DNA from: a virus
IMG/VR virus record: IMGVR_UViG_3300030117_001886
Coordinates: 16,251 to 80,250 of that record
DNA length: 64,000 nucleotides
Direction: 5' to 3' (one strand)
In this document: piece after piece, positions 1 to 64,000 of the stretch
Position numbering within the stretch: position 1 is the stretch's first letter
How the letters are laid out: each line of letters starts with the position of its first letter
Made by a program: the position numbers and the translations under genes
Notes under the pieces: model-generated
The model's input: only the letters and a program-made list of their open reading frames with translations
What the model was told of the DNA's origin: nothing
Databases searched by the model: none

Positions 1-1369
1 TAGTTATTACCTCAACCTTCATACCTTGGAACAAAGTTTTTACAGACTCATTCTTAAGTCTAGGGTCTGGGCCAAACTTAGGCTTGAGTTGTTCTTGATC
101 AATAATGTTAGACAATCTACCAAGTACACTACCGCTATCAGCTTTAGTCAAGACTTGCTTACAAGCTATCAACCAAGACACAAAGTCTGTTTGCTTTAGC
201 TCTTCTTGTACAATCTCACTAGCCTCATCAGCAGCTGCTTCAATTACAGACTTGATGTATGCTTTAGTGTTCTCATTCCATATCACCTTCTCACGCGACG
301 GCGTAACATCTACACCCTCTTGCAATACAATCTCTTCACCAGTATCTGGGTCATTGATTACTTGTCTTGCAGGACATTTGAAAGCAATAGGTCCCCACAT
401 CTGCTGCATCTCCAACTCACGAAAATCAACAAAGCCATAGTTAACACCAGTTGGTGCGCCTACATCTTTAGTTAATACAATATGCGGTTTACTAAACATA
501 TATGTATCAGAGATAATCAAGTTATCAGAGTTATGCATAATTTTTGGGTGAATGTTTTCTTCCCTTTCATAGCCATCTTCTGCAATACGCTTAAATTTAA
601 TGCTAGGCATATACATCAGCTGCTCTTCAACTGCATCACGATAGTCACGTCTGTTGTGTTTCTTCACACCAAACGATACTATAGTCTGATTCTTTGCATC
701 AGTAGGTACATAGTGCACTTTCGTTCCATCGCTAAGTACAACATGCGGGTTAGGCTTACCAGCCTCTGGGTTGAATGCAGGTACAATAAAGTCTGTCTTG
801 TAGTTGTAGCAATTCATCTTGAACCTTTTACCATTGTGTACAGTCTCTATAGTATAGAAATCTACACCAGTTGACAATGCAACCTTGGCACCAAGGCCAA
901 ATGCACCGAAGTTCTCAGCTGTGTTACGCTTAGTTGAATAACCAAGCTCAAGCACACCTTCCAAACGACGTGCACCAATACCAACACCATGATCATGTAT
1001 ACTAACTACATCGCAGTATCCTGTTCCTTCATTCTCTTTGTATGTAATTAGTACGTCATTGTTCTCTGTGTCTAGATGATCTAGATCGTAGTAACTTATA
1101 TCAAAGTTACTATCACTATATTGTTCGCCGTGGCGTTCAATATAATAATCTTCAGCTTTTGCTTGACCAGTTAGTATCTCTATAGCTATCTCTTTCTCAC
1201 GTTGCGCGTCAGCGCCGTTGGTAGCCAACTCTCTCACTGTGGATGGGATAGGTGTAGAGTACTGCGTAGATTGCAAAATGTCAAAGACCATTTTTTCTGC
1301 GCCCTTGTTAATCTTCTTAGCAAGGCCTTCAGATCCTTTGATCTGTTTGTCAATTGTTTTTATACTCAT
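1..1369 (-). CDS. rIIA-like protein with N-terminal GHKL/HSP90-type ATPase domain (3'-truncated by window edge)
   Basis: Not in the ORF track because it has no stop in the window. Manual translation from ATG 1369 gives MSIKTIDKQIKGSEGLAKK..., with GHKL motifs 'STVRELATNGADA', 'IHDHGVGIG', 'GYSTKRNTAENFGAFGLGAK' and the rIIA-type 'VDVTPSREKV'. Confidence 0.8.
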   Translation of the reverse strand, partial: MSIKTIDKQIKGSEGLAKKINKGAEKMVFDILQSTQYSTPIPSTVRELATNGADAQREKEIAIEILTGQAKAEDYYIERHGEQYSDSNFDISYYDLDHLDTENNDVLITYKENEGTGYCDVVSIHDHGVGIGARRLEGVLELGYSTKRNTAENFGAFGLGAKVALSTGVDFYTIETVHNGKRFKMNCYNYKTDFIVPAFNPEAGKPNPHVVLSDGTKVHYVPTDAKNQTIVSFGVKKHNRRDYRDAVEEQLMYMPSIKFKRIAEDGYEREENIHPKIMHNSDNLIISDTYMFSKPHIVLTKDVGAPTGVNYGFVDFRELEMQQMWGPIAFKCPARQVINDPDTGEEIVLQEGVDVTPSREKVIWNENTKAYIKSVIEAAADEASEIVQEELKQTDFVSWLIACKQVLTKADSGSVLGRLSNIIDQEQLKPKFGPDPRLKNESVKTLFQGMKVEVIT

Positions 1370-1380
1370 AATTTTACAAT

Positions 1381-1404
1381 AAAAAAGGGAGCTATTTGCT
1401 CCCT
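1381..1404 (-). terminator. Rho-independent terminator-like hairpin
   Basis: Minus strand AGGGAGC-AAATA-GCTCCCT followed by a T run; overlaps the stop of 1392..1844. Confidence 0.6.
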
Positions 1405-1844
1405 AAGTTTTTAATTAATTCTATGGTTTTTAGTACCTGGCCCTGATTCTTGGGCAGGTATAGTACTGGTGGATCTTCCAGTTGCATCAAATGATTTTTA
1501 AACATCTTCCATTTGATGGGAAAAACGTCGTTAGCGTAACCCTTGACCTCTATAATCCATTTACCATTAGGGTCAACAAAGTCAGGTGTGTATGTTATAT
1601 CTCTAACTTTTTTAGTATTATCTACATATCCTTTTCTTTTATCAGGCTCATAACATTCTGCCTCATAATGAAATCCTTGTAGTAGTATATACTTTTTCTT
1701 TTCGTATAGAGATTTTATACCTGCATCCTCTAGTTTCATATACGTAAAAAGTTCAAGCTTAGACCTGAACTTAATACCTTTATAAACCTTAGCGGTAGCA
1801 TTTTGTACCTTTTTGTTTTTTGATTTACGCGTTCTTCGTTTCAC
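1392..1844 (-). CDS. PD-(D/E)xK endonuclease (DUF1064-like)
   Basis: 'GIKFRSKLE', 'ITYTPDFV...IIEVKG' motifs. Confidence 0.8.
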   Translation of the reverse strand: MKRRTRKSKNKKVQNATAKVYKGIKFRSKLELFTYMKLEDAGIKSLYEKKKYILLQGFHYEAECYEPDKRKGYVDNTKKVRDITYTPDFVDPNGKWIIEVKGYANDVFPIKWKMFKNHLMQLEDPPVLYLPKNQGQVLKTIELIKNLGSK

Positions 1845-2836
1845 TATAATTGTATGTCTATCAATGTTTTTAATCCTCCTGTTTCCTTAAATTTAGCAAT
1901 ATAATCTGACAAATCTTTTACTCCATAATCCTCTGGTAAATAAATATTTCTTATTGGATAATATTTTTTACATATCTTAGCAGCCATGGTCTGACCAGGA
2001 TTGCTTGGATTAGTAAAATCGTTATCATAAAATACTGCTAGCTTTTCAAATCGTTGTTTGAGTTCTTCTATTATTTCCCTGCTTGGCAACTGCATTTCTG
2101 ATTGCATGGCGACAGCGGGGATACCCATCTCGAAGAGGCACATAACGTCTTTGAGACTAGATGTAATAATACAGAGATTCCCTGTTTTAGGTAATTGATC
2201 ATATCCTTGAATTTGTTTAGAGTTAGTGTTACTCATCCACTTTACCTCATCACGAGGTGAGTAGATTTTGTATTTAGTTCCTATCTTATATGCATAGCTG
2301 AGGTTACAACTAAATCTACTTTCATTTATCCAGTAGTGCGAGATAGGGCTAACTGCAAACTTAATCAAAGTTTTCTTACTAATCAAGTACTGAGACCAAA
2401 ATTCTGCATCTTTTCTCATCCAGGGCCTAGTTTTCTTACGTATTACAACAACTCGTTTGTTTTCTACACGCATAGAAGACTTGTATCCAAGATAGCCTTT
2501 AGTAAAAGCCATCTCTTCTTTGTATGAAGAAAGATTCAAACCAAAATCGTTATCAATAATTCTAAGAGCTGAATAAAAACTACAATTATATACAGCCATT
2601 ACATATCCAAAGCAGTCAAATGTATGATCGGGATGGGCCCAATCTTTGTAGAGAAGTTTGCCGCGCCATAGTACAATACTAACGCCGGGTCTATCATCCT
2701 TTCTAAGTTCACTACAAAACTTAACTCCTATTTCTTTAAAAGAAGAACAGTAATAGCTAAAAATATCTATCTCTCTGATTTTACTCAGAACCATTTCTTT
2801 GGACAGATGATCTTCACTGCTTCTATTCTTAATCAT
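1844..2836 (-). CDS. dnaG: DNA primase (TOPRIM)
   Basis: N-terminal 'SELRKDDRPGVSI...YKDWA...DCFGYVM'; TOPRIM-like 'IITSSLKDVMCL', 'FYDND', 'KDLSDY'; typical crAss-like primase. Confidence 0.8.
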   Translation of the reverse strand: MIKNRSSEDHLSKEMVLSKIREIDIFSYYCSSFKEIGVKFCSELRKDDRPGVSIVLWRGKLLYKDWAHPDHTFDCFGYVMAVYNCSFYSALRIIDNDFGLNLSSYKEEMAFTKGYLGYKSSMRVENKRVVVIRKKTRPWMRKDAEFWSQYLISKKTLIKFAVSPISHYWINESRFSCNLSYAYKIGTKYKIYSPRDEVKWMSNTNSKQIQGYDQLPKTGNLCIITSSLKDVMCLFEMGIPAVAMQSEMQLPSREIIEELKQRFEKLAVFYDNDFTNPSNPGQTMAAKICKKYYPIRNIYLPEDYGVKDLSDYIAKFKETGGLKTLIDIQL

Positions 2837-2843
2837 AGGGCTA

Positions 2844-2851
2844 CAAATGTA
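2844..2851 (-). promoter_or_regulatory. Bacteroidota sigma -7 element (TACATTTG)
   Basis: Matches TAnnTTTG, 7 nt upstream of the primase ATG. Confidence 0.5.
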
Positions 2852-2852
2852 A

Positions 2853-2887
2853 TAAAAAATGGGGAGCTATTACACTCCCCACTTTTT
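2853..2887 (-). terminator. Terminator hairpin after SSB gene
   Basis: TGGGGAG...CTCCCCA stem flanked by A and T runs. Confidence 0.6.
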
Positions 2888-2907
2888 ATGGCCATATTAC
2901 TATAATT

Positions 2908-3660
2908 TTATGATACCCAGTCATCATCTTCTGAGATAGTATCAGTCTCTGCATCTGGTGTTACAACAGCTAGTTGAGGACTAAATACTCCCCATGCTAG
3001 TGTAGTATCAAACTCTGCATTGAAAGCTCCATACTCATCGTTAATCTTCTTAACAAACAAGTCGTCTCTCTGAGGCTTAACTCTACCAAAGAACTTAGTG
3101 TATACAGATTGATACTTACCATCTTTTACACCAACTAATAGTCTTATTTCATTGTTAGAAAGTAATCCAACCAAAGCACGAACTTCAGTTACATCACCTT
3201 TTGCAATCTTTTCTATAGTTTCAAAGTAAGCTTCGTCGCCATTAGCAACATTAGCCCACGCTTTAGTAAAGTCTACCAAAGTATCCTCACCAATGCGCGC
3301 CTTGCGTAACCCTTCTTTCTTAAACCATTCGTATGTTGGTTCTCCATCAGAGTAACATGTTTGACCAATAGCATTAATCCATTGATTCTTTCCAGACTGA
3401 GATACACGCTCAGTTGGGTTCATAAGAATATCAAATCTAGTAGTTAGATCATCATTCTTAACCCAAAAGGTTAATTTAAAATATTCAGTACCATTTAAGT
3501 CTGCGTAATAGTTAGGCTCACTTTTTACCATGATACCCAATTCATGCAATTGATCCATAGTAGGATTAACTGCAATCACTTTAAAATTTGCCAGGCCAGA
3601 GTATAATTTTATACCACCACCTGATACTTCGACATTGCTGTCATTGCTTTTAATTGCCAT
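2908..3660 (-). CDS. Probable single-stranded DNA-binding protein
   Basis: Acidic/aromatic C-terminal tail (ISEDDDWVS) and position between the Sak4-like ATPase and primase, as in crAss-like phages. Confidence 0.55.
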   Translation of the reverse strand: MAIKSNDSNVEVSGGGIKLYSGLANFKVIAVNPTMDQLHELGIMVKSEPNYYADLNGTEYFKLTFWVKNDDLTTRFDILMNPTERVSQSGKNQWINAIGQTCYSDGEPTYEWFKKEGLRKARIGEDTLVDFTKAWANVANGDEAYFETIEKIAKGDVTEVRALVGLLSNNEIRLLVGVKDGKYQSVYTKFFGRVKPQRDDLFVKKINDEYGAFNAEFDTTLAWGVFSPQLAVVTPDAETDTISEDDDWVS

Positions 3661-3678
3661 AATAAACTAGTTTAATAA

Positions 3679-4059
3679 TTAAAATTCATCTTCTTCACCA
3701 AACTCACCTATAAAAGGATCTTCTTCTTGTAGTTCTGGTGTAGCTTCTACAGTCATAGATGCTTCTGTGTGTACATCTACATCTGGTGCAGTTTCTACAG
3801 GGATACTAGTCTGGTTAGGATCTACAGCTGTATCATCTACAAAGTTGAAAGAAAGTTTTCTTACCTTCTTAGCTTTTTTGCCTTTCAATGTTGGGTGTTC
3901 AAACATTTGTTTTACTTCCCAAGCTTGTAAGCCATACTTGTCTTTGATACCGTTACGATCAATACCATTGTCTAGATCTTCCAAGATCATAGATACTGTA
4001 ATAGTGTTTGGTGTTTCGTTTTTTTGCGTCTCCTCGCCAGGCGTTCTTGCTTCAATCAT
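3679..4059 (-). CDS. Hypothetical protein (possible HTH, acidic C-terminus)
   Basis: 126-aa ORF in the operon; 'GIDRNGIKDKYGLQAWEVKQMF' is HTH-like. Confidence 0.6.
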   Translation of the reverse strand: MIEARTPGEETQKNETPNTITVSMILEDLDNGIDRNGIKDKYGLQAWEVKQMFEHPTLKGKKAKKVRKLSFNFVDDTAVDPNQTSIPVETAPDVDVHTEASMTVEATPELQEEDPFIGEFGEEDEF

Positions 4060-4078
4060 GATTTTTTAATTTAAGCGG

Positions 4079-4777
4079 TTAATCAATAAATATTTCTGAC
4101 CATTTTAAAGGCATGGTCTTACCTTTTAAGTGGTGACAACGTGAGCCAGCAGTTACATCATCCATAGAGTTGAAAGAAACCATAGTCTCATCATCCTCTC
4201 TGTAGATGTAGCCAACAGCGTCAGCGTTAGCACATGTTATCTGCTTGATCTTACCAGTCAAATCAAGGTCCTTTACAGCAACCTCTTTGCCTTTCTTCTC
4301 AAGCATTTTGTCCTTTAGGTGACCAACTAAGATAACATGATCTGCTAGTGTATTCAATCTATCTATCCATTTCTTGTAGGCTATACGTAAATATAAATAG
4401 CCAGCACCATTTGGCAATGATAGGACTGATGCACCAGGGTTCTTTTGTTCAAAGTTTTTACCCATAGGTGTTTTCATATAAATTTGTTTAGCTTCTGCTT
4501 CACACCATTCCTCAAGTTTTGAGATAGTGTCAATAGCAACATACTTATATGGTTTGCCATCTTTTACAATAGCTTTACCAACCTCAGCAAGTTCTTTCAA
4601 GTTACTAACTTTGATCTTCAAAGCATCAACCATGTCTGAACCTTCTTCAAGGTCAATAATCAAACAGTCTTTCAACTGCGATAATACTGTAGTCTTACCT
4701 ATCTTAGGTGGACCATAGATTATCATGTTCTTAGGCGATTTACGGCTCGCCTTAACCACAGTTTTTGGTAATTCCAT
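4079..4777 (-). CDS. AAA_24/Sak4-like ATPase (ssDNA annealing/recombination)
   Basis: Walker A 'YGPPKIGKTT', 'IIDLEEGS', Walker B 'VAIDTIS', 'ILVGH'. Confidence 0.8.
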   Translation of the reverse strand: MELPKTVVKASRKSPKNMIIYGPPKIGKTTVLSQLKDCLIIDLEEGSDMVDALKIKVSNLKELAEVGKAIVKDGKPYKYVAIDTISKLEEWCEAEAKQIYMKTPMGKNFEQKNPGASVLSLPNGAGYLYLRIAYKKWIDRLNTLADHVILVGHLKDKMLEKKGKEVAVKDLDLTGKIKQITCANADAVGYIYREDDETMVSFNSMDDVTAGSRCHHLKGKTMPLKWSEIFID

Positions 4778-5724
4778 TATGTACGTTCTTTAATAGTGAA
4801 TGTATTTAGTTCTGCTTCATAGCCTATCATACCAAGTAACCCATCACGGTTCTTCTCTACATGACATGCTAGCAAGCCTTTAGGATTTTCACCACAATAC
4901 TCTGCCGTTATACCGTATAGATCATGCGGGCGTTGTAACATCATAACAACATGTGCATCTTGACCAATACTGTCACCACCAAATAGATCTGACAGCATAG
5001 GTTGGTATTGATTCTTTGCACGATGTTCTTGCTCAATGTTACGATTGAGTTGTGATAATAGTATGTTGACTGCGCCCATAGTAGACTGCATCCACATACA
5101 TCCTTTTGATATAGTATTTAGTTTCTTTAGTTCTGTATCTTCGCTTCCTCGTATTAGTCTTGAATGATCAAATATGTTTATTATTGTAGTTGTAGGTTTA
5201 CTTAGTTGTATCTCTTCGTTTGCGTTCATTATATATTCCATTGTCCTCGGCACATTATTAAAGTATATAGGATAGTTCCCATACTTCATAACTTTCTTTG
5301 CGTAGCTTTGAAAGTCCATGTCTGAAAGTCTTTTGTTTATTGACAGTAAATCTGCCATCTCTTTCTTTACATCTTTTGATGCGGACCTCATCACTTGCTG
5401 ATAACCAGGCATCTCAAATGTCCAATAAAGAACAACAATATTTTTATCCTTATTGTTGTCTAGTACATCAAAGATTAACTGATTACTAAATGCGGACTTA
5501 CCCACACCGGGGCGCCCTGCTATAACATACATCTTACCACGTTGTAGACCACCAAGAAGATTGCGATTGAGTCTAGGCCATAGAGTTGGTAATACATCAC
5601 GTTTACCAAGTTTAGCTTCTTTGACTATTGCGATTGATTGCTTTACAGCTTTGTCTATCTTCTGGAACCCACGGGTAGAGAATACGTCATAGCTTTCTGC
5701 TGATACGTTCTCTTTTTTCTCCAT
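4777..5724 (-). CDS. dnaB: Replicative DnaB-like helicase
   Basis: 'IAGRPGVGKS', 'FEM', 'LSQLNR', 'GDSIGQDAHVV', 'KNRDG'. Confidence 0.9.
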   Translation of the reverse strand: MEKKENVSAESYDVFSTRGFQKIDKAVKQSIAIVKEAKLGKRDVLPTLWPRLNRNLLGGLQRGKMYVIAGRPGVGKSAFSNQLIFDVLDNNKDKNIVVLYWTFEMPGYQQVMRSASKDVKKEMADLLSINKRLSDMDFQSYAKKVMKYGNYPIYFNNVPRTMEYIMNANEEIQLSKPTTTIINIFDHSRLIRGSEDTELKKLNTISKGCMWMQSTMGAVNILLSQLNRNIEQEHRAKNQYQPMLSDLFGGDSIGQDAHVVMMLQRPHDLYGITAEYCGENPKGLLACHVEKNRDGLLGMIGYEAELNTFTIKERT

Positions 5725-6199
5725 CTTCTACATTTTCATACTTTTCCCAAGTATAATTATTTAACCAAGTTTCTATGTTCTGCATATACGCTATGTCTTG
5801 AACCTTTAGCTGATTGTTTAAGCATTTGATAATATACTTATGTACATGTGGTTTGTTTGCCACAAGTTTTGAGTATCTTTTCTTTGCTTTTTTGTTGCTA
5901 GCAGCGTCTGGATTTTTTGCACAGAGTACACGCACATTACCTGATGACGTTGTAACTCTATTAGGGTAAATACTTATTAGTTCTGCAAACATTGCATCTA
6001 CATCGGATACAAACAAATCAAGAAACTTTTCAGTAACTGTATTTTCATTTACCCATCCGCGTAGTTGCAAGTCTGCTGGATCATATTTAAGTTTTACTTT
6101 GTCTAAGAGATTTTGTGCATTCTTATACACAATATACAAGTATACATACTCATCAGGAGATAAATTATTTTCTGATATTAGTCTGATATTCAGGTCCAT
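5687..6199 (-). CDS. Hypothetical protein, possible replication initiator/helicase loader
   Basis: Immediately upstream of dnaB; C-terminal 'YMQNIETWLNNYTWEKY' resembles phage replisome-organiser tails. Confidence 0.5.
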   Translation of the reverse strand: MDLNIRLISENNLSPDEYVYLYIVYKNAQNLLDKVKLKYDPADLQLRGWVNENTVTEKFLDLFVSDVDAMFAELISIYPNRVTTSSGNVRVLCAKNPDAASNKKAKKRYSKLVANKPHVHKYIIKCLNNQLKVQDIAYMQNIETWLNNYTWEKYENVEDGEKRERISRKL

Positions 6200-6219
6200 A
6201 GCATATAAATTTACGAAAA

Positions 6220-6447
6220 TTAATATTCAATTCCAAGATTTTTTGCTTGCAATCTTCTATCTTCTTCTTCAATTACAACTGCATACAAATTCATAATATC
6301 ATCCAAAGTACAATCACAATTAAACTCTTTAGCCACAAGATCTGGCAACTCAGTTAAACATCTTGTTTCGTATTTTTCATGAACTAGCAGCACTGCTATT
6401 TCTAACATCTCTTTAGGTAATTTACCTTGTGTAACTTCTATAACCAT
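6220..6447 (-). CDS. Hypothetical protein
   Basis: 75-aa ORF, overlapping-operon spacing. Confidence 0.6.
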   Translation of the reverse strand: MVIEVTQGKLPKEMLEIAVLLVHEKYETRCLTELPDLVAKEFNCDCTLDDIMNLYAVVIEEEDRRLQAKNLGIEY

Positions 6448-7619
6448 TTTACATTATTTAAGGATTTAACACTACTTTTTAACCACTTCTCTTCCTGACT
6501 ATCTTTTACATATAGTACATATATCTTACCAATCTTACCTTCTTGGTACCTGATAATCCTACCCACTCTCTGTATCATAGTTAGCCCTTTGCTGGTTAAT
6601 CCACATATTACAGCCATTGTTGCATCTGCTACATCAAACCCTTGATTCAAAGCCTTAGTAGAGCATAGCACAGGTTTATCACCTGATCTAAAATCTGCTA
6701 GCGCTTGTTCTTTTGCTTTCTTACGTATACCGCTATGGTATATAGTAGAAAAAGGTTCTGTAGCATCTGCAAGTTTATTTGTAAACTCATTGTCACCACC
6801 AAACACAAGTATTTTTTCACCTATGTTCTTGATAACAATCTTTTGCAATGCAGCAATCTTACCATCGGCATGGTCTACTACAGCTTTACGTTGTCTAATA
6901 GCTCTGTAAAACTGTGCGGCTGCTGCTTTTTGTTCGTTTGTAGCTGTATTCTTGCCTGGCCCCATAATGTACTTTGCCTGATCAAACGCATCAAATTGTC
7001 CAAGAATATATTTAGAGTAAACAAAAGTATTGTTTGCTTTCTTATAATCTTTTTGTTCTGAATCTGTTAGTTTGATAGGTACGCAATGTACTACATAGGG
7101 AGACACTAATCCCAACTCAACACATTTGTCAAGTGAGATTCTATACACCACAGGAGACATTTCATACAATACCTCTTTGTATTCTATATCTTCTGGCGGT
7201 GTTGCAGTCATACATAATAATCTATCCCAAGTATTGTTCTCAAAAAACTTACGATACTCAGGAGACAAGCCTAGATGTATTTCATCACAAACCACCACGG
7301 TGTAATGATTACTCTCTAACTTATATGCAGACTGATAACATACTATATCAACACGATCTAAAACGTGTTCATAGTTCCATTTTATAAACTCTTGTTTAAA
7401 TTGTTCTTGAAGCTGATGTGTAGGCACTAGCACAAGACCCTTGCCAGACTCAGTACTATCCAAAGTTTTACCAACGGCAATAACTCCACATCTAGACTTA
7501 CCAAAACCGGTACCAGCAATAATGCTGCCACTAAACTTATGTTTAGCCCAATTATTAAGAGCTCTCTTTTGTTCTTCATCTTTTATTTTAATTAGCTTAG
7601 ACATTATTTGCACTTCCAT
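6438..7619 (-). CDS. Superfamily 2 (DExH) helicase
   Basis: 'AGTGFGKS', 'VCDEIH', 'MTAT', 'LNQGFDV', 'IQRVGRIIR'. Confidence 0.9.
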   Translation of the reverse strand: MEVQIMSKLIKIKDEEQKRALNNWAKHKFSGSIIAGTGFGKSRCGVIAVGKTLDSTESGKGLVLVPTHQLQEQFKQEFIKWNYEHVLDRVDIVCYQSAYKLESNHYTVVVCDEIHLGLSPEYRKFFENNTWDRLLCMTATPPEDIEYKEVLYEMSPVVYRISLDKCVELGLVSPYVVHCVPIKLTDSEQKDYKKANNTFVYSKYILGQFDAFDQAKYIMGPGKNTATNEQKAAAAQFYRAIRQRKAVVDHADGKIAALQKIVIKNIGEKILVFGGDNEFTNKLADATEPFSTIYHSGIRKKAKEQALADFRSGDKPVLCSTKALNQGFDVADATMAVICGLTSKGLTMIQRVGRIIRYQEGKIGKIYVLYVKDSQEEKWLKSSVKSLNNVKWL

Positions 7620-7867
7620 AAGTTTACCGTCCTTTCTGTTTGAGTATCATAAAAATCACCAGCATGTTCTACCAATCCCTTCTCACGAAGCTCTGATACA
7701 CGTCCTGTAACTCTGTTAATATCCCAATCTAGTTTTTTAGCAATCATTCTGTTAGTGGCCTGCCCAAGATCTACATGTAATACTTTTAAAACTTGTGCCT
7801 GTCTTTTACTAATTGTACCCTCGTCAAATAACTTTTGATAGGAGGATACTGATTTATCATTTACCAT
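7604..7867 (-). CDS. Winged-helix DNA-binding protein
   Basis: 'ATNRMIAKKLDWDINRVTGRVSELREKGLV'. Confidence 0.7.
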   Translation of the reverse strand: MVNDKSVSSYQKLFDEGTISKRQAQVLKVLHVDLGQATNRMIAKKLDWDINRVTGRVSELREKGLVEHAGDFYDTQTERTVNLWKCK

Positions 7868-8099
7868 ATATGTTTTCTTCTATTTCTTCACTAATATGTT
7901 CAGAGCAAGCTATACCAGTCTTTTCTAAGAAAGGTAGTATATCTACAGTTCTATAGCTTGAAGAGTCCTTTTCCATAGCATGTATAAATACACGATGAAC
8001 GATCACTCCACCTACATACCCTGTAGTATCATCTGCTTCTGAATAGTCATACTCAGCTTGAAGACTATAATCTTGTATTTCAAACTCATATAAATTCAT
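7857..8099 (-). CDS. Hypothetical protein
   Basis: 80-aa ORF, overlaps both neighbours. Confidence 0.6.
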   Translation of the reverse strand: MNLYEFEIQDYSLQAEYDYSEADDTTGYVGGVIVHRVFIHAMEKDSSSYRTVDILPFLEKTGIACSEHISEEIEENIYGK

Positions 8100-8533
8100 G
8101 TTAGTAATTCTTTTACGTTAATAATTTGTTCTTTTAGTTCCTTATTTTCATGTTCGAGATATTCTACACGAGCTGCAAACTTTGCAATCATGTCATCTTT
8201 ATCATTACAATCAGACATGCCTTTAATACCTACAGCTACTTCACATATACCAAAAAATTCTGCATATGGTTTATCTACATCCATAAGATCAGCGTGTACC
8301 TTGAATGCATGTAACACAGTAGAGTGATCTCTATGAAACACGCCAGCATTTACAGTCGTACTATAATGCAACTTATCATTGATAAGAACCATGCATATAC
8401 GTCTTGCTGCAACTACCTCGCCTTGTCTTGTTTTACCTCTAATTTTACTAATAGGAACTTCAGTTAGCCTAGATACTGTAGCAAGTATTCTTGCAACGTT
8501 TGCATCTAGTTTATATAATTTTACTTTTCCCAT
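8096..8533 (-). CDS. Stand-alone DnaA C-terminal (domain IV) HTH protein
   Basis: 'IRGKTRQGEVVAARRICMVL...FHRDHSTVLHA' is the DnaA domain IV signature; C-terminal coiled coil; no AAA+ domain. Confidence 0.8.
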   Translation of the reverse strand: MGKVKLYKLDANVARILATVSRLTEVPISKIRGKTRQGEVVAARRICMVLINDKLHYSTTVNAGVFHRDHSTVLHAFKVHADLMDVDKPYAEFFGICEVAVGIKGMSDCNDKDDMIAKFAARVEYLEHENKELKEQIINVKELLT

Positions 8534-10425
8534 GATTTACTAATATTTGTGTCTGCTTTTAACAAACCGTTAGTTACTACTTTTAATGCCGCATCCTCCA
8601 TGTGTCTAGTCATAATATCTACCCATTGTTCTGCAAATTCTATCTTACAAATAGTATCAATCTGATCATGAACTGTCATTACAATCTTCACAGGATAGTT
8701 ATTCTTCTTGATAGCTTGACGAATATATATAAGAGCAAGTTTAGTCATGTCAGCTGATGCGCCTTGTATAGGTGTATTTTTACTAGCACGTTCTATACTA
8801 CCAAGCTCAAAGGCTTGACTCTTGTCTTTGTATATGCGGGGATACCATGTAGGAAACCAGCGTCTTCTATTGAAAGGGGGAAAGGTTTTTATATATCCAA
8901 ACTTTTTACCAAACGAACCAAGCTTATCAAGGAATCCACCGATAGCTGGGAATGCTGCAAAATATTTTTGAATAAGTATCTCTGCTTCTTTAATAGTAAT
9001 GTTAAGAGTATCTGCAAGTTTATGTGGGCCCATACCGTAAGCAAGACCAAAGTTAATTGTCTTAACATTTGTTCTTAACTTACCGTGTTTAGGACATTTA
9101 CATTTACTCTTATTCTTCATATAACTACAATTCTCTTCAGCTGTATCTATCCACTCTTGGCCATAAACAAGATCTGCACATACACTGTGCAAGTCCTGTC
9201 CTTGTTCAAGAGCATTTATCCATACAGGATCTTTAGAACCAAATGCTATTACATTTAGCTCTTGAGAAGAATAATCACTAGATACAAAGCACCAACCTCC
9301 AGGAGCAAGAAAACAATTACGGAACTTATTATCCGCAGGTATCTGTTGCATGTTTGGCTTCTTGGATGCGACGCGTCCAGTGTCAAGTATTTGATTGAAT
9401 TGTGTATGTATTTTACCATCGCTTGAAACAAATTTAAAGAAGTCTTTACCATAAGAAGTAGCAAGCTTCATCTTTTCTTTGTACTTAACATACAAATCAA
9501 TGATTTCATACTTGTGTCTGTATTTATACATCTTCTTACCGTTAACGTCTTCTAGATCAGGGACCAATTTTTTAAATACTTTAAGTACTTGTGTAGGGCT
9601 GGTCCACTTAATCCCCACTTTACGTAAATCTTCTTTAGGAGTAAACAAGTCACCTTGAATATGAGATGGGACAAATTCAGACAGTTGATGATTATTAACT
9701 ACAAATTCGTCTAGTTTATCCCTCATAGTCAAGGCTTCTTGTTCGCTAGCTCGTGCGATGACCTCCCAAGCCTCTCTATCAATATCAATACCATTGTATT
9801 CAATATCAGAGAATGCTAACACCGCTCGATTTTCAAGTTCTACTACCTTGTTTAGTTTAAATTCATCTATCTTAGGTAGTTGTAGATTACGTAGTTTACA
9901 TAAATACTCTACATCTTTAGCACCGTATTGTATTTGATCATCACGATAGGCCTGACCTTGTAGACCTATAAACTGATTTCTGGTTTCTTTGTTAAGTTCT
10001 ACATTTAAGTATCTCTTACAAAGGTCTTTCAATCCATAGCCTATGTGACGACCACAAGATAACACACGTTCCACCAAAAACGTATCATATACGTTATCAC
10101 ACTCTATGTTTGCCCATTTCTTAATAAATTTATAGTCAAACTTAGCATTGTGAAATATTTTAATAATCTTTTTACTTTCTAGTATTTGTCTAAGAGGTTC
10201 TATACTGATATGTCTAGTATCAATTACATACTGGTTGTTCTCATCACCTATCTGAAACATAATCATTTTCTTACAGGTAAAGTCAAAGCCTTCAGTCTCA
10301 GTGTCAACACCGAGGACTTCCTGTCTTCCGCAATAAGCTACAGCTTGATTGATAGTAGCTAGTTCATATAAATCACTATTAAAGTCGTCTCCTAGAGCAG
10401 TACTATTTGTTATCAGCTTTATCAT
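8521..10425 (-). CDS. polA: DNA polymerase family A with 3'-5' exonuclease
   Basis: Exonuclease motifs 'VDTET', 'HNAKFD', 'YGAKDV'; polymerase motif A 'SDYSSQEL', motif B 'RTNVKTINFGLAYG', motif C 'TVHDQI'. Confidence 0.95.
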   Translation of the reverse strand: MIKLITNSTALGDDFNSDLYELATINQAVAYCGRQEVLGVDTETEGFDFTCKKMIMFQIGDENNQYVIDTRHISIEPLRQILESKKIIKIFHNAKFDYKFIKKWANIECDNVYDTFLVERVLSCGRHIGYGLKDLCKRYLNVELNKETRNQFIGLQGQAYRDDQIQYGAKDVEYLCKLRNLQLPKIDEFKLNKVVELENRAVLAFSDIEYNGIDIDREAWEVIARASEQEALTMRDKLDEFVVNNHQLSEFVPSHIQGDLFTPKEDLRKVGIKWTSPTQVLKVFKKLVPDLEDVNGKKMYKYRHKYEIIDLYVKYKEKMKLATSYGKDFFKFVSSDGKIHTQFNQILDTGRVASKKPNMQQIPADNKFRNCFLAPGGWCFVSSDYSSQELNVIAFGSKDPVWINALEQGQDLHSVCADLVYGQEWIDTAEENCSYMKNKSKCKCPKHGKLRTNVKTINFGLAYGMGPHKLADTLNITIKEAEILIQKYFAAFPAIGGFLDKLGSFGKKFGYIKTFPPFNRRRWFPTWYPRIYKDKSQAFELGSIERASKNTPIQGASADMTKLALIYIRQAIKKNNYPVKIVMTVHDQIDTICKIEFAEQWVDIMTRHMEDAALKVVTNGLLKADTNISKSWEK

Positions 10426-10645
10426 TTGGCATAATTTTTCTTAAAGAATCGTGAAATGTTTCATCAAATTCTAATAAATATTTTGCATATGTAAGGCTAA
10501 TATTTTTACCTTGAAACGATACAGTTTCTTCATTATTCTTCTCAGCTATGAAATATGCACGTCGTAAATCTTCCATATAGCCTTGTTGTATAGCCATATA
10601 TACTTCTTTCATTTTACCCATTGTAATAATCTTTAATGTTGACAT
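10403..10645 (-). CDS. Hypothetical protein
   Basis: ORF track; the true start may be the internal MGKMKE. Confidence 0.55.
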   Translation of the reverse strand: MSTLKIITMGKMKEVYMAIQQGYMEDLRRAYFIAEKNNEETVSFQGKNISLTYAKYLLEFDETFHDSLRKIMPNDKADNK

Positions 10646-10841
10646 TTTGTTCTTCCATAATTACACGTTCGTTAGATTTTTCGTAAGGAAAAGTCATCCC
10701 AAACATCAGTTGAAAGGAAATATCAGAGTTAATAATTTTTGGTATTTCTAACCATTTTTCTGTTGTAACATATTCACCAGCTTCATCGTATATATGTCTG
10801 GTTCTCAGTATGTTCTGGTGGTGTCCGTTATTATTTGCCAT
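10614..10841 (-). CDS. Hypothetical protein
   Basis: 75-aa ORF in operon. Confidence 0.55.
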   Translation of the reverse strand: MANNNGHHQNILRTRHIYDEAGEYVTTEKWLEIPKIINSDISFQLMFGMTFPYEKSNERVIMEEQNVNIKDYYNG

Positions 10842-10865
10842 CTTGTTTTTGGAGTTTTAAAGCAT

Positions 10866-10895
10866 AAAAAAGGTAGAGGATTGCTCCCCTACCTT
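10866..10895 (-). terminator. Rho-independent terminator
   Basis: Minus strand AAGGTAGGGGA-GCAA-TCCTCTACCTT followed by TTTT. Confidence 0.65.
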
Positions 10896-10916
10896 CAAAT
10901 TAATTAATTTTAATTA

Positions 10917-10982
10917 CTAGTCGAATATTATGGCCTTAATAACTATAACAATAATTAGTATAATAGCTATGTATAAGGCCAT
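10917..10982 (-). CDS. 21-aa hydrophobic membrane peptide (MALYIAIILIIVIVIKAIIFD)
   Basis: Manual translation; lies between a TATATTTG promoter (11035-11042) and a terminator (10866-10895). Confidence 0.45.
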   Translation of the reverse strand: MALYIAIILIIVIVIKAIIFD

Positions 10983-11034
10983 AAATTTGGTTTCTTGAAA
11001 TGAGGTTATAAAATTTCTTATTACAATTTGATAA

Positions 11035-11042
11035 CAAATATA
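11035..11042 (-). promoter_or_regulatory. Bacteroidota -7 promoter element (TATATTTG)
   Basis: Exact TAnnTTTG match in an intergenic region, oriented with the local genes. Confidence 0.55.
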
Positions 11043-11066
11043 CAATAAAAATCTATACCTCCAAAC

Positions 11067-11696
11067 TTATTCTTCTAATAATTTTTTCAGATCTTCCCAT
11101 GACATGTGTCTAGGAGCATTACGAAGTTTATTTAAGACTGAATCTTCTTTTAATTCTGTCCCATATTCTTCTACAAATGCAGTAAAATCTGATTTGACAA
11201 AAGTATGTTCTGGTTTATTGTTAGTTAAGACACATTCTGTATTACTAAATACATAATCTCCTTTACTTTTAACAAAGTCTCCATTTCTACCTTTACGTTT
11301 TGCATACTTCTCAGGATGCAGTACATGTTCTAGTCTAGTTGGTGTAGTAGTTTCTGTAACTTGTACTCTTAATCTAACACCTTTGTATGTAGGATTTAAA
11401 TAATTAAGTTCTACATAATCCTCAAGGTCATCATTAAGTTCCCAGTTAAGTTGTTCTACATCAATACCAAGACCAACAAGTATATCATAGGGTTCAGCAG
11501 GAAACTTAGCACATCTAATACCAGGAGTGTATTTAGAATCAGATTGATTCATAACTACAATAGCTCTAGTATTATTTATAACTCTCTCTCCAACCTCTAT
11601 CATAATCTTTCCTTCATTTGTCCGAGTCATGGATGTAAGGATAGTATCTCCTATGCGTAAGTCCTGTTTATCTATAACTTCATAGTCCATCAACAT
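11067..11696 (-). CDS. Hypothetical protein
   Basis: 209-aa ORF; no recognised motif. Confidence 0.7.
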   Translation of the reverse strand: MLMDYEVIDKQDLRIGDTILTSMTRTNEGKIMIEVGERVINNTRAIVVMNQSDSKYTPGIRCAKFPAEPYDILVGLGIDVEQLNWELNDDLEDYVELNYLNPTYKGVRLRVQVTETTTPTRLEHVLHPEKYAKRKGRNGDFVKSKGDYVFSNTECVLTNNKPEHTFVKSDFTAFVEEYGTELKEDSVLNKLRNAPRHMSWEDLKKLLEE

Positions 11697-11922
11697 AATC
11701 GTTTTCTATTTGCCCTTGTAGCTCTTCATTGAACGGAACGGAGTCATCGTTCACTGACTCAACCACAAAGATGTTCTTAATTGCAGATGTACACTCCGAC
11801 ATAAAGTGAAGCGCATCTATTTTGTCTGTAAATGTAATGTCTTTTACATCACATAAAGCGTTTTCGTCGCATGCATGATCTCCGTACATGTCACACTCGT
11901 ATCTTATAACATATAATCTCAT
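11680..11922 (-). CDS. Hypothetical protein
   Basis: 80-aa acidic ORF. Confidence 0.55.
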   Translation of the reverse strand: MRLYVIRYECDMYGDHACDENALCDVKDITFTDKIDALHFMSECTSAIKNIFVVESVNDDSVPFNEELQGQIENDYVDGL

Positions 11923-12044
11923 TGGTCTCTTTTTTGTACGGATTTAACGTAATCTAACCAATCAAGCTTATCTGTGTAATAAGCATTTTTAAATATGGCA
12001 TTGTATAAGCCATACTTGATAACTACTCTAATGAATTGTTTCAT
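11919..12044 (-). CDS. Small hypothetical protein (41 aa, MKQFIRVVIKYGLY...)
   Basis: Manual translation; its TGA overlaps the next ATG (ATGA coupling). Confidence 0.5.
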   Translation of the reverse strand: MKQFIRVVIKYGLYNAIFKNAYYTDKLDWLDYVKSVQKRDQ

Positions 12045-12076
12045 GATAATAAATGAATTAAGTGAATAAAAATGAT

Positions 12077-12376
12077 GAGACATTTCAGCTGTCTCTTTGC
12101 TGTAAATTTTGTTAGATAATTAACTTATGCTATCCAGAGCGTTCCTCTCTTGCCTGATCAACAACTGGCCCTCCTAATGTCTACCCCCTCTCGAGGAACA
12201 TCGCAGCCATGGCATAAGTTATTATCTTACTTAATGTGTTCATATAATACTTTTCAAAGATGCATAATCTAAGCGCTTAGTTATACACACAGAGCAGGAC
12301 CAGTTTGTTTCTGGAATTATTGGTTAATACTAATTCGATTACTCCTGAATAATCTAAAAGTGAGCTCCACTTTTTA
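12077..12376. ncRNA. Candidate structured RNA / cis-regulatory region
   Basis: Long imperfect hairpin 12111-12230, palindrome 12269-12280, three-way junction 12295-12347 and flanking hairpins, all in a ~330-nt gap lacking a long ORF. Confidence 0.4.
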
Positions 12377-12383
12377 TTAAGGA

Positions 12384-12611
12384 CTACCTCTCGTATGCAA
12401 GTCTTCTTAGACCAGCAACAGTAGTACCAACTTGTTGTGCTTTCAAAAGAGTGTACTTTTCAGTCACAATGTCTGAGTACATATCTACAAATTGTTTAAC
12501 ACTTTTAATTCCGGTTAACTCTTCACACAAACTATTAAGTTTATCAATAGTTTCTTTGTGCTCTAATTGTAACTTGTGTAACTCTTCAAGTCTTTGTTTT
12601 TCTTTGTCCAT
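12384..12611 (-). CDS. Hypothetical protein (coiled coil)
   Basis: ORF track; operon-like overlap. Confidence 0.55.
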   Translation of the reverse strand: MDKEKQRLEELHKLQLEHKETIDKLNSLCEELTGIKSVKQFVDMYSDIVTEKYTLLKAQQVGTTVAGLRRLAYER

Positions 12612-12840
12612 CTTTTTCCTGTAACTTTTTTTCTAATACTTTAATTGTATTTACACAATGATAGATTGTCTCTATCAAATGTTGTTTGTCCATTCTGACT
12701 AATAGATCTCCAAAAGGAGAGTAAAAAGAGGAAGAGTAATAACTCTCCCACTCTCTTGTTTCTCCTAACCATTTACCTATAATCTCTTTGTACTCTATTG
12801 ACCTGTGAAAGTCAGACGCATACTTTTTATCTTTCATCAT
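12586..12840 (-). CDS. Hypothetical protein
   Basis: ORF track; operon-like overlap. Confidence 0.55.
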   Translation of the reverse strand: MMKDKKYASDFHRSIEYKEIIGKWLGETREWESYYSSSFYSPFGDLLVRMDKQHLIETIYHCVNTIKVLEKKLQEKDGQRKTKT

Positions 12841-13150
12841 CTTCTATACGTTTTTTAAAATCAAAAAGATCTAATCTTTCATACCTAGCACCAGAAGATA
12901 ATCTCTCATCAGCATCTAAATACTGTAGTACATTTTTGTAGAACTGTGTCTCTTTATCTTCTCCTATTCGTAGAATATTAAGAGCTCTTTCTATACTATC
13001 GTTAAGAAAGGCAGCATAAGTTTCATTTATGTCATTGTCTCTTAGCTTACCCTCATAAGTAACTATGAGCATTTGTAAGGCATTCATCATAAGGTTGTGA
13101 TCATCATCACCTAAGTAGTCCTTTGCCTTTTTGTTGGATAAATTTTCCAT
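12827..13150 (-). CDS. Hypothetical protein
   Basis: 107-aa ORF. Confidence 0.6.
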   Translation of the reverse strand: MENLSNKKAKDYLGDDDHNLMMNALQMLIVTYEGKLRDNDINETYAAFLNDSIERALNILRIGEDKETQFYKNVLQYLDADERLSSGARYERLDLFDFKKRIEDDER

Positions 13151-13274
13151 AATGTTATATAATTTAATGATAATAATTGATTACAATATCAAAGTAGTGT
13201 GAAATGTAGGGTGTGAGGCCTACAACACGTACACACAAATTGACATAATCCCTGATCCTGAAATAAAAAAAAGA

Positions 13275-13303
13275 AAAAAGGGGGGACATAAGTCCCCCTT
13301 TTA
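13275..13303 (-). terminator. Rho-independent terminator
   Basis: AAAAGGGGGAC-TTAT-GTCCCCCC stem followed by a long T tract on the minus strand, directly after the stop of 13304..13684. Confidence 0.75.
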
Positions 13304-13684
13304 TTAAGCCCTAGAAATGATGTTACGCATTTTTCCGTTAATCACTTTTGCTTCAACTTCTACTTGTTGATTGGTTAAACTGATACCTTGTAGAATATCG
13401 TTTTCCCATTCTTCAAGATTCAATGTTCCCTCTTGTATTAAAGTTTTATCTCCAAAGTTTACATTGAATTTACCTAAGTTTAGAATAAATTCTCCTTTGT
13501 CTGTTTTAACACAGATAGTTTTAAAAGGTCGTACTCCACCTACCAAAGTAGCATTGTATGTTCCCTCGTCTAGTTTTGATTCACTAGAACCTCCAGCAAT
13601 TACTGAAGCGTTTGGATTTAGTTCTTGCATTTGCATAGCTTTTTTGTAAGCTACCATTTCTGCTGTTTCTGTTAATGTTGCCAT
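13304..13684 (-). CDS. Hypothetical protein, first gene of leftward arm
   Basis: 126-aa ORF with its own terminator. Confidence 0.7.
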   Translation of the reverse strand: MATLTETAEMVAYKKAMQMQELNPNASVIAGGSSESKLDEGTYNATLVGGVRPFKTICVKTDKGEFILNLGKFNVNFGDKTLIQEGTLNLEEWENDILQGISLTNQQVEVEAKVINGKMRNIISRA

Positions 13685-13719
13685 AACGATTTAATAAATT
13701 AAGTTAATAAAATTTGTGT

Positions 13720-13830
13720 GTACTTGGGCAAAATGGGGTGTACCCCATGCACCAAGACCCACAGGGGCTACATTATGGGGAGGTCTGCGCACTCAAAAAT
13801 TTTCCAAAAATTTTTTTTATTTTATTTTTT
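13720..13830. other. Strand-switch region with GC-rich inverted repeats (candidate origin/terminus/packaging site)
   Basis: ATGGGGT-GT-ACCCCAT nested in CTTGG...CCAAG, then A/T tracts; located where coding strands diverge. Confidence 0.35.
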
Positions 13831-13833
13831 ATA

Positions 13834-13841
13834 TATATTTG
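13834..13841 (+). promoter_or_regulatory. Bacteroidota -7 promoter element (TATATTTG)
   Basis: TATATTTGCAC immediately before ATG 13845. Confidence 0.55.
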
Positions 13842-13844
13842 CAC

Positions 13845-13973
13845 ATGACCTTCAAAGAAATATTGAGAAACTGTAAACGAAAATTAATAGATGGCGACAA
13901 GAAATACATTTACAAGAGTAGACACACCGAAGAAAAAAAGACCAGGGATACATGCAAAAAGCAAAACAAGTAA
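13845..13973 (+). CDS. Small basic hypothetical protein (42 aa)
   Basis: In-frame ATG inside track ORF 13716..13973, directly after a promoter motif. Confidence 0.4.
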   Translation: MTFKEILRNCKRKLIDGDKKYIYKSRHTEEKKTRDTCKKQNK

Positions 13974-14037
13974 GCTTACAAGTTCTAAGAACTACCGCAA
14001 AAAGTACAAAGGTCAAGGAAGATAAGAATAATTTGTG

Positions 14038-14045
14038 TATATTTG
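14038..14045 (+). promoter_or_regulatory. Bacteroidota -7 promoter element (TATATTTG)
   Basis: Exact motif about 6 nt upstream of the structured region, with no start codon following. Confidence 0.6.
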
Positions 14046-14050
14046 CACAA

Positions 14051-14389
14051 GCAGAGGCATTCCTTAATAGGAATATCACCCCTGAGGACCGAAAGGGCAG
14101 TAGGGGGTCAGACGTGGGATTTATACCTAGTAACATAATAGTAATATGGCCCTAGGCAAATACGCTAGAAAAAACGCTGTGACAGCGAATCATCAGTAGG
14201 AAATTTTCTCCCATAGCCTCGAAAAGGAAAGATATAGAACCTAGTTGGGATAGAATACATATTAGGTAAGTGTGGTGAATTAACACCGTGATAATTATCC
14301 CTTGGTCTTCTCAAAGAAGAAAGCACTGCTAGGTTTGAAATTCTAACCATAATTACAAAACTCCTAGGGGGAACCTATATCTAGACTGC
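14051..14389 (+). ncRNA. Candidate large structured non-coding RNA (~340 nt)
   Basis: About ten mutually compatible nested helices, including long-range ones (see findings); promoter directly upstream; no credible ORF. Confidence 0.6.
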
Positions 14390-14405
14390 ACATATAATTA
14401 TAATT

Positions 14406-14621
14406 ATGGGAAAATCAAAACCAAATAATCCTAGCTTGTGGTCACGAGCAAAAGCTGCGGCCAGAAAGAAGTTTAAGGTGTATCCATCTGCATATGCTAA
14501 TGCGTGGGCATCTAAATGGTACAAATCAAAAGGTGGCACATGGCGAGGAGCTGACAATAGAGTAAAGAAATCTATGAAAGGTGGATTTACTATGGAGAAA
14601 GGACCTGCTAAATTAGACTAA
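14406..14621 (+). CDS. Small basic protein (KFKVYPSAYANAW type), probable virion-internal DNA-binding
   Basis: Lys-rich; motif recalled from marine phage small proteins; ends with a KKSMKGGF motif. Confidence 0.65.
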   Translation: MGKSKPNNPSLWSRAKAAARKKFKVYPSAYANAWASKWYKSKGGTWRGADNRVKKSMKGGFTMEKGPAKLD

Positions 14622-14623
14622 TC

Positions 14624-14893
14624 ATGGCAAAAGGCGGATTAGGTAAATGGTTTGGTGAGAAATGGGTAGACGTAAAGACAGGTAAACCTTGTGGTAGATC
14701 TGGTAAGAAAGATAAACGTCGTGGATACCCGGCATGTAGACCATCAAAAGTAGCAGGTAGTATATCTAAAAGAGAAGCAGCTAAGAAAACAGGACCAGGA
14801 AGAGTAAACTGGTCAACCACTGCATCTGGTAGAAAGCGTAAAACAAGCAGAGCTATGCAGGGTGGATATAAGACTTTACCAAAACTTTATTAA
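14624..14893 (+). CDS. Small basic protein (KWFxEKWVDVKTGKPCGR type; DUF5872-like, unverified)
   Basis: Lys/Arg-rich; MAKGG and AMQGG motifs. Confidence 0.65.
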   Translation: MAKGGLGKWFGEKWVDVKTGKPCGRSGKKDKRRGYPACRPSKVAGSISKREAAKKTGPGRVNWSTTASGRKRKTSRAMQGGYKTLPKLY

Positions 14894-14924
14894 TTTTTTC
14901 TTGGAACTATAAATTATTTTGTTA

Positions 14925-14932
14925 TAACTTTG
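14925..14932 (+). promoter_or_regulatory. Bacteroidota -7 promoter element (TAACTTTG)
   Basis: Motif upstream of groES, with TTG about 22 nt further upstream. Confidence 0.5.
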
Positions 14933-14948
14933 CATTATTAAATTTAAA

Positions 14949-15236
14949 ATGATGGCAAAGAAAACAGAATTTAGACCGTACGGTAACTGGTTAGTTCTAC
15001 CAGACCCTACTACAACAGAAACAGAATCAGGGTTAATCTTAGATGACTCAACTGCAAAGAAGATGGCAACTAATGTACTAGAAGTATTAGCTGCAGGTCC
15101 TCAATGCATCATGGCAGAGGTAGGAGACACAGTTCTTGTGAATCCTTTATCAGAAGCTATGCGTATGAGTATTAATGATAAGCCTTGTGTATTAATTAAT
15201 GAGCATAATATATTAGGGAAGTTTGATAAGAACTAA
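14949..15236 (+). CDS. groES: GroES-like co-chaperonin
   Basis: 'FRPYGNWLVL...TETESGLIL...EVLAAGP...EVGDTVL...LINEHNILG' matches the Cpn10 pattern. Confidence 0.8.
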   Translation: MMAKKTEFRPYGNWLVLPDPTTTETESGLILDDSTAKKMATNVLEVLAAGPQCIMAEVGDTVLVNPLSEAMRMSINDKPCVLINEHNILGKFDKN

Positions 15237-15405
15237 ATTTTTAACTCACGAATTTGATGAGCTCTTTGAATTATACAGAGAGTTTGAAGATAAACTTACT
15301 ATGTGGTCAGAAAACAACATAAACTCTACATGGGATATAGAGGTACTTATAGGAGAATACGAATATATAATTATAGTAACTGTAGACAATGAAAATAACG
15401 ATTAA
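15223..15405 (+). CDS. Hypothetical protein
   Basis: 60-aa ORF, TTG start, overlapping neighbours. Confidence 0.45.
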   Translation: MIRTKFLTHEFDELFELYREFEDKLTMWSENNINSTWDIEVLIGEYEYIIIVTVDNENND

Positions 15406-15745
15406 CGCAGATACAACTACAAAACAGATAAGCATTTGGAATGGTATATTTGATCTAACTAAAAAAGAGATACAAGTTATATCTAATCTTATAGATGCAG
15501 AAGCCGTAACTAGAACAGGTAATATAGCAGATGTAAAAAACAAAAGAGCAGCTGCTAGAAATATGGGTATATCTGATTACAATACTTTAAATAACTATAT
15601 AAAAAGATTGAAAGATAAAAAAGCCTTGATAGTTAAAAATAATAATTATACCTTACATCCACTATTAAATGCAGATACTACATATGTTGAGATACTTATC
15701 AAAAACGGAGGAGATAAAACCAATAATAACCCTATGGACGAATGA
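15389..15745 (+). CDS. Probable winged-helix DNA-binding protein
   Basis: 'LTKKEIQVI...AARNMGISDYNTLNNYIKRLKDKKALI...YTLHPLL'. Confidence 0.6.
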   Translation: MKITINADTTTKQISIWNGIFDLTKKEIQVISNLIDAEAVTRTGNIADVKNKRAAARNMGISDYNTLNNYIKRLKDKKALIVKNNNYTLHPLLNADTTYVEILIKNGGDKTNNNPMDE

Positions 15746-15810
15746 GTATAATGTAGATTTTGACATAGTTCAAGATCCACATGGTATATGCTTAGAAATA
15801 ACAGTAAACG

Positions 15811-16152
15811 ATGGAAGACAACAAACTACCTACTGCATTACAGATGATGAAGAACTTCAGCAAGGAGCTCGTTACTTTTGTGCAGAAGGGAATGCCTAAT
15901 GTAAGTGAAGAAGATTATCAAGAAAGATTAGACGATTGTTTTAATTGTGAGCATTTTCTAGAAAACTTAAATAGGTGTGGTAAGTGTGGCTGTTTGGTTG
16001 AATATAAAGCTAGATGGAAAACAACTAAATGTCCTATAGGTGTTTGGAAACAACAGATAGTTGGAGAGGGTGGTACATCCCTTGAAGGCAAGATTAAACG
16101 CAATGAAGAAAACAAAGAAGGAGATAATACAGAGACTAGCGACAAAGTATAA
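15811..16152 (+). CDS. Cys-rich zinc-finger protein
   Basis: 'RLDDCFNCEH...RCGKCGC...KCPIGVW'. Confidence 0.7.
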   Translation: MEDNKLPTALQMMKNFSKELVTFVQKGMPNVSEEDYQERLDDCFNCEHFLENLNRCGKCGCLVEYKARWKTTKCPIGVWKQQIVGEGGTSLEGKIKRNEENKEGDNTETSDKV

Positions 16153-16333
16153 TTTACCTCTTAGTACAATAGAGAATATAGTTATGCACCAGTTTAAATT
16201 TGTGGCTAAGATTATGGAAGAGGGCAAGTTTGAATCTATAAGAATACCATACTTTGGAAAGTTTTCTTCAAACAAGAAACGACGAGATTATATAACTGCA
16301 TTAAAAAATGGATCTAATAACGATAGACAATAA
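16103..16333 (+). CDS. HU/IHF-like DNA-binding protein
   Basis: 'KKEIIQRLATKYNLP...IRIPYFGKF'; ATG 16103 preferred over the track start at 16061. Confidence 0.7.
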   Translation: MKKTKKEIIQRLATKYNLPLSTIENIVMHQFKFVAKIMEEGKFESIRIPYFGKFSSNKKRRDYITALKNGSNNDRQ

Positions 16334-16850
16334 CGTAGCTATACCTAATGCATATACTCTTACAGTAGAAGCATTCAAAGCTATAGTAGATAGAGATAAG
16401 ACTGCAAATAAGAAAAAAGCAACTCAAGAGCTAGCCTATGTCTATTTTAAATGTGATCACCGATCTCCTTTTGCAGTATATGGAGAAGAAGAAAGGGGAT
16501 CTGAAGTCAAACTAAATGTATTTGGTTTGGATAGCAAGTGGGAAGAAGATGAAAAAGTAAAAGCCGCTTGCGATAAGTACAGAGAGTTAAACGAGACCTC
16601 AGCAGTTAGGCTACTGAAGTCTGCTAGAAACTCTGTGCTTAAATTACAGAAATATTTTGATACCGTAGATTTAACAATGATGGATGATAATGGTAGACCA
16701 ATATTTCACGCAAAAGATCTAGTAGCCAACTTATCCAAGATGGGGGATGTAGTAGATGGCTTATCAAAACTAGAAGAACAAGTAAAGAAAGAAGAACAAG
16801 CTAACAATCCTAACAGAGGTGGGGTTGTAGTTAACAAATATAGTTCGTAG
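16308..16850 (+). CDS. Conserved hypothetical, possible terminase small subunit
   Basis: Helical 180-aa protein upstream of terL. Confidence 0.45.
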   Translation: MDLITIDNNVAIPNAYTLTVEAFKAIVDRDKTANKKKATQELAYVYFKCDHRSPFAVYGEEERGSEVKLNVFGLDSKWEEDEKVKAACDKYRELNETSAVRLLKSARNSVLKLQKYFDTVDLTMMDDNGRPIFHAKDLVANLSKMGDVVDGLSKLEEQVKKEEQANNPNRGGVVVNKYSS

Positions 16851-16859
16851 ATTTGAAGT

Positions 16860-17114
16860 ATGGATTTTCTAAAAGACATAGAGGACTATCATACTGCAAT
16901 GCAAAATGCTTATCTATTTGTTACAAAAAAGATAACAGTAGATGATGTCTACAGCGATTTGGAATCTGGGGAAGTTACAGAATTTTATTTACCATTTGAT
17001 CCATTAGTAAATGATGGAAGAGATATTGGTACTCTAGATTTACTCATTGAGCATTTTACAGAACTAGAAGAGTATGAAAAATGTCAGGAGTTAGTAAAAA
17101 TAAAAGATTTATAG
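16860..17114 (+). CDS. Hypothetical protein with UVR-like C-terminus
   Basis: 'LIEHFTELEEYEKCQELVKI'; TAGATTTG motif at 16848-16855. Confidence 0.6.
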   Translation: MDFLKDIEDYHTAMQNAYLFVTKKITVDDVYSDLESGEVTEFYLPFDPLVNDGRDIGTLDLLIEHFTELEEYEKCQELVKIKDL

Positions 17115-19069
17115 ATACACATCTATTTAGTCCAGCAGCTAGCCACTTTCTAGAATATGGCTACTATACAAACGCTTTGCCTGGAACTAAGTCATACTAT
17201 GATTATTGGGATTTAGAAAAACAAAGATGTCTGTACGGATATGAGGTTGATAGTGTAAGCATTACTGGCTTTCACTATTTTTATTTAAACTACTGTCGTA
17301 TGGAAAGAGCAGTAGAAGAAATACAACCTGATGGCAGCATGTTAAACAGGCGTGAGAACAGCTTCCCATCTTTCTATGATGGAGATTACGAATACTTTCA
17401 TGCAGTAGATCAAGCAAGAAAAGAAGATAAACATTTAGCAGTACTAAAAGCTAGACGTAAAGGATTCTCATACAAGGCTGCAGCTATGTTAGTAAGAAAC
17501 TATTATTTTCAAAGAGGTAGTAGAGGTTATGTATTTGCTAGTCAGAAAGAATATCTGATCGGTGATGGCCTGTTATCAAAGGCCTGGGACATCATATCAT
17601 TTGTAGATGATAATACAGCATGGACACAACCACGTCTTAGAGACCGTGAGATGCACAAACAGTCAGGCTATAAAAAGAATATAAACGGTGCACTAGTTGA
17701 GCTTGGTATGAAGGCTCAGATAATAGGCGTATCATTGAAAGACGATCCCGACAAGGTTCGTGGTAAGGCGGGTGATCTAGTTTTCTTTGAGGAAGCTGGG
17801 TCATTCCCTGGCCTTTTGAAAGCTTGGGAGGTAGCTATGCCAACAATGCGTCAAGGTAGCAAGACCTTGGGTACAATGATAGCATTTGGTACAGGTGGTG
17901 CTGAAGGTTCTGACTTTCATGCATTGGAAGAATTATTCTATAGTCCAGATGCATACGATTGTTTAGCGTTTGAGAATATATGGGATGATGGTGCACAGGG
18001 TAGTACATGTGGTTACTTTGTACCTATATATCAGAACTTAGAAGGATTTATAGATAAGGATGGTAACTCTGATATACAGTCTGCAAAAGCATACGAAATG
18101 GATCAAAGGGAGAAGAAAAAATTAGCAGCTGATACAAAAACATTTGATCAATATATAGCTGAACATCCTATGAATCCAGGTGAGGCAACTCTACAGATTA
18201 CAGCAAATCTGTTTGATGTATCATCACTGCAAGCTCAGTATAATACAGTAAAAGTTAACAACCTGACTTCCAAGGCAATACCAGGAAGACTGCATTATGG
18301 TAAGGGGGAGACTATAAAATTTACACCGGACTACACACTAAAACCTATATTTAAGTTCCCACATAACAAGACTGATAACAACGCAGGTTGTGTAACTATG
18401 TGGGAAGCTCCATATAAAGATAAGAAAGGAGTAGTGCCTCATAATTTATATATTATTGGGCATGACCCTTATGGACAAAACAGGTCAGCAGATTCTACAT
18501 CACTTGGATCTGCATATGTACTTAAGAGAGTAAATAATCTATCACAACCAGATGATATACTTGTAGCTAGTTATGTAGGTAGACCTGAAACTCAAGATGA
18601 ATTTAATCGTAACTTATTTATGTTGGCTGATTATTACAATGCCAGGATAGGATTTGAGAATGATCGTGGTGAAGTTATAGCATACGCAAAACGACATAGA
18701 AAGTTACACAGATTGCAGCCAGAGTTTGAAATGCTAGATAAAAAAGAGTTACAATCTAGACGTGTAAGACGTAGTTATGGCATGCATATGACCCAAGCTA
18801 GAAAGCAGCAAGGTGAGATATATATAAGAGACTGGCTAAATTCAGCACGAGGGGTTGAAAGTGAAGGCAAAGAATCGTTAAATTTGCATAAGATCTATGA
18901 CCCAGCACTGTTGCAAGAATTAATTAAATTTAATCATAAAGGTAACTTTGACCGAGTTATGTCTCTTATGATAGCAATGTACCATTCCAGAGAGTTGTAC
19001 AATGCTGAAGTAAAGAATATATATGAAGATAGATCTACGGATGATTTCTTCAATAGACAAATGTTTTAA
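17081..19069 (+). CDS. terL: Terminase large subunit
   Basis: 'LKARRKGFSY' (Walker A-like), 'VFFEEAG' (Walker B), 'FGTGG', nuclease 'IIGHDPY', 'GNFDRVMS'; crAss-like type. Confidence 0.92.
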   Translation: MSGVSKNKRFIDTHLFSPAASHFLEYGYYTNALPGTKSYYDYWDLEKQRCLYGYEVDSVSITGFHYFYLNYCRMERAVEEIQPDGSMLNRRENSFPSFYDGDYEYFHAVDQARKEDKHLAVLKARRKGFSYKAAAMLVRNYYFQRGSRGYVFASQKEYLIGDGLLSKAWDIISFVDDNTAWTQPRLRDREMHKQSGYKKNINGALVELGMKAQIIGVSLKDDPDKVRGKAGDLVFFEEAGSFPGLLKAWEVAMPTMRQGSKTLGTMIAFGTGGAEGSDFHALEELFYSPDAYDCLAFENIWDDGAQGSTCGYFVPIYQNLEGFIDKDGNSDIQSAKAYEMDQREKKKLAADTKTFDQYIAEHPMNPGEATLQITANLFDVSSLQAQYNTVKVNNLTSKAIPGRLHYGKGETIKFTPDYTLKPIFKFPHNKTDNNAGCVTMWEAPYKDKKGVVPHNLYIIGHDPYGQNRSADSTSLGSAYVLKRVNNLSQPDDILVASYVGRPETQDEFNRNLFMLADYYNARIGFENDRGEVIAYAKRHRKLHRLQPEFEMLDKKELQSRRVRRSYGMHMTQARKQQGEIYIRDWLNSARGVESEGKESLNLHKIYDPALLQELIKFNHKGNFDRVMSLMIAMYHSRELYNAEVKNIYEDRSTDDFFNRQMF

Positions 19070-19072
19070 TAT

Positions 19073-21310
19073 ATGTACGCAGCAAATCATAGTATACCCA
19101 AACAAAAACTTGCAGATTCTAAAAAGAATGACAAGTGGGGAAAAGAATGCGTAGAAGCTTTTATAGGCTTATCAAATACAAATGGATATGGTAACCGCAA
19201 GAGTAAACTACAGCAACTGTATGACTATTATAATGGTCACGTAGAGGAAGAAGATTATAAATACGTAACAAAACCTTACGGTAAAAGCCGTAGTAACTTT
19301 CCTTCCAAAATACGTAATTATCCTATTATCAAACCCATCATAGATCTTTTATTAGGAGAAAAATCTAAACGACCTCTTAATTACAGTGTTGTAGTTAAAA
19401 ATGCGGATACCGTGTCTATTAAAGAGGAGGCTAAGAAAGCTACTCTAATGCAGGTTATGCAACAAAAATTTATCAACCGTCTTAATCAGATGGGAATGCA
19501 AACTGGTATGCCCACAGAAGAGGTACAGATGCCAAAGCAAGTAGCAGAATTATTTGAAAAGAGTTATGTAGATGCTAGAGCAATCATGGGTCAGCAGGCT
19601 GTAAACTATATTATGCAAGAACAAGAGATGTATGATAAGTTTCAGAAAGCTTGGTTTCATTTCTTAGTATCAGGTGAGTGCTACACACATAGAGGGGTAA
19701 GACATAATGAACCATTTTACGAGGTACTAAATCCTGTAGATATTGACTATGATAAAGATCCTGACTGTGAGTTTGTGGAAGATGGAGACTGGGCATTGAT
19801 TCGTAAATATGCACATGCATCTACAATCGTAGATATGTTTAGAGAAGAACTTACAGATGCTCAGATAGACAGATTAGAGAGACCTGAAGAGTTTTCTAAT
19901 GATGCACACTTAAGTCAAGGTTATTCTATGCATAATGTAGAAATGTACAGAAGCAGACTTATTGAGGTAAATACTGTTTACTGGAAGTCAATGAAACAGG
20001 TTGGATTCTTAACATACCCAAATCCTATTACAGGAGAAATGGAAGAGCAGGTAGTAGAAGGAAAAACAAAACTTACAGATGAACTAAAAGAGGCAGGTGC
20101 TAAGATTTCATATGAATGGGTAACAGAAGTGTGGCAAGGTACAAAGATTGCTGATGATATGTACGTAGATGTTCGTCCAGTAGAAAATCAAAGATTTACA
20201 CTTGACAACCCATCAAACGGTAAGCTACCAATCAATGGTAGAAAGTATTCTGAAATAAACTCAGAGAATATATCACTTGTAGGATTAGGTATTCCTTACC
20301 AAATAAATTACAATATCTACAAGTACAGATTAGAAATTGCTATTGCAAAATCAAAAGATATTATTGCACAGTTTGACATCAACATGATTCCTAAAAAGTG
20401 GGACATGGATAAGTTTATGTACTATGTTGATGCAACTGGTATTGCATGGGTAGACTATAACAAAGAAGGTATGCAGCTGAATCCTCAACATCAAGCTGTA
20501 ATGGACATGTCTATCAAAACTATAGAACAGTATGTTGTATTACTAGAATCTATCATACAAGAATGGGAAAGAATCTCAGGAGTAAATAGACAAAGACAGG
20601 GTAGTATTGGAACATATGCAGGTAAAGGAACAAGTCAGCAAGCTATTGTACAATCTTCACACATTACAGAAGATATGTTCCGTAAATTTGCTAGACTAGA
20701 GCAAAGAGATATACAAGCTATTTTAGATTATTCTAAAGATGCTTGGAATGGTAGTAAGAGTGCAATGTTTTATATGCCTGACGGAACATCTGAGTTCTTT
20801 AGCATTGATGGTACTGACTACTCTGAAACTAACTATGGTATATTTGCTAGTAACTCAGCTTCTGATATTGAGAAGAAAATGAAGGTAGAGCAACTAGCAC
20901 AAGCTATGATACAGAATGGTACACCAGCATCTATTGTAGCAGAAGCTATAGATCAAGAAAGCTTTACAGCTATCAAAGATAAGATTAGAGCTGCTGAGAA
21001 AGCACAGCAAGAATTGCAACAAGCACAGCAGCAAGCTCAGATGGAGATGCAAGAAAAACAAATCCAAGCAGCTAATCAACAAAAAGCAATGGAGATGGAC
21101 AACTCTGAGAAGAACAGACAGACTCAGATTGAAGTTGCACTAATCAATGCAGAAGCAAATCAAGAACTAAAACGTCAAGAGTTAGAACTTAAAGCTCAAG
21201 AGCTAAAAGATAAAGCTGACAATATGGATGACAAGATTAGACTTGAAGAGAAAAGAATAAATTCACAAGAACGAGTAGCAAAGGATAGCAAACGAAATGC
21301 CTCTAAATAA
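19073..21310 (+). CDS. Portal protein
   Basis: 745 aa after terL; 'NYPIIKPIIDLLLGE', 'ISGVNRQRQG', Gln-rich coiled-coil C-terminus. Confidence 0.88.
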   Translation: MYAANHSIPKQKLADSKKNDKWGKECVEAFIGLSNTNGYGNRKSKLQQLYDYYNGHVEEEDYKYVTKPYGKSRSNFPSKIRNYPIIKPIIDLLLGEKSKRPLNYSVVVKNADTVSIKEEAKKATLMQVMQQKFINRLNQMGMQTGMPTEEVQMPKQVAELFEKSYVDARAIMGQQAVNYIMQEQEMYDKFQKAWFHFLVSGECYTHRGVRHNEPFYEVLNPVDIDYDKDPDCEFVEDGDWALIRKYAHASTIVDMFREELTDAQIDRLERPEEFSNDAHLSQGYSMHNVEMYRSRLIEVNTVYWKSMKQVGFLTYPNPITGEMEEQVVEGKTKLTDELKEAGAKISYEWVTEVWQGTKIADDMYVDVRPVENQRFTLDNPSNGKLPINGRKYSEINSENISLVGLGIPYQINYNIYKYRLEIAIAKSKDIIAQFDINMIPKKWDMDKFMYYVDATGIAWVDYNKEGMQLNPQHQAVMDMSIKTIEQYVVLLESIIQEWERISGVNRQRQGSIGTYAGKGTSQQAIVQSSHITEDMFRKFARLEQRDIQAILDYSKDAWNGSKSAMFYMPDGTSEFFSIDGTDYSETNYGIFASNSASDIEKKMKVEQLAQAMIQNGTPASIVAEAIDQESFTAIKDKIRAAEKAQQELQQAQQQAQMEMQEKQIQAANQQKAMEMDNSEKNRQTQIEVALINAEANQELKRQELELKAQELKDKADNMDDKIRLEEKRINSQERVAKDSKRNASK

Positions 21311-23132
21311 CAGGGAAAAATTAGAAATTATAACTAGGGCTAAGAAGGATGGGTATAAAGGTGATTACCTAGAACTATTCAGAATGGCTGAACAGCAGAT
21401 GCGTCAAGATATGCCTGAACCTCAGTTTAGGGGTGGTGGTTTTGCTAATGATATAAATAAACCAAAGAAGTCTACATACGTAGATGCTAGATCTGGTTAT
21501 GGTTTTCCTACTACTTATGAACATGGTGGTCCTCATACACCTGCTACAGTTGTTCCAACTTTTCCTGATGTAGACATAACAGCACTTACGGATGAAACTT
21601 ATGCGTCCTTAACCCCAGCACAGCAACAGTTATATGATGCTTATATAACTCCAGCGGGTGTTTCACAGTCTATTCCTATTACGGTTGGGGAAGAAAATCA
21701 AGTTACAAAAGACATACATTTCATAGATGCTTTAAATTTAGCTGGTAATAATCCTGCTACTGATATAATAAATCAGCCAATCCTGAACATGACTGAGAAA
21801 GAAAAGATTATATTTAGACAAAAAGGACAGTTTAGAGCTCATGCTAATTCTGGCTTGCTTGGTAGAGATATTTATATTCCATCTCGAGATGCTTATATGC
21901 ATGGTCCAAACTTTATGAGAAACAGGAGAACACTTCAGATACCGGAGGGTACTTATTTTCATCCTGAAACAAACCCAGGAACAGAAATTGATCTAAATTT
22001 AACAGACCCTAAAGATTATGAAAAATATCAGGCTGGTGTAAAAGCAGGTATATATATTCCCGATCCTTACGGAAGAGAGAGTGAGTTTGGTCCTGGAAGG
22101 ACTATTCATCCATCAATGTACCAAAAACCACAATCACAATATCTGGAAAAAGCTTTTCAGGAGTACGCTCATGTTGACCCTACTCTTACCGGCCCCTTCT
22201 CTATGCATGGTCCTGGTGGACGGATTATTACAGACATTGATAGATTACGTAGAACTGTTGAGGAAGGAGAGTATCCTGATGCTTCTAACTATCAGTCTCC
22301 TTATGATCTGGAATATCATACCCATACTGCACCAGACAGTAATGTAAATATACTAGCTAACCAATATAGTATGGATAAGTATGATATGATTAATACAAAG
22401 CCTACATTAAATTTACCCAAAAAACCAAACCCGCTTCCCTTGATTCAGCAAAAACACGGCGGCTTCGCTGCATTCTTTGCTAGTGATTATGATAAGTATG
22501 TACAGAAGAAAGAGGATGGAGGTAAAAAGGTTGAGTATACAAAACCTAAACGTGAGTCTGGTGTGTTTGTTAGTCCATTTGTACAATCATTTAAAACTTC
22601 AGACTTACAAAAGCAGCAGGATATTCAAAATATGGATTATGATTTTGATGCATTTGCAGCAGGTATTGCAGATGTAGAATCTGTAGGAGGAGCACTTATG
22701 ATTAATGATCAATCTAGTGCTACTGGTTTGTATCAAAGAAGGTTTAGTGAGATAAAAGATATATACCCTGGAACACGTGAAGAGTTCTCTAAAGATATAG
22801 CCGCACAAAAAAGATTTTTTAAAGAAAGGTTTGATAAAGACATAATGAAAGATGGTATAGAATTATTTAAAGAATATGATCCTCAGATGAATCTTTCTAG
22901 ATACGGCTTAGATCCTGTAAAAATATCTGCTCTGTCTAATATGTTAGGAAGACAGGGTACAAGAAAATATTTAGGAAACGTGTTAAGAGATGGTAAATCT
23001 CTGGAAGAAGTATTCCCTACTAAATATGGACCTAATAGACAGTTAGGGCGGGATGGTAAACCTTTAGAAAATAAAACACCAGAAGAATACATAGAACAAT
23101 TCTATAAGGTGTATTCAGAAAGAGCTAAGTAA
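21297..23132 (+). CDS. Modular virion protein with C-terminal lysozyme-like (transglycosylase) domain
   Basis: C-terminal 'IADVESVGG...SSATGLYQ' lysozyme-fold motif; modules separated by xxGG motifs. Confidence 0.6.
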   Translation: MPLNNREKLEIITRAKKDGYKGDYLELFRMAEQQMRQDMPEPQFRGGGFANDINKPKKSTYVDARSGYGFPTTYEHGGPHTPATVVPTFPDVDITALTDETYASLTPAQQQLYDAYITPAGVSQSIPITVGEENQVTKDIHFIDALNLAGNNPATDIINQPILNMTEKEKIIFRQKGQFRAHANSGLLGRDIYIPSRDAYMHGPNFMRNRRTLQIPEGTYFHPETNPGTEIDLNLTDPKDYEKYQAGVKAGIYIPDPYGRESEFGPGRTIHPSMYQKPQSQYLEKAFQEYAHVDPTLTGPFSMHGPGGRIITDIDRLRRTVEEGEYPDASNYQSPYDLEYHTHTAPDSNVNILANQYSMDKYDMINTKPTLNLPKKPNPLPLIQQKHGGFAAFFASDYDKYVQKKEDGGKKVEYTKPKRESGVFVSPFVQSFKTSDLQKQQDIQNMDYDFDAFAAGIADVESVGGALMINDQSSATGLYQRRFSEIKDIYPGTREEFSKDIAAQKRFFKERFDKDIMKDGIELFKEYDPQMNLSRYGLDPVKISALSNMLGRQGTRKYLGNVLRDGKSLEEVFPTKYGPNRQLGRDGKPLENKTPEEYIEQFYKVYSERAK

Positions 23133-23201
23133 TATGAAGTGTTATATTATAAAAGATATAGTAAAAGATATATACTAGATAAAAACTATAATAATTAATA
23201 T

Positions 23202-23209
23202 TAAATTTG
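23202..23209 (+). promoter_or_regulatory. Bacteroidota -7 promoter element (TAAATTTG)
   Basis: 6 nt upstream of ATG 23216; preceded by an AT-rich spacer with AAAAGATATA repeated twice. Confidence 0.55.
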
Positions 23210-23215
23210 CACAAT

Positions 23216-24355
23216 ATGGACAATAAAGAGAAACTAAACTTAGACGACATTTCTTTCGATGATTTCATTGATGGAGGTGTAGCAACAGCGGGTGAAGAAG
23301 CAGTAGCCAGTGAGCTTGCGGTAGAAGAAACAAAAGAAGAACCAACTAATGAACTTGATGAAGATGCAGCAGTCAAAGAATCAGGAGAAGAAGTTGAAGA
23401 CATCGACACAGACGACGAGGAAGAAGAGGAAGTTGAAGAAACTTCAAATGACTCAGCAGCAGATGATGGCGTGGAGGCTACGGAGTCTGCAGAAGATGGA
23501 GAAATAGATAACACCGTAATTGGTGAAGTTCTTACAAATCTTGGATATGAATTGGAAGGAGACTATGCAGACACTGTAGAAGGTCTTACTCAAATGACAC
23601 AGGATGTAGCACAAACAATGGCTGAAGATCAGTTGGATAATTTGTTTGAGCAGTTTCCTGAGATACAACAACATTTAGAGTTTGTCCTAAACGGTGGTGA
23701 TTCTTCAGAGTTTTACAGTCAAGGCAATAGGCTAAATACAGTAGCAAATGTTAATCTTACAGAGAATAATGTAAATGCTCAACAAGCTGTACTTGTAGAA
23801 TACTTCCGAGTAAAAGGACACGATGATTCTTTTATTGCAGAATTATTAGAAGATTATGCATCTACTGATAAATTATATGATAAGTCTGTAAAAGCAAAAG
23901 AAGCATTATTAAAATACGAACAAGCACAGAGAGCTCATCAAATGGAAGCACAGAAACAAGCTTCAGCCCAGCAAAGACAGGAGGCACAAAATTTTTGGAG
24001 CAATGTAAGTGAAACTATTGAGGAGTCTAGAGAGTTCTCAGGAATAGTAGTACAACAAAAAGATAAGAAAAAGTTCTTTGACTATATATCTCAGCCAGTT
24101 GACAAACAAGGCAACACACAACGTGATCTAGATCATGAGGGTGCTGAGATGGATGTTAGGTTAGCAATTGACTATCTAATGTTCAAAGGCTTTAAATTAG
24201 AAGATATGATCAAGGCAAAAGCTAAAACAGAAACAGCTAAAACCTTGAGAAAGCAGATCAAAAGAAGTACGAGATCTGTAAAAGGTGCAAAAGGTAAAGG
24301 AGGATCTAAATCATTTGATGTAGATAATCTAGACCTTAGCTTAACAAGTCTATAG
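23216..24355 (+). CDS. Capsid scaffold/assembly protein
   Basis: Very acidic N-terminus, coiled coil, immediately upstream of MCP; ATG 23216 preferred over TTG 23207. Confidence 0.65.
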   Translation: MDNKEKLNLDDISFDDFIDGGVATAGEEAVASELAVEETKEEPTNELDEDAAVKESGEEVEDIDTDDEEEEEVEETSNDSAADDGVEATESAEDGEIDNTVIGEVLTNLGYELEGDYADTVEGLTQMTQDVAQTMAEDQLDNLFEQFPEIQQHLEFVLNGGDSSEFYSQGNRLNTVANVNLTENNVNAQQAVLVEYFRVKGHDDSFIAELLEDYASTDKLYDKSVKAKEALLKYEQAQRAHQMEAQKQASAQQRQEAQNFWSNVSETIEESREFSGIVVQQKDKKKFFDYISQPVDKQGNTQRDLDHEGAEMDVRLAIDYLMFKGFKLEDMIKAKAKTETAKTLRKQIKRSTRSVKGAKGKGGSKSFDVDNLDLSLTSL

Positions 24356-24387
24356 GAAGGAACCTATAGCATTAAATTTAAATTGAA

Positions 24388-25809
24388 ATGCGAGTATTAA
24401 AAACTTATTACAATGATTCGCAAATGACTGACACTAATTCGTTGGTTAATGCGTTGATGGAAAAGCCAACTGAGCTTTCTCCTATCATTACTCATCTCGC
24501 AGGACGTGAGGATAGAAAATTTCCTTTGACTATGTTGACAGAAGGTGTAGGTAACACTGTATCTATTGATCGCTTTGAATACGAGTATCGTGTTAAATCA
24601 CACACTCAACATATTCGTCCTGTATTAGGCAGCCTTGGTGCAGATCAAGGACAAGGTGGAGCAATCTTCACCGTAACATTCCCAGACAAATGGTTTGTTT
24701 TCCCATATACATTAGTTTCTCAATCAGGAGTACTATGTAGAATTATGGCTGAACCACGCGCGGTGAATGGTGCTTATGAGTACGACTTAAAATTAGTTAA
24801 TCCAAGTACAACTTTAGTTGTTCCTCAAGCAGACGTTACTAACGGTGCTATGTGGGGTCAATTGTACGCTAACGTAGGAGTTGACTTCTCAAGAGGTAAC
24901 GCTTCTAACTGGTCTGCGCCAGGTTTAATCCGTAACAAAATTGGTACGGTACGTAAATCTTACCACATGTCTGGTAACGCAAAAGACTATGTTGCTGAGT
25001 TTGAATTACCAACTAAAGAAGGTTCAACTACTAAATTATGGATGGACTATGAAGAATATCAGCACATGTTACACTTTAAACAAGAGTGTGAGTTGATGTA
25101 TATGTATGGTGAGAAGACTTATGATGATAATGGTGTAACTACTATGACAGACGAAAACGGACAACCTGTTATCGCTGGTCCTGGTTTATTACAACAAATC
25201 ATTAACAAGGATACTTACTCTACTTTAACTGAAAACAAGTTGAAGAATATTATTGGTGACTTATTCTACGGAATGACTGATGCTTCTCAAAAGCAAATTA
25301 CTCTTTACACTGGAACAGGTGGTATGAGAGAATTTGATGAGGCGTTAAAGAATCATTTCGGAGCAACTGCTAACTCATTTAAGGTTGGTGGCGAGAATAG
25401 ATTCATCACAGGTACTGGTCGTTCATTAGGATTGACTGGTTACTTTACAACATACGAGCACGTGGATGGACACGTAGTAAATGTAGTTAAACATGATATG
25501 TTTGACCACGGCCCAGTTGCACAAGCTCGTTCAAAACACCCTGTTACAGGATATTCACTAGAATCTTACCGTATGGTATTTGTTGATAACTCTAACTATG
25601 ATGGCCAAGCCAACATTCAGATGATCAACAAGAAAGGTCGTGAGTATTTAAGATGGGCAGTAGCTGGATCTGTAGTACCTAAAGGGTTTGCAGAATCAGA
25701 TTTACGTGCATCTGATGTAGACGGGGCGTCTGTACACATGTTGAAAACTGGTGGTATTGTATTGAAGAGATTTGATACTTCACTAGACATTGAGTGTGTA
25801 CGTTCGTAA
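24388..25809 (+). CDS. Major capsid protein (crAss-like HK97 fold)
   Basis: 473 aa, strongly biased codon usage, 'AGPGLLQQI', 'LYTGTGGMREFDEA', 'HPVTGYSLESYRM'; position after the scaffold gene. Confidence 0.88.
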   Translation: MRVLKTYYNDSQMTDTNSLVNALMEKPTELSPIITHLAGREDRKFPLTMLTEGVGNTVSIDRFEYEYRVKSHTQHIRPVLGSLGADQGQGGAIFTVTFPDKWFVFPYTLVSQSGVLCRIMAEPRAVNGAYEYDLKLVNPSTTLVVPQADVTNGAMWGQLYANVGVDFSRGNASNWSAPGLIRNKIGTVRKSYHMSGNAKDYVAEFELPTKEGSTTKLWMDYEEYQHMLHFKQECELMYMYGEKTYDDNGVTTMTDENGQPVIAGPGLLQQIINKDTYSTLTENKLKNIIGDLFYGMTDASQKQITLYTGTGGMREFDEALKNHFGATANSFKVGGENRFITGTGRSLGLTGYFTTYEHVDGHVVNVVKHDMFDHGPVAQARSKHPVTGYSLESYRMVFVDNSNYDGQANIQMINKKGREYLRWAVAGSVVPKGFAESDLRASDVDGASVHMLKTGGIVLKRFDTSLDIECVRS

Positions 25810-25844
25810 GAGGCGTTAATCGCAGTCTATATATCTGGTTTCTC

Positions 25845-25879
25845 GAGATGAGGGGGGTGTCAAAGCCCCCCGTAATCTC
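25845..25879 (+). terminator. Strong hairpin after MCP (no U tract; terminator or stability element)
   Basis: GAGAT..GGGGGG / CCCCCC..ATCTC. Confidence 0.45.
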
Positions 25880-25949
25880 ATAACTATAAGAAAGTAGGGT
25901 TGAGTATTCTTACAGACCCGAATGGAAATTTAATTTAAAGAACTTAAAA

Positions 25950-26762
25950 ATGATAAAAAAAGTAATTTTAAGGCGTAAAGAGACTAAGAGTTTCTTGCCT
26001 AAAGAGATTCAATTAGAATCAAGAATGTACCTTAGTAGTGTTTATAAAGATAGACAACCTCTAAGGGCTTTTAGCGCAGACGAGTGCAAAAAGCATTTAA
26101 ATGGCCTACTTGATGTAGGTGCTGATCATGTAGATTGGCCTAAGCATGAAAAGAAATATTGGGCAGAACTATCTATCAATGTTCCTTTTGCAGGAGTAGA
26201 GTTAGATATTTCAACAGACGAGGATGGAAGACCAGTTAATCAGGAAGACTGGATTCGTTACAAGTGGGCACAAAGACACCCACATGTAGCAAACAGTAAG
26301 AAAGAAATGGATTCTCAGTTTGGTAAAAGATTTTACATCCTTGACCCAGGGCAAGAAGTTAGAACTAAGAATAATAAAATTCAAGTTTTAAAAGATGCCG
26401 ACAAAGAATTTATTAAAGCTTCAGGAAGCGTAGATAAAATGAAACATATTGTAAAACTTATGTCAAATACTACAAATCCTGATACTCTAACAAAAGAAGA
26501 ATTAGAGAACTTGCTTTATGAATTAAAGAACGCTGAGCCTGCTAAATTCTTAAAATTTGCAACTGACAAAGATTTAGAATTAAAAGCTCAGATAGAAGAA
26601 ATGGTTAGTCTGGAGATATTGCGTAAGATTGGTAATCAAATAATTTATATTGATGAGATCTTAGGAGATACAATGAAGGACGCTGTTATACAGTTGAATG
26701 ATAAAAAGAACTCAGGAAAACTGATGGAACTTAGAGCAAAACTAAAAGAAGCTAAAAGTTAA
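25950..26762 (+). CDS. Conserved crAss-like hypothetical protein
   Basis: 270-aa ORF after MCP. Confidence 0.65.
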   Translation: MIKKVILRRKETKSFLPKEIQLESRMYLSSVYKDRQPLRAFSADECKKHLNGLLDVGADHVDWPKHEKKYWAELSINVPFAGVELDISTDEDGRPVNQEDWIRYKWAQRHPHVANSKKEMDSQFGKRFYILDPGQEVRTKNNKIQVLKDADKEFIKASGSVDKMKHIVKLMSNTTNPDTLTKEELENLLYELKNAEPAKFLKFATDKDLELKAQIEEMVSLEILRKIGNQIIYIDEILGDTMKDAVIQLNDKKNSGKLMELRAKLKEAKS

Positions 26763-27841
26763 TGAACATAAATGAAATGCATATAGCGGTGAACCAGGGA
26801 GTGGACAAGATCCACTCTCTGCAAGCCGATGTATTATTAAGCGAGGAGATAGATCTAGAGCTTAATAAAAATATCATGAGATTTATAAACCAAAGGTTTA
26901 ATCCTATGGGTAATAAGTATCGTCAAGGTTTTGAGCAAAGTCAAAAAAGAATTGATGATCTTAGAACTCTTTTAACGGAATCAAACCTGACTGTAACTTT
27001 CAAAGAAAATTTACTTAATGGTAAAATATTTGTAGATGTAGCAGAATTACCAGATGATTATTTATATCTAATTAGACAAAGTTCTAAAGTAAATATAAAT
27101 AATTGTAAACCTATTAATTTTGGGTTTAGTGATGCTGGGGCAACAGTGTTTAATGCAACAATACCAGAATCTGCTTTTAATACTATTGCAGGTGATGGTA
27201 TTAACCTGTATGATTCTTTATTGTTTTTTTCTGACCCGGCTGTTAACTCTAGTATTAGTTTATATAGTGGTGCTGTTAATGATGAAAATCTTAGTGATTT
27301 TATTATGCATATTATTCCACAGAGTGTTACTGCAGGGTTTTCTATGGGAGGTATTGGTAATAATCTGTTAATAACAATTGATGGGTTTCCAGGATTTGTT
27401 GATGGACAAAGTCAAGTTCAATTAACTGTAAATGGTGTAACATCTGTATATGATTTTACAGCTAGTAGTGTAGGAACACATAGAATTCCTACAAGTGTTT
27501 TTACTAGAGAAATGCATCCTAACAAGTTTATACAACATGATGATATTTTCAAACTGTTAACAGACCCATTTAACAAAACAAAACATACAGCTCCTTTATC
27601 AACGATACAAGGAGATAATATAGAAATATATACTGATGATACATTTCTCATAGAGGAAGTAAAATTATTATATTTAAGGCAACCTGCAAAGGTTGATAAT
27701 ACTTCTACAGTTCCTGTAAACTGTGATCTTCCAGACCACACTCATCAGGAAATTGTAGATATGACTGTATCAACGATCTTAGGTAATATTTCAGATCCAA
27801 GATATAGTATCTCTGTAACAGAAAAAATGCAGAGCGAATAA
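26762..27841 (+). CDS. Head-tail connector/ring protein with inserted domain
   Basis: 'EEIDLELNK...GFEQSQKRIDDLRTL...YLRQP...CDLPDHTHQEIVDMTV'. Confidence 0.65.
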   Translation: MNINEMHIAVNQGVDKIHSLQADVLLSEEIDLELNKNIMRFINQRFNPMGNKYRQGFEQSQKRIDDLRTLLTESNLTVTFKENLLNGKIFVDVAELPDDYLYLIRQSSKVNINNCKPINFGFSDAGATVFNATIPESAFNTIAGDGINLYDSLLFFSDPAVNSSISLYSGAVNDENLSDFIMHIIPQSVTAGFSMGGIGNNLLITIDGFPGFVDGQSQVQLTVNGVTSVYDFTASSVGTHRIPTSVFTREMHPNKFIQHDDIFKLLTDPFNKTKHTAPLSTIQGDNIEIYTDDTFLIEEVKLLYLRQPAKVDNTSTVPVNCDLPDHTHQEIVDMTVSTILGNISDPRYSISVTEKMQSE

Positions 27842-27884
27842 TTATTTATTAACGTGATATTTATATCACACAAATTTTAGAAAA

Positions 27885-28904
27885 ATGAGCGGAATTTATA
27901 GAGCTACATTTGTAACAGAGGCTGACTTATCAGCAGATGGATCTGATTTTGATGGAATCGCATCAGGAGAGGTAGGAATTTTTAACGTAGATACAGGAGC
28001 TTATTTAAGTGCAAATGAAGCATTCTTGTCAACAGAGTTTGCAGATGACACTAGTGGCGCTGGAGCAACAGACCAACAGTTAGATACTAGAATCATACCT
28101 AGACGTTTTCAAATTGTACAAGGTCGTGATGTTGGTAACCCTTGGTGTTCACCAATCATCCAAAAAGAAGATGTATTGAGAATTGACTGTAGTCCAAAAT
28201 CATCTGCAGCAGCAGCTACATCATCAATTGATTTAAGTGGTGCTTCAATTGCAGTAGGCGAAACTTATTCAATTAAGTTTGTAATTACATCTATTGACTT
28301 TCACTATGAAAACTTTGTTAATCCAAATGATTCAAAGAATGTATCATATGTGGGACAAGTATTACAGTATGAGCGTACAGCTACTTCAGCAACATTAGAT
28401 ACTGAATTAGCTGCTATGGTAGTTGAGTTTAATGCTAAAGATGGCTTCCCATTCACAGCTGGTTATACTTCTGGTACTGATGTATTATTATTTACTTGTG
28501 ACAACGAGTTTGTTAGCTTTGAGGCTAAGTATGATTTTAGCAGTATTACTACAGCACCTACAGTAACTACAGTAACTGATACTAAGCATGTAGTAGGTTT
28601 TGGTGATGGTAGAATAGTTAGAGGTATGGAAAAACAAACACAAGCTTTGTTTGGATACCAAAACAGAATTTACTTACCACAAAGTCCAACATTATATTCA
28701 GTAGCATCTAATGACTACGATATGATCTCTCTTACTTTTGATCAAGGGAGAAAAGGACATGCTAATCCATGGTTATTCACAGGAGAAAATGTTGTAAACA
28801 TTGCTATTAAGGATGGTACTACACACACTGCCTTTGATAACGCATTTGGCGCTAACATTGACGGTGGAGCAGCTACTCTTTACTCTAAGTACGGAGCAGC
28901 ATAA
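27885..28904 (+). CDS. Structural protein, probable capsid auxiliary/decoration protein
   Basis: Beta-rich, biased codons, followed by a terminator. Confidence 0.5.
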   Translation: MSGIYRATFVTEADLSADGSDFDGIASGEVGIFNVDTGAYLSANEAFLSTEFADDTSGAGATDQQLDTRIIPRRFQIVQGRDVGNPWCSPIIQKEDVLRIDCSPKSSAAAATSSIDLSGASIAVGETYSIKFVITSIDFHYENFVNPNDSKNVSYVGQVLQYERTATSATLDTELAAMVVEFNAKDGFPFTAGYTSGTDVLLFTCDNEFVSFEAKYDFSSITTAPTVTTVTDTKHVVGFGDGRIVRGMEKQTQALFGYQNRIYLPQSPTLYSVASNDYDMISLTFDQGRKGHANPWLFTGENVVNIAIKDGTTHTAFDNAFGANIDGGAATLYSKYGAA

Positions 28905-28916
28905 TCATTAACTTTA

Positions 28917-28950
28917 TTCATCCCCTGAAATATGGGGATGAATTTTTTTT
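28917..28950 (+). terminator. Rho-independent terminator
   Basis: TTCATCCCC-TGAAATAT-GGGGATGAA-TTTTTTTT. Confidence 0.85.
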
Positions 28951-28959
28951 ATTTAAAAC

Positions 28960-29469
28960 ATGTCACAAAATAATATTTCAGTAACAATAAGTAAAGACTG
29001 TGAGGTTATTACATTAAAAGTTTTACCTATAGATCCAGGAGGAGGAGTTTTAACTTTAACAGGAGCTCACAATGGAGCTGCTTTAAATTTTACACCAAAT
29101 ACTTTTCCAAATCCTATAGCAGGACAAATGATAAGTTTAACATTTACTGCAGATCAATTGAATAGTGCAGGCTCAGAGCTTTCAGGTATATATATATTTA
29201 CAGCTCACCAAGGAACTTTTAAAGTTTCAGGAGGTGTAGTAGCAGCTTGTAGTTTACAGTGTTGTATTGCTAATGAAATAAATGAATACATGGCATGTCC
29301 TTGTGATCCAACAAAATCTCCTAAACTAGAAAAAGCTACAAAAGTATTTTTATTAGCAGAGGGAGCTCAAGCTGATTTATCAGCTACTATACCAAACCCA
29401 GATAATGCGATAGCAAAATTTAATAAAGCAGTATCACTGTGTAATTCATCTTGCGGCTGTGGCTGCTAA
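28960..29469 (+). CDS. Tail hub/structural protein (Cys-rich C-terminus)
   Basis: Ends ...LCNSSCGCGC; in the tail gene block. Confidence 0.5.
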   Translation: MSQNNISVTISKDCEVITLKVLPIDPGGGVLTLTGAHNGAALNFTPNTFPNPIAGQMISLTFTADQLNSAGSELSGIYIFTAHQGTFKVSGGVVAACSLQCCIANEINEYMACPCDPTKSPKLEKATKVFLLAEGAQADLSATIPNPDNAIAKFNKAVSLCNSSCGCGC

Positions 29470-29480
29470 AATAAAAGCAT

Positions 29481-32400
29481 ATGCCTAAGTATTCTATATC
29501 TGCTTCTATAATATCTCCAAGAAAACAAGCTGCAACTTTAATAATGGGTGTAGGGGGTGGAGATTATTACTTTCCTGCTACCATTTATGGAACTAGTGAT
29601 TTTGGTGTAATAATTTCTGACTTACTAGTAATTGATGATTTAGGTACACCTACATCACCACCTACTGATCAAGCGCTTTCATCAATAGATGCGGTAAAGA
29701 TTGAAGGAAATAACTATTCTAGTGGTGGTTTTCTAACCAGTACTTCAGGACAGTGGCAAGCAGAAGTTTATCAAGTTCCTCAAAATGCAGCTTCAGGTTC
29801 CGGAGGTTCAAGAGTTCTCCTAAAAGGAGCCATGTTTGACGCCTGTTGGGATGCAAACCAAGCAGGAACAGGATCTTCTACAGGGTTTGAGCCTATAAGA
29901 ATAGAAATACAATGGTCCATACCAGATCCAACAGATCCAACCCAATTTCTTCAAGCTCCTAATAATATACAACTATTTCATCCAGGAGGTGCTATTTATC
30001 CAGGACCTATTGTTGGTCAAATTGTAGGTTGTGGTGGTTTTAGAGATCCTGTTTCAAACCAATTAGTGGATGCAAATTATGCACTAGATCTTAAAGAGTT
30101 AGGTACTAATGCAGCAGAATATTCAGACCCAGGTAATGGTGTTGATGTTTATGCAATGGATATACCTAATGTAGCATACTTTACGGATGGTACTATAGGG
30201 GATGTATTTGTACAAGAGTTCGGAGCTATTGCTCCTAATCAATATAATGGTCAGGGAAATAGTATAAAGATAGGAGATTTTACTATGAGTGGGAATGGGT
30301 ATGATACACATTTTCTAGTATCAGATCCAGATAATCCTAATACTAGTATCTTAGGTGTTTCTCAAACTCCAGGAGGAACTAATCTTCAAGATTTTTTAAA
30401 GAGACCTTTGAGTACTGACGAGTGGGGAATTTTTGTTATTAATGATATAGGAAACTCTCAATTAGGTGGTGGCACAAGTCCTGCAAAAATAACAACTGCA
30501 AATGACTGGAATAATGCTGCAGAATGGTGTTCTATGTCATACTTCTCAGTTAGTGACTTTTGTCAGTTTCAGGTAACTAATCAATATATTCCAGGATGTA
30601 CAGATCCTCTAGCATGTAATTATGACGCAGCTGCTGAAATAAATGATGGTACATGTACATACGATAATTATTGTGTGATTGCTGGTTCAGATAATAATGA
30701 TACTTCAAATCCTACATATTTTACAATAGACGCAACTACTGGAACTATTACAATGGATCGACAAGATCTTATTATAGATTTTGGTAATGATCAGACTGTA
30801 AATTCATGTGGCCAAACTTTTTCACCTGCTACAAATCCATTTGGTTCAGATTTTGCAGATGGAAATAGTTCTACTACAAGTATTGATAGAATATCATTTG
30901 CCATGGATATTAATGATGGTAATGGTATGCAGATTATTGATGAGCATATAGGTTTTAATGGTGGTGGAACCCCTGTCGTCTCTGATGCACTTCGACCTGA
31001 TTTTGTGGGAGCGGATAACGATGGAGATGGAGTGCCAGATAGCGCAAGCTCTCTTGGTGCTTTCACAAATTTAGGGCAGGTATTACCAGCAGGACAAACA
31101 ATCACTTGTAAGTTTATAGTTTTTGGTAATGGTGAATATCCTGGAGGGTGTTCAGTTCAAAGTACAACATATTCTATAACTACTCCAAATATTTCAATAG
31201 TAGGATGTACAGATTCTACAGCATATAATTACAATGCAAATGCTACTGTAGATGATGGAACATGTAGTATTTGTAACAGTGGTGCTGATTTTGCTCCCAA
31301 CTTAAACATAGATAATCAAGCTGCACCAGCTTCACAATCAGGAGCTGCTGATGGTGCTACAACTTTTAACATAAATGCAGTAGGTAGCGCATTTGCGGGG
31401 GGAGTTCAGACTGGTAATTTAATAGCAATTTTTGCTGGAAATCTAAGCGAAGCAGATATTGTAGCACATGCTCAAGGAACAAACTCTAGTATAGCGCCAA
31501 TCATGTCTCAGTCTTGGGTAGGTAATCAACAAAATCCAGGTAGTCCCTCAGTAACATTTATAGGGTTAACGGGTAATGTTACATATAATTACTTAGTATA
31601 TAATCCTAGCCTTATAGTAAATGATCCTGCAAATAATTTAAATGGTAACTGTTACAACTTTGGGTTTTTTACACAAAGCTATTATGCTTGTACAAATCCT
31701 AGTAATGATCCTTATATTACAAATGGTGTACCCGCTACTAGTTTAACTGTAGATGATCCTTCTTTATGTACTTTAGTTTCGACATGTGCAGCACTAAACC
31801 AAACTTTAGGTGCAAGCTATCAGGTTCTATCTACTAATCCATGTGATCCTCCTCTCATAAGTATAACATATAGTAATGCTGTATTCTATAATGGTAGTAT
31901 GTTAACTAGTATGCTTATTCAGGAGCCTACTGGGTCATCACACGACTTAACGGCGCAACTTCAAGCAGGATCTAGTACCCTTAATTATAATTTAAATGCT
32001 AGTGATATTCCAGGAGATTATATAATTAGTATGGAAACCCAACTTCCTGGTTCATTAACTCTATGCTTGTTAGAAGAAACGGTAAATGTTCCTCAATCAG
32101 CATTTGAAGTTTGTGGGTGTACAGATCAGGGGGCAGATAACTATAATCCTAATTCTACTCAAGATGATGGATCATGTGAATATTCTGGGTGTACAGATCC
32201 AACAGCAACAAACTTTAATCCACAAGCAACAATTGATAACGGAACATGTATATTCCCAGTATTTGGATGTACTGATCCAAATGCTACCAATTACAATCCA
32301 GCCGCAGATACAGATGACGGTTCGTGTAATTATATTTTAATAGAAGTAGGATGTACCGATCCCCAGGCATCAAACTTTTCTCCAACTGCCACTCAAGATA

Positions 32401-33086
32401 GTGGTAACTGTATATATCCTGGATGTACTGATCTTAATGCAGCAAATCCTACATATTATACTGATCCAAATGATCCTAGTCAACAAATTTTAGCAAATCA
32501 AAGTGATGGATCATGTATATATACTATAATTGATATACCAGGATGTACTGATGTTGCTGCTGATAATTACAGTATAGCGGCAACTGTAGATGATGGTTCT
32601 TGTACATATGGAGGAAACAATGGTACGACAGGGCCAACAGGTCCAACAACAGCAATAACAGCTTTAGCAGATGGTCCTGCAGGGTATGGTGCTTTTTTAC
32701 ATCATATGACTGATTGTCTTTCTAAAGCATTAACAAGGTATCATAATAAAATGATTGCAGGTGTTACCTGTGATGATGATACTCTTGTGCACCTCGCATT
32801 AGCTAGTAAACTTCTAAAAAACATGCAAATAGATTGTTTATTTGATGTTGAAAGTGATGTAGCTATGGGAAAATTAAATAATTTGATTAAATTTGTACTT
32901 TCGTATTGTGATGATTGTGAGTATGATTTAGCTGAGAGCGGTGCAATAGTAGCATTTGAAGAAGATCAAATTATAGACCTAGACACAGAGTCTATATTAA
33001 TAGATACGAATAATAATGGTGTAAATACCGCAAATCAAAGTAGTTTTATATTTGATAACGGAACAACCAACATAACAATTTTATAA
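29481..33086 (+). CDS. Large tail/fibre-associated protein with GCTDxxAxNYxxxAxxDDGSC repeats
   Basis: 1201 aa, about 8 Cys-bracketed repeats, no signal peptide. Confidence 0.6.
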   Translation: MPKYSISASIISPRKQAATLIMGVGGGDYYFPATIYGTSDFGVIISDLLVIDDLGTPTSPPTDQALSSIDAVKIEGNNYSSGGFLTSTSGQWQAEVYQVPQNAASGSGGSRVLLKGAMFDACWDANQAGTGSSTGFEPIRIEIQWSIPDPTDPTQFLQAPNNIQLFHPGGAIYPGPIVGQIVGCGGFRDPVSNQLVDANYALDLKELGTNAAEYSDPGNGVDVYAMDIPNVAYFTDGTIGDVFVQEFGAIAPNQYNGQGNSIKIGDFTMSGNGYDTHFLVSDPDNPNTSILGVSQTPGGTNLQDFLKRPLSTDEWGIFVINDIGNSQLGGGTSPAKITTANDWNNAAEWCSMSYFSVSDFCQFQVTNQYIPGCTDPLACNYDAAAEINDGTCTYDNYCVIAGSDNNDTSNPTYFTIDATTGTITMDRQDLIIDFGNDQTVNSCGQTFSPATNPFGSDFADGNSSTTSIDRISFAMDINDGNGMQIIDEHIGFNGGGTPVVSDALRPDFVGADNDGDGVPDSASSLGAFTNLGQVLPAGQTITCKFIVFGNGEYPGGCSVQSTTYSITTPNISIVGCTDSTAYNYNANATVDDGTCSICNSGADFAPNLNIDNQAAPASQSGAADGATTFNINAVGSAFAGGVQTGNLIAIFAGNLSEADIVAHAQGTNSSIAPIMSQSWVGNQQNPGSPSVTFIGLTGNVTYNYLVYNPSLIVNDPANNLNGNCYNFGFFTQSYYACTNPSNDPYITNGVPATSLTVDDPSLCTLVSTCAALNQTLGASYQVLSTNPCDPPLISITYSNAVFYNGSMLTSMLIQEPTGSSHDLTAQLQAGSSTLNYNLNASDIPGDYIISMETQLPGSLTLCLLEETVNVPQSAFEVCGCTDQGADNYNPNSTQDDGSCEYSGCTDPTATNFNPQATIDNGTCIFPVFGCTDPNATNYNPAADTDDGSCNYILIEVGCTDPQASNFSPTATQDSGNCIYPGCTDLNAANPTYYTDPNDPSQQILANQSDGSCIYTIIDIPGCTDVAADNYSIAATVDDGSCTYGGNNGTTGPTGPTTAITALADGPAGYGAFLHHMTDCLSKALTRYHNKMIAGVTCDDDTLVHLALASKLLKNMQIDCLFDVESDVAMGKLNNLIKFVLSYCDDCEYDLAESGAIVAFEEDQIIDLDTESILIDTNNNGVNTANQSSFIFDNGTTNITIL
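32115..32603 (+). repeat. Tandem GCTD...DDGSC peptide repeats
   Basis: Six consecutive copies, plus two further upstream in the same ORF. Confidence 0.85.
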
Positions 33087-33087
33087 A

Positions 33088-34758
33088 ATGGCAAAAGTAG
33101 AAAGCTTCCCAGTAATAACCCCAACTAGTATTACCACAGATCATATGATGTATGTGGTTAATCAAACTTTAGATACTGACCACAAACTGCAAGTAAAAGG
33201 ACTTCTTCCTGTTATTGCAGATGTTGGTAGTGCGGGGCAGGCAATACATAATAATTTAACAAACGCAGTGCAGTTTAATTTAAGAAAACTTGCAAGCGCT
33301 GATTCAAAACTAACTGTTACAACACACTCTGATGGTCATTTGTTGTTGACTGTAGTAGAAGCACAGATTAATTTAGCTAACTGTAATAACAGTTCTGGAT
33401 TTTTAACTACAGTAAACTTAGCATCTAATGTGGGGTCAACTATACTACCTGTTGCAAACGGGGGTACAGGAGCGTCAACTCTTACTGCTAATGGAGCGTT
33501 GATTGGTAATGGAACGGGGGCAGTTACAGCTGTAGATATGTCTACTAAAGGGCATTTACTAGTTGGAGATGGATCAGGAAACCCTCAAACTTTAGCTGTT
33601 GGAACAGATGGATATATTTTAAAAGCTGATTCTGGAGCAGCAACAGGTTTATCATATTTACAAACCTTACCAGTTGCTAATGGTGGTACTGGTGCTACTT
33701 CTCTTACAGCAAACGGAGTGCTTATAGGAAATGGTACTGGAGCGGTAACTACTGTAGATCTATCAACTAAAGGTACTCTACTTGTTGGTGATGGTAGTGG
33801 TAATCCTCAAGGACTAGCTGTAGGTGCAAATGGATATTGGTTAGTTGCAGACACTAGTGCAGCTACTGGACTTTCTTATGCTGAAAGGGCATTAGTTAAT
33901 TTAACTGAATTTAGAATGCCATCATCAACATTTCTAGACATGAACCAGAATAATATTGATATGGGTACTGGGTGGATAAATGGTGATGGAAGTAGTAATG
34001 AGGGTCTTAATTTCGATACTACTGGTAAAGCATTCTTTGGACAATCGAGTGCTACAGCATATTTTACTAGCACTCTTAACTTAGATAGTGGTGGTATTAA
34101 TATGAACGGTAATAGTACTATTGGTATGACTTCTGCTGCTACAGGAACTACATTAACTATCAACTCAGGTGCGGGTAGTAGTGGTAATGGAGGTATTCTA
34201 ACTTTAGAAGCTGGATCAAGTAGTGGTGGTAATGGTGATGGTGGAGATTTAATACTTACCGCAGGAGATAAGAATGGTTCTGGAGATGAAGGAGATGTTT
34301 TAGTAAAAACTTATATAAGTGGATCTGCAGCAACAGCTCTTACAATAAATGGAACAAATAGACATGTAACTGTAGAACAGGCTAATTTAGTAATGGCTAA
34401 TGGAGCGGCAAGTTTAACATTTACAGGATCTACTAATGTTACTCAAGCTACAAATCATAGTACTGCAGTAACAAATAACTCGGCTGTAGGTGTAATTACA
34501 TTGGCAGGTGTAGCATTAGCAAGTGGAGCAGAGGCTACCTTTACAGTAAACAACTCAGTTTGTAAAACTGATTCAATAATATTGGTAACTGTAGAAAGCC
34601 CTGCTATAGCAAGTAGTACAGATGATTCTGTAATAATAGCACAAACAGGATCAATAGGTGCAGGATCATTTAGAATAGCATTAAAAAATGTTGGTGATGC
34701 TGATACAGATACAAATGCAAGAAAAATACATTACATGGTAATGAATAAAACTTTATAA
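33088..34758 (+). CDS. Tail fibre protein
   Basis: Gly/Thr-rich, with 'LPVANGGTGA' repeats. Confidence 0.75.
   Translation: MAKVESFPVITPTSITTDHMMYVVNQTLDTDHKLQVKGLLPVIADVGSAGQAIHNNLTNAVQFNLRKLASADSKLTVTTHSDGHLLLTVVEAQINLANCNNSSGFLTTVNLASNVGSTILPVANGGTGASTLTANGALIGNGTGAVTAVDMSTKGHLLVGDGSGNPQTLAVGTDGYILKADSGAATGLSYLQTLPVANGGTGATSLTANGVLIGNGTGAVTTVDLSTKGTLLVGDGSGNPQGLAVGANGYWLVADTSAATGLSYAERALVNLTEFRMPSSTFLDMNQNNIDMGTGWINGDGSSNEGLNFDTTGKAFFGQSSATAYFTSTLNLDSGGINMNGNSTIGMTSAATGTTLTINSGAGSSGNGGILTLEAGSSSGGNGDGGDLILTAGDKNGSGDEGDVLVKTYISGSAATALTINGTNRHVTVEQANLVMANGAASLTFTGSTNVTQATNHSTAVTNNSAVGVITLAGVALASGAEATFTVNNSVCKTDSIILVTVESPAIASSTDDSVIIAQTGSIGAGSFRIALKNVGDADTDTNARKIHYMVMNKTL
33445..33879 (+). 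repeat. Tandem duplication of a 74-codon fibre module
   Basis: LPVANGGTGA...AATGLSY occurs twice with a 222-nt period. Confidence 0.85.
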
Positions 34759-34779
34759 TAATTTTAAATAAAAACCGAT

Positions 34780-35196
34780 ATGACTAAAATTAAAGCAACT
34801 AACAAAGATTTGTTAGATTTATTACACAGCTTATACGCTGTACAGGATTTGAAAGGATTGCAATTTGCAATAGGAGTAAGTAAAAACATTGATAGACTAA
34901 AAGCAGATCTAGAATATGTTAATGAAGCTTCTATTCCTACGGATGATTTTCAAAAACTAATAACTGAAGTTCAAATGATTGAAAACTCAAACCCTTCAGA
35001 GGAGGCGGGAAAATTAATTGCAGAACTAGAAGATAAAAACCAGAAACTAATAGACGAAAGAAAATCGCAACTAAAAGAGTTAGATGAGCTTTTAAAAGAA
35101 GAGGCAGAGATTGAATTGGTTCAAATACCAGAAAAAGCTTTACCTTCTGATATTTCAGCCAAACAGCTCGGAGGAATAATGAAACTAATTAAATAA
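34780..35196 (+). CDS. Probable tail fibre assembly chaperone
   Basis: Helical protein after the fibre gene; 'ELDELLKEEAEIELVQI...ISAKQL'. Confidence 0.5.
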   Translation: MTKIKATNKDLLDLLHSLYAVQDLKGLQFAIGVSKNIDRLKADLEYVNEASIPTDDFQKLITEVQMIENSNPSEEAGKLIAELEDKNQKLIDERKSQLKELDELLKEEAEIELVQIPEKALPSDISAKQLGGIMKLIK

Positions 35197-35208
35197 TTAA
35201 ATAATACT

Positions 35209-35604
35209 ATGGCAACATTAAGCAAAAAAATAACATTAACAGTTGCATCAGGAGCTTTAACAAGTGGTAGCATAAATATATCAGAAGGTAAAAATCTTAC
35301 GGTATCTAATTATAAAGCTGGTGTTATTGCAGTAACTGGCACTAGTAAAGCTGGTACAAATGAAATTGTATATGAAGCAAATGATTTTACAGCTCCTGCA
35401 TATTTGTATTTAAAAAATACAGATACTACAGCTACAGATTATATTTACATATATGATGATACTTCTTCAGGAGATCCTGGAGTACTAAAGCTAGCGGGTG
35501 GAGACTTTGCGTTTTTACCATTAATTGCAGATAACACTTTAAGAACATATGCAACTACGGCTAATACTGTATTAGAATATGCGTTATTTGGAACTGATCA
35601 ATAA
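35209..35604 (+). CDS. Small beta-rich structural protein
   Basis: 'YLYLKNTD...KLAGGDFAFLP...LEYALF'. Confidence 0.55.
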   Translation: MATLSKKITLTVASGALTSGSINISEGKNLTVSNYKAGVIAVTGTSKAGTNEIVYEANDFTAPAYLYLKNTDTTATDYIYIYDDTSSGDPGVLKLAGGDFAFLPLIADNTLRTYATTANTVLEYALFGTDQ

Positions 35605-35621
35605 TATTAAAATAAATTAAA

Positions 35622-35966
35622 ATGGATATTCGTAATACTACAGAAAAGCTAATAGATAAAACTAACAGAAATTTGGAACACCAGTTAGGTGACGTGGTTG
35701 TTGTACATATTAATGATACAGTGCAACATGCTGGTCCGTTTTTTGCACTAACAGCGCTTGAGGCAGCTGTTGTTGATGTTAGTGAATGTACAACAAACAT
35801 TATAGAAAACGGTGGCAGTGGAAACATTCAAAACATAGCTACTAATTTTACAATTCCTATAGGTGTAACTATTTATGGAAACTTTAGAAGTATAGAGTTA
35901 GATAGTGGAGTTGTATTAGCTTATGCTAAGGCCGGAAGAACTAATGTAGAAGTTGATGCATCATAA
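35622..35966 (+). CDS. Small structural protein
   Basis: 'IPIGVTIYGNFRSIELDSGVVLAY'. Confidence 0.55.
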   Translation: MDIRNTTEKLIDKTNRNLEHQLGDVVVVHINDTVQHAGPFFALTALEAAVVDVSECTTNIIENGGSGNIQNIATNFTIPIGVTIYGNFRSIELDSGVVLAYAKAGRTNVEVDAS

Positions 35967-36991
35967 TGAGATTATTAATTGTTGTTATACTTTTAACAGC
36001 TACTACTGCAAGTGCGCAGTTTAAAAAAGCTGTAAAGTTTTCTACATTTTATGTAGCGGCTAATGGCGGGACATCTCTGGCTGACCAGGATGTTTTTGCT
36101 GTTAATAATAGTTTGTTATCTAAAGATGTAGTAGAAACTCCGTATGACTATTCTCTTACTGCTGGTATTAGAAAGATACAAAGATTTCAATACGAAGGCA
36201 GTACGCCATTCAAAGATGGTACAGAGTCAGCATACGGGGATGAAGCAACAGTTGGTAGAAATGCATTTGAATATCTGTTTGAAATAGACTATAGAAGACA
36301 AGAAGGTGTAGAATATATTGATCAAAATCATTTTTTACGATATGTTAGAGACAGGTGGCTTGCTAAGGTTGCCTATGTAAAAGATGGTTTTGCTGATATA
36401 GAATATTACCAGGCTTCTCAAAGAATTAGAATAAATGGTAAAAAGAAACTTTCTTTTAATGTAGGAGCATTACAAAGGCTTGCTGAGCCTTATGGATATA
36501 ATCCATTAGAAGAATGGGTGTTACAAACAGGGCATATACACTATACACAGCTTGCAATAGAAGAGGGGTATAGTGTAGATGTATATAACAACGAATATAA
36601 AGACCCTAGTGGTAATGTAGTAGCTACAAGCGCTGATGTTTGGAATCAAGTTATAATACCTGAGGTTATCTCTAACTATGTAGAAAAGAAGAAAAATGAG
36701 TTGCCTAATGTTACACAACATTCTTTAGTAGTAGGATTTGACTTCTACTATTATAAAAAAGATTTTTGGGTACATAGTTGGGGTAACTTTTTACCATACC
36801 ATTATGATCAAGGAGATCAGTATTCTTACCACAATTTTGTAGGAGGACAGTGGTACGACTACTCAGGTGGATTAATATTTGGTCATAAGATTACAAAGAA
36901 AATTGGATATTTTATAGAAGGTAAATATAATAAATATTGGAACAGAGAATGGTACGACTTTAAATTTGGAATAAACTATATAATACTATAA
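35966..36991 (+). CDS. Secreted, probable outer-membrane beta-barrel protein
   Basis: Signal peptide ...TASA|QF; aromatic amphipathic strands; C-terminal 'YDFKFGINYIIL'. Confidence 0.6.
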   Translation: MRLLIVVILLTATTASAQFKKAVKFSTFYVAANGGTSLADQDVFAVNNSLLSKDVVETPYDYSLTAGIRKIQRFQYEGSTPFKDGTESAYGDEATVGRNAFEYLFEIDYRRQEGVEYIDQNHFLRYVRDRWLAKVAYVKDGFADIEYYQASQRIRINGKKKLSFNVGALQRLAEPYGYNPLEEWVLQTGHIHYTQLAIEEGYSVDVYNNEYKDPSGNVVATSADVWNQVIIPEVISNYVEKKKNELPNVTQHSLVVGFDFYYYKKDFWVHSWGNFLPYHYDQGDQYSYHNFVGGQWYDYSGGLIFGHKITKKIGYFIEGKYNKYWNREWYDFKFGINYIIL

Positions 36992-36993
36992 TA

Positions 36994-37269
36994 ATGGCAA
37001 AAGAATTAAACGAAGATACTAGTTTTAAAATAAGCATAAAAACATTAGCTGGCATAGCTGCTCTTATTTTTACACTAGTAGGTATGTGGTTTACACTACA
37101 AGCTGACATATCAGAAGCAAAAGAACTTCCAAAGCCTGAGGTATCAAAAATGGAATTTGATATGAAGGATATAAACATTCGTAATACAATAATAGAAACA
37201 CGTGATGATGTTAAAAAATTAGAAGAGCGAATGATTAGAATGGAAGATAAGATTGATGAATTAAGATAA
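36994..37269 (+). CDS. Single-TM coiled-coil membrane protein
   Basis: TM 'LAGIAALIFTLVGMWF' followed by a heptad C-terminus. Confidence 0.6.
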   Translation: MAKELNEDTSFKISIKTLAGIAALIFTLVGMWFTLQADISEAKELPKPEVSKMEFDMKDINIRNTIIETRDDVKKLEERMIRMEDKIDELR

Positions 37270-37626
37270 ATGAAAAAACTAAATTTAATATGGAAAACAT
37301 TTGCGACATACTTGCTAGTATTGCCATTATTGCTGGTTTGTGTTACGTGCTCAGCTCAGGTGACCGCGATGCAGTTTAACGCTAGTTGGAATGAACAAAA
37401 TAACGTAGAGTGGTTTAAAAAACTAGGAGACTGTGATAAAGAATCACATATGATAGACAACAATGATTTACAAAAGAAATATCAAATAGCTGTAGTACCA
37501 ACTATTATAATATTTGATGATGGCGAAGAAGTAAAAAGATTTCAAGCAGATCTTAGTTTTGCCATGCAAGCAACAAGAAAAGAGGTACAAGACTACATTG
37601 ATGAACTAATAATGAGTAAGTTTTAA
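37270..37626 (+). CDS. Exported thioredoxin-fold protein lacking CxxC
   Basis: Signal ...CSA|QV; 'QFNASWN' in place of FxAxWCxxC; 'KYQIAVVPTIIIFDDGEEVKRF'. Confidence 0.7.
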   Translation: MKKLNLIWKTFATYLLVLPLLLVCVTCSAQVTAMQFNASWNEQNNVEWFKKLGDCDKESHMIDNNDLQKKYQIAVVPTIIIFDDGEEVKRFQADLSFAMQATRKEVQDYIDELIMSKF

Positions 37627-37628
37627 TT

Positions 37629-38321
37629 ATGAAATTAGGATTAGGAATAGCATTAGGAGCACCAGCATTTGTGCCAGTAGCATTTGACATAAATGATTTA
37701 AGCCCACAACTGTGGCTAAAGTTTAATGAAGGTCAAGGTGCAATTACTGATGGTATACAATGGGATGATCAGTCTGGTAATAATAGACACGCTTCACAAA
37801 CTACAGATGCTCAAGAGGGTAGTGGTTTCAGTGGTGGTGCTTTTGTTACTGATGCAGGTTCTCAAGATAACTTAGACCTAGCTAGCACATTTAATCTAAC
37901 AGGAGCTTATCATATATTTGTAGTATTGAATTTGTCAGAGCAAAGTAATGAGACATTTGTGTCTAGCGTAGACAACTCAAGTTTTATAAGATTTGCTCAA
38001 GGAGGTACTGCTGCCAGCTATCGTATGAAAAACGGAGGTACCACTGTAAATATAACTTTAACCGGAGGTTTTGGAACAGAAAAAGCTATAGCTGAAGTAT
38101 CTAGAGATAGTAGCAATAACATAAGAGTATTAAGAAACGGTACTGCAGTAGGTTCAGGAACAGGATCTGGTACTTTTGCTTTTGAGCAAATAGGTACCTC
38201 ATCTAACAGTATTACTTCTGGTGAGATACACGAAGTAGTTGTATTTAATAGCGCTTTAAGTAGTGAAAATGCAGCAGATGTAAGAAATGATATTGCTGAC
38301 AGAAATAGTTTAAGTATATAA
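37629..38321 (+). CDS. LamG/concanavalin-like domain protein
   Basis: 'LWLK...WDDQSGNNRHASQ...GEIHEVVVFNSALS'. Confidence 0.7.
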   Translation: MKLGLGIALGAPAFVPVAFDINDLSPQLWLKFNEGQGAITDGIQWDDQSGNNRHASQTTDAQEGSGFSGGAFVTDAGSQDNLDLASTFNLTGAYHIFVVLNLSEQSNETFVSSVDNSSFIRFAQGGTAASYRMKNGGTTVNITLTGGFGTEKAIAEVSRDSSNNIRVLRNGTAVGSGTGSGTFAFEQIGTSSNSITSGEIHEVVVFNSALSSENAADVRNDIADRNSLSI

Positions 38322-38323
38322 TT

Positions 38324-40861
38324 ATGAATAATTTTACAAAAATATTATATGCAGTGTTAATGATAGTTGTATTTGCTACAGCTACAGCATTCGGGCAGGC
38401 TTCATATATGGTTATAGAGGCACAATACGACTCGTGGGGACCACAAGAGTCTAGCTTTGAAATATTAGATGTAAATGGAAATCAAGTATATTTTAATCAG
38501 CCTACAATCCAAGACGAATATTTACTGGATACATTATGGATAGGGGCTGGTTCTTATACAGCTATATTGTATGATCAGTATGGAGATGCATGGCAAGATA
38601 CAGATCTACAAGGATACTTTAGAATATGGAATGCGTGTCAAGATACAATGGTAGAGTTTTTATGTAGTCAAACTAATTACTTTGCTACAGAAACAATACC
38701 TTTTATGTTAGGACCTTGTAATCCAAATGCACCTCCACCTCCACCATGTTTACAAGCAACAGTTATTATCAACCTAGATCAGTATCAGTCAGAAACATCT
38801 TGGCAGATAGCTGATACTAATGGTATGGTAGTTGCTTCAGGAAGTGGGTATGGAGCTGAACCTGATTATGGAACAGTTGTAATACCAGTCTGTTTACCAC
38901 AAGGACCGCTAGAGTTTACTATAATGGATACATACGGTGATGGCTTACAAGGGTCATTGTGGCAAGGACAAGATGGTTCTTATTTTATTAAACAATGTAA
39001 TGATACACTAGTATTTGGTACAGATCCAGCATTTGGGAATGATACAATACATCCTTTTGTAATTGATAGTTGTCCACCAATACCTGGTTGTACAGACCCA
39101 GATTACTTAGAGTATAACCCATTTGCAGATGTAGATGATGGTAGCTGTTTGACAGTAGCTGTATATGGATGTATTGATAGTACAATGTATAACTACGACC
39201 CTAATGCTAACGCAATGCTTGTAACACCTGTTTGTGAGTATAAATTAACTTTACATGACTTGGTTGGTAATGGTTGGATAGCGTCAAACTTAAAAATAGT
39301 TACACCTGATACTATGATGAATTTTACTCATACAGGTGGTTTTACAGACACTTACTATTTTTATTTACCTACAGGAACACCTGTAACAAGTATATTTACT
39401 ATAAGTAATCAGGCATCACTTACAACAATAGAATGTGGATTTACTTTAACAAATCCAGAAGGTGACACAGTTATACATGTACCTGCACCATTTGTACAAC
39501 CTATATTCCCGTATCAAGGAGTAAGTGTTTGTCCTAATGAGTGTATAGATAAAATATTTGGATGTACAGATACATTAGCATTAAACTATCAAGACACTGT
39601 AAATACAGATGATGGCAGTTGTTATTATGTAGCTGGGTGTATGAATCCATTATATTTAGAGTATAATAATCTAGCTGATTATGATGATGGGTCATGCTCT
39701 ACTTTGATTGTAGTAGGTTGTATGGACAGTACAGCATATAATTATGATCCTGCAGCAAATGTAGAATTAGCTGGTTCTTGCATACCTTTTGTATATGGAT
39801 GTATGGACCCAATGATGTTTAACTATGATCCACTAGCAACAGCAGCTGATACATGTATACCTTATATATATGGTTGTACAGACGCTAGTATGTTTAATTA
39901 TAATATAAATGCTAATACAGATAACGGAAGTTGTATTGAATTTGTCTATGGTTGTACAGATAGCACAATGTTTAATTATAACCCTCTAGCTAATACAGAT
40001 AATGGATCTTGTACGCCTTATGTGTACGGATGTATGGATATTGATGCACTTAATTATAATGCATTAGCTAACACAGATGATGGAACTTGTATAGATGTTG
40101 TTTTAGGTTGTACTGATTCAACAGCGTTTAACTATAATATTTTAGCGAATACAGATGACGGCTCATGCATATCCGTTGTTTGGGGCTGTACTGATGGTGC
40201 GGCCTTTAATTACAATTCATTAGCCAATACGGATGATGGGTCTTGTGTTCCTGTTATTTTTGGATGTATAGATCCAACTATGTGGAATTATTGTGATACT
40301 TGTAATACTGATAATGGAAATTGTATACCTTACTACTATGGATGCACAGACAGCACAGCACTTAATTATGACGATAATGCAAATACTGATAATGGTAGCT
40401 GTATTTATCCTCTGTCTGGCTGCACTGATGCGACCGCTATTAATTACAATCCGCTTGCTAACGTGGCAGACAGTTCGTGTTATTATAGTGCTGGGTGTAA
40501 CTCTGGTGATGTATATTATATTCCTGACGCTTGTTTTGAGTGGGTAATACAAGTAGATCCATATTGCTGTGATGATACTTGGGATGGTACATGTGACGCA
40601 TTATATGCATATTGTGAAGATGGTTGGTCAGGGCCAACAGATGTTGCAATGTATGAAAGGTCAGCACTTATACCATATCCTAATCCAACAAAAGATTACA
40701 TAAACTTTAAAGAAGAGGTGGATGTATTAGTAATAGACAATTTAGGCAAAGATCATGTTCTTTATAAGAACACTAGAAGAATAAAACTAGATAAAGGGAT
40801 AAACTATTTAAGGGTTACTAAAGATAAAGTAAACTTTACAACAATAATAATTGTACAATGA
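38324..40861 (+). CDS. Secreted repeat protein with T9SS C-terminal sorting domain
   Basis: Signal ...TAFG|QA; 14 GC(T/M/I)D...DDGSC repeats; C-terminal 'PYPNPTKDYINF...IDNLGK...LDKGINYLRV...TTIIIVQ'. Confidence 0.75.
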   Translation: MNNFTKILYAVLMIVVFATATAFGQASYMVIEAQYDSWGPQESSFEILDVNGNQVYFNQPTIQDEYLLDTLWIGAGSYTAILYDQYGDAWQDTDLQGYFRIWNACQDTMVEFLCSQTNYFATETIPFMLGPCNPNAPPPPPCLQATVIINLDQYQSETSWQIADTNGMVVASGSGYGAEPDYGTVVIPVCLPQGPLEFTIMDTYGDGLQGSLWQGQDGSYFIKQCNDTLVFGTDPAFGNDTIHPFVIDSCPPIPGCTDPDYLEYNPFADVDDGSCLTVAVYGCIDSTMYNYDPNANAMLVTPVCEYKLTLHDLVGNGWIASNLKIVTPDTMMNFTHTGGFTDTYYFYLPTGTPVTSIFTISNQASLTTIECGFTLTNPEGDTVIHVPAPFVQPIFPYQGVSVCPNECIDKIFGCTDTLALNYQDTVNTDDGSCYYVAGCMNPLYLEYNNLADYDDGSCSTLIVVGCMDSTAYNYDPAANVELAGSCIPFVYGCMDPMMFNYDPLATAADTCIPYIYGCTDASMFNYNINANTDNGSCIEFVYGCTDSTMFNYNPLANTDNGSCTPYVYGCMDIDALNYNALANTDDGTCIDVVLGCTDSTAFNYNILANTDDGSCISVVWGCTDGAAFNYNSLANTDDGSCVPVIFGCIDPTMWNYCDTCNTDNGNCIPYYYGCTDSTALNYDDNANTDNGSCIYPLSGCTDATAINYNPLANVADSSCYYSAGCNSGDVYYIPDACFEWVIQVDPYCCDDTWDGTCDALYAYCEDGWSGPTDVAMYERSALIPYPNPTKDYINFKEEVDVLVIDNLGKDHVLYKNTRRIKLDKGINYLRVTKDKVNFTTIIIVQ
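39086..40480 (+). repeat. GC(T/M/I)D-x-NY-x-DDGSC repeat array (14 copies)
   Basis: Counted from the translation. Confidence 0.85.
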
Positions 40862-41325
40862 AACTAAAAGTATTAAGATTTAGCTCAGAGGTAGACTCAA
40901 GTTCAGGCCTATTGTTTGAAGAGACTGCTATGGGAAATAAATTTTTATGCTATACACTAGAAGACGAGCGTAGAGCATTAAAAGTAAAAGGAGAAACGAG
41001 AGTTCCTGCTGGTACGTACAAAATAGAATTAAGAAAAGAAGGTGGATTTCATGAAAGATATACTAAAAAATATCCTGGTATACACCGTGGTATGTTACAT
41101 GTCACTGACGTTCCTAACTTTGAGTATATTCTTATACACACTGGAAACACTGACGAGCACACTGCTGGGTGTCTTATCGTTGGGGATGCTCAAGAAAATA
41201 ACCAATTATTACCCGATGGTTTTGTTGGTAAAAGTGTTAACGCTTACAAAAGGATTTACCCTAGTATTGCAAAAGCAATAGCTGAGGGGCAAGAGGTAAC
41301 AATAGAATATATAGATTTTGATTAA
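40858..41325 (+). CDS. DUF5675-like protein, probable endolysin
   Basis: 'CYTLED...TRVPAGTY...ILIHTGNT..HTAGCLIVG' with His/Cys dyad; near the holin. Confidence 0.65.
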   Translation: MKLKVLRFSSEVDSSSGLLFEETAMGNKFLCYTLEDERRALKVKGETRVPAGTYKIELRKEGGFHERYTKKYPGIHRGMLHVTDVPNFEYILIHTGNTDEHTAGCLIVGDAQENNQLLPDGFVGKSVNAYKRIYPSIAKAIAEGQEVTIEYIDFD

Positions 41326-41717
41326 TGTCATTAGTAGTACAAAATATAACATCAACAGCATCTAAATTATATGGTGTAAAAGGGTTTAAGAAGATAAATG
41401 CTGCAAATACAGGCTCAGGTGCCGCAACTTTGTCTTTATACTATACTGGAGTAGCTAGAAGAAATACTTCGCATGATTACTCTGAGGCGGTAACTGTTGT
41501 AGAGAGAGATTATACTTTTTACATAGTAAAAGATTTAAGTATTGATGCTGCAAAGTCTACTATAATATTAGAAGAAGGATTAGACTTTAGAGATATGAAG
41601 TACTATGACTCTGATGGAGTTTTATACAATTTGTTTGATGTTCAACTAAACGCATCAACAGGGACAGAAGGACAGACTGTAGATTTAATAATAGAATTAA
41701 GTTACGATTATGATTAA
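41325..41717 (+). CDS. Hypothetical protein
   Basis: 130-aa ORF. Confidence 0.55.
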   Translation: MSLVVQNITSTASKLYGVKGFKKINAANTGSGAATLSLYYTGVARRNTSHDYSEAVTVVERDYTFYIVKDLSIDAAKSTIILEEGLDFRDMKYYDSDGVLYNLFDVQLNASTGTEGQTVDLIIELSYDYD

Positions 41718-42129
41718 TAATTTATTAGGAGGAATATTAGGTAAGGTTGTAGATAATGCTGAAGGCATATTAGATAAAGTAATTACAACAGATAAAGAAA
41801 GGGATGAAGCAAAGTTGCAACTGCGTAAAATATTACTTGATGCAGAAAAAGAAGCTTTTGCTAAGGAAGTAGAGGATAGAAAGAGCGCAAGAGACATGTA
41901 TAAAGATGATGCTATCATTCAAAAAGTGTTAGCAACTTTGTTTACTGTAGCTTACTTTGGTATTAGTTTTGTTATGTTTAACCATTTCGTTCTGGGCGAC
42001 ATTGACTTAGGGGAATTTGAAATTAGTTTTATTTCCACTATCTTTGGGGCCATGAGTGCAAAAGTTAATACAATTGTTGATTTCTTTTTTGGAGGTAGTT
42101 CCAAGAAAAATGATACAGAGAAAAAGTAA
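41710..42129 (+). CDS. Holin (3TM-type)
   Basis: 'ILDKVITTDKERDEAK...EVEDRKSAR', two TM helices, 'DFFFGGS'. Confidence 0.7.
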   Translation: MINNLLGGILGKVVDNAEGILDKVITTDKERDEAKLQLRKILLDAEKEAFAKEVEDRKSARDMYKDDAIIQKVLATLFTVAYFGISFVMFNHFVLGDIDLGEFEISFISTIFGAMSAKVNTIVDFFFGGSSKKNDTEKK

Positions 42130-42145
42130 CCAACTAACTAGATAT

Positions 42146-43276
42146 ATGACTAAAGATGAAATTAAGGTTTTTTTACAAGAGAAACCTGGCTACCTGAAAG
42201 AAGGTGCCGAACGATTGTCTGAGAGACTAAACTGCAGTGTTGAAACCTGTAGACATGCTTTGAAAGAAGCTAGACTTGAAGCAAAAGGATCTGACTTTGA
42301 TTTAGATAATATAAATGAATCTGAAATAAGTGAGTTCAAGAAGTTCTTAAAAAATAATGAAATAGAAGAAACAGATGTCAAGTCTGTTAAGTTTTGGCAA
42401 AACATGCAAGGGGATAACAGATTCTCTGTTGTAGTAAAAGGAGAAGACGATCTAATGAAGCAAGCAAAGGAAGAGATGATTGCACTTCTAGAGTCTTACA
42501 GCCCAAAGGTTGAAAAGGACTACAACTCTGTCAAAGACCCAGTAGTATATGAAATATCCTTACCAGACATTCACTATGGTAAGTATACTGGACAGACACT
42601 TGACCAAGCTGAGGAAGAGTATATGAATACTGTAAAAGATTTACTAGCTAAAGCAGAAGGCTTAGATATAGAAAAAATCTTATTACCAATAGGTAATGAT
42701 GGTATGAACTCTGAGGGATACTCCCGTGCTACTACAAAAGGTACACCTCAGCAAGATTCAGCAGAATGGCAAGAAACATTTGTAGGATATTGTAACTTAA
42801 TGGTAAGAGCAATAAACTACTTAGCTAATACTGCACCAGTAGATGTGGTTGTTGTGCAAGGTAATCACGACTATGAAAGAATGTTTTACGCAGGTGAATA
42901 CCTAAGAGCATTCTTTAAAAACGATGAAAGAGTTGATGTTGATAATAACTTTGACTCTAGAAAATATTATAAATACGGAGTTAACTTAATTATGTTTACA
43001 CACGGAGATAAAGAAAAAACTGCAGAGATGCCACTAATAATGGCGACGGAACAACCTATGTTGTTTGCACAAACTAAATTTAGAGAAGTGCACTGTGGAC
43101 ATAAACATAAAGAAAGAGTTGATGAGTTTAGAGGAATAAAAGTAAGATTTATACCATCTATTTGTGCTAATGACGCTTGGCATAAGATGATGGGGTATGA
43201 AGCAAAGAGAACAGGGCAAGCACATATATGGAGTAAAAAACGCGGTTATGAAGGGTATTTACAAACTAACATCTAA
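42146..43276 (+). CDS. Calcineurin-like metallophosphoesterase
   Basis: DIHYG, GND, GNHD, HGD and GHKH motifs; ATG 42146 preferred. Confidence 0.8.
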   Translation: MTKDEIKVFLQEKPGYLKEGAERLSERLNCSVETCRHALKEARLEAKGSDFDLDNINESEISEFKKFLKNNEIEETDVKSVKFWQNMQGDNRFSVVVKGEDDLMKQAKEEMIALLESYSPKVEKDYNSVKDPVVYEISLPDIHYGKYTGQTLDQAEEEYMNTVKDLLAKAEGLDIEKILLPIGNDGMNSEGYSRATTKGTPQQDSAEWQETFVGYCNLMVRAINYLANTAPVDVVVVQGNHDYERMFYAGEYLRAFFKNDERVDVDNNFDSRKYYKYGVNLIMFTHGDKEKTAEMPLIMATEQPMLFAQTKFREVHCGHKHKERVDEFRGIKVRFIPSICANDAWHKMMGYEAKRTGQAHIWSKKRGYEGYLQTNI

Positions 43277-43281
43277 ATAAG

Positions 43282-43971
43282 ATGACATTAAATGAGATTG
43301 CATATAATATTTTAAACATTCTTAGAGGAGGACGTTCTAATAGTGACGAACACATGTCTCTAAGTCAAATAAAATTTAACATTAAGTATTACAGAACCAT
43401 GATGATACGTAGAGACATGGCTCGTAATAATTTTATGTCGAGACATCTAGAGCAAGATTTAGGATGTTTGAATCTCATTGAAGTAAATTCTTCAAAATGT
43501 TGCAATCTTGATTTGGATTGTACTGTTTTTAGAACACAAAGAAAGATACCTAAAACTGTAAGAGCTAATTTTAAAGAGCTGATAACATATGTAGGTGGAG
43601 CTGACGGTCTAACTAGAATACCTTTGATACAGTCTGACTATATTAAATACTTACCATATGATAAGTATACAAAAGATCAGAGAAAAGCTTTTATGATTGA
43701 AGATTATTTGTATCTATATAATCCTCATGGTATGGAGATTGTAAATGTACGAGGAGTTTTTGAAGATCCAGAAGAAGTTGCAAACTTTGATTGTGATGGA
43801 GTTGGATGCTATGATGATGATGCACCTTTCCCAATACCAGGAGATATGGTGCAAGCGATTACAAATGCTTTAATGAGGGGCGAGTTAATGCTTATGGCTA
43901 ATACTGCAGGAGATACAACATTAGATAGAATGCAGGATATGCCAACAGCTCCAGCACCAAATCAAGAATAA
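43282..43971 (+). CDS. Tail ring/tubular structural protein
   Basis: 'MTLNEIAYNI...VRGVFEDPEEV...FPIPGDM', typical of crAss-like ring proteins. Confidence 0.6.
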   Translation: MTLNEIAYNILNILRGGRSNSDEHMSLSQIKFNIKYYRTMMIRRDMARNNFMSRHLEQDLGCLNLIEVNSSKCCNLDLDCTVFRTQRKIPKTVRANFKELITYVGGADGLTRIPLIQSDYIKYLPYDKYTKDQRKAFMIEDYLYLYNPHGMEIVNVRGVFEDPEEVANFDCDGVGCYDDDAPFPIPGDMVQAITNALMRGELMLMANTAGDTTLDRMQDMPTAPAPNQE

Positions 43972-43973
43972 TT

Positions 43974-44282
43974 ATGACAGCAAAAGATATTTTAGAATAC
44001 GCAAGAGGTGGGGCTAAATCACCAGCATGGACAAGAAAGGCAGGTAAGAATCCAAAAGGAGGATTAAATGCAAAAGGTCGTGCGTCGTATAATAGAGAAA
44101 CAGGAGGTAACCTAAAAGCTCCTTCCAAAAAGAAAGGTAATAAAAGGAGATCAAGTTTTTGTAGTAGAATGTGCGGAATGAAAAGAAGACGTACTTCTGC
44201 TAAAACAGCAAGAGATCCACAATCTAGAATTAATAAATCATTACGTGCCTGGAACTGCGGGTCATGTAGCAATTGGAAATAA
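43974..44282 (+). CDS. Small basic protein (AKSPAWTRK..KNPKGGLNAKGRASY type; DUF6321-like, unverified)
   Basis: Lys/Arg-rich; the module is preceded by EYARGG. Confidence 0.65.
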   Translation: MTAKDILEYARGGAKSPAWTRKAGKNPKGGLNAKGRASYNRETGGNLKAPSKKKGNKRRSSFCSRMCGMKRRRTSAKTARDPQSRINKSLRAWNCGSCSNWK

Positions 44283-44284
44283 AA

Positions 44285-44581
44285 ATGGGATACGGTAAAA
44301 TTAAAATGAAAAAAGGTGGCGAAAAGAAAGTTGACATGGAAAAGGTCAAAAAAGACGCTAACAAGTTTATGAAAATGATGAAGTACAGATATGGTGACTT
44401 CAAAATGTCATATAAAGTAGGTGGAATGAAAGAAGTTGATGCAGAGAAAAATCCTGGATTAGCTAAACTACCTACAAAAGTACGTAACAAAATGGGTTAC
44501 AAAAAAGAAGGCGGCATGAAAAAGAAGATGATGGGTGGCACCAAAAAGAAAATGGACGGCGGCTATAAGATGAAAAAATAG
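44285..44581 (+). CDS. Lys/Met-rich protein with multiple xxGG motifs
   Basis: MKKGG, YKVGG, KKEGG, KMMGG, KMDGG; 'NPGLAKLPTKVRNKMGY' module. Confidence 0.6.
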   Translation: MGYGKIKMKKGGEKKVDMEKVKKDANKFMKMMKYRYGDFKMSYKVGGMKEVDAEKNPGLAKLPTKVRNKMGYKKEGGMKKKMMGGTKKKMDGGYKMKK

Positions 44582-45063
44582 TGGCTTATACCATTACAGA
44601 TATATATACAGACTATTGCGAGAACGTAGAGCAGATTGATAAAACTATGTTTAAAGACATATGCTTTGATTTTAATGAAGAAATCATAGAAATGTTATTA
44701 GATGGAAGTGAGTTTAACATGGGCAACAATCTATCAACTATATCTATAGTTAAAATGGACAGAGATCCTCGTAACAGAGTTATTGACTGGGCTGAGTCTA
44801 ATAGATATAAAGAAGAGCTTAAGATGGCAGGAGAGATGCTCTATGACGCTAAAACAGGAGACGGAGTTCGTTGGCATATTTATTATACAGATGACTACTA
44901 TTGTAAGTATTATTGGTACAAGGGTAGATGTAAAATAAAAAATAAATCAGTATACAGGTTTGATGCTACACGAGGTGTAAAAGGTAATAAAGAAAAATTA
45001 ACAAGGCTGCTCAAGAAAGATGATCTAGCCTATTTAAGATTTAAAAAGCATGGCAGTATATAA
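44581..45063 (+). CDS. Conserved crAss-like protein (IHF-like N-terminus)
   Basis: GTG start coupled to the upstream stop; position before the tail tubular gene. Confidence 0.5.
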   Translation: MAYTITDIYTDYCENVEQIDKTMFKDICFDFNEEIIEMLLDGSEFNMGNNLSTISIVKMDRDPRNRVIDWAESNRYKEELKMAGEMLYDAKTGDGVRWHIYYTDDYYCKYYWYKGRCKIKNKSVYRFDATRGVKGNKEKLTRLLKKDDLAYLRFKKHGSI

Positions 45064-45928
45064 TCAAATAACAAGTAGAGCAATCATTAGAAAGATAATG
45101 AGAGATCTACAGACTACTAGTGATAACTGGATTGATGATGCTATAGAGTGGATGGGTGAAGCTTTGGAGCACATAGGATCTTCTGCACAACTTCAAGAGA
45201 AAGGTTGTGTTCTTACTATAAAAAATTATAGAGCTGACTTACCTACTGATTTGTATTATATAAACCAAGTTGCTATAAACAATAATGTACTACCTTCTGT
45301 TGAAAATGAATTAACTGAGATATTAGCTAAAATAGATGCTATAAAAGAAGATCTTGATGCTAACCCTAATCAGAATGTTATTAGAGAACTTAGAGATCTT
45401 ACTAATAGACTTGTGGTTCTAGAGAATATATATTTAGCAGATACTGCAGGATTACAGCCCTTAGCGTACTCTACTACTAGTTTTCCTAAATCTATACACT
45501 GCACAGATTGTGTAAATGAGATGGCAAAACATAAAGAATCTTACTTTATAGATGCGGGCACAATAAAAACATCCTTTGTATCGGGTAAAGTATGCTTAAG
45601 TTATAAAGCATTCCCACTAGATGATATGGGGTATCCTATGGTGCCAGATGATATAAGTTTTAAAGAGGCATTATTCTGGTATGTATATAAAAAATTATTA
45701 TTAGGTAATAGTGTAAATGTACCAAATGGTATAAACTACACATTTGCAGAACAGCAATGGAAGTATTATTGTACTCAAGCTAGAAACTCTGCTGTATTCC
45801 CAGATATTGATAAGTGGGAATCATTCTTAAACCAGTGGGTTAGAATGATACCTAATATGAATAGGCATAATAATGCTTTTGAAAATTTAGGAACAAGAGA
45901 AATGTTAACGCGTAGTATTGACTATTAA
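45050..45928 (+). CDS. Tail tubular/ring protein
   Basis: 'DAIEWMGEALEHIG...SYKAFPLDDMGYPMVPD..SFKEALFWY'. Confidence 0.7.
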   Translation: MAVYNQITSRAIIRKIMRDLQTTSDNWIDDAIEWMGEALEHIGSSAQLQEKGCVLTIKNYRADLPTDLYYINQVAINNNVLPSVENELTEILAKIDAIKEDLDANPNQNVIRELRDLTNRLVVLENIYLADTAGLQPLAYSTTSFPKSIHCTDCVNEMAKHKESYFIDAGTIKTSFVSGKVCLSYKAFPLDDMGYPMVPDDISFKEALFWYVYKKLLLGNSVNVPNGINYTFAEQQWKYYCTQARNSAVFPDIDKWESFLNQWVRMIPNMNRHNNAFENLGTREMLTRSIDY

Positions 45929-48900
45929 TGAAAAGATTAAAAGGTTTAAGTAGAGATGCGAATCCAATAGATCAGCCTGTTGGAAGTTATAGATATGCTA
46001 AGAACATGGTTCTTGACATGGCTAAAAACGCTATTGTATCCGAGTCAGGAGATATTACAGTATCTGAATTAGGACAAAATGCAAATGCAAGTATTATTGG
46101 TTTTTGTGTGTTAGATTCTACAGAGATAGTTATATTCTTAGTAACGTCATTTGGTGATTCTCAGATTGGGGTTGTAAATACTGACACTGGAAATCATAGT
46201 GTAATATTTAATGATAGCGCATGTACTGAAAAGTTAAATTTTAATTTAAATCACCCGATAGAAGCTGAATATAAAATTAATGCTACTGACAATACTAGTG
46301 TATATTTTACAGATGATTTTAATCCACCAAGATTTATTAACCTTAACGAGCCTCCTATAGCAACTCCGAGTTTAAATATAGAGGTTGCATTCAATCTATT
46401 TCCAATTATTGAAAAATACCCTAAAGCAACTTTAGTAGAAGTTACTAATGGAGGTACTCTTAATGTTGGTACATATTGGATGACTTGCCAGTTGGTGTCA
46501 AGAGATGGAGCTACTACAAATGTTTTAGATGTTACTAGGCCTATATACATTGGTCCAAATCCAGAGCCTCTAGCGCATCAACCTTTTGGTATTGGAGAAG
46601 CTTATGACAATGTAGATTTTCAAGGGGCAGATGCCGGTCAAACTAGTGGTAAAAAAATAATTGTAAATTTTGATAATTTAGATGATAGTTATACGTCTAT
46701 ACGTCCTATTGTTATAGCTCAGGTAGCAGGAGTTAGATCTGCTATAACTCTACCAGATCGCCCTTTATCACCAGGACAAACTGATATAACAATTCCATAT
46801 ACAGGATACGAAAGTTCTGCAACTTTTAATTTAGCTGAGATACAAGTAGGTAGAGCAAGTTATGAAAAAGCAAAAACTATTGCGCAGGTAGACGATGTAT
46901 TATATTTAGGAAATCTTGTAAGAACTAAAGTAGATTTAGGTTATCAAAAACATGCTAATAATATAAAAATAAGATCTAAACAACTAGATCCAAATGGAGG
47001 TGCAAATGATGTTATAGCAAATAATGTTAATGCAGCGTTTGGTATTAATCCACCCCTACATGCTGGTTCTGGTACTTTAAGTATATTTCATAATAATATT
47101 AACAGATCTACTCCAAATAACATAGCATTTGGTAGAAGTGCTTATGATAATTACTATTTTAAAGGTTATCAAAGAGATGAAACATATGCTTTTTATATAA
47201 CATGGATATTAAAAGATGGTACTGAATCTGTAGCATATCACATACCAGGCAGAGAAGCGGTTACACCTACTTTATCTGTAGAAGGAGGATATAAAGAAAC
47301 AGAAGATTATATTACAGGCGGGTTAGGAAATCCAGGACCAGCAGATCTTGATACAATGATGGGGCCGGTAGGGCCTGTTGCTGCTTCAGGTATAACTCCA
47401 AAACTTTTTCATTTAACAACATCTGGTTTTGATAAGACAGGAGGATTTAATATGGGTTTTTGGCAAAATGAAAATGAAACCTATCCAACTGCTGCAGAAG
47501 ATGTTAATGGAGATTTTGTAGGACTGCATGGACAAAAGGTTAGGCATCATCATTTTCCAGCTGAAAGTCAAATTGATAATTCAAACCAACAAATTAATGG
47601 GGTCAATGGATCTCAAATAAGTGCCCATGCTGGAGCTAATTTTAATTCAAGAGGAGGAGGAATGATATGGGATGGTGGATATTCAGGACAAGGTACTAAT
47701 TGTAGATTTAATCCTTTAGGATTTTATGCTACTGATATAGCATATCCTCAAGAACTTATTGATGCAGGAGTGTTAGGATATAAAATATACTATGCAAAAA
47801 GAGATTCTTCTAATGCTACTGTAATTGATTCAGGATTAGTTCATAATATACATGGAGCTGGTTCGGTTATATCTAATGCAGATGTAGCGCATACTTGGGT
47901 TTTAGGACAGTATGAAGAGTTTAATGATCCTGTTTTTCCTAGACGAAAGTTTGCTTTTGATGGGTATCACAGTTTAATAACTGGAGATAGTTTAGAAAGT
48001 GTTAATATGTTTAAGCAAACAAGATACTGTTGGCTAGGCATAGCTACAGGAGATCCTGCTGCTTCAACAGGAATTGATTTTTGGTTTACAGGTGTAAGTT
48101 CTATTGGAACAGATAGTAATGGTGATGATGTGCGGGGGAATAGAAGTAATAGATGGTTTGTAGATTGGACTAGGCAAAGACCTTCTACAGCAGGTAGTAG
48201 AAGTCCAATAGGTGCTCACTGGGGACATCAATCAGGTGGTTCTCAATTTGGAAATCCGTTAGGTAATGGTAACTGGGGATCACAGGCAAGTAGCGGAGCA
48301 GATATATTTCCCTATATGCCTATAGAAAAAATTTCTTATTTAAGAGCTGGTGCTGCTGATACTACATTATTTTCAGGGATTACTCTTGATAATACTGAGG
48401 GTACTCAAACTATTGCCTTTAAACTGTCAGACGGCTTTAGGATGCAGGGTTATTTTGCAACTAATGGAGGTGACATTAACGCACAGGGTTGGGGTCAAAT
48501 GTGGTTTGCACTGTTTAATATGGGATTATCGCAGACAGGAGTCGCAAACATACTTACATTTCAAACTTTGCAATCAGGAGATTTTGATGAACCTTATCAT
48601 AATAGTCCTGGTGGTACAACTAGTTCCGGACCTGGTCAGTCAGTTAGTTCTGGGGTATTAATGCCAACTACATCGTCTGCTCAAATTAATAGTTCACAGG
48701 CAGGTATATTTGGTAATCTTTATTCTGTTAGATCTGATATATATACTAGTTATAAAGACCAAAATTCTTTAGTATATACAGGACATTTTGTACCTACTCA
48801 TACAATTAACACTCCTACTGTAATACATTCAACTTTTGGTCAAACTCAACACACTTTTACTCCTGCTAATGATGCAGATTTAGGAGTGCCTCCAGAAGTT

Positions 48901-50727
48901 ATAATGGGAGGAGATACCTTTTTAGGAACAGTAGCTATAACAAAATTAAAAAGAGTTAGACCAGAACAGGCCCCTCAATCCAACGTTTCTGATCACGGAC
49001 CTAGTAGATCTACTCAAGCATTTTACACAGGAACTCCTGGTAGTGGTGATTTTTATGATGATAGTTGTACACATTTATTCCCAACTGAAAGTAGATCTCA
49101 TCCAGGTTTAAGACAGCAGCAAAATGATAATGAAAGATCACAATTTTTTCCTAAAACAGAGAGAAATAACCCAGCTATAATAGCTAATGATTACTATCAA
49201 AGAGAGTATGATTTTAATGATGACTTTAATGCTAAGAATACAGTTAGAATAGTTATACCATTTAATAATGCTGATACTTCTCAAGCAATTGATGATTATC
49301 CTACTAGAATTATTAGAAGTATAAGGTTTAATCAATCAGGTATTACAGATAATTTTAGAGTATTTTTACCATCACAATATAGAGATTTACCAAGACATCG
49401 TGGTGAGTTATGGAGATTAGAGGCAATGAAGTCTTTACTTATACCTCACATGGAAAAAGCATTGATGATAACAAGAGGTAAAGAAGAGTTAGCGGTTGGA
49501 GCAGCGGCGGCAGCCTTAGGTAGTGGTGATTTATTTGAAAGAGATCCTACAGAAGTTTTAACTACTGAAAGAGGTGAAGGTGGCACTCAGTCACAGTTTG
49601 CAGGTATAGTTACTAGACACGGTTACTTTTTTGTAGATGTAGAATCTAGAAAAGTATTTATGTTTGGAGAAACTTTAGAAGAAATATCTGATTACGGTAT
49701 GAGTGATTGGTTTAGAGAAAACTTAAAACATCCTTTGGCAGAGCACGCTGAAAGATATAATTTAGATATTCCTACAGCAGGGTCAGGTGCTACTGCTGGA
49801 TATGACCCTGTGTTAGATAGAATACTTCTTACATTTAGAAGTGTTGGTGTTACAGAAACTTTTAAAGCAAATATTTTTAATAACTCATATAGTGGTGCAA
49901 CCCCAGGGGATGGTGATATTATTTGGGATACTGACAATCAGCAGTTTGCTCTAAGAGTTTTAGCGTATCAGACTTTTGTAGATAATTTAATTCCATGGAG
50001 TGATGATACGTATTTTACTTATCAAAGTTGGACTATTTCATACTATCCTGCACTTAAAGCGTGGGGATCTTTTCATGACTATGCTCCTTTATTTTATCCG
50101 TATACATCTACAAGCTTATTTAAACTTACTACAAACAATGCTGATCATGTTTCAAGAGTATATACTTCAGATCCGTCAGCAACTCCTGGTAAATTTTTAA
50201 ATGATACTGCAACTAATAACATAGAGTTTGAGTATATTGATAATATAGAATCTTCTACAAATAAACTTTATAGTTCAATAAATTGGACTGTAGATGTAAG
50301 TAATCCTGGAACAAATGTTTTAAATCAAACTAATTCAGGATTTACTCATACTTTTGTTTATAATACACATCAAATGTCTCAAGAGGTAGCTTTAGTTGAA
50401 CAAAACACTGGTAATCAAAATACTACCTCCAATTGTAGAAGATTAGAAAGAGGGTGGTATTTTAATAACTTTAGAGATGATTCATTATTAGCACCATCAA
50501 ATAGTGGTGGTATAACAGCTTCTGATTCTATCTCAATGTTTACAGAAACTGGTATGAATATAATTCAAAATACTGCTTATTTAAATCCTAATAAAGCATT
50601 TCATGAAAGAAAAAAGTTTGTAGATAAATATTTAGGTGTCCGTTTACTAGATAAAACTAGCATTAGTAATAGAAAAGTTATATCTTTGTATCTTTCGGAT
50701 ACCTCTAAAAGAAAATTTTATAGATAA
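45928..50727 (+). CDS. Tail stabilisation/muzzle protein (P22 gp10-like)
   Basis: 1599 aa; 'YRYAKN', 'YFTDDFNPPRFIN', 'WTISY...WGSFHDY'; position before the cargo genes. Confidence 0.75.
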   Translation: MKRLKGLSRDANPIDQPVGSYRYAKNMVLDMAKNAIVSESGDITVSELGQNANASIIGFCVLDSTEIVIFLVTSFGDSQIGVVNTDTGNHSVIFNDSACTEKLNFNLNHPIEAEYKINATDNTSVYFTDDFNPPRFINLNEPPIATPSLNIEVAFNLFPIIEKYPKATLVEVTNGGTLNVGTYWMTCQLVSRDGATTNVLDVTRPIYIGPNPEPLAHQPFGIGEAYDNVDFQGADAGQTSGKKIIVNFDNLDDSYTSIRPIVIAQVAGVRSAITLPDRPLSPGQTDITIPYTGYESSATFNLAEIQVGRASYEKAKTIAQVDDVLYLGNLVRTKVDLGYQKHANNIKIRSKQLDPNGGANDVIANNVNAAFGINPPLHAGSGTLSIFHNNINRSTPNNIAFGRSAYDNYYFKGYQRDETYAFYITWILKDGTESVAYHIPGREAVTPTLSVEGGYKETEDYITGGLGNPGPADLDTMMGPVGPVAASGITPKLFHLTTSGFDKTGGFNMGFWQNENETYPTAAEDVNGDFVGLHGQKVRHHHFPAESQIDNSNQQINGVNGSQISAHAGANFNSRGGGMIWDGGYSGQGTNCRFNPLGFYATDIAYPQELIDAGVLGYKIYYAKRDSSNATVIDSGLVHNIHGAGSVISNADVAHTWVLGQYEEFNDPVFPRRKFAFDGYHSLITGDSLESVNMFKQTRYCWLGIATGDPAASTGIDFWFTGVSSIGTDSNGDDVRGNRSNRWFVDWTRQRPSTAGSRSPIGAHWGHQSGGSQFGNPLGNGNWGSQASSGADIFPYMPIEKISYLRAGAADTTLFSGITLDNTEGTQTIAFKLSDGFRMQGYFATNGGDINAQGWGQMWFALFNMGLSQTGVANILTFQTLQSGDFDEPYHNSPGGTTSSGPGQSVSSGVLMPTTSSAQINSSQAGIFGNLYSVRSDIYTSYKDQNSLVYTGHFVPTHTINTPTVIHSTFGQTQHTFTPANDADLGVPPEVIMGGDTFLGTVAITKLKRVRPEQAPQSNVSDHGPSRSTQAFYTGTPGSGDFYDDSCTHLFPTESRSHPGLRQQQNDNERSQFFPKTERNNPAIIANDYYQREYDFNDDFNAKNTVRIVIPFNNADTSQAIDDYPTRIIRSIRFNQSGITDNFRVFLPSQYRDLPRHRGELWRLEAMKSLLIPHMEKALMITRGKEELAVGAAAAALGSGDLFERDPTEVLTTERGEGGTQSQFAGIVTRHGYFFVDVESRKVFMFGETLEEISDYGMSDWFRENLKHPLAEHAERYNLDIPTAGSGATAGYDPVLDRILLTFRSVGVTETFKANIFNNSYSGATPGDGDIIWDTDNQQFALRVLAYQTFVDNLIPWSDDTYFTYQSWTISYYPALKAWGSFHDYAPLFYPYTSTSLFKLTTNNADHVSRVYTSDPSATPGKFLNDTATNNIEFEYIDNIESSTNKLYSSINWTVDVSNPGTNVLNQTNSGFTHTFVYNTHQMSQEVALVEQNTGNQNTTSNCRRLERGWYFNNFRDDSLLAPSNSGGITASDSISMFTETGMNIIQNTAYLNPNKAFHERKKFVDKYLGVRLLDKTSISNRKVISLYLSDTSKRKFYR

Positions 50728-53700
50728 TGGCAAAATCAAGAGCACAGCAAGCAGCAATAGCAATCTCTATGAAGAAGAGAGGTAAGAAACCTAAGAAGTT
50801 AAGAAAGGGTGGATTTGATCTACTTAAAAAATATCAACCAGGAGGGTTTAGTAATTTTGGACAAATAGAATATGGTCCTAATATATTACAAGTACCTGGA
50901 GCGGATGCTGATGCTCAAAAATATTTACAACTAACTACCGCAAACTTTCAACAAGGAGTAGAGAATAGAGAAAATCAATTACTTGCTACACAGCAATATT
51001 ATCAGCAATTAGCAGATGCTGAAGCTAATCAGAATATTCAATCAGGTACTGCACAACTTCTTAATAAATTTAGAACAGCAGAGGGAAAAGGATTTGGAGA
51101 TAAAGCAAAAGATTTATTTACAAATACTTTTGACGCTGCTAGATTTGCAGAATCTATTAATCCTACGATTGAATTGGGTGGACAGATGACGACTGCATTT
51201 GATACAAGTCTGGGAGCTGTCCCCAAAGGAACACAGGCGATACAGATGGCTGATGGTGCTTATGCAAGCTTACCTGCGGGAGAAGCTGCACCACAAGGTG
51301 CTACTGTTTTAGGAACCGCACCTAGCGCTGCTACTCAGGCTGCATCAAATTTTGCGACTAATACAGCTGTAGGTAGTACAACAGCTAGCGTTGGAGGTGC
51401 CGTGGCACCATATGCGTTGCCTGCATATATTTTAGGAGAGGGTATAGGTATGATGGCAGATGATGACGATCCAACTACTTGGACAGGTGGAGAAATTGCT
51501 GGAGACGTTCTTTCTACGGCAGGTAAAAGAGTTGGGCAAGGAGCCTTAATAGGGTCTGTTGCAGGACCTCCTGGACAGGCACTTGGAGCTGGTGTAGGAC
51601 TTGTAGCGGGTACAATAGAAAGTATAATAAGAGGCCTTACTGGTAGAAAGAGGGCAAGAGATGCAGAAGAGGATAGGAGAGAGGAGGAATTGAGATTGTA
51701 CAACGAGTATTTAGCAAATCGTAGATCTCAAATGAGAAGTATGGCTTCTGACTATTTACAACAAGGTACAATGTATAGAGGAAAAATGGGTGGTATTAAA
51801 CCTATGAACAATCAGGGAGATTTGGTGGTATATGGACCTACACACGAACAGGGTGGTGTAATGAGAGATTCTACAACTGAGTTAGAGGGTGGTGGTATGA
51901 AAGGCGGTGTAGCTTTACCTGGCGAGGTTATAACAAACGTAAAAGATAATAAGGGTAATACAAGAGAGTATTACTTTTCTGATCATTTAAAGAATCCTAG
52001 TACAGGCAATACATTTGCTGAAGACTACAGAAAATCAGGAGGTATGAATTACAATGCAAAACAAATGTTTGCTAAACTACAAGAGCAAGTAGCTGGCAAA
52101 AACGATAAAGATAGAAGTGCACAAACTATAGCAGAGGATGGAGGTTTCGGTATGATGTTACCTACCATGCCATCAGATACTATACAAGGTATAAGCATGG
52201 ATCAAAATGCAGCTAAGCTTAAGTTTGAAAGAAATCTTAAAAGAAAGGGGATAAATCCATTTTCTCCTAATATCAAACGAAACACACAGGTATTAAAAAA
52301 TAATGAAGGTAATTTTATATATAGATATATAACTCCTTCTACTGATAATATGAGAGATGGGGGTATGGGTGAAAGATTAGAAGATATAGCTGGACAGCTA
52401 ACAAAGGCATCTAAGATGCATGCAGGACAATCTAAGAAGATTGGATCTATGGCAAAACAAATTATGAAAAAAGCAAAAAAAGGTGGGTATAAAATGTACC
52501 AAGATGGTGGTGAGGATGATGTTGTATCAGGCATGGTAACTTTACCTGAGGTTACTGTTACAGATAGAAGAACTCGTTCTGAACTAGAAAAATTGTTAAA
52601 CATAGAAGGATTAAAAAGAGAGTTAGAATTTTTTAATGAAGGTGTATTAGGAAGAACTCCGTTAAAAGGAGAAACAGGTGCAGAGACTGTTATGAACATT
52701 GCTAGTATGACTCCTTTAGGTATGGGTAGACTTGGCGTATTAAAGACTGTTAAAGGTTTAAAAGATGTAGCAACTAAAACTCCAAAGGTTATAAAAGAAT
52801 TTTTTAGAAAAAAGAAACCATTTCCACAAGGAACAATGGATATACCTCTTCCAGGAGGTGGTGTAATTAAACAACCTAGTTTATTACCGGCTACTGTAAA
52901 GAAAAATAAATCAGCAAAAGAAATATTAGATAACATAAGAAAGTTTACTAAAGAAAATAAAAGTATTATTGGAAGAACTGCTACTGGTTTAGGAGTTGCA
53001 GGTGGAGGATCAGCTTTACTCACTGACTCAGAGCCAAGCATGGAAGTAAAAACTATGGAGGAATTAAATAAAGAATTGCTAAACCGAGTACAGACTGAAA
53101 TACCTACTAAAAGAGATACATCTGATTTATCAAGTGCTCAAGAATATATAATGAAAAGTTTACGAACTGGTGAAATGACTTATCCTGAAGTATCTAATAT
53201 GACGGATAATCCATTATTATTACAATCAGTTATAGACAGTGTAAAAGAAGTACAAGGAAAGGAACATGGCGGTTTTCATCCTCCTAGAAAACCTAAAGTT
53301 GGATTCTTTACGTTAGAAAATCAGCCTTCAAGATTTGATAGAAGTATGGAAGCTACTATGTTTAGAAATGCTCTTAATTCGTATAACAGAGCTCTTGGGG
53401 CTATGCAGACTACTGAGGATAGTTTAATTAATCCTATTACAACTCCTGCAACACCTACTCCAGATTTATCTTTACCATCTCAGGATACATTGCCTACTAT
53501 GCCTACTGAAATGGTTCAGCCTACGATTGGAATGCGTACTACTGAACAAGCTGAAGATTTAACTGCAGTAAAAGCACTAACCGCTGATCAGGTTGCAGAA
53601 ATGACTGATGAGCAGCTAGATGCGTATATGAATACTTTTGCTTTAGATCCTAATGTTGTAAAGGTTGGTGAGGTAGATGTAGTAGACGAAAGTGAGGAAA

Positions 53701-54791
53701 CTCGTAAAGCAAGAGAAGCTGTAGAAACAAGCAGGAAACGTGGCGCACCAACTACTGTTTTACCTATACAGGGACTAATACCGACAGAGAGTAGATTGGG
53801 AGCATATATTTCTCCAAATAATTTTATAGATGACTTTACTAAATTATCTCCTTTACTGGCTACAGGACCTGATGGATCTTTCCCCCCGGATTTTGGACCT
53901 AATTTAGATCCTGACGCAGAGAGAAAAATGCAGTTATACATGAAAGAAAACATGAATCCTGAACGATTTGAGCCAAGAACACAAAGTCGACAGTTGTTAA
54001 CAGCATCACTTGTAGATACAGATACAGATCCTAAACTGGATATTAATACTCTTGTTGATCCGAAAACAACTGTAATGGCTGACTTGAAGAATCAGTTAAA
54101 CATAAAGGATGATGATACAGATACAGATCCTGAAAAGAAAGGAGGAGATGGTTTTAATGTAAAAAACTTATTGTCTAAGGTAGGTCTAGATAAAGTAAAA
54201 CCTAGAGATGTATTAGGAGTTGCAGCAGCAGGTTTAGGATTTGCAAAAGCAAATAAACTTGCTAAAGAAATGGGAGAGTTGGAGTTAAAGATAAAAGGTG
54301 ATATTGGTGTAGACAACATACCTAAACAAAAAGTATCTATGGAAGCTGAGAAAGTTAAGTTACAACAAGATACTAATGCTTTAGTACAATCTATGACAGA
54401 GCAAGGTAAGAGTACTGCTGAGATAGCTGCTATTAGAGCTCAAGGTGATGAGGCAATTAGAAAAATAGGACAGACAGAGAAGAACATGCAATCGCAGTTA
54501 GATCTTAAAACTGATGCATTGAATGCTACTAATAAGTTCAAGAAGGATGCTGCTAATAAAAATATAGAATTAAGCAAAGCCTTAGCTGATTTAGATATAT
54601 CTGCAGCAGAGAAAAGAAATAGAATGAATATTTGGAACAAGCTTACTAATGAAGTAATAGGTATGAGCTTAGACAGAGCTAAATTGAAGTCAGTAGAAAA
54701 ACAAATGGATGCTCTTGCTGACTCGTTAGCAAAAGGTAATGAAGCTATGACAAAAACTTTGATGGAAGAGATAAAAAAATTAACGACATAA
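50727..54791 (+). CDS. Virion cargo/ejection protein 1 (TM segments, xxGG-delimited modules)
   Basis: Gly/Ala-rich hydrophobic segments, 'GPTHEQGGV...LEGG' module, multiple xxGG motifs. Confidence 0.6.
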   Translation: MAKSRAQQAAIAISMKKRGKKPKKLRKGGFDLLKKYQPGGFSNFGQIEYGPNILQVPGADADAQKYLQLTTANFQQGVENRENQLLATQQYYQQLADAEANQNIQSGTAQLLNKFRTAEGKGFGDKAKDLFTNTFDAARFAESINPTIELGGQMTTAFDTSLGAVPKGTQAIQMADGAYASLPAGEAAPQGATVLGTAPSAATQAASNFATNTAVGSTTASVGGAVAPYALPAYILGEGIGMMADDDDPTTWTGGEIAGDVLSTAGKRVGQGALIGSVAGPPGQALGAGVGLVAGTIESIIRGLTGRKRARDAEEDRREEELRLYNEYLANRRSQMRSMASDYLQQGTMYRGKMGGIKPMNNQGDLVVYGPTHEQGGVMRDSTTELEGGGMKGGVALPGEVITNVKDNKGNTREYYFSDHLKNPSTGNTFAEDYRKSGGMNYNAKQMFAKLQEQVAGKNDKDRSAQTIAEDGGFGMMLPTMPSDTIQGISMDQNAAKLKFERNLKRKGINPFSPNIKRNTQVLKNNEGNFIYRYITPSTDNMRDGGMGERLEDIAGQLTKASKMHAGQSKKIGSMAKQIMKKAKKGGYKMYQDGGEDDVVSGMVTLPEVTVTDRRTRSELEKLLNIEGLKRELEFFNEGVLGRTPLKGETGAETVMNIASMTPLGMGRLGVLKTVKGLKDVATKTPKVIKEFFRKKKPFPQGTMDIPLPGGGVIKQPSLLPATVKKNKSAKEILDNIRKFTKENKSIIGRTATGLGVAGGGSALLTDSEPSMEVKTMEELNKELLNRVQTEIPTKRDTSDLSSAQEYIMKSLRTGEMTYPEVSNMTDNPLLLQSVIDSVKEVQGKEHGGFHPPRKPKVGFFTLENQPSRFDRSMEATMFRNALNSYNRALGAMQTTEDSLINPITTPATPTPDLSLPSQDTLPTMPTEMVQPTIGMRTTEQAEDLTAVKALTADQVAEMTDEQLDAYMNTFALDPNVVKVGEVDVVDESEETRKAREAVETSRKRGAPTTVLPIQGLIPTESRLGAYISPNNFIDDFTKLSPLLATGPDGSFPPDFGPNLDPDAERKMQLYMKENMNPERFEPRTQSRQLLTASLVDTDTDPKLDINTLVDPKTTVMADLKNQLNIKDDDTDTDPEKKGGDGFNVKNLLSKVGLDKVKPRDVLGVAAAGLGFAKANKLAKEMGELELKIKGDIGVDNIPKQKVSMEAEKVKLQQDTNALVQSMTEQGKSTAEIAAIRAQGDEAIRKIGQTEKNMQSQLDLKTDALNATNKFKKDAANKNIELSKALADLDISAAEKRNRMNIWNKLTNEVIGMSLDRAKLKSVEKQMDALADSLAKGNEAMTKTLMEEIKKLTT

Positions 54792-54795
54792 AACT

Positions 54796-56751
54796 ATGGC
54801 ACAGGGAAAATATGATTTACCAATAGATGTAGAATATAAGTCTAGGTTCGTTGATCCTGGACTTGACACATTTAAGGAGGCTGCACTCAACTATAGAAAT
54901 AGATTTGATAAAAATCAACAGGCTACTAACACCATGCTAACGGCCTTAGCTAATGAACAGTTTATGCCTGGTGAGCAGGATGCTACACAGCAAGAGATGC
55001 AAGATAATATAAATAATATATTAGGAAATGTTGTTGAAACAGGAGCATATCACACAGCTGACTTAGCGGTAAACAATGCTTTAAGATACTATACAGCAGA
55101 CCCAAAGCTAGCAGTTAAAAGACAAAACTATAAAGAGTTCCAAAAGACTCAGCTAATGTATGATACATACGGAGCTAATAATATATACGATCCTCAAAAG
55201 AATATGTTACCTAACTTTCAATCTGTATCTACAGATGGAGAAGGGAAGACAGTTTACAATCGTTATGTAAACAAAGCTCAGAAGGTAGAAGATTATAATG
55301 CACAGATACAAGCACTAGTTGGCAACATAGCCTCAGATAAAACCTTTATAGCACAGTATGGTGTAGAGGGTATACCTATTCTACAAGATATATTAATGAC
55401 AGGTACATCAACCAGAGTAAGCGACGAGAAAGTAAATAATATAATCAATGATCTAATAGGAGCATATAAGATGACTCCTGCAGGTATACAACACTTTGAT
55501 AGATATAGAAACTCTGATCAGAATGAGTTTGGTCAGCCACTACAGACTGATAAGCAAGCTGATAAAGCTATATTTGATTACATGAAAGCTGTTACTAAGA
55601 ATCAAGTAAAAACAGATATTACATTAAATCAACCTACAACTACAAGTTTTTCTAGAACTGGCCCACAGTCATCAGACAAGACTTCATTAGACTTTGTAAC
55701 AAATGTATACAAGAATAATAAAGATATTATATCTATTAGTCCTAATTTACAAAAACAAGTTCTAGGCTATCAAGAGTCTGAGCAGTTTGAGAATGCATAT
55801 ACTACAAGTGTAGATAGAGTTATAGTAGACTTTGCATCTGCAAATCTATCAGAAAGTCAATTAAATACTATATTTGATGGAACTGGTTTTGAAAATTATG
55901 AGAATAAAGAAAAATTATTACAAACTTTAGACTCATTTGGATTTACAGCATCTGATGAGCAGATGGCATATACACTAAAACATTTAGGTATACAAGACAA
56001 TGCTCAAAACAGAAAAGCCTTAACGGCTGTATCAAATCAAATAACTGAGAGATTAGCTGCAGCTGAAATATCTAATATGGGTGGAGCATTAAATCAATCT
56101 TTCCAAAATGTTGTATTCCAACCAAATGGTAATGCAAAAGTTGTAGGTGGTATGTCTTATCCTATGGGAACTATGTACATACCTACAGATCAACTTGAAT
56201 CTATATTTGATACACCAGGATTACTTCAAAGTCCTCTAGGTTTATTAAGTTATGAAGATGCTCAAGTTGGAGGTAGAAAAGTATTTGCTGAGGGAGAAGT
56301 AACGGGTAAAGATGGTAAAAAATATTTAGTAATACCTAACGCACTTGGTAAACCTATTGACATGTCAGATCAAGGCAATCAAGAACTTCTTACTAAGAAT
56401 GCTTATAGCTTAAGCGATTCTGATCTTAGAGAAACTCAACAGCAGAGATCTACAGATAGGAATGCAGCTATTGGAGGTACTCTATCTGCTCCTCAAGTGG
56501 TTGGTCCTATAGATGAAGTACTATCTGCTTTACAAATATCTGAGCCTACTAGAAACGCATTATCTGAAATAGTTACACTAGCAATGAAAGAAGGTAATAG
56601 AGAATTACCACTTAAAGGAGGACAAACCATAGCTAAGGAATTTAATAGTCTAGTTACTCAGTTACTGCGTGACGCCCCTGACAGGTATCCTACTAGAGTA
56701 GATGCTGAGAGAGCAGCTCTTGTAATTTTTGAAAGTAGTTATTTACAATAA
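54796..56751 (+). CDS. Virion cargo/ejection protein 2
   Basis: 651 aa, helical, located between cargo genes. Confidence 0.5.
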   Translation: MAQGKYDLPIDVEYKSRFVDPGLDTFKEAALNYRNRFDKNQQATNTMLTALANEQFMPGEQDATQQEMQDNINNILGNVVETGAYHTADLAVNNALRYYTADPKLAVKRQNYKEFQKTQLMYDTYGANNIYDPQKNMLPNFQSVSTDGEGKTVYNRYVNKAQKVEDYNAQIQALVGNIASDKTFIAQYGVEGIPILQDILMTGTSTRVSDEKVNNIINDLIGAYKMTPAGIQHFDRYRNSDQNEFGQPLQTDKQADKAIFDYMKAVTKNQVKTDITLNQPTTTSFSRTGPQSSDKTSLDFVTNVYKNNKDIISISPNLQKQVLGYQESEQFENAYTTSVDRVIVDFASANLSESQLNTIFDGTGFENYENKEKLLQTLDSFGFTASDEQMAYTLKHLGIQDNAQNRKALTAVSNQITERLAAAEISNMGGALNQSFQNVVFQPNGNAKVVGGMSYPMGTMYIPTDQLESIFDTPGLLQSPLGLLSYEDAQVGGRKVFAEGEVTGKDGKKYLVIPNALGKPIDMSDQGNQELLTKNAYSLSDSDLRETQQQRSTDRNAAIGGTLSAPQVVGPIDEVLSALQISEPTRNALSEIVTLAMKEGNRELPLKGGQTIAKEFNSLVTQLLRDAPDRYPTRVDAERAALVIFESSYLQ

Positions 56752-56756
56752 TTTAT

Positions 56757-56764
56757 TATATTTG
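56757..56764 (+). promoter_or_regulatory. Bacteroidota -7 promoter element (TATATTTG)
   Basis: 5 nt upstream of ATG 56770. Confidence 0.55.
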
Positions 56765-56769
56765 CAAGA

Positions 56770-59700
56770 ATGCCAGCAAAAAGAAAAAGTAAAGATCCTA
56801 AAGTTGGGACTGGTAAAAAACCAAAAGGTTCTGATAGAAGACTGTATACTGATGAGAATCCCAAGGATACTGTAGGTATAAAGTTTGCCACACCTGCTGA
56901 TGCTAGAGCTACTGTAGCTAAGGTTAAAAAAATAAATAAGCCTTTTGCTAGAAAAATACAAATCCTTACAGTAGGCGAACAAAGAGCTAAGGTTATGGGC
57001 AAGTCAGAGGTTGTTAATATATTTAAAAAAGGTAAAGAAGCCATTCGTAAACAAAATAAACAAAAGAAACAGTTAGGTGGCTTAGACGAGAATAACATGC
57101 CTATAGGAACAGATATAGGACAATCATATCTGTCTACAATACCTAAGCCACAATCTGTAAACATACCAGTATCTGACATAAGTAAGCTTGCTACAAGGGG
57201 ATCTCAGCTTATGCAGCTAGAGTCTGACCTTGGTGCAATATCTGGTACACGCCCTCTTACAATAGAAGAAGCTCCTGAGTTATATAAAACTAATTTTAAC
57301 ACTGATACTAAAAACTTCTGGAATGCTTTGATGAAGAAGTATAGTGAGTTTAGAATATTAGGAGCAAAAGATAGATTAGGTAAACTAGCTGTGCAAATGG
57401 CTGAGTATAGTAATTCTTTAGAACTAGTAGAACAGTTATATGGTAGTAATGATATTACACTAGATGAAAGGAATGTACTAAATAAGGAAATAACTGATGG
57501 TAAATTATTTAAAAAGAGCGACAAGGTGGGTCCTGGTGCTCAAGTGCTTAACAGAATATTAGGACTACGCTACGATCAAGTTTCTCCACAAGATATACAA
57601 AACTTTGTAAATACTACATACTCACAAGGTTTACTTACAGCTGAAGATTTACAAAGAACTACAATAGATGAATCTGTAACTATGGAATCTATGCTTGAGA
57701 AGCGTAGAGAGTTACAAGAGGAGATAGAGGGCAGAGAGTCTAAGATGGATAGAAGAGCTAAGACTCTTGGCGAAGACTATGCTCTTAGAACTAAACTATC
57801 TGAAGCTAGGGGAGAAACTGCTGGGGGAGACGTGTTTGGTCAGCAAGATTATTTTGAGTATCAACTTGCAGATGATTTAGCAGGTATGGTGTCTACTTGG
57901 GAGGGTATGGCAACTTCTATAGCAGGAGCAACTATACCAGCAATTGTTAGAAATGTATCAAAAACAAAAGACCCTAGAACTGCTTTAGGCCTTACAGCGG
58001 CAGAGATTGCTACTATAGCGTACGGACAGTATTGGAGTAGATCTGCAGAAACATCTATGGAAGTAGGTGAGGCTTATGAGCAGAAGGTGCAACAGCTTAT
58101 GAAAGATAAGCAAGAGGAAATAAAGAAAAGCGGATCTACTAGACCTCTTACACAAAAAGAAACAAATGACATTTATATACAAGCCGCTGACGGGCTTGAT
58201 GAGTTGAGAGATAAAAACATGACTCTTGGTGCAACTGACCTTGTACAGTTTGCTTTAACTTTTGGTAGAATACCTGGAATGAAATGGGCTGGAAACACAG
58301 CTATAGGTAAAGTATCTCAAGCTGCTAGATCTAATCCTTATACCAGAGTTGGGTATAACCTTGGAAGGTATGGGCTAGCTATAGGATTATCTAGACAGTT
58401 AGAAGGTATGGAAGAAGGTATGCAGTATCGTTGGATGGAGGATTACATGGGTAATCATAACATTGGCGATGCAGGATTCTTTCCTCATGCAGCTGAAGGT
58501 GTAAAAGATATGGCTAACTACTTTGGTATGGTCACTGGCATCAAAGAGAAGGACAAGATGTACAACACACCTGGTATGCAAAATGCGATACAAGCAGGTA
58601 AAGATATGGCAACTGTAATGACAGGAGCTGGTCGTGCTCATAGAGGTATTACAGATCAATATCATTATAGGGTAGCGTTAAATGCGTTGGGAGAGGATGG
58701 TAAAAACTACGACGCCTTAGAAGCTAGCAGAATAAAAAGAGAAGCACTACTACCGTACTTTATAAATGGTAGAACAAAATATTTACAGGACGCCTTATAC
58801 AGAATGGGTAGTAAAGGCACTATAGATGGGTTTGATAAGGATGCAGCAATAGATGCAATCAAGGAAATAGATCAATTAAAAAATGACTATAACAAAATCT
58901 TCGATAAGAGGTCTCCAATAGGGATCTCTATCGCTGGTTTTGAGTATGACATATTAAGAGGAGCACAAATATCTCCACATACACAATATGATAGAGGATT
59001 TGTATTTAATAATGTATCCGATATACGATCTCAGGAAAAACTATTAGAAGACCTTAAGGGACAAAGAGATACGCACCTGTCTAACAAAAGTGAGCTTGCA
59101 GACTTTTTTGTTGATGATGCCTTAACGGACGCTCAGAAACAATCTATAGAGCAAAAACTTGCACAACGTGGTATAAATGCTACGCCTGTAGATCTACTAA
59201 TAGAAGAGTTAGAAGCAGATATTGCTAGCAAGAAACAAGACAATGCTAATATAGGTACAGGTGATTATACATTTGCTGCAACTCCTGGACTAGCTCCTGG
59301 TTTATATAAAAGAGAAGACTTTGATGCACTCTTTATACCAGATAGAAAAGGTAAACTAGCAGGCGGTATTCTAAAACAAATACAAGATTTACAGAAAAAG
59401 AAGTTAGATTCTCAAACGCAGGTAGAAGGTGCTCCTGCATTTACTGAGGAGGATCAACAGTTGTTAGATAATCTTATACTAGCTAAGAATAAATTAGAGT
59501 ATGAAGCTGCTTTTGAATATTTTGGCAAGCAAAGACTTAAGAATAAAAACAGAATAGCTAGAGCTGCAGCTTACGACACGCTAACTAGACTTATATCTAT
59601 ACTAGAAAGTAGAGGAAAGGAAGGGCTAAAAGAAGTTTTACCATCTATACTGACTAATAATACTAAGATGGATCAGCAAACTATTGAAGAGATAGCTCAG

Positions 59701-62700
59701 CTTGCAGATCAAATTGTTACAGATAATCAAAAAGCTGTTGAAAGATCTGGTCAAATAGAAGACGAGATAGATACTTTACTAGGTATTGATGGAGAGATGA
59801 CTGAGGCAGAGCTTGCAGATCATGATCGTTTATTAAAAGAGAAGGAGCAGACGGGTTTAAGTACAAATGTTCAAGAGTTAGAAAGACTTCGCAAAAGAAA
59901 AGAAGCTGATAGAAAGTCTAAAGAACTTCGTAAAGAACAGCTTGCTTTAAATGAAAGTATAAAAACAGGGTCGCAAATAGCACAGCAGGCACAGAATTTA
60001 TTAAATCGTTTAGCAAAAGATAATACAGACCATCTACTAGACGATTCTAACTATACACCTAGCACTAATGAGTCGTTGGTAAGAGATGTAGCGGTAGAAG
60101 ATATTAGTAATGAACTTGCAAAAATTGCTGCAGAGTTGCAAGATAACCCACAATATGCTAACCTTGATAGGATAGATAGTGCTCTTAATGATTTAGAAAG
60201 ACGTATAGCTATATTTGGTTTGCGTATAGAGGATACTGAATTACAATCAGAAAAAGATTTATATGAATCTGTAAAGCAAGAATTAGAGGGGCTGTTACCA
60301 AGTGCATCTGAGTTAAGAAGTATTATAGAACAAAATGCTATAAGTAGAGGAATAGCACAACTAGAACTAGAGGGTGATGTAGTTACTCAAATGCTTGCAC
60401 CTTTAGGGTTGGATGCAGAGTTTAATGTGGTAGAGGAAGGTCTTAACAAAAAGTTACAAGATGTAGTATCTCAAGAGCAAATTGATTCTGTAATTTCAGG
60501 TGTTCAGTCGGGAGAGATTACTGATAAAATAATGGCTGCACAAATTCTACTGGACCTGTTTAAAATAGGTCTTAATGAACAGCCTGGATTTAAAAATGAT
60601 TTAGTACAGGATATACAAGGAACTATAAAAAGTTTAAAACTTGGTTTAGAGAATCAGTTTAGAGGAATGCAAAAAGCAGGGGGTAATGCATATATAAAAG
60701 ATCCTGCAAATAACTTTCCATCAATATACTTTAACTTTCTAGGCAGAGAGCAGAAAGATCCAAACAATGCTTACTTTAAATATCAGGACCATGTAAGTGA
60801 GCCTAAACTACTTAGAGAGCTTAAGCAGCAAGGCATAATGCCTGAGATGCAAAAACTTCTTGAATTACATCTATCAGTAAAAACATTAGAAAACTTCCTA
60901 AAAGAACTTGAGTCAGATGTAACAGCTGCTACTAATATACTAAATGAGAAACAGTTAGTTGATAATAAAAGACTTACATACCTACCAACAAAACAACAGA
61001 TCAATGCTGTAAGAGAGATTGTATCATTCTTGTACACTCCGCTAGCTAAACTAAGCAAAGGTAAGAAGGGTCTAGGCAGTGTCTCTGCGCTTCTACAAGG
61101 GGCTGCGGGTACAGGTAAAACAAATATAGTTTTAAAAATGGCTATTCAAATGGCAGGTCTTGCAAACAATCAGATCTTTGCATTTGGACATAACGATAGC
61201 TCATCAGAAACTATAAACAAATCTCTAGGATTACCTACAAATACAATTGAAAAGTTCTTATCTGATGATACTGTAATATATGATGCAGTTAGATTACTTA
61301 TAATTGATGAAGCGCCTGGTATATCTACAGAACAACAATTGCAAATACAGCAAAAAGTAGAACAAATAAACGAGGGTAGAGCAGCTGGTGATAAGCTTAG
61401 AGTTATACTAGCAGGTGACCCTGCACAAATTACACAAGATGGATCAAACAGACCACTTGCTACTAGTCAAATCGAGTTTAACTTAGCTAAAGTTATTACG
61501 CCTGTTACATCTTTATATAGAAGTGATAACCCTGCAATTATAGATTTCCAAGATTCGTTCAGAAGAAGAGTAGATATTCCTACAAATCGTATAATAAATG
61601 TACGATCAACAGGTGTAAACTTTAAGACAGCTGATGAAACGCAAGGCATGCTATCTGGTGTTATTGGTTTAGGCGGCAACATGAAAGATGAGATTGTAGA
61701 AAGACTTATGAAGTTAGAGGATGCGGAGGCAGGTCCTAGAGCTATCATTACAAATCCATCTAGGGTAGAAGAGTATAGAGCTTTCTTAGAAGCTAATAAC
61801 ATAAAGAAGACAGAGGTATTATCATATATTGATGCACAAGGTAGAACTCTAGAAGAGGTATACATGGACATAAATGCTGCAGACTTTGCGGATGAAGCAG
61901 GACAGATAGATGGGGAAGCATTCAATAAAGCATTGTACACAGCTGCTTCTCGTGCAAGTAGATTGGTAATAGCATCTGGTCTAAACATTGTAAATGCTGT
62001 AGATGTAAACTTAGATAACTTGTCATCAGGATTATCACAAGAGATAAGTGATAGAAATGATCAGTATATAACTGAAGTAAATGCAAATGCAGAGTTTATC
62101 AAAATGTTCCCACAACTTGTAGAAGATGTAGATCCTGGGCAAGTAGTAGTTACACCTACAGAAACCCAGTCTCCAGAAGAGGCACAGAAAATTGTGGATG
62201 AACTATTTCCACTTGAAGAAGAAGGTGATCCTTTAGGAATAGACGATAGAGTAGAGTTTGAGTTAGACGACGCTGATGTAGATGTTAATCTAGCTGAGCA
62301 AGATGTAGAGTATCAAGAGAATAAGTTTGATACAGGCGGACAATCTATCACGTACAAAGGTAGAAAAGAAAAAGGTAAACCAAAGTCTGATGCACTATAC
62401 TACCCAGAGTCCGAAGCATTATTAGAAGACATAGATTCAGGCGGTCAGGCTATAGCTCCTATATCAGAAGATATGGGTGTTATGTTTGTAAAAGTAGACC
62501 GCGATGGGCAGTCTGGTATTGCAGTTATACAACAAGCCTACAGAACAATGTCTGATGGTACAGCAGATATAAGCAGACCTATACAAGATACATATAAAAG
62601 AGTTGCGGTAATAGGGCTAGATGAACTTGATACAGGACTAAGCTTCCTGTCTAACCAAGAAAAAGAGGTACTAAAAGCTGCACTACAAAGTGATGATCTT

Positions 62701-64000
62701 GGCGCTAGGTTTATACAGTTTGGTACAAAGAATGCTAGTACTGTAGAAGATTTAGATGGTGATGTTGCAGCCTACAATTTATTAGCAGGCTTTAGAATAC
62801 CAAAAGGTGGTACACAGAGATTTAAATTTAAGTACAAATCTGCAAAGAGGGTAAGAGGCGAAGTACGTGTACAAAATCCAAACATTTGGGCCCAAGACAA
62901 TAGAGGTGTAATAGATAGAGTAAAGCAAAAGTTTTTGAGCGGTGCTTATACAGATTCTCAACCGCCTAAAAATCCTAATGCAATTAGTTTTGATCTTAAA
63001 GTATTTACAAGAGAGGATATAAATAATGCAGCGGTTGCTATGCCTGAGATGTCCTCAGAGTTAGTAAAGAACTTACAACCAGGTAGACCGTATCTTGTTA
63101 TAAGTAATGCAGAGGTAAAGAATGGTGAGCCTAAAACATATGCAATAGAGCTAAGACCTAGACCTATATCACCAAAGATACAATCTGACTTTGATAGATT
63201 TTATGAACCTATGCTAGTGTTTATACGAACTATGAAAGAGCTTGAGCAGATACTACAGGCACCATACGGGTCAAAAGGATTACATCAACTTATTGTACCT
63301 GGTAAGAGATCTGAGGAGCAAATGCAGGAGCTTATTGCAGCTAGACTACAAGAGATAGGACAGCCTCAATTGTTACCACAAGCGCTAGAGCTTAGAGATG
63401 AAATACTAATGTTACGTTTTGAAAAGCGTAATGAGAAAGGAGAGCTTACAGGTATAGGCCCTGCACAGAAAGCTATTAATAGATTGGGTGTTTCCAATTC
63501 TATGTTAAGAACTGTTAGGATGACTAAAGATGGTAAGCGTGCAGTTCCAAGAAGTCTTCTTACATATTTAAATGAGCAAGAAGAATTAGACTCTATGTCT
63601 AATAGAAACAAGTTTACTATAGAGAGGTTAGAAGATTTGTTTGACCCAAATGTAAACTGGAACAACGGTGGTGTAGGTCAAACCGGTCTATATTTACCAA
63701 TCCCTAACTTTGCTGTATACAAGAACATAGATCAGTATATGGAGCAGATAGAGCAATCATTAATAGATATACTAGAAGAGGTTGAGCCTAGTAAGATTAT
63801 ACTAGAAAGACCGGGCAAGCCTAAACCACAGAAGGCACCAACAAGACAGGTAGAAAAGAAAGAAGATAATATTATCATATCTGATGAAGAGCAAAAAGAG
63901 GCTGATAATATTATAGGAGGCATAGAGTTAGACTATAGAGATAACAACAGCGGGTTAAAAGGTGAGAAAATTACTAGACAGAAAGCACTAAATTTACTAA
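56770..64000 (+). CDS. Giant virion cargo protein (>2400 aa, runs off window) with SF1 helicase domain
   Basis: Not in the ORF track because it has no stop in the window. Starts MPAKRKSKDPKVGTGKKPKG; SF1 motifs GAAGTGKT, LIIDEA, AGDPAQ, YRS, AQGRT and LYTAASRA lie at about 61090-61960. Confidence 0.85.
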   Translation, partial: MPAKRKSKDPKVGTGKKPKGSDRRLYTDENPKDTVGIKFATPADARATVAKVKKINKPFARKIQILTVGEQRAKVMGKSEVVNIFKKGKEAIRKQNKQKKQLGGLDENNMPIGTDIGQSYLSTIPKPQSVNIPVSDISKLATRGSQLMQLESDLGAISGTRPLTIEEAPELYKTNFNTDTKNFWNALMKKYSEFRILGAKDRLGKLAVQMAEYSNSLELVEQLYGSNDITLDERNVLNKEITDGKLFKKSDKVGPGAQVLNRILGLRYDQVSPQDIQNFVNTTYSQGLLTAEDLQRTTIDESVTMESMLEKRRELQEEIEGRESKMDRRAKTLGEDYALRTKLSEARGETAGGDVFGQQDYFEYQLADDLAGMVSTWEGMATSIAGATIPAIVRNVSKTKDPRTALGLTAAEIATIAYGQYWSRSAETSMEVGEAYEQKVQQLMKDKQEEIKKSGSTRPLTQKETNDIYIQAADGLDELRDKNMTLGATDLVQFALTFGRIPGMKWAGNTAIGKVSQAARSNPYTRVGYNLGRYGLAIGLSRQLEGMEEGMQYRWMEDYMGNHNIGDAGFFPHAAEGVKDMANYFGMVTGIKEKDKMYNTPGMQNAIQAGKDMATVMTGAGRAHRGITDQYHYRVALNALGEDGKNYDALEASRIKREALLPYFINGRTKYLQDALYRMGSKGTIDGFDKDAAIDAIKEIDQLKNDYNKIFDKRSPIGISIAGFEYDILRGAQISPHTQYDRGFVFNNVSDIRSQEKLLEDLKGQRDTHLSNKSELADFFVDDALTDAQKQSIEQKLAQRGINATPVDLLIEELEADIASKKQDNANIGTGDYTFAATPGLAPGLYKREDFDALFIPDRKGKLAGGILKQIQDLQKKKLDSQTQVEGAPAFTEEDQQLLDNLILAKNKLEYEAAFEYFGKQRLKNKNRIARAAAYDTLTRLISILESRGKEGLKEVLPSILTNNTKMDQQTIEEIAQLADQIVTDNQKAVERSGQIEDEIDTLLGIDGEMTEAELADHDRLLKEKEQTGLSTNVQELERLRKRKEADRKSKELRKEQLALNESIKTGSQIAQQAQNLLNRLAKDNTDHLLDDSNYTPSTNESLVRDVAVEDISNELAKIAAELQDNPQYANLDRIDSALNDLERRIAIFGLRIEDTELQSEKDLYESVKQELEGLLPSASELRSIIEQNAISRGIAQLELEGDVVTQMLAPLGLDAEFNVVEEGLNKKLQDVVSQEQIDSVISGVQSGEITDKIMAAQILLDLFKIGLNEQPGFKNDLVQDIQGTIKSLKLGLENQFRGMQKAGGNAYIKDPANNFPSIYFNFLGREQKDPNNAYFKYQDHVSEPKLLRELKQQGIMPEMQKLLELHLSVKTLENFLKELESDVTAATNILNEKQLVDNKRLTYLPTKQQINAVREIVSFLYTPLAKLSKGKKGLGSVSALLQGAAGTGKTNIVLKMAIQMAGLANNQIFAFGHNDSSSETINKSLGLPTNTIEKFLSDDTVIYDAVRLLIIDEAPGISTEQQLQIQQKVEQINEGRAAGDKLRVILAGDPAQITQDGSNRPLATSQIEFNLAKVITPVTSLYRSDNPAIIDFQDSFRRRVDIPTNRIINVRSTGVNFKTADETQGMLSGVIGLGGNMKDEIVERLMKLEDAEAGPRAIITNPSRVEEYRAFLEANNIKKTEVLSYIDAQGRTLEEVYMDINAADFADEAGQIDGEAFNKALYTAASRASRLVIASGLNIVNAVDVNLDNLSSGLSQEISDRNDQYITEVNANAEFIKMFPQLVEDVDPGQVVVTPTETQSPEEAQKIVDELFPLEEEGDPLGIDDRVEFELDDADVDVNLAEQDVEYQENKFDTGGQSITYKGRKEKGKPKSDALYYPESEALLEDIDSGGQAIAPISEDMGVMFVKVDRDGQSGIAVIQQAYRTMSDGTADISRPIQDTYKRVAVIGLDELDTGLSFLSNQEKEVLKAALQSDDLGARFIQFGTKNASTVEDLDGDVAAYNLLAGFRIPKGGTQRFKFKYKSAKRVRGEVRVQNPNIWAQDNRGVIDRVKQKFLSGAYTDSQPPKNPNAISFDLKVFTREDINNAAVAMPEMSSELVKNLQPGRPYLVISNAEVKNGEPKTYAIELRPRPISPKIQSDFDRFYEPMLVFIRTMKELEQILQAPYGSKGLHQLIVPGKRSEEQMQELIAARLQEIGQPQLLPQALELRDEILMLRFEKRNEKGELTGIGPAQKAINRLGVSNSMLRTVRMTKDGKRAVPRSLLTYLNEQEELDSMSNRNKFTIERLEDLFDPNVNWNNGGVGQTGLYLPIPNFAVYKNIDQYMEQIEQSLIDILEEVEPSKIILERPGKPKPQKAPTRQVEKKEDNIIISDEEQKEADNIIGGIELDYRDNNSGLKGEKITRQKALNLL

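Follow-up and report, generated by a model that had tools for sequence, protein, structure and literature searches.

A two-domain structured RNA at the head of the virion arm defines a family widespread in uncultured marine crAss-like phages

The locus and its neighbouring genes

In this study we show that a gene for a two-domain structured RNA of about 335 nt lies at positions 14050 to 14383 (+ strand) of a viral DNA stretch of 64,000 nucleotides, the whole of which is here called the window, and that this segment is neither protein-coding nor a signal acting at the level of DNA only. The source genome is an 80-kb IMG/VR virus (IMGVR_UViG_3300030117_001886) with a crAss-like layout, which carries one copy of the RNA and whose best terL matches among 50,697 phage records are crAss-like phages with an identity of 43% or less. 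Leftward genes stop at 13684 and rightward genes extend from 13891 to the window end at 64 kb; GC skew and gene strand both switch at about 14 kb, all later genes lying on the + strand. The RNA shares its strand with the virion arm of more than 50 kb and lies ahead of it, with terL (17081-19069) and the portal gene (19073-21310) following about 3 kb downstream. Alignments place the limits of the whole RNA at 14050 and 14383, where the conserved block ends with ...CCTATATCTA.

Directly in front of the RNA stands a Bacteroidota-type -7 promoter element, TATATTTG (14038-14045, +). This element had been pointed out in the initial annotation, and an equivalent TAnnTTTG precedes the first helix (H1) in most homologues: in 77 of 112 unique ones (67 of 96 in an earlier set) the distance from its end to H1 is 3-10 nt. 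Hence transcription seems to start at the foot of the fold, in the window at about 14049-14051. At the head of the rightward arm there are three TAnnTTTGCA promoter elements (13834, 14038 and 14925). The next open reading frame follows the RNA with no terminator-like site found between them in the window. In the homologues a terminator is usually absent as well, a T-run following the 3' tail in only 5 of 50, and in 19 of 50 a new promoter stands no more than 110 nt past the RNA. Inside the late arm we noted a strong intrinsic-terminator-like hairpin at 28916-28943 (+), with a 10-bp stem followed by a T-run, through which a polymerase coming from the head of the arm would need to read. Terminator-like sites are not clearly enriched in the late arm as a whole (12 observed against 8.2 ± 2.2 expected).

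No conserved open reading frame was found between the second promoter (14038) and the ATG at 14406, and close relatives differ in this stretch by indels of -2, -58 and +8 nt; since these are not multiples of three, the stretch is non-coding, as had been proposed from the sequence at the outset. A protein-coding reading was considered and rejected: a 67-aa frame (13952-14155, +) exists only in the nearest long-form relatives, runs across the promoter and, in other relatives, is interrupted by an indel of 2 nt. Between the window and its sister clade the core of the RNA (14231-14340) is about 97% identical, the neighbouring proteins 61-91%. The RNA had also been described as richer in GC than its surroundings. 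This is true of 14050-14250 (0.43-0.45) when compared with the A/T-rich intergenic DNA upstream (0.22-0.36 at 13750-14050) and with the RNA's own 3' part (0.35-0.37 at 14200-14450), but not in comparison with the coding DNA past 14450, which has an equal GC content (0.39-0.45). A second conserved non-coding element, at 13700-13800, lies in the gap from which the early and late arms diverge. It has a GC content of 0.46, contains the hairpin GGGGTGTACCCC and an AGACC...GGTCT pairing, and is retained with substitutions in the sister clade (L001/L002).

The gene that ends just before the RNA, p44 (13891-14025, +), encodes a very basic, Lys/Arg-rich protein of 44 aa. A p44-like gene lies directly upstream of the RNA in 49 of 201 copies, and a gene for a small acidic Cys-rich protein ending in CxxCGS takes this place in 35 of 201; in some copies the RNA begins a few bases past the stop codon of one or the other. 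The adjacency to small basic proteins stressed in the initial annotation is thus real but not universal. In many phages the RNA comes straight after the end of a p44 homologue, which makes p44 a possible protein partner. When a p44 profile was compared with the PDB, all 13 matches were to the ribosomal protein eL29, weakly (best E 0.011) and over the N-terminal 22-34 residues, and a comparison with Pfam Ribosomal_L29e matched one of 12 members, marginally (E 0.31). A frame overlapping p44 (13845-13973) begins with MTFKEIL, an N-terminus shared with the CxxCGS proteins of relatives, and looks like the remnant of a CxxCGS gene.

Downstream of the RNA all neighbours are on its strand, yet the gene that follows it directly varies (DUF5872, GroES-like, membrane proteins). 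A GroES-like gene is present in 63 copies and is followed by conserved pre-terminase genes. In the window the first two open reading frames after the RNA (14406-14893, +) correspond to the N-terminal half (14406-14621, 71 aa) and the C-terminal half (14624-14893, 89 aa) of a DUF5872 protein. In Flavobacterium phage immuto (NC_055915, L352:2607-3077) DUF5872 is one full-length gene directly after the p44 homologue, and the RNA motif is absent between the two.

Fold of the two domains

The comparative evidence for the fold is decisive, covariation being very strong in both domains. A structure of 57 pairs, evaluated on 21 full-length sequences, had 98.2% of its cells paired and 29 pairs changed on both sides, against 34-46% paired cells and 3-7 such pairs in controls with partners slid by 1-3 columns. 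As MAFFT misaligns H1 and H2 across sub-families, model-guided alignments were used instead, with one covariance model for each domain (R1 for domain 1, R2 for domain 2). R1 has 110 positions and matched each of 100 sources exactly once, without exception on the terL strand; in the window it matches 14053-14222 (+) with 88.3 bits (E 1.8e-20). The 87 distinct sequences of domain 1 have 98.2% of their cells paired; compensatory changes occur at 20 of the 28 pairs, a position taking as many as five pair types, and the covariation score is 0.66 compared with 0.07-0.09 in slid controls. R2 matches the window at 14224-14351 with 126.4 bits; its alignment is 96.1% paired, with compensatory changes at 22 of the 33 pairs, and in 26 of 60 sources its match directly adjoins domain 1. 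Folding energy by itself does not stand out (z = -1.62 for the + strand, -1.25 for the - strand), and we dropped it as evidence for this reason. Of the checks named in the initial annotation, covariation in homologues carried the case and folding energy did not.

Domain 1 (14053-14222, +) is the universal core of the family and forms a four-way junction of helices H1 to H4. It is closed by H1 (14054-58 with 14216-20), which occurs in at least 15 different complementary versions in the family. H2 (14059-63 with 14070-74) is missing in one sub-family; H3 (14078-83 with 14103-08) is capped by CC-GAAA-GG (14089-96), and the GNRA loop is conserved in the RNA. A junction CAGAC (14109-13) leads to H4 (14114-19 with 14209-14). 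The unpaired ATCA, GAGG and CAGAM hardly vary, and neither does the 3' side of H4. G-U pairs are common; at one position of H4, 82 of 87 sequences have such a pair. Together with the strand-specific matches this identifies the + strand RNA as the functional form, in agreement with the original reading of the G-U pairs. H4 encloses a lineage-specific expansion (14120-14208), supported by covariation among nine long-form sequences, with the stems CCTAG 14126-30/CTAGG 14152-56 and CGCTG 14175-79/CAGCG 14183-87; most relatives have a single hairpin of about 20 nt instead.

Domain 2 (14224-14351, +), delimited by R2 and covariation, consists of P6 (14226-27 and 14230-32 with 14342-44 and 14347-48), H7 (14237-44 with 14329-36), H8 (14247-53 with 14295-301), H9 (14257-60 with 14270-73), H10 (14274-77 with 14284-87) and H11 (14308-10 with 14319-21). 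Other sub-families have a different domain 2, yet retain the 3' tail motif AAGGGG-N-GTRTAYC, which in the window is AGGGGG-N-CTATATCTA (14366-14383, +).

Twelve helices had been drawn from the single sequence in the initial annotation, and nine are supported by compensatory changes: ATTCC/GGAAT, CCCCT/GGGGG with its CC-GAAA-GG cap and GTGGGA/TCCCAT in domain 1, the two lineage-specific stems inside H4, and AACCTAG/CTAGGTT, GGGATAG/TTATCCC, GGTG/CACC and TCTTC/GAAGA in domain 2. One was wrong: the proposed hairpin CCT-CGAAA-AGG (14217-27) does not form because GCCTC at 14216-20 closes domain 1 with GAGGC at 14054-58, where all five pairs covary. An outer closing helix GCAG/CTGC is not conserved past the nearest relatives. 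A third, GATATAG (14231-37) with CTATATC (14375-81), is compatible as a long-range or pseudoknot helix, with 96% of cells paired but no compensatory change in the window's own sub-family; one lineage elsewhere has GACATA and TGTGTC, a compensatory version. This pairing partly competes with the covarying helix 14226-32/14342-48, in which four of five pairs are compensatory and which, like the closing helix of domain 1, had been missed before. With two compact domains and more than 40 covarying pairs, the RNA is a ready target for structural work.

Distribution and identity of the family

The RNA family is widespread in uncultured marine crAss-like phages, occurring in hundreds of them in the ocean. 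In loci collected by way of terL relatives, nhmmer found about 40 matches, every one on the terL strand, the full-length ones sitting 2.7-3.4 kb upstream of terL, and the relatives that bear the RNA include phages with a terL identity of only about 70%. A scan with the core motif found it, among the matches listed, in more than 116 viral and more than 119 metagenome contigs. These listed matches comprise about 200 distinct copies and come mostly from Tara and other marine samples, with one from the human gut. The sequencing runs listed for the sequence are DNA runs from marine metagenomes. Neither blastn nor megablast gave a match in 50,697 phage records, and R1 had no match in Cellulophaga phage phi14:2 or Bacteroides phage crAss001. 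Phage phi14:2, a cultured marine crAss-like phage, has a gene-free gap of about 700 nt (L376, 1278-1984), in which two former ORF calls have been withdrawn and R1 likewise found no match. In human gut material, R1 confirmed a member with 70.9 bits on a phage-like 94-kb contig binned as Acholeplasmatales (L358; G126:C129), where the RNA adjoins a tRNA cluster; hence the family is not purely marine. Another human gut metagenome sequence (L400) matched by sequence motif alone.

The motif was also found in 11 genome contigs, 10 of which R1 confirms, and several of these copies lie within large Bacteroidota chromosomes. A match in a Thalassovita genome was rejected as a false positive in a tRNA region (17.9 bits). 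Two copies each are present in a 2.3-Mb Polaribacter MAG and in a Flavobacteriaceae MAG. Under strict filters R1 found no copy in 120 further Flavobacteriaceae genomes, the one positive among 121 being the seed genome itself, which makes the family accessory and not core. The chromosomal loci (L371-L375) have a common order: a tyrosine integrase (Arm-DNA-bind_5 and Phage_int_SAM_5), the RNA, and genes on the same strand, namely basic proteins of 64-73 aa followed by an HTH_17 (excisionase/AlpA-type) protein or an AAA_25 ATPase. The carriers look like small integrative elements, possibly satellite-like, and may be satellites of crAss-like phages. The integrase-bearing copies hint that, in Bacteroidota, phages and satellites or islands exchange a regulatory RNA.

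The family and its fold are new and in no RNA catalogue. Rfam 15, with 4227 models including riboswitches, ribozymes, RNase P, tmRNA, 6S, group I and II introns, GOLLD, ROOL, HEARO and pRNA, gave no match at gathering thresholds anywhere in the window. With E up to 10, the interval 13650-14450 returned noise of 15-21 bits against thresholds of 60-100, and the divergent homologue L194 returned nothing; the bacterial loci gave tRNAs and nothing else. ARAGORN reported no tRNA or tmRNA gene in the window. These searches agree with the original observation that the hallmarks of tRNA, tmRNA, RNase P, SRP and a hammerhead core are lacking. In the literature, a description of the family was not found; its short fragments may be among the 8,495 unnamed 'DNAVirus_X' candidate RNAs of 29-151 nt predicted from IMG/VR (PMC10690425). 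A group I intron was considered and rejected, as most copies are immediately preceded by a promoter and not by an exon, the flanks are not the same from one relative to the next, and Intron_gpI does not match. Resemblances to group I R/S elements, cobalamin-riboswitch boxes, RNase P P13-like hairpins and the sarcin-ricin loop were dropped because no Rfam model scored and the order or orientation of the elements differs. The proposal of a large, ornate, promoter-driven phage RNA of an undescribed class is thus borne out by the size of the family, the covariation in two domains, the strand specificity and the outcome of the Rfam search.

Possible function and known systems

CrAss-like phages are among the most abundant phages known. 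To our knowledge, the expression of their virion arm of about 50 kb by the host polymerase is poorly understood, and an abundant RNA of about 300 nt, deeply conserved and standing at the very start of this arm, offers a concrete handle on their late expression. It might be possible, and we would give this reading a probability of roughly 0.38, that the RNA acts in cis during transcription and keeps the host RNA polymerase reading through the virion arm. The TAnnTTTG promoter of host type would start the RNA at the foot of H1, and the invariant junction nucleotides of the nascent RNA would bind the host transcription elongation complex. The complex might then become resistant to termination throughout the long late operon, a form of RNA-based processive antitermination like that of conAn2 or put, which is the nearest functional precedent. 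In such a system p44 may serve as a processivity helper comparable to ConAn1, and integrative elements, which have the RNA in front of operons of their own, would proceed in the same way.

Several observations point towards antitermination. The promoter keeps a fixed distance from H1 in most copies. All downstream neighbours are co-oriented with the RNA, the + strand operon of the window reaching to 64 kb. A terminator was found neither before the next open reading frame nor, apart from the T-runs in 5 of 50, behind the homologues, while the hairpin at 28916-28943 lies inside the arm. The same invariant junction nucleotides in phages with terL identities of about 70% or less and in chromosomal elements suggest a conserved host partner. 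A p44-like gene ending just before the RNA gives a conAn-like order in 49 of 201 copies, and in bacteria the RNA lies between an integrase and same-strand HTH_17 or AAA_25 genes. Other observations argue against it. With a fresh promoter after the RNA in 19 of 50 homologues, the downstream genes need not depend on the RNA. The variable downstream gene recalls a movable cassette, which is more typical of a gene for a trans-acting RNA. In size and elaboration the RNA goes well past put and EAR, and it is conserved to a much higher degree than conAn2. Many loci with the RNA have no p44, phage immuto has p44 and no RNA, and terminator-like sites show no clear enrichment in the late arm.

These last points lead to the main rival, a stable RNA acting in trans as a particle with p44 and perhaps the CxxCGS protein, or bound to a host machine such as the ribosome. 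On this account the RNA would be cut from the late transcript and might speculatively have a role in translation, assembly or packaging. The roles in an RNP, in packaging or in regulation that the initial annotation had suggested are speculative as well. It would explain the cassette, which mostly has its own promoter and elsewhere directly follows the stop codon of a p44-like or CxxCGS gene, and the changing gene behind it; the Lys/Arg-rich p44 with its uniform PDB matches to eL29, the ornate fold with conserved GNRA loop and invariant junctions, and the position about 3 kb upstream of terL and portal would fit as well. Yet many RNA loci, and the bacterial copies too, lack both protein genes, immuto pairs p44 with DUF5872 without any RNA, the eL29 likeness is marginal, and we identified neither a signal for the RNA's 3' end nor a processing site. 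We regard a trans-acting particle as somewhat less likely than antitermination. Its size and intricate structure, its restriction to phages and mobile elements, the invariance of its junctions, its sporadic occurrence in bacteria (1 of 121 Flavobacteriaceae) and the two copies in some genomes would also suit a ribozyme that needs no protein, or a self-assembling RNA of the GOLLD/ROOL kind, serving for example in anti-defence. This is a likeness of kind only, no GOLLD, ROOL or ribozyme model of Rfam matches and no cleavage-site signature was identified, which leaves it improbable.

Even less credible is an element of replication, which could be an RNA serving as primer or origin in the manner of ColE1 RNA II, or else an origin of single-stranded DNA that is strand-specific. 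The RNA sits exactly at the switch of GC skew and strand, adjoins an integrase and an AAA_25 replication-type ATPase in the integrative elements and has a conserved G-run near its 3' end, and single-stranded DNA would tolerate G-T pairs too. However, most copies have their promoter at a set place, the foot of H1, as one would expect of a defined RNA, transcription points away from the early/replication arm, and the skew switch is confounded with gene orientation. Lowest of all we place a riboswitch-like sensor of a metabolite or ion controlling the genes just downstream, which we consider very improbable. Domain 1 is of aptamer size (110 nt), a junction with invariant unpaired nucleotides in 5' leader position, but the downstream gene is not conserved, neither a terminator nor an expression platform sequestering a start codon is present, a second conserved domain follows, and no Rfam riboswitch matches. 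Taken together, the position, the co-orientation, the few terminators, the invariant unpaired nucleotides and the recurrence in unrelated mobile elements suggest that the RNA engages a conserved host machine during or shortly after its synthesis. We put forward, tentatively, that an undescribed class of large RNA might reprogram such a machine, most likely an RNA polymerase made proof against termination, and that it could be common to a major group of marine crAss-like phages and to small integrative, possibly satellite-like, Bacteroidota elements, which may have copied it from the phages.

Some features of the RNA have been seen in other systems. Like the pRNA of phi29 it is structured and encoded by a phage, its place in the window being about 3 kb ahead of terL and portal; it differs in that no Rfam model matches, that ring-forming loop-loop complementarity is not evident and that some members of the family belong to integrative elements, which have no packaging genes near the RNA. 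GOLLD (RF01998) and ROOL (RF03087) are large ornate RNAs, often carried by phages, whose function was unknown at discovery. Our RNA resembles them in its intricate fold, large size and association with phages and mobile elements, but their models do not match, and it is smaller, fixed at the head of the virion arm and often accompanied by small protein genes. The put RNA of HK022 and EAR of Bacillus, processive antiterminators that consist of RNA alone, are, likewise, promoter-proximal structured RNAs, thought to bind the elongating polymerase, and are much smaller than conAn2 (PMC8191782); the phage RNA, with about 280-340 nt in two domains and no Rfam match, differs from these small elements. 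A parallel in layout is the bipartite conAn system of pLS20-type conjugative elements, in which a small protein gene and then an RNA region of 260-600 bp head a conjugation operon of more than 30 kb, the RNA conferring antitermination and the ConAn1 protein processivity (PMC8191782). The window has the same arrangement, with p44 at 13891-14025, the RNA at 14050-14383 and + strand genes to 64 kb, that is, a small gene and then a structured RNA heading a long same-strand operon of a mobile element. In both systems a promoter is possible inside or after the RNA region, and conAn acts on the host RNA polymerase. The likeness is one of layout: conAn belongs to Gram-positive hosts, conAn2 regions are mutually just 30-40% identical (PMC8191782) in contrast to the invariant core of the phage RNA, and ConAn1, with about 80-170 aa, is presumably unrelated to the 44-aa p44. 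If antitermination were indeed the function of the RNA in crAss-like phages, it would be a kind of mechanism for which put, EAR and conAn2 already provide the precedent.
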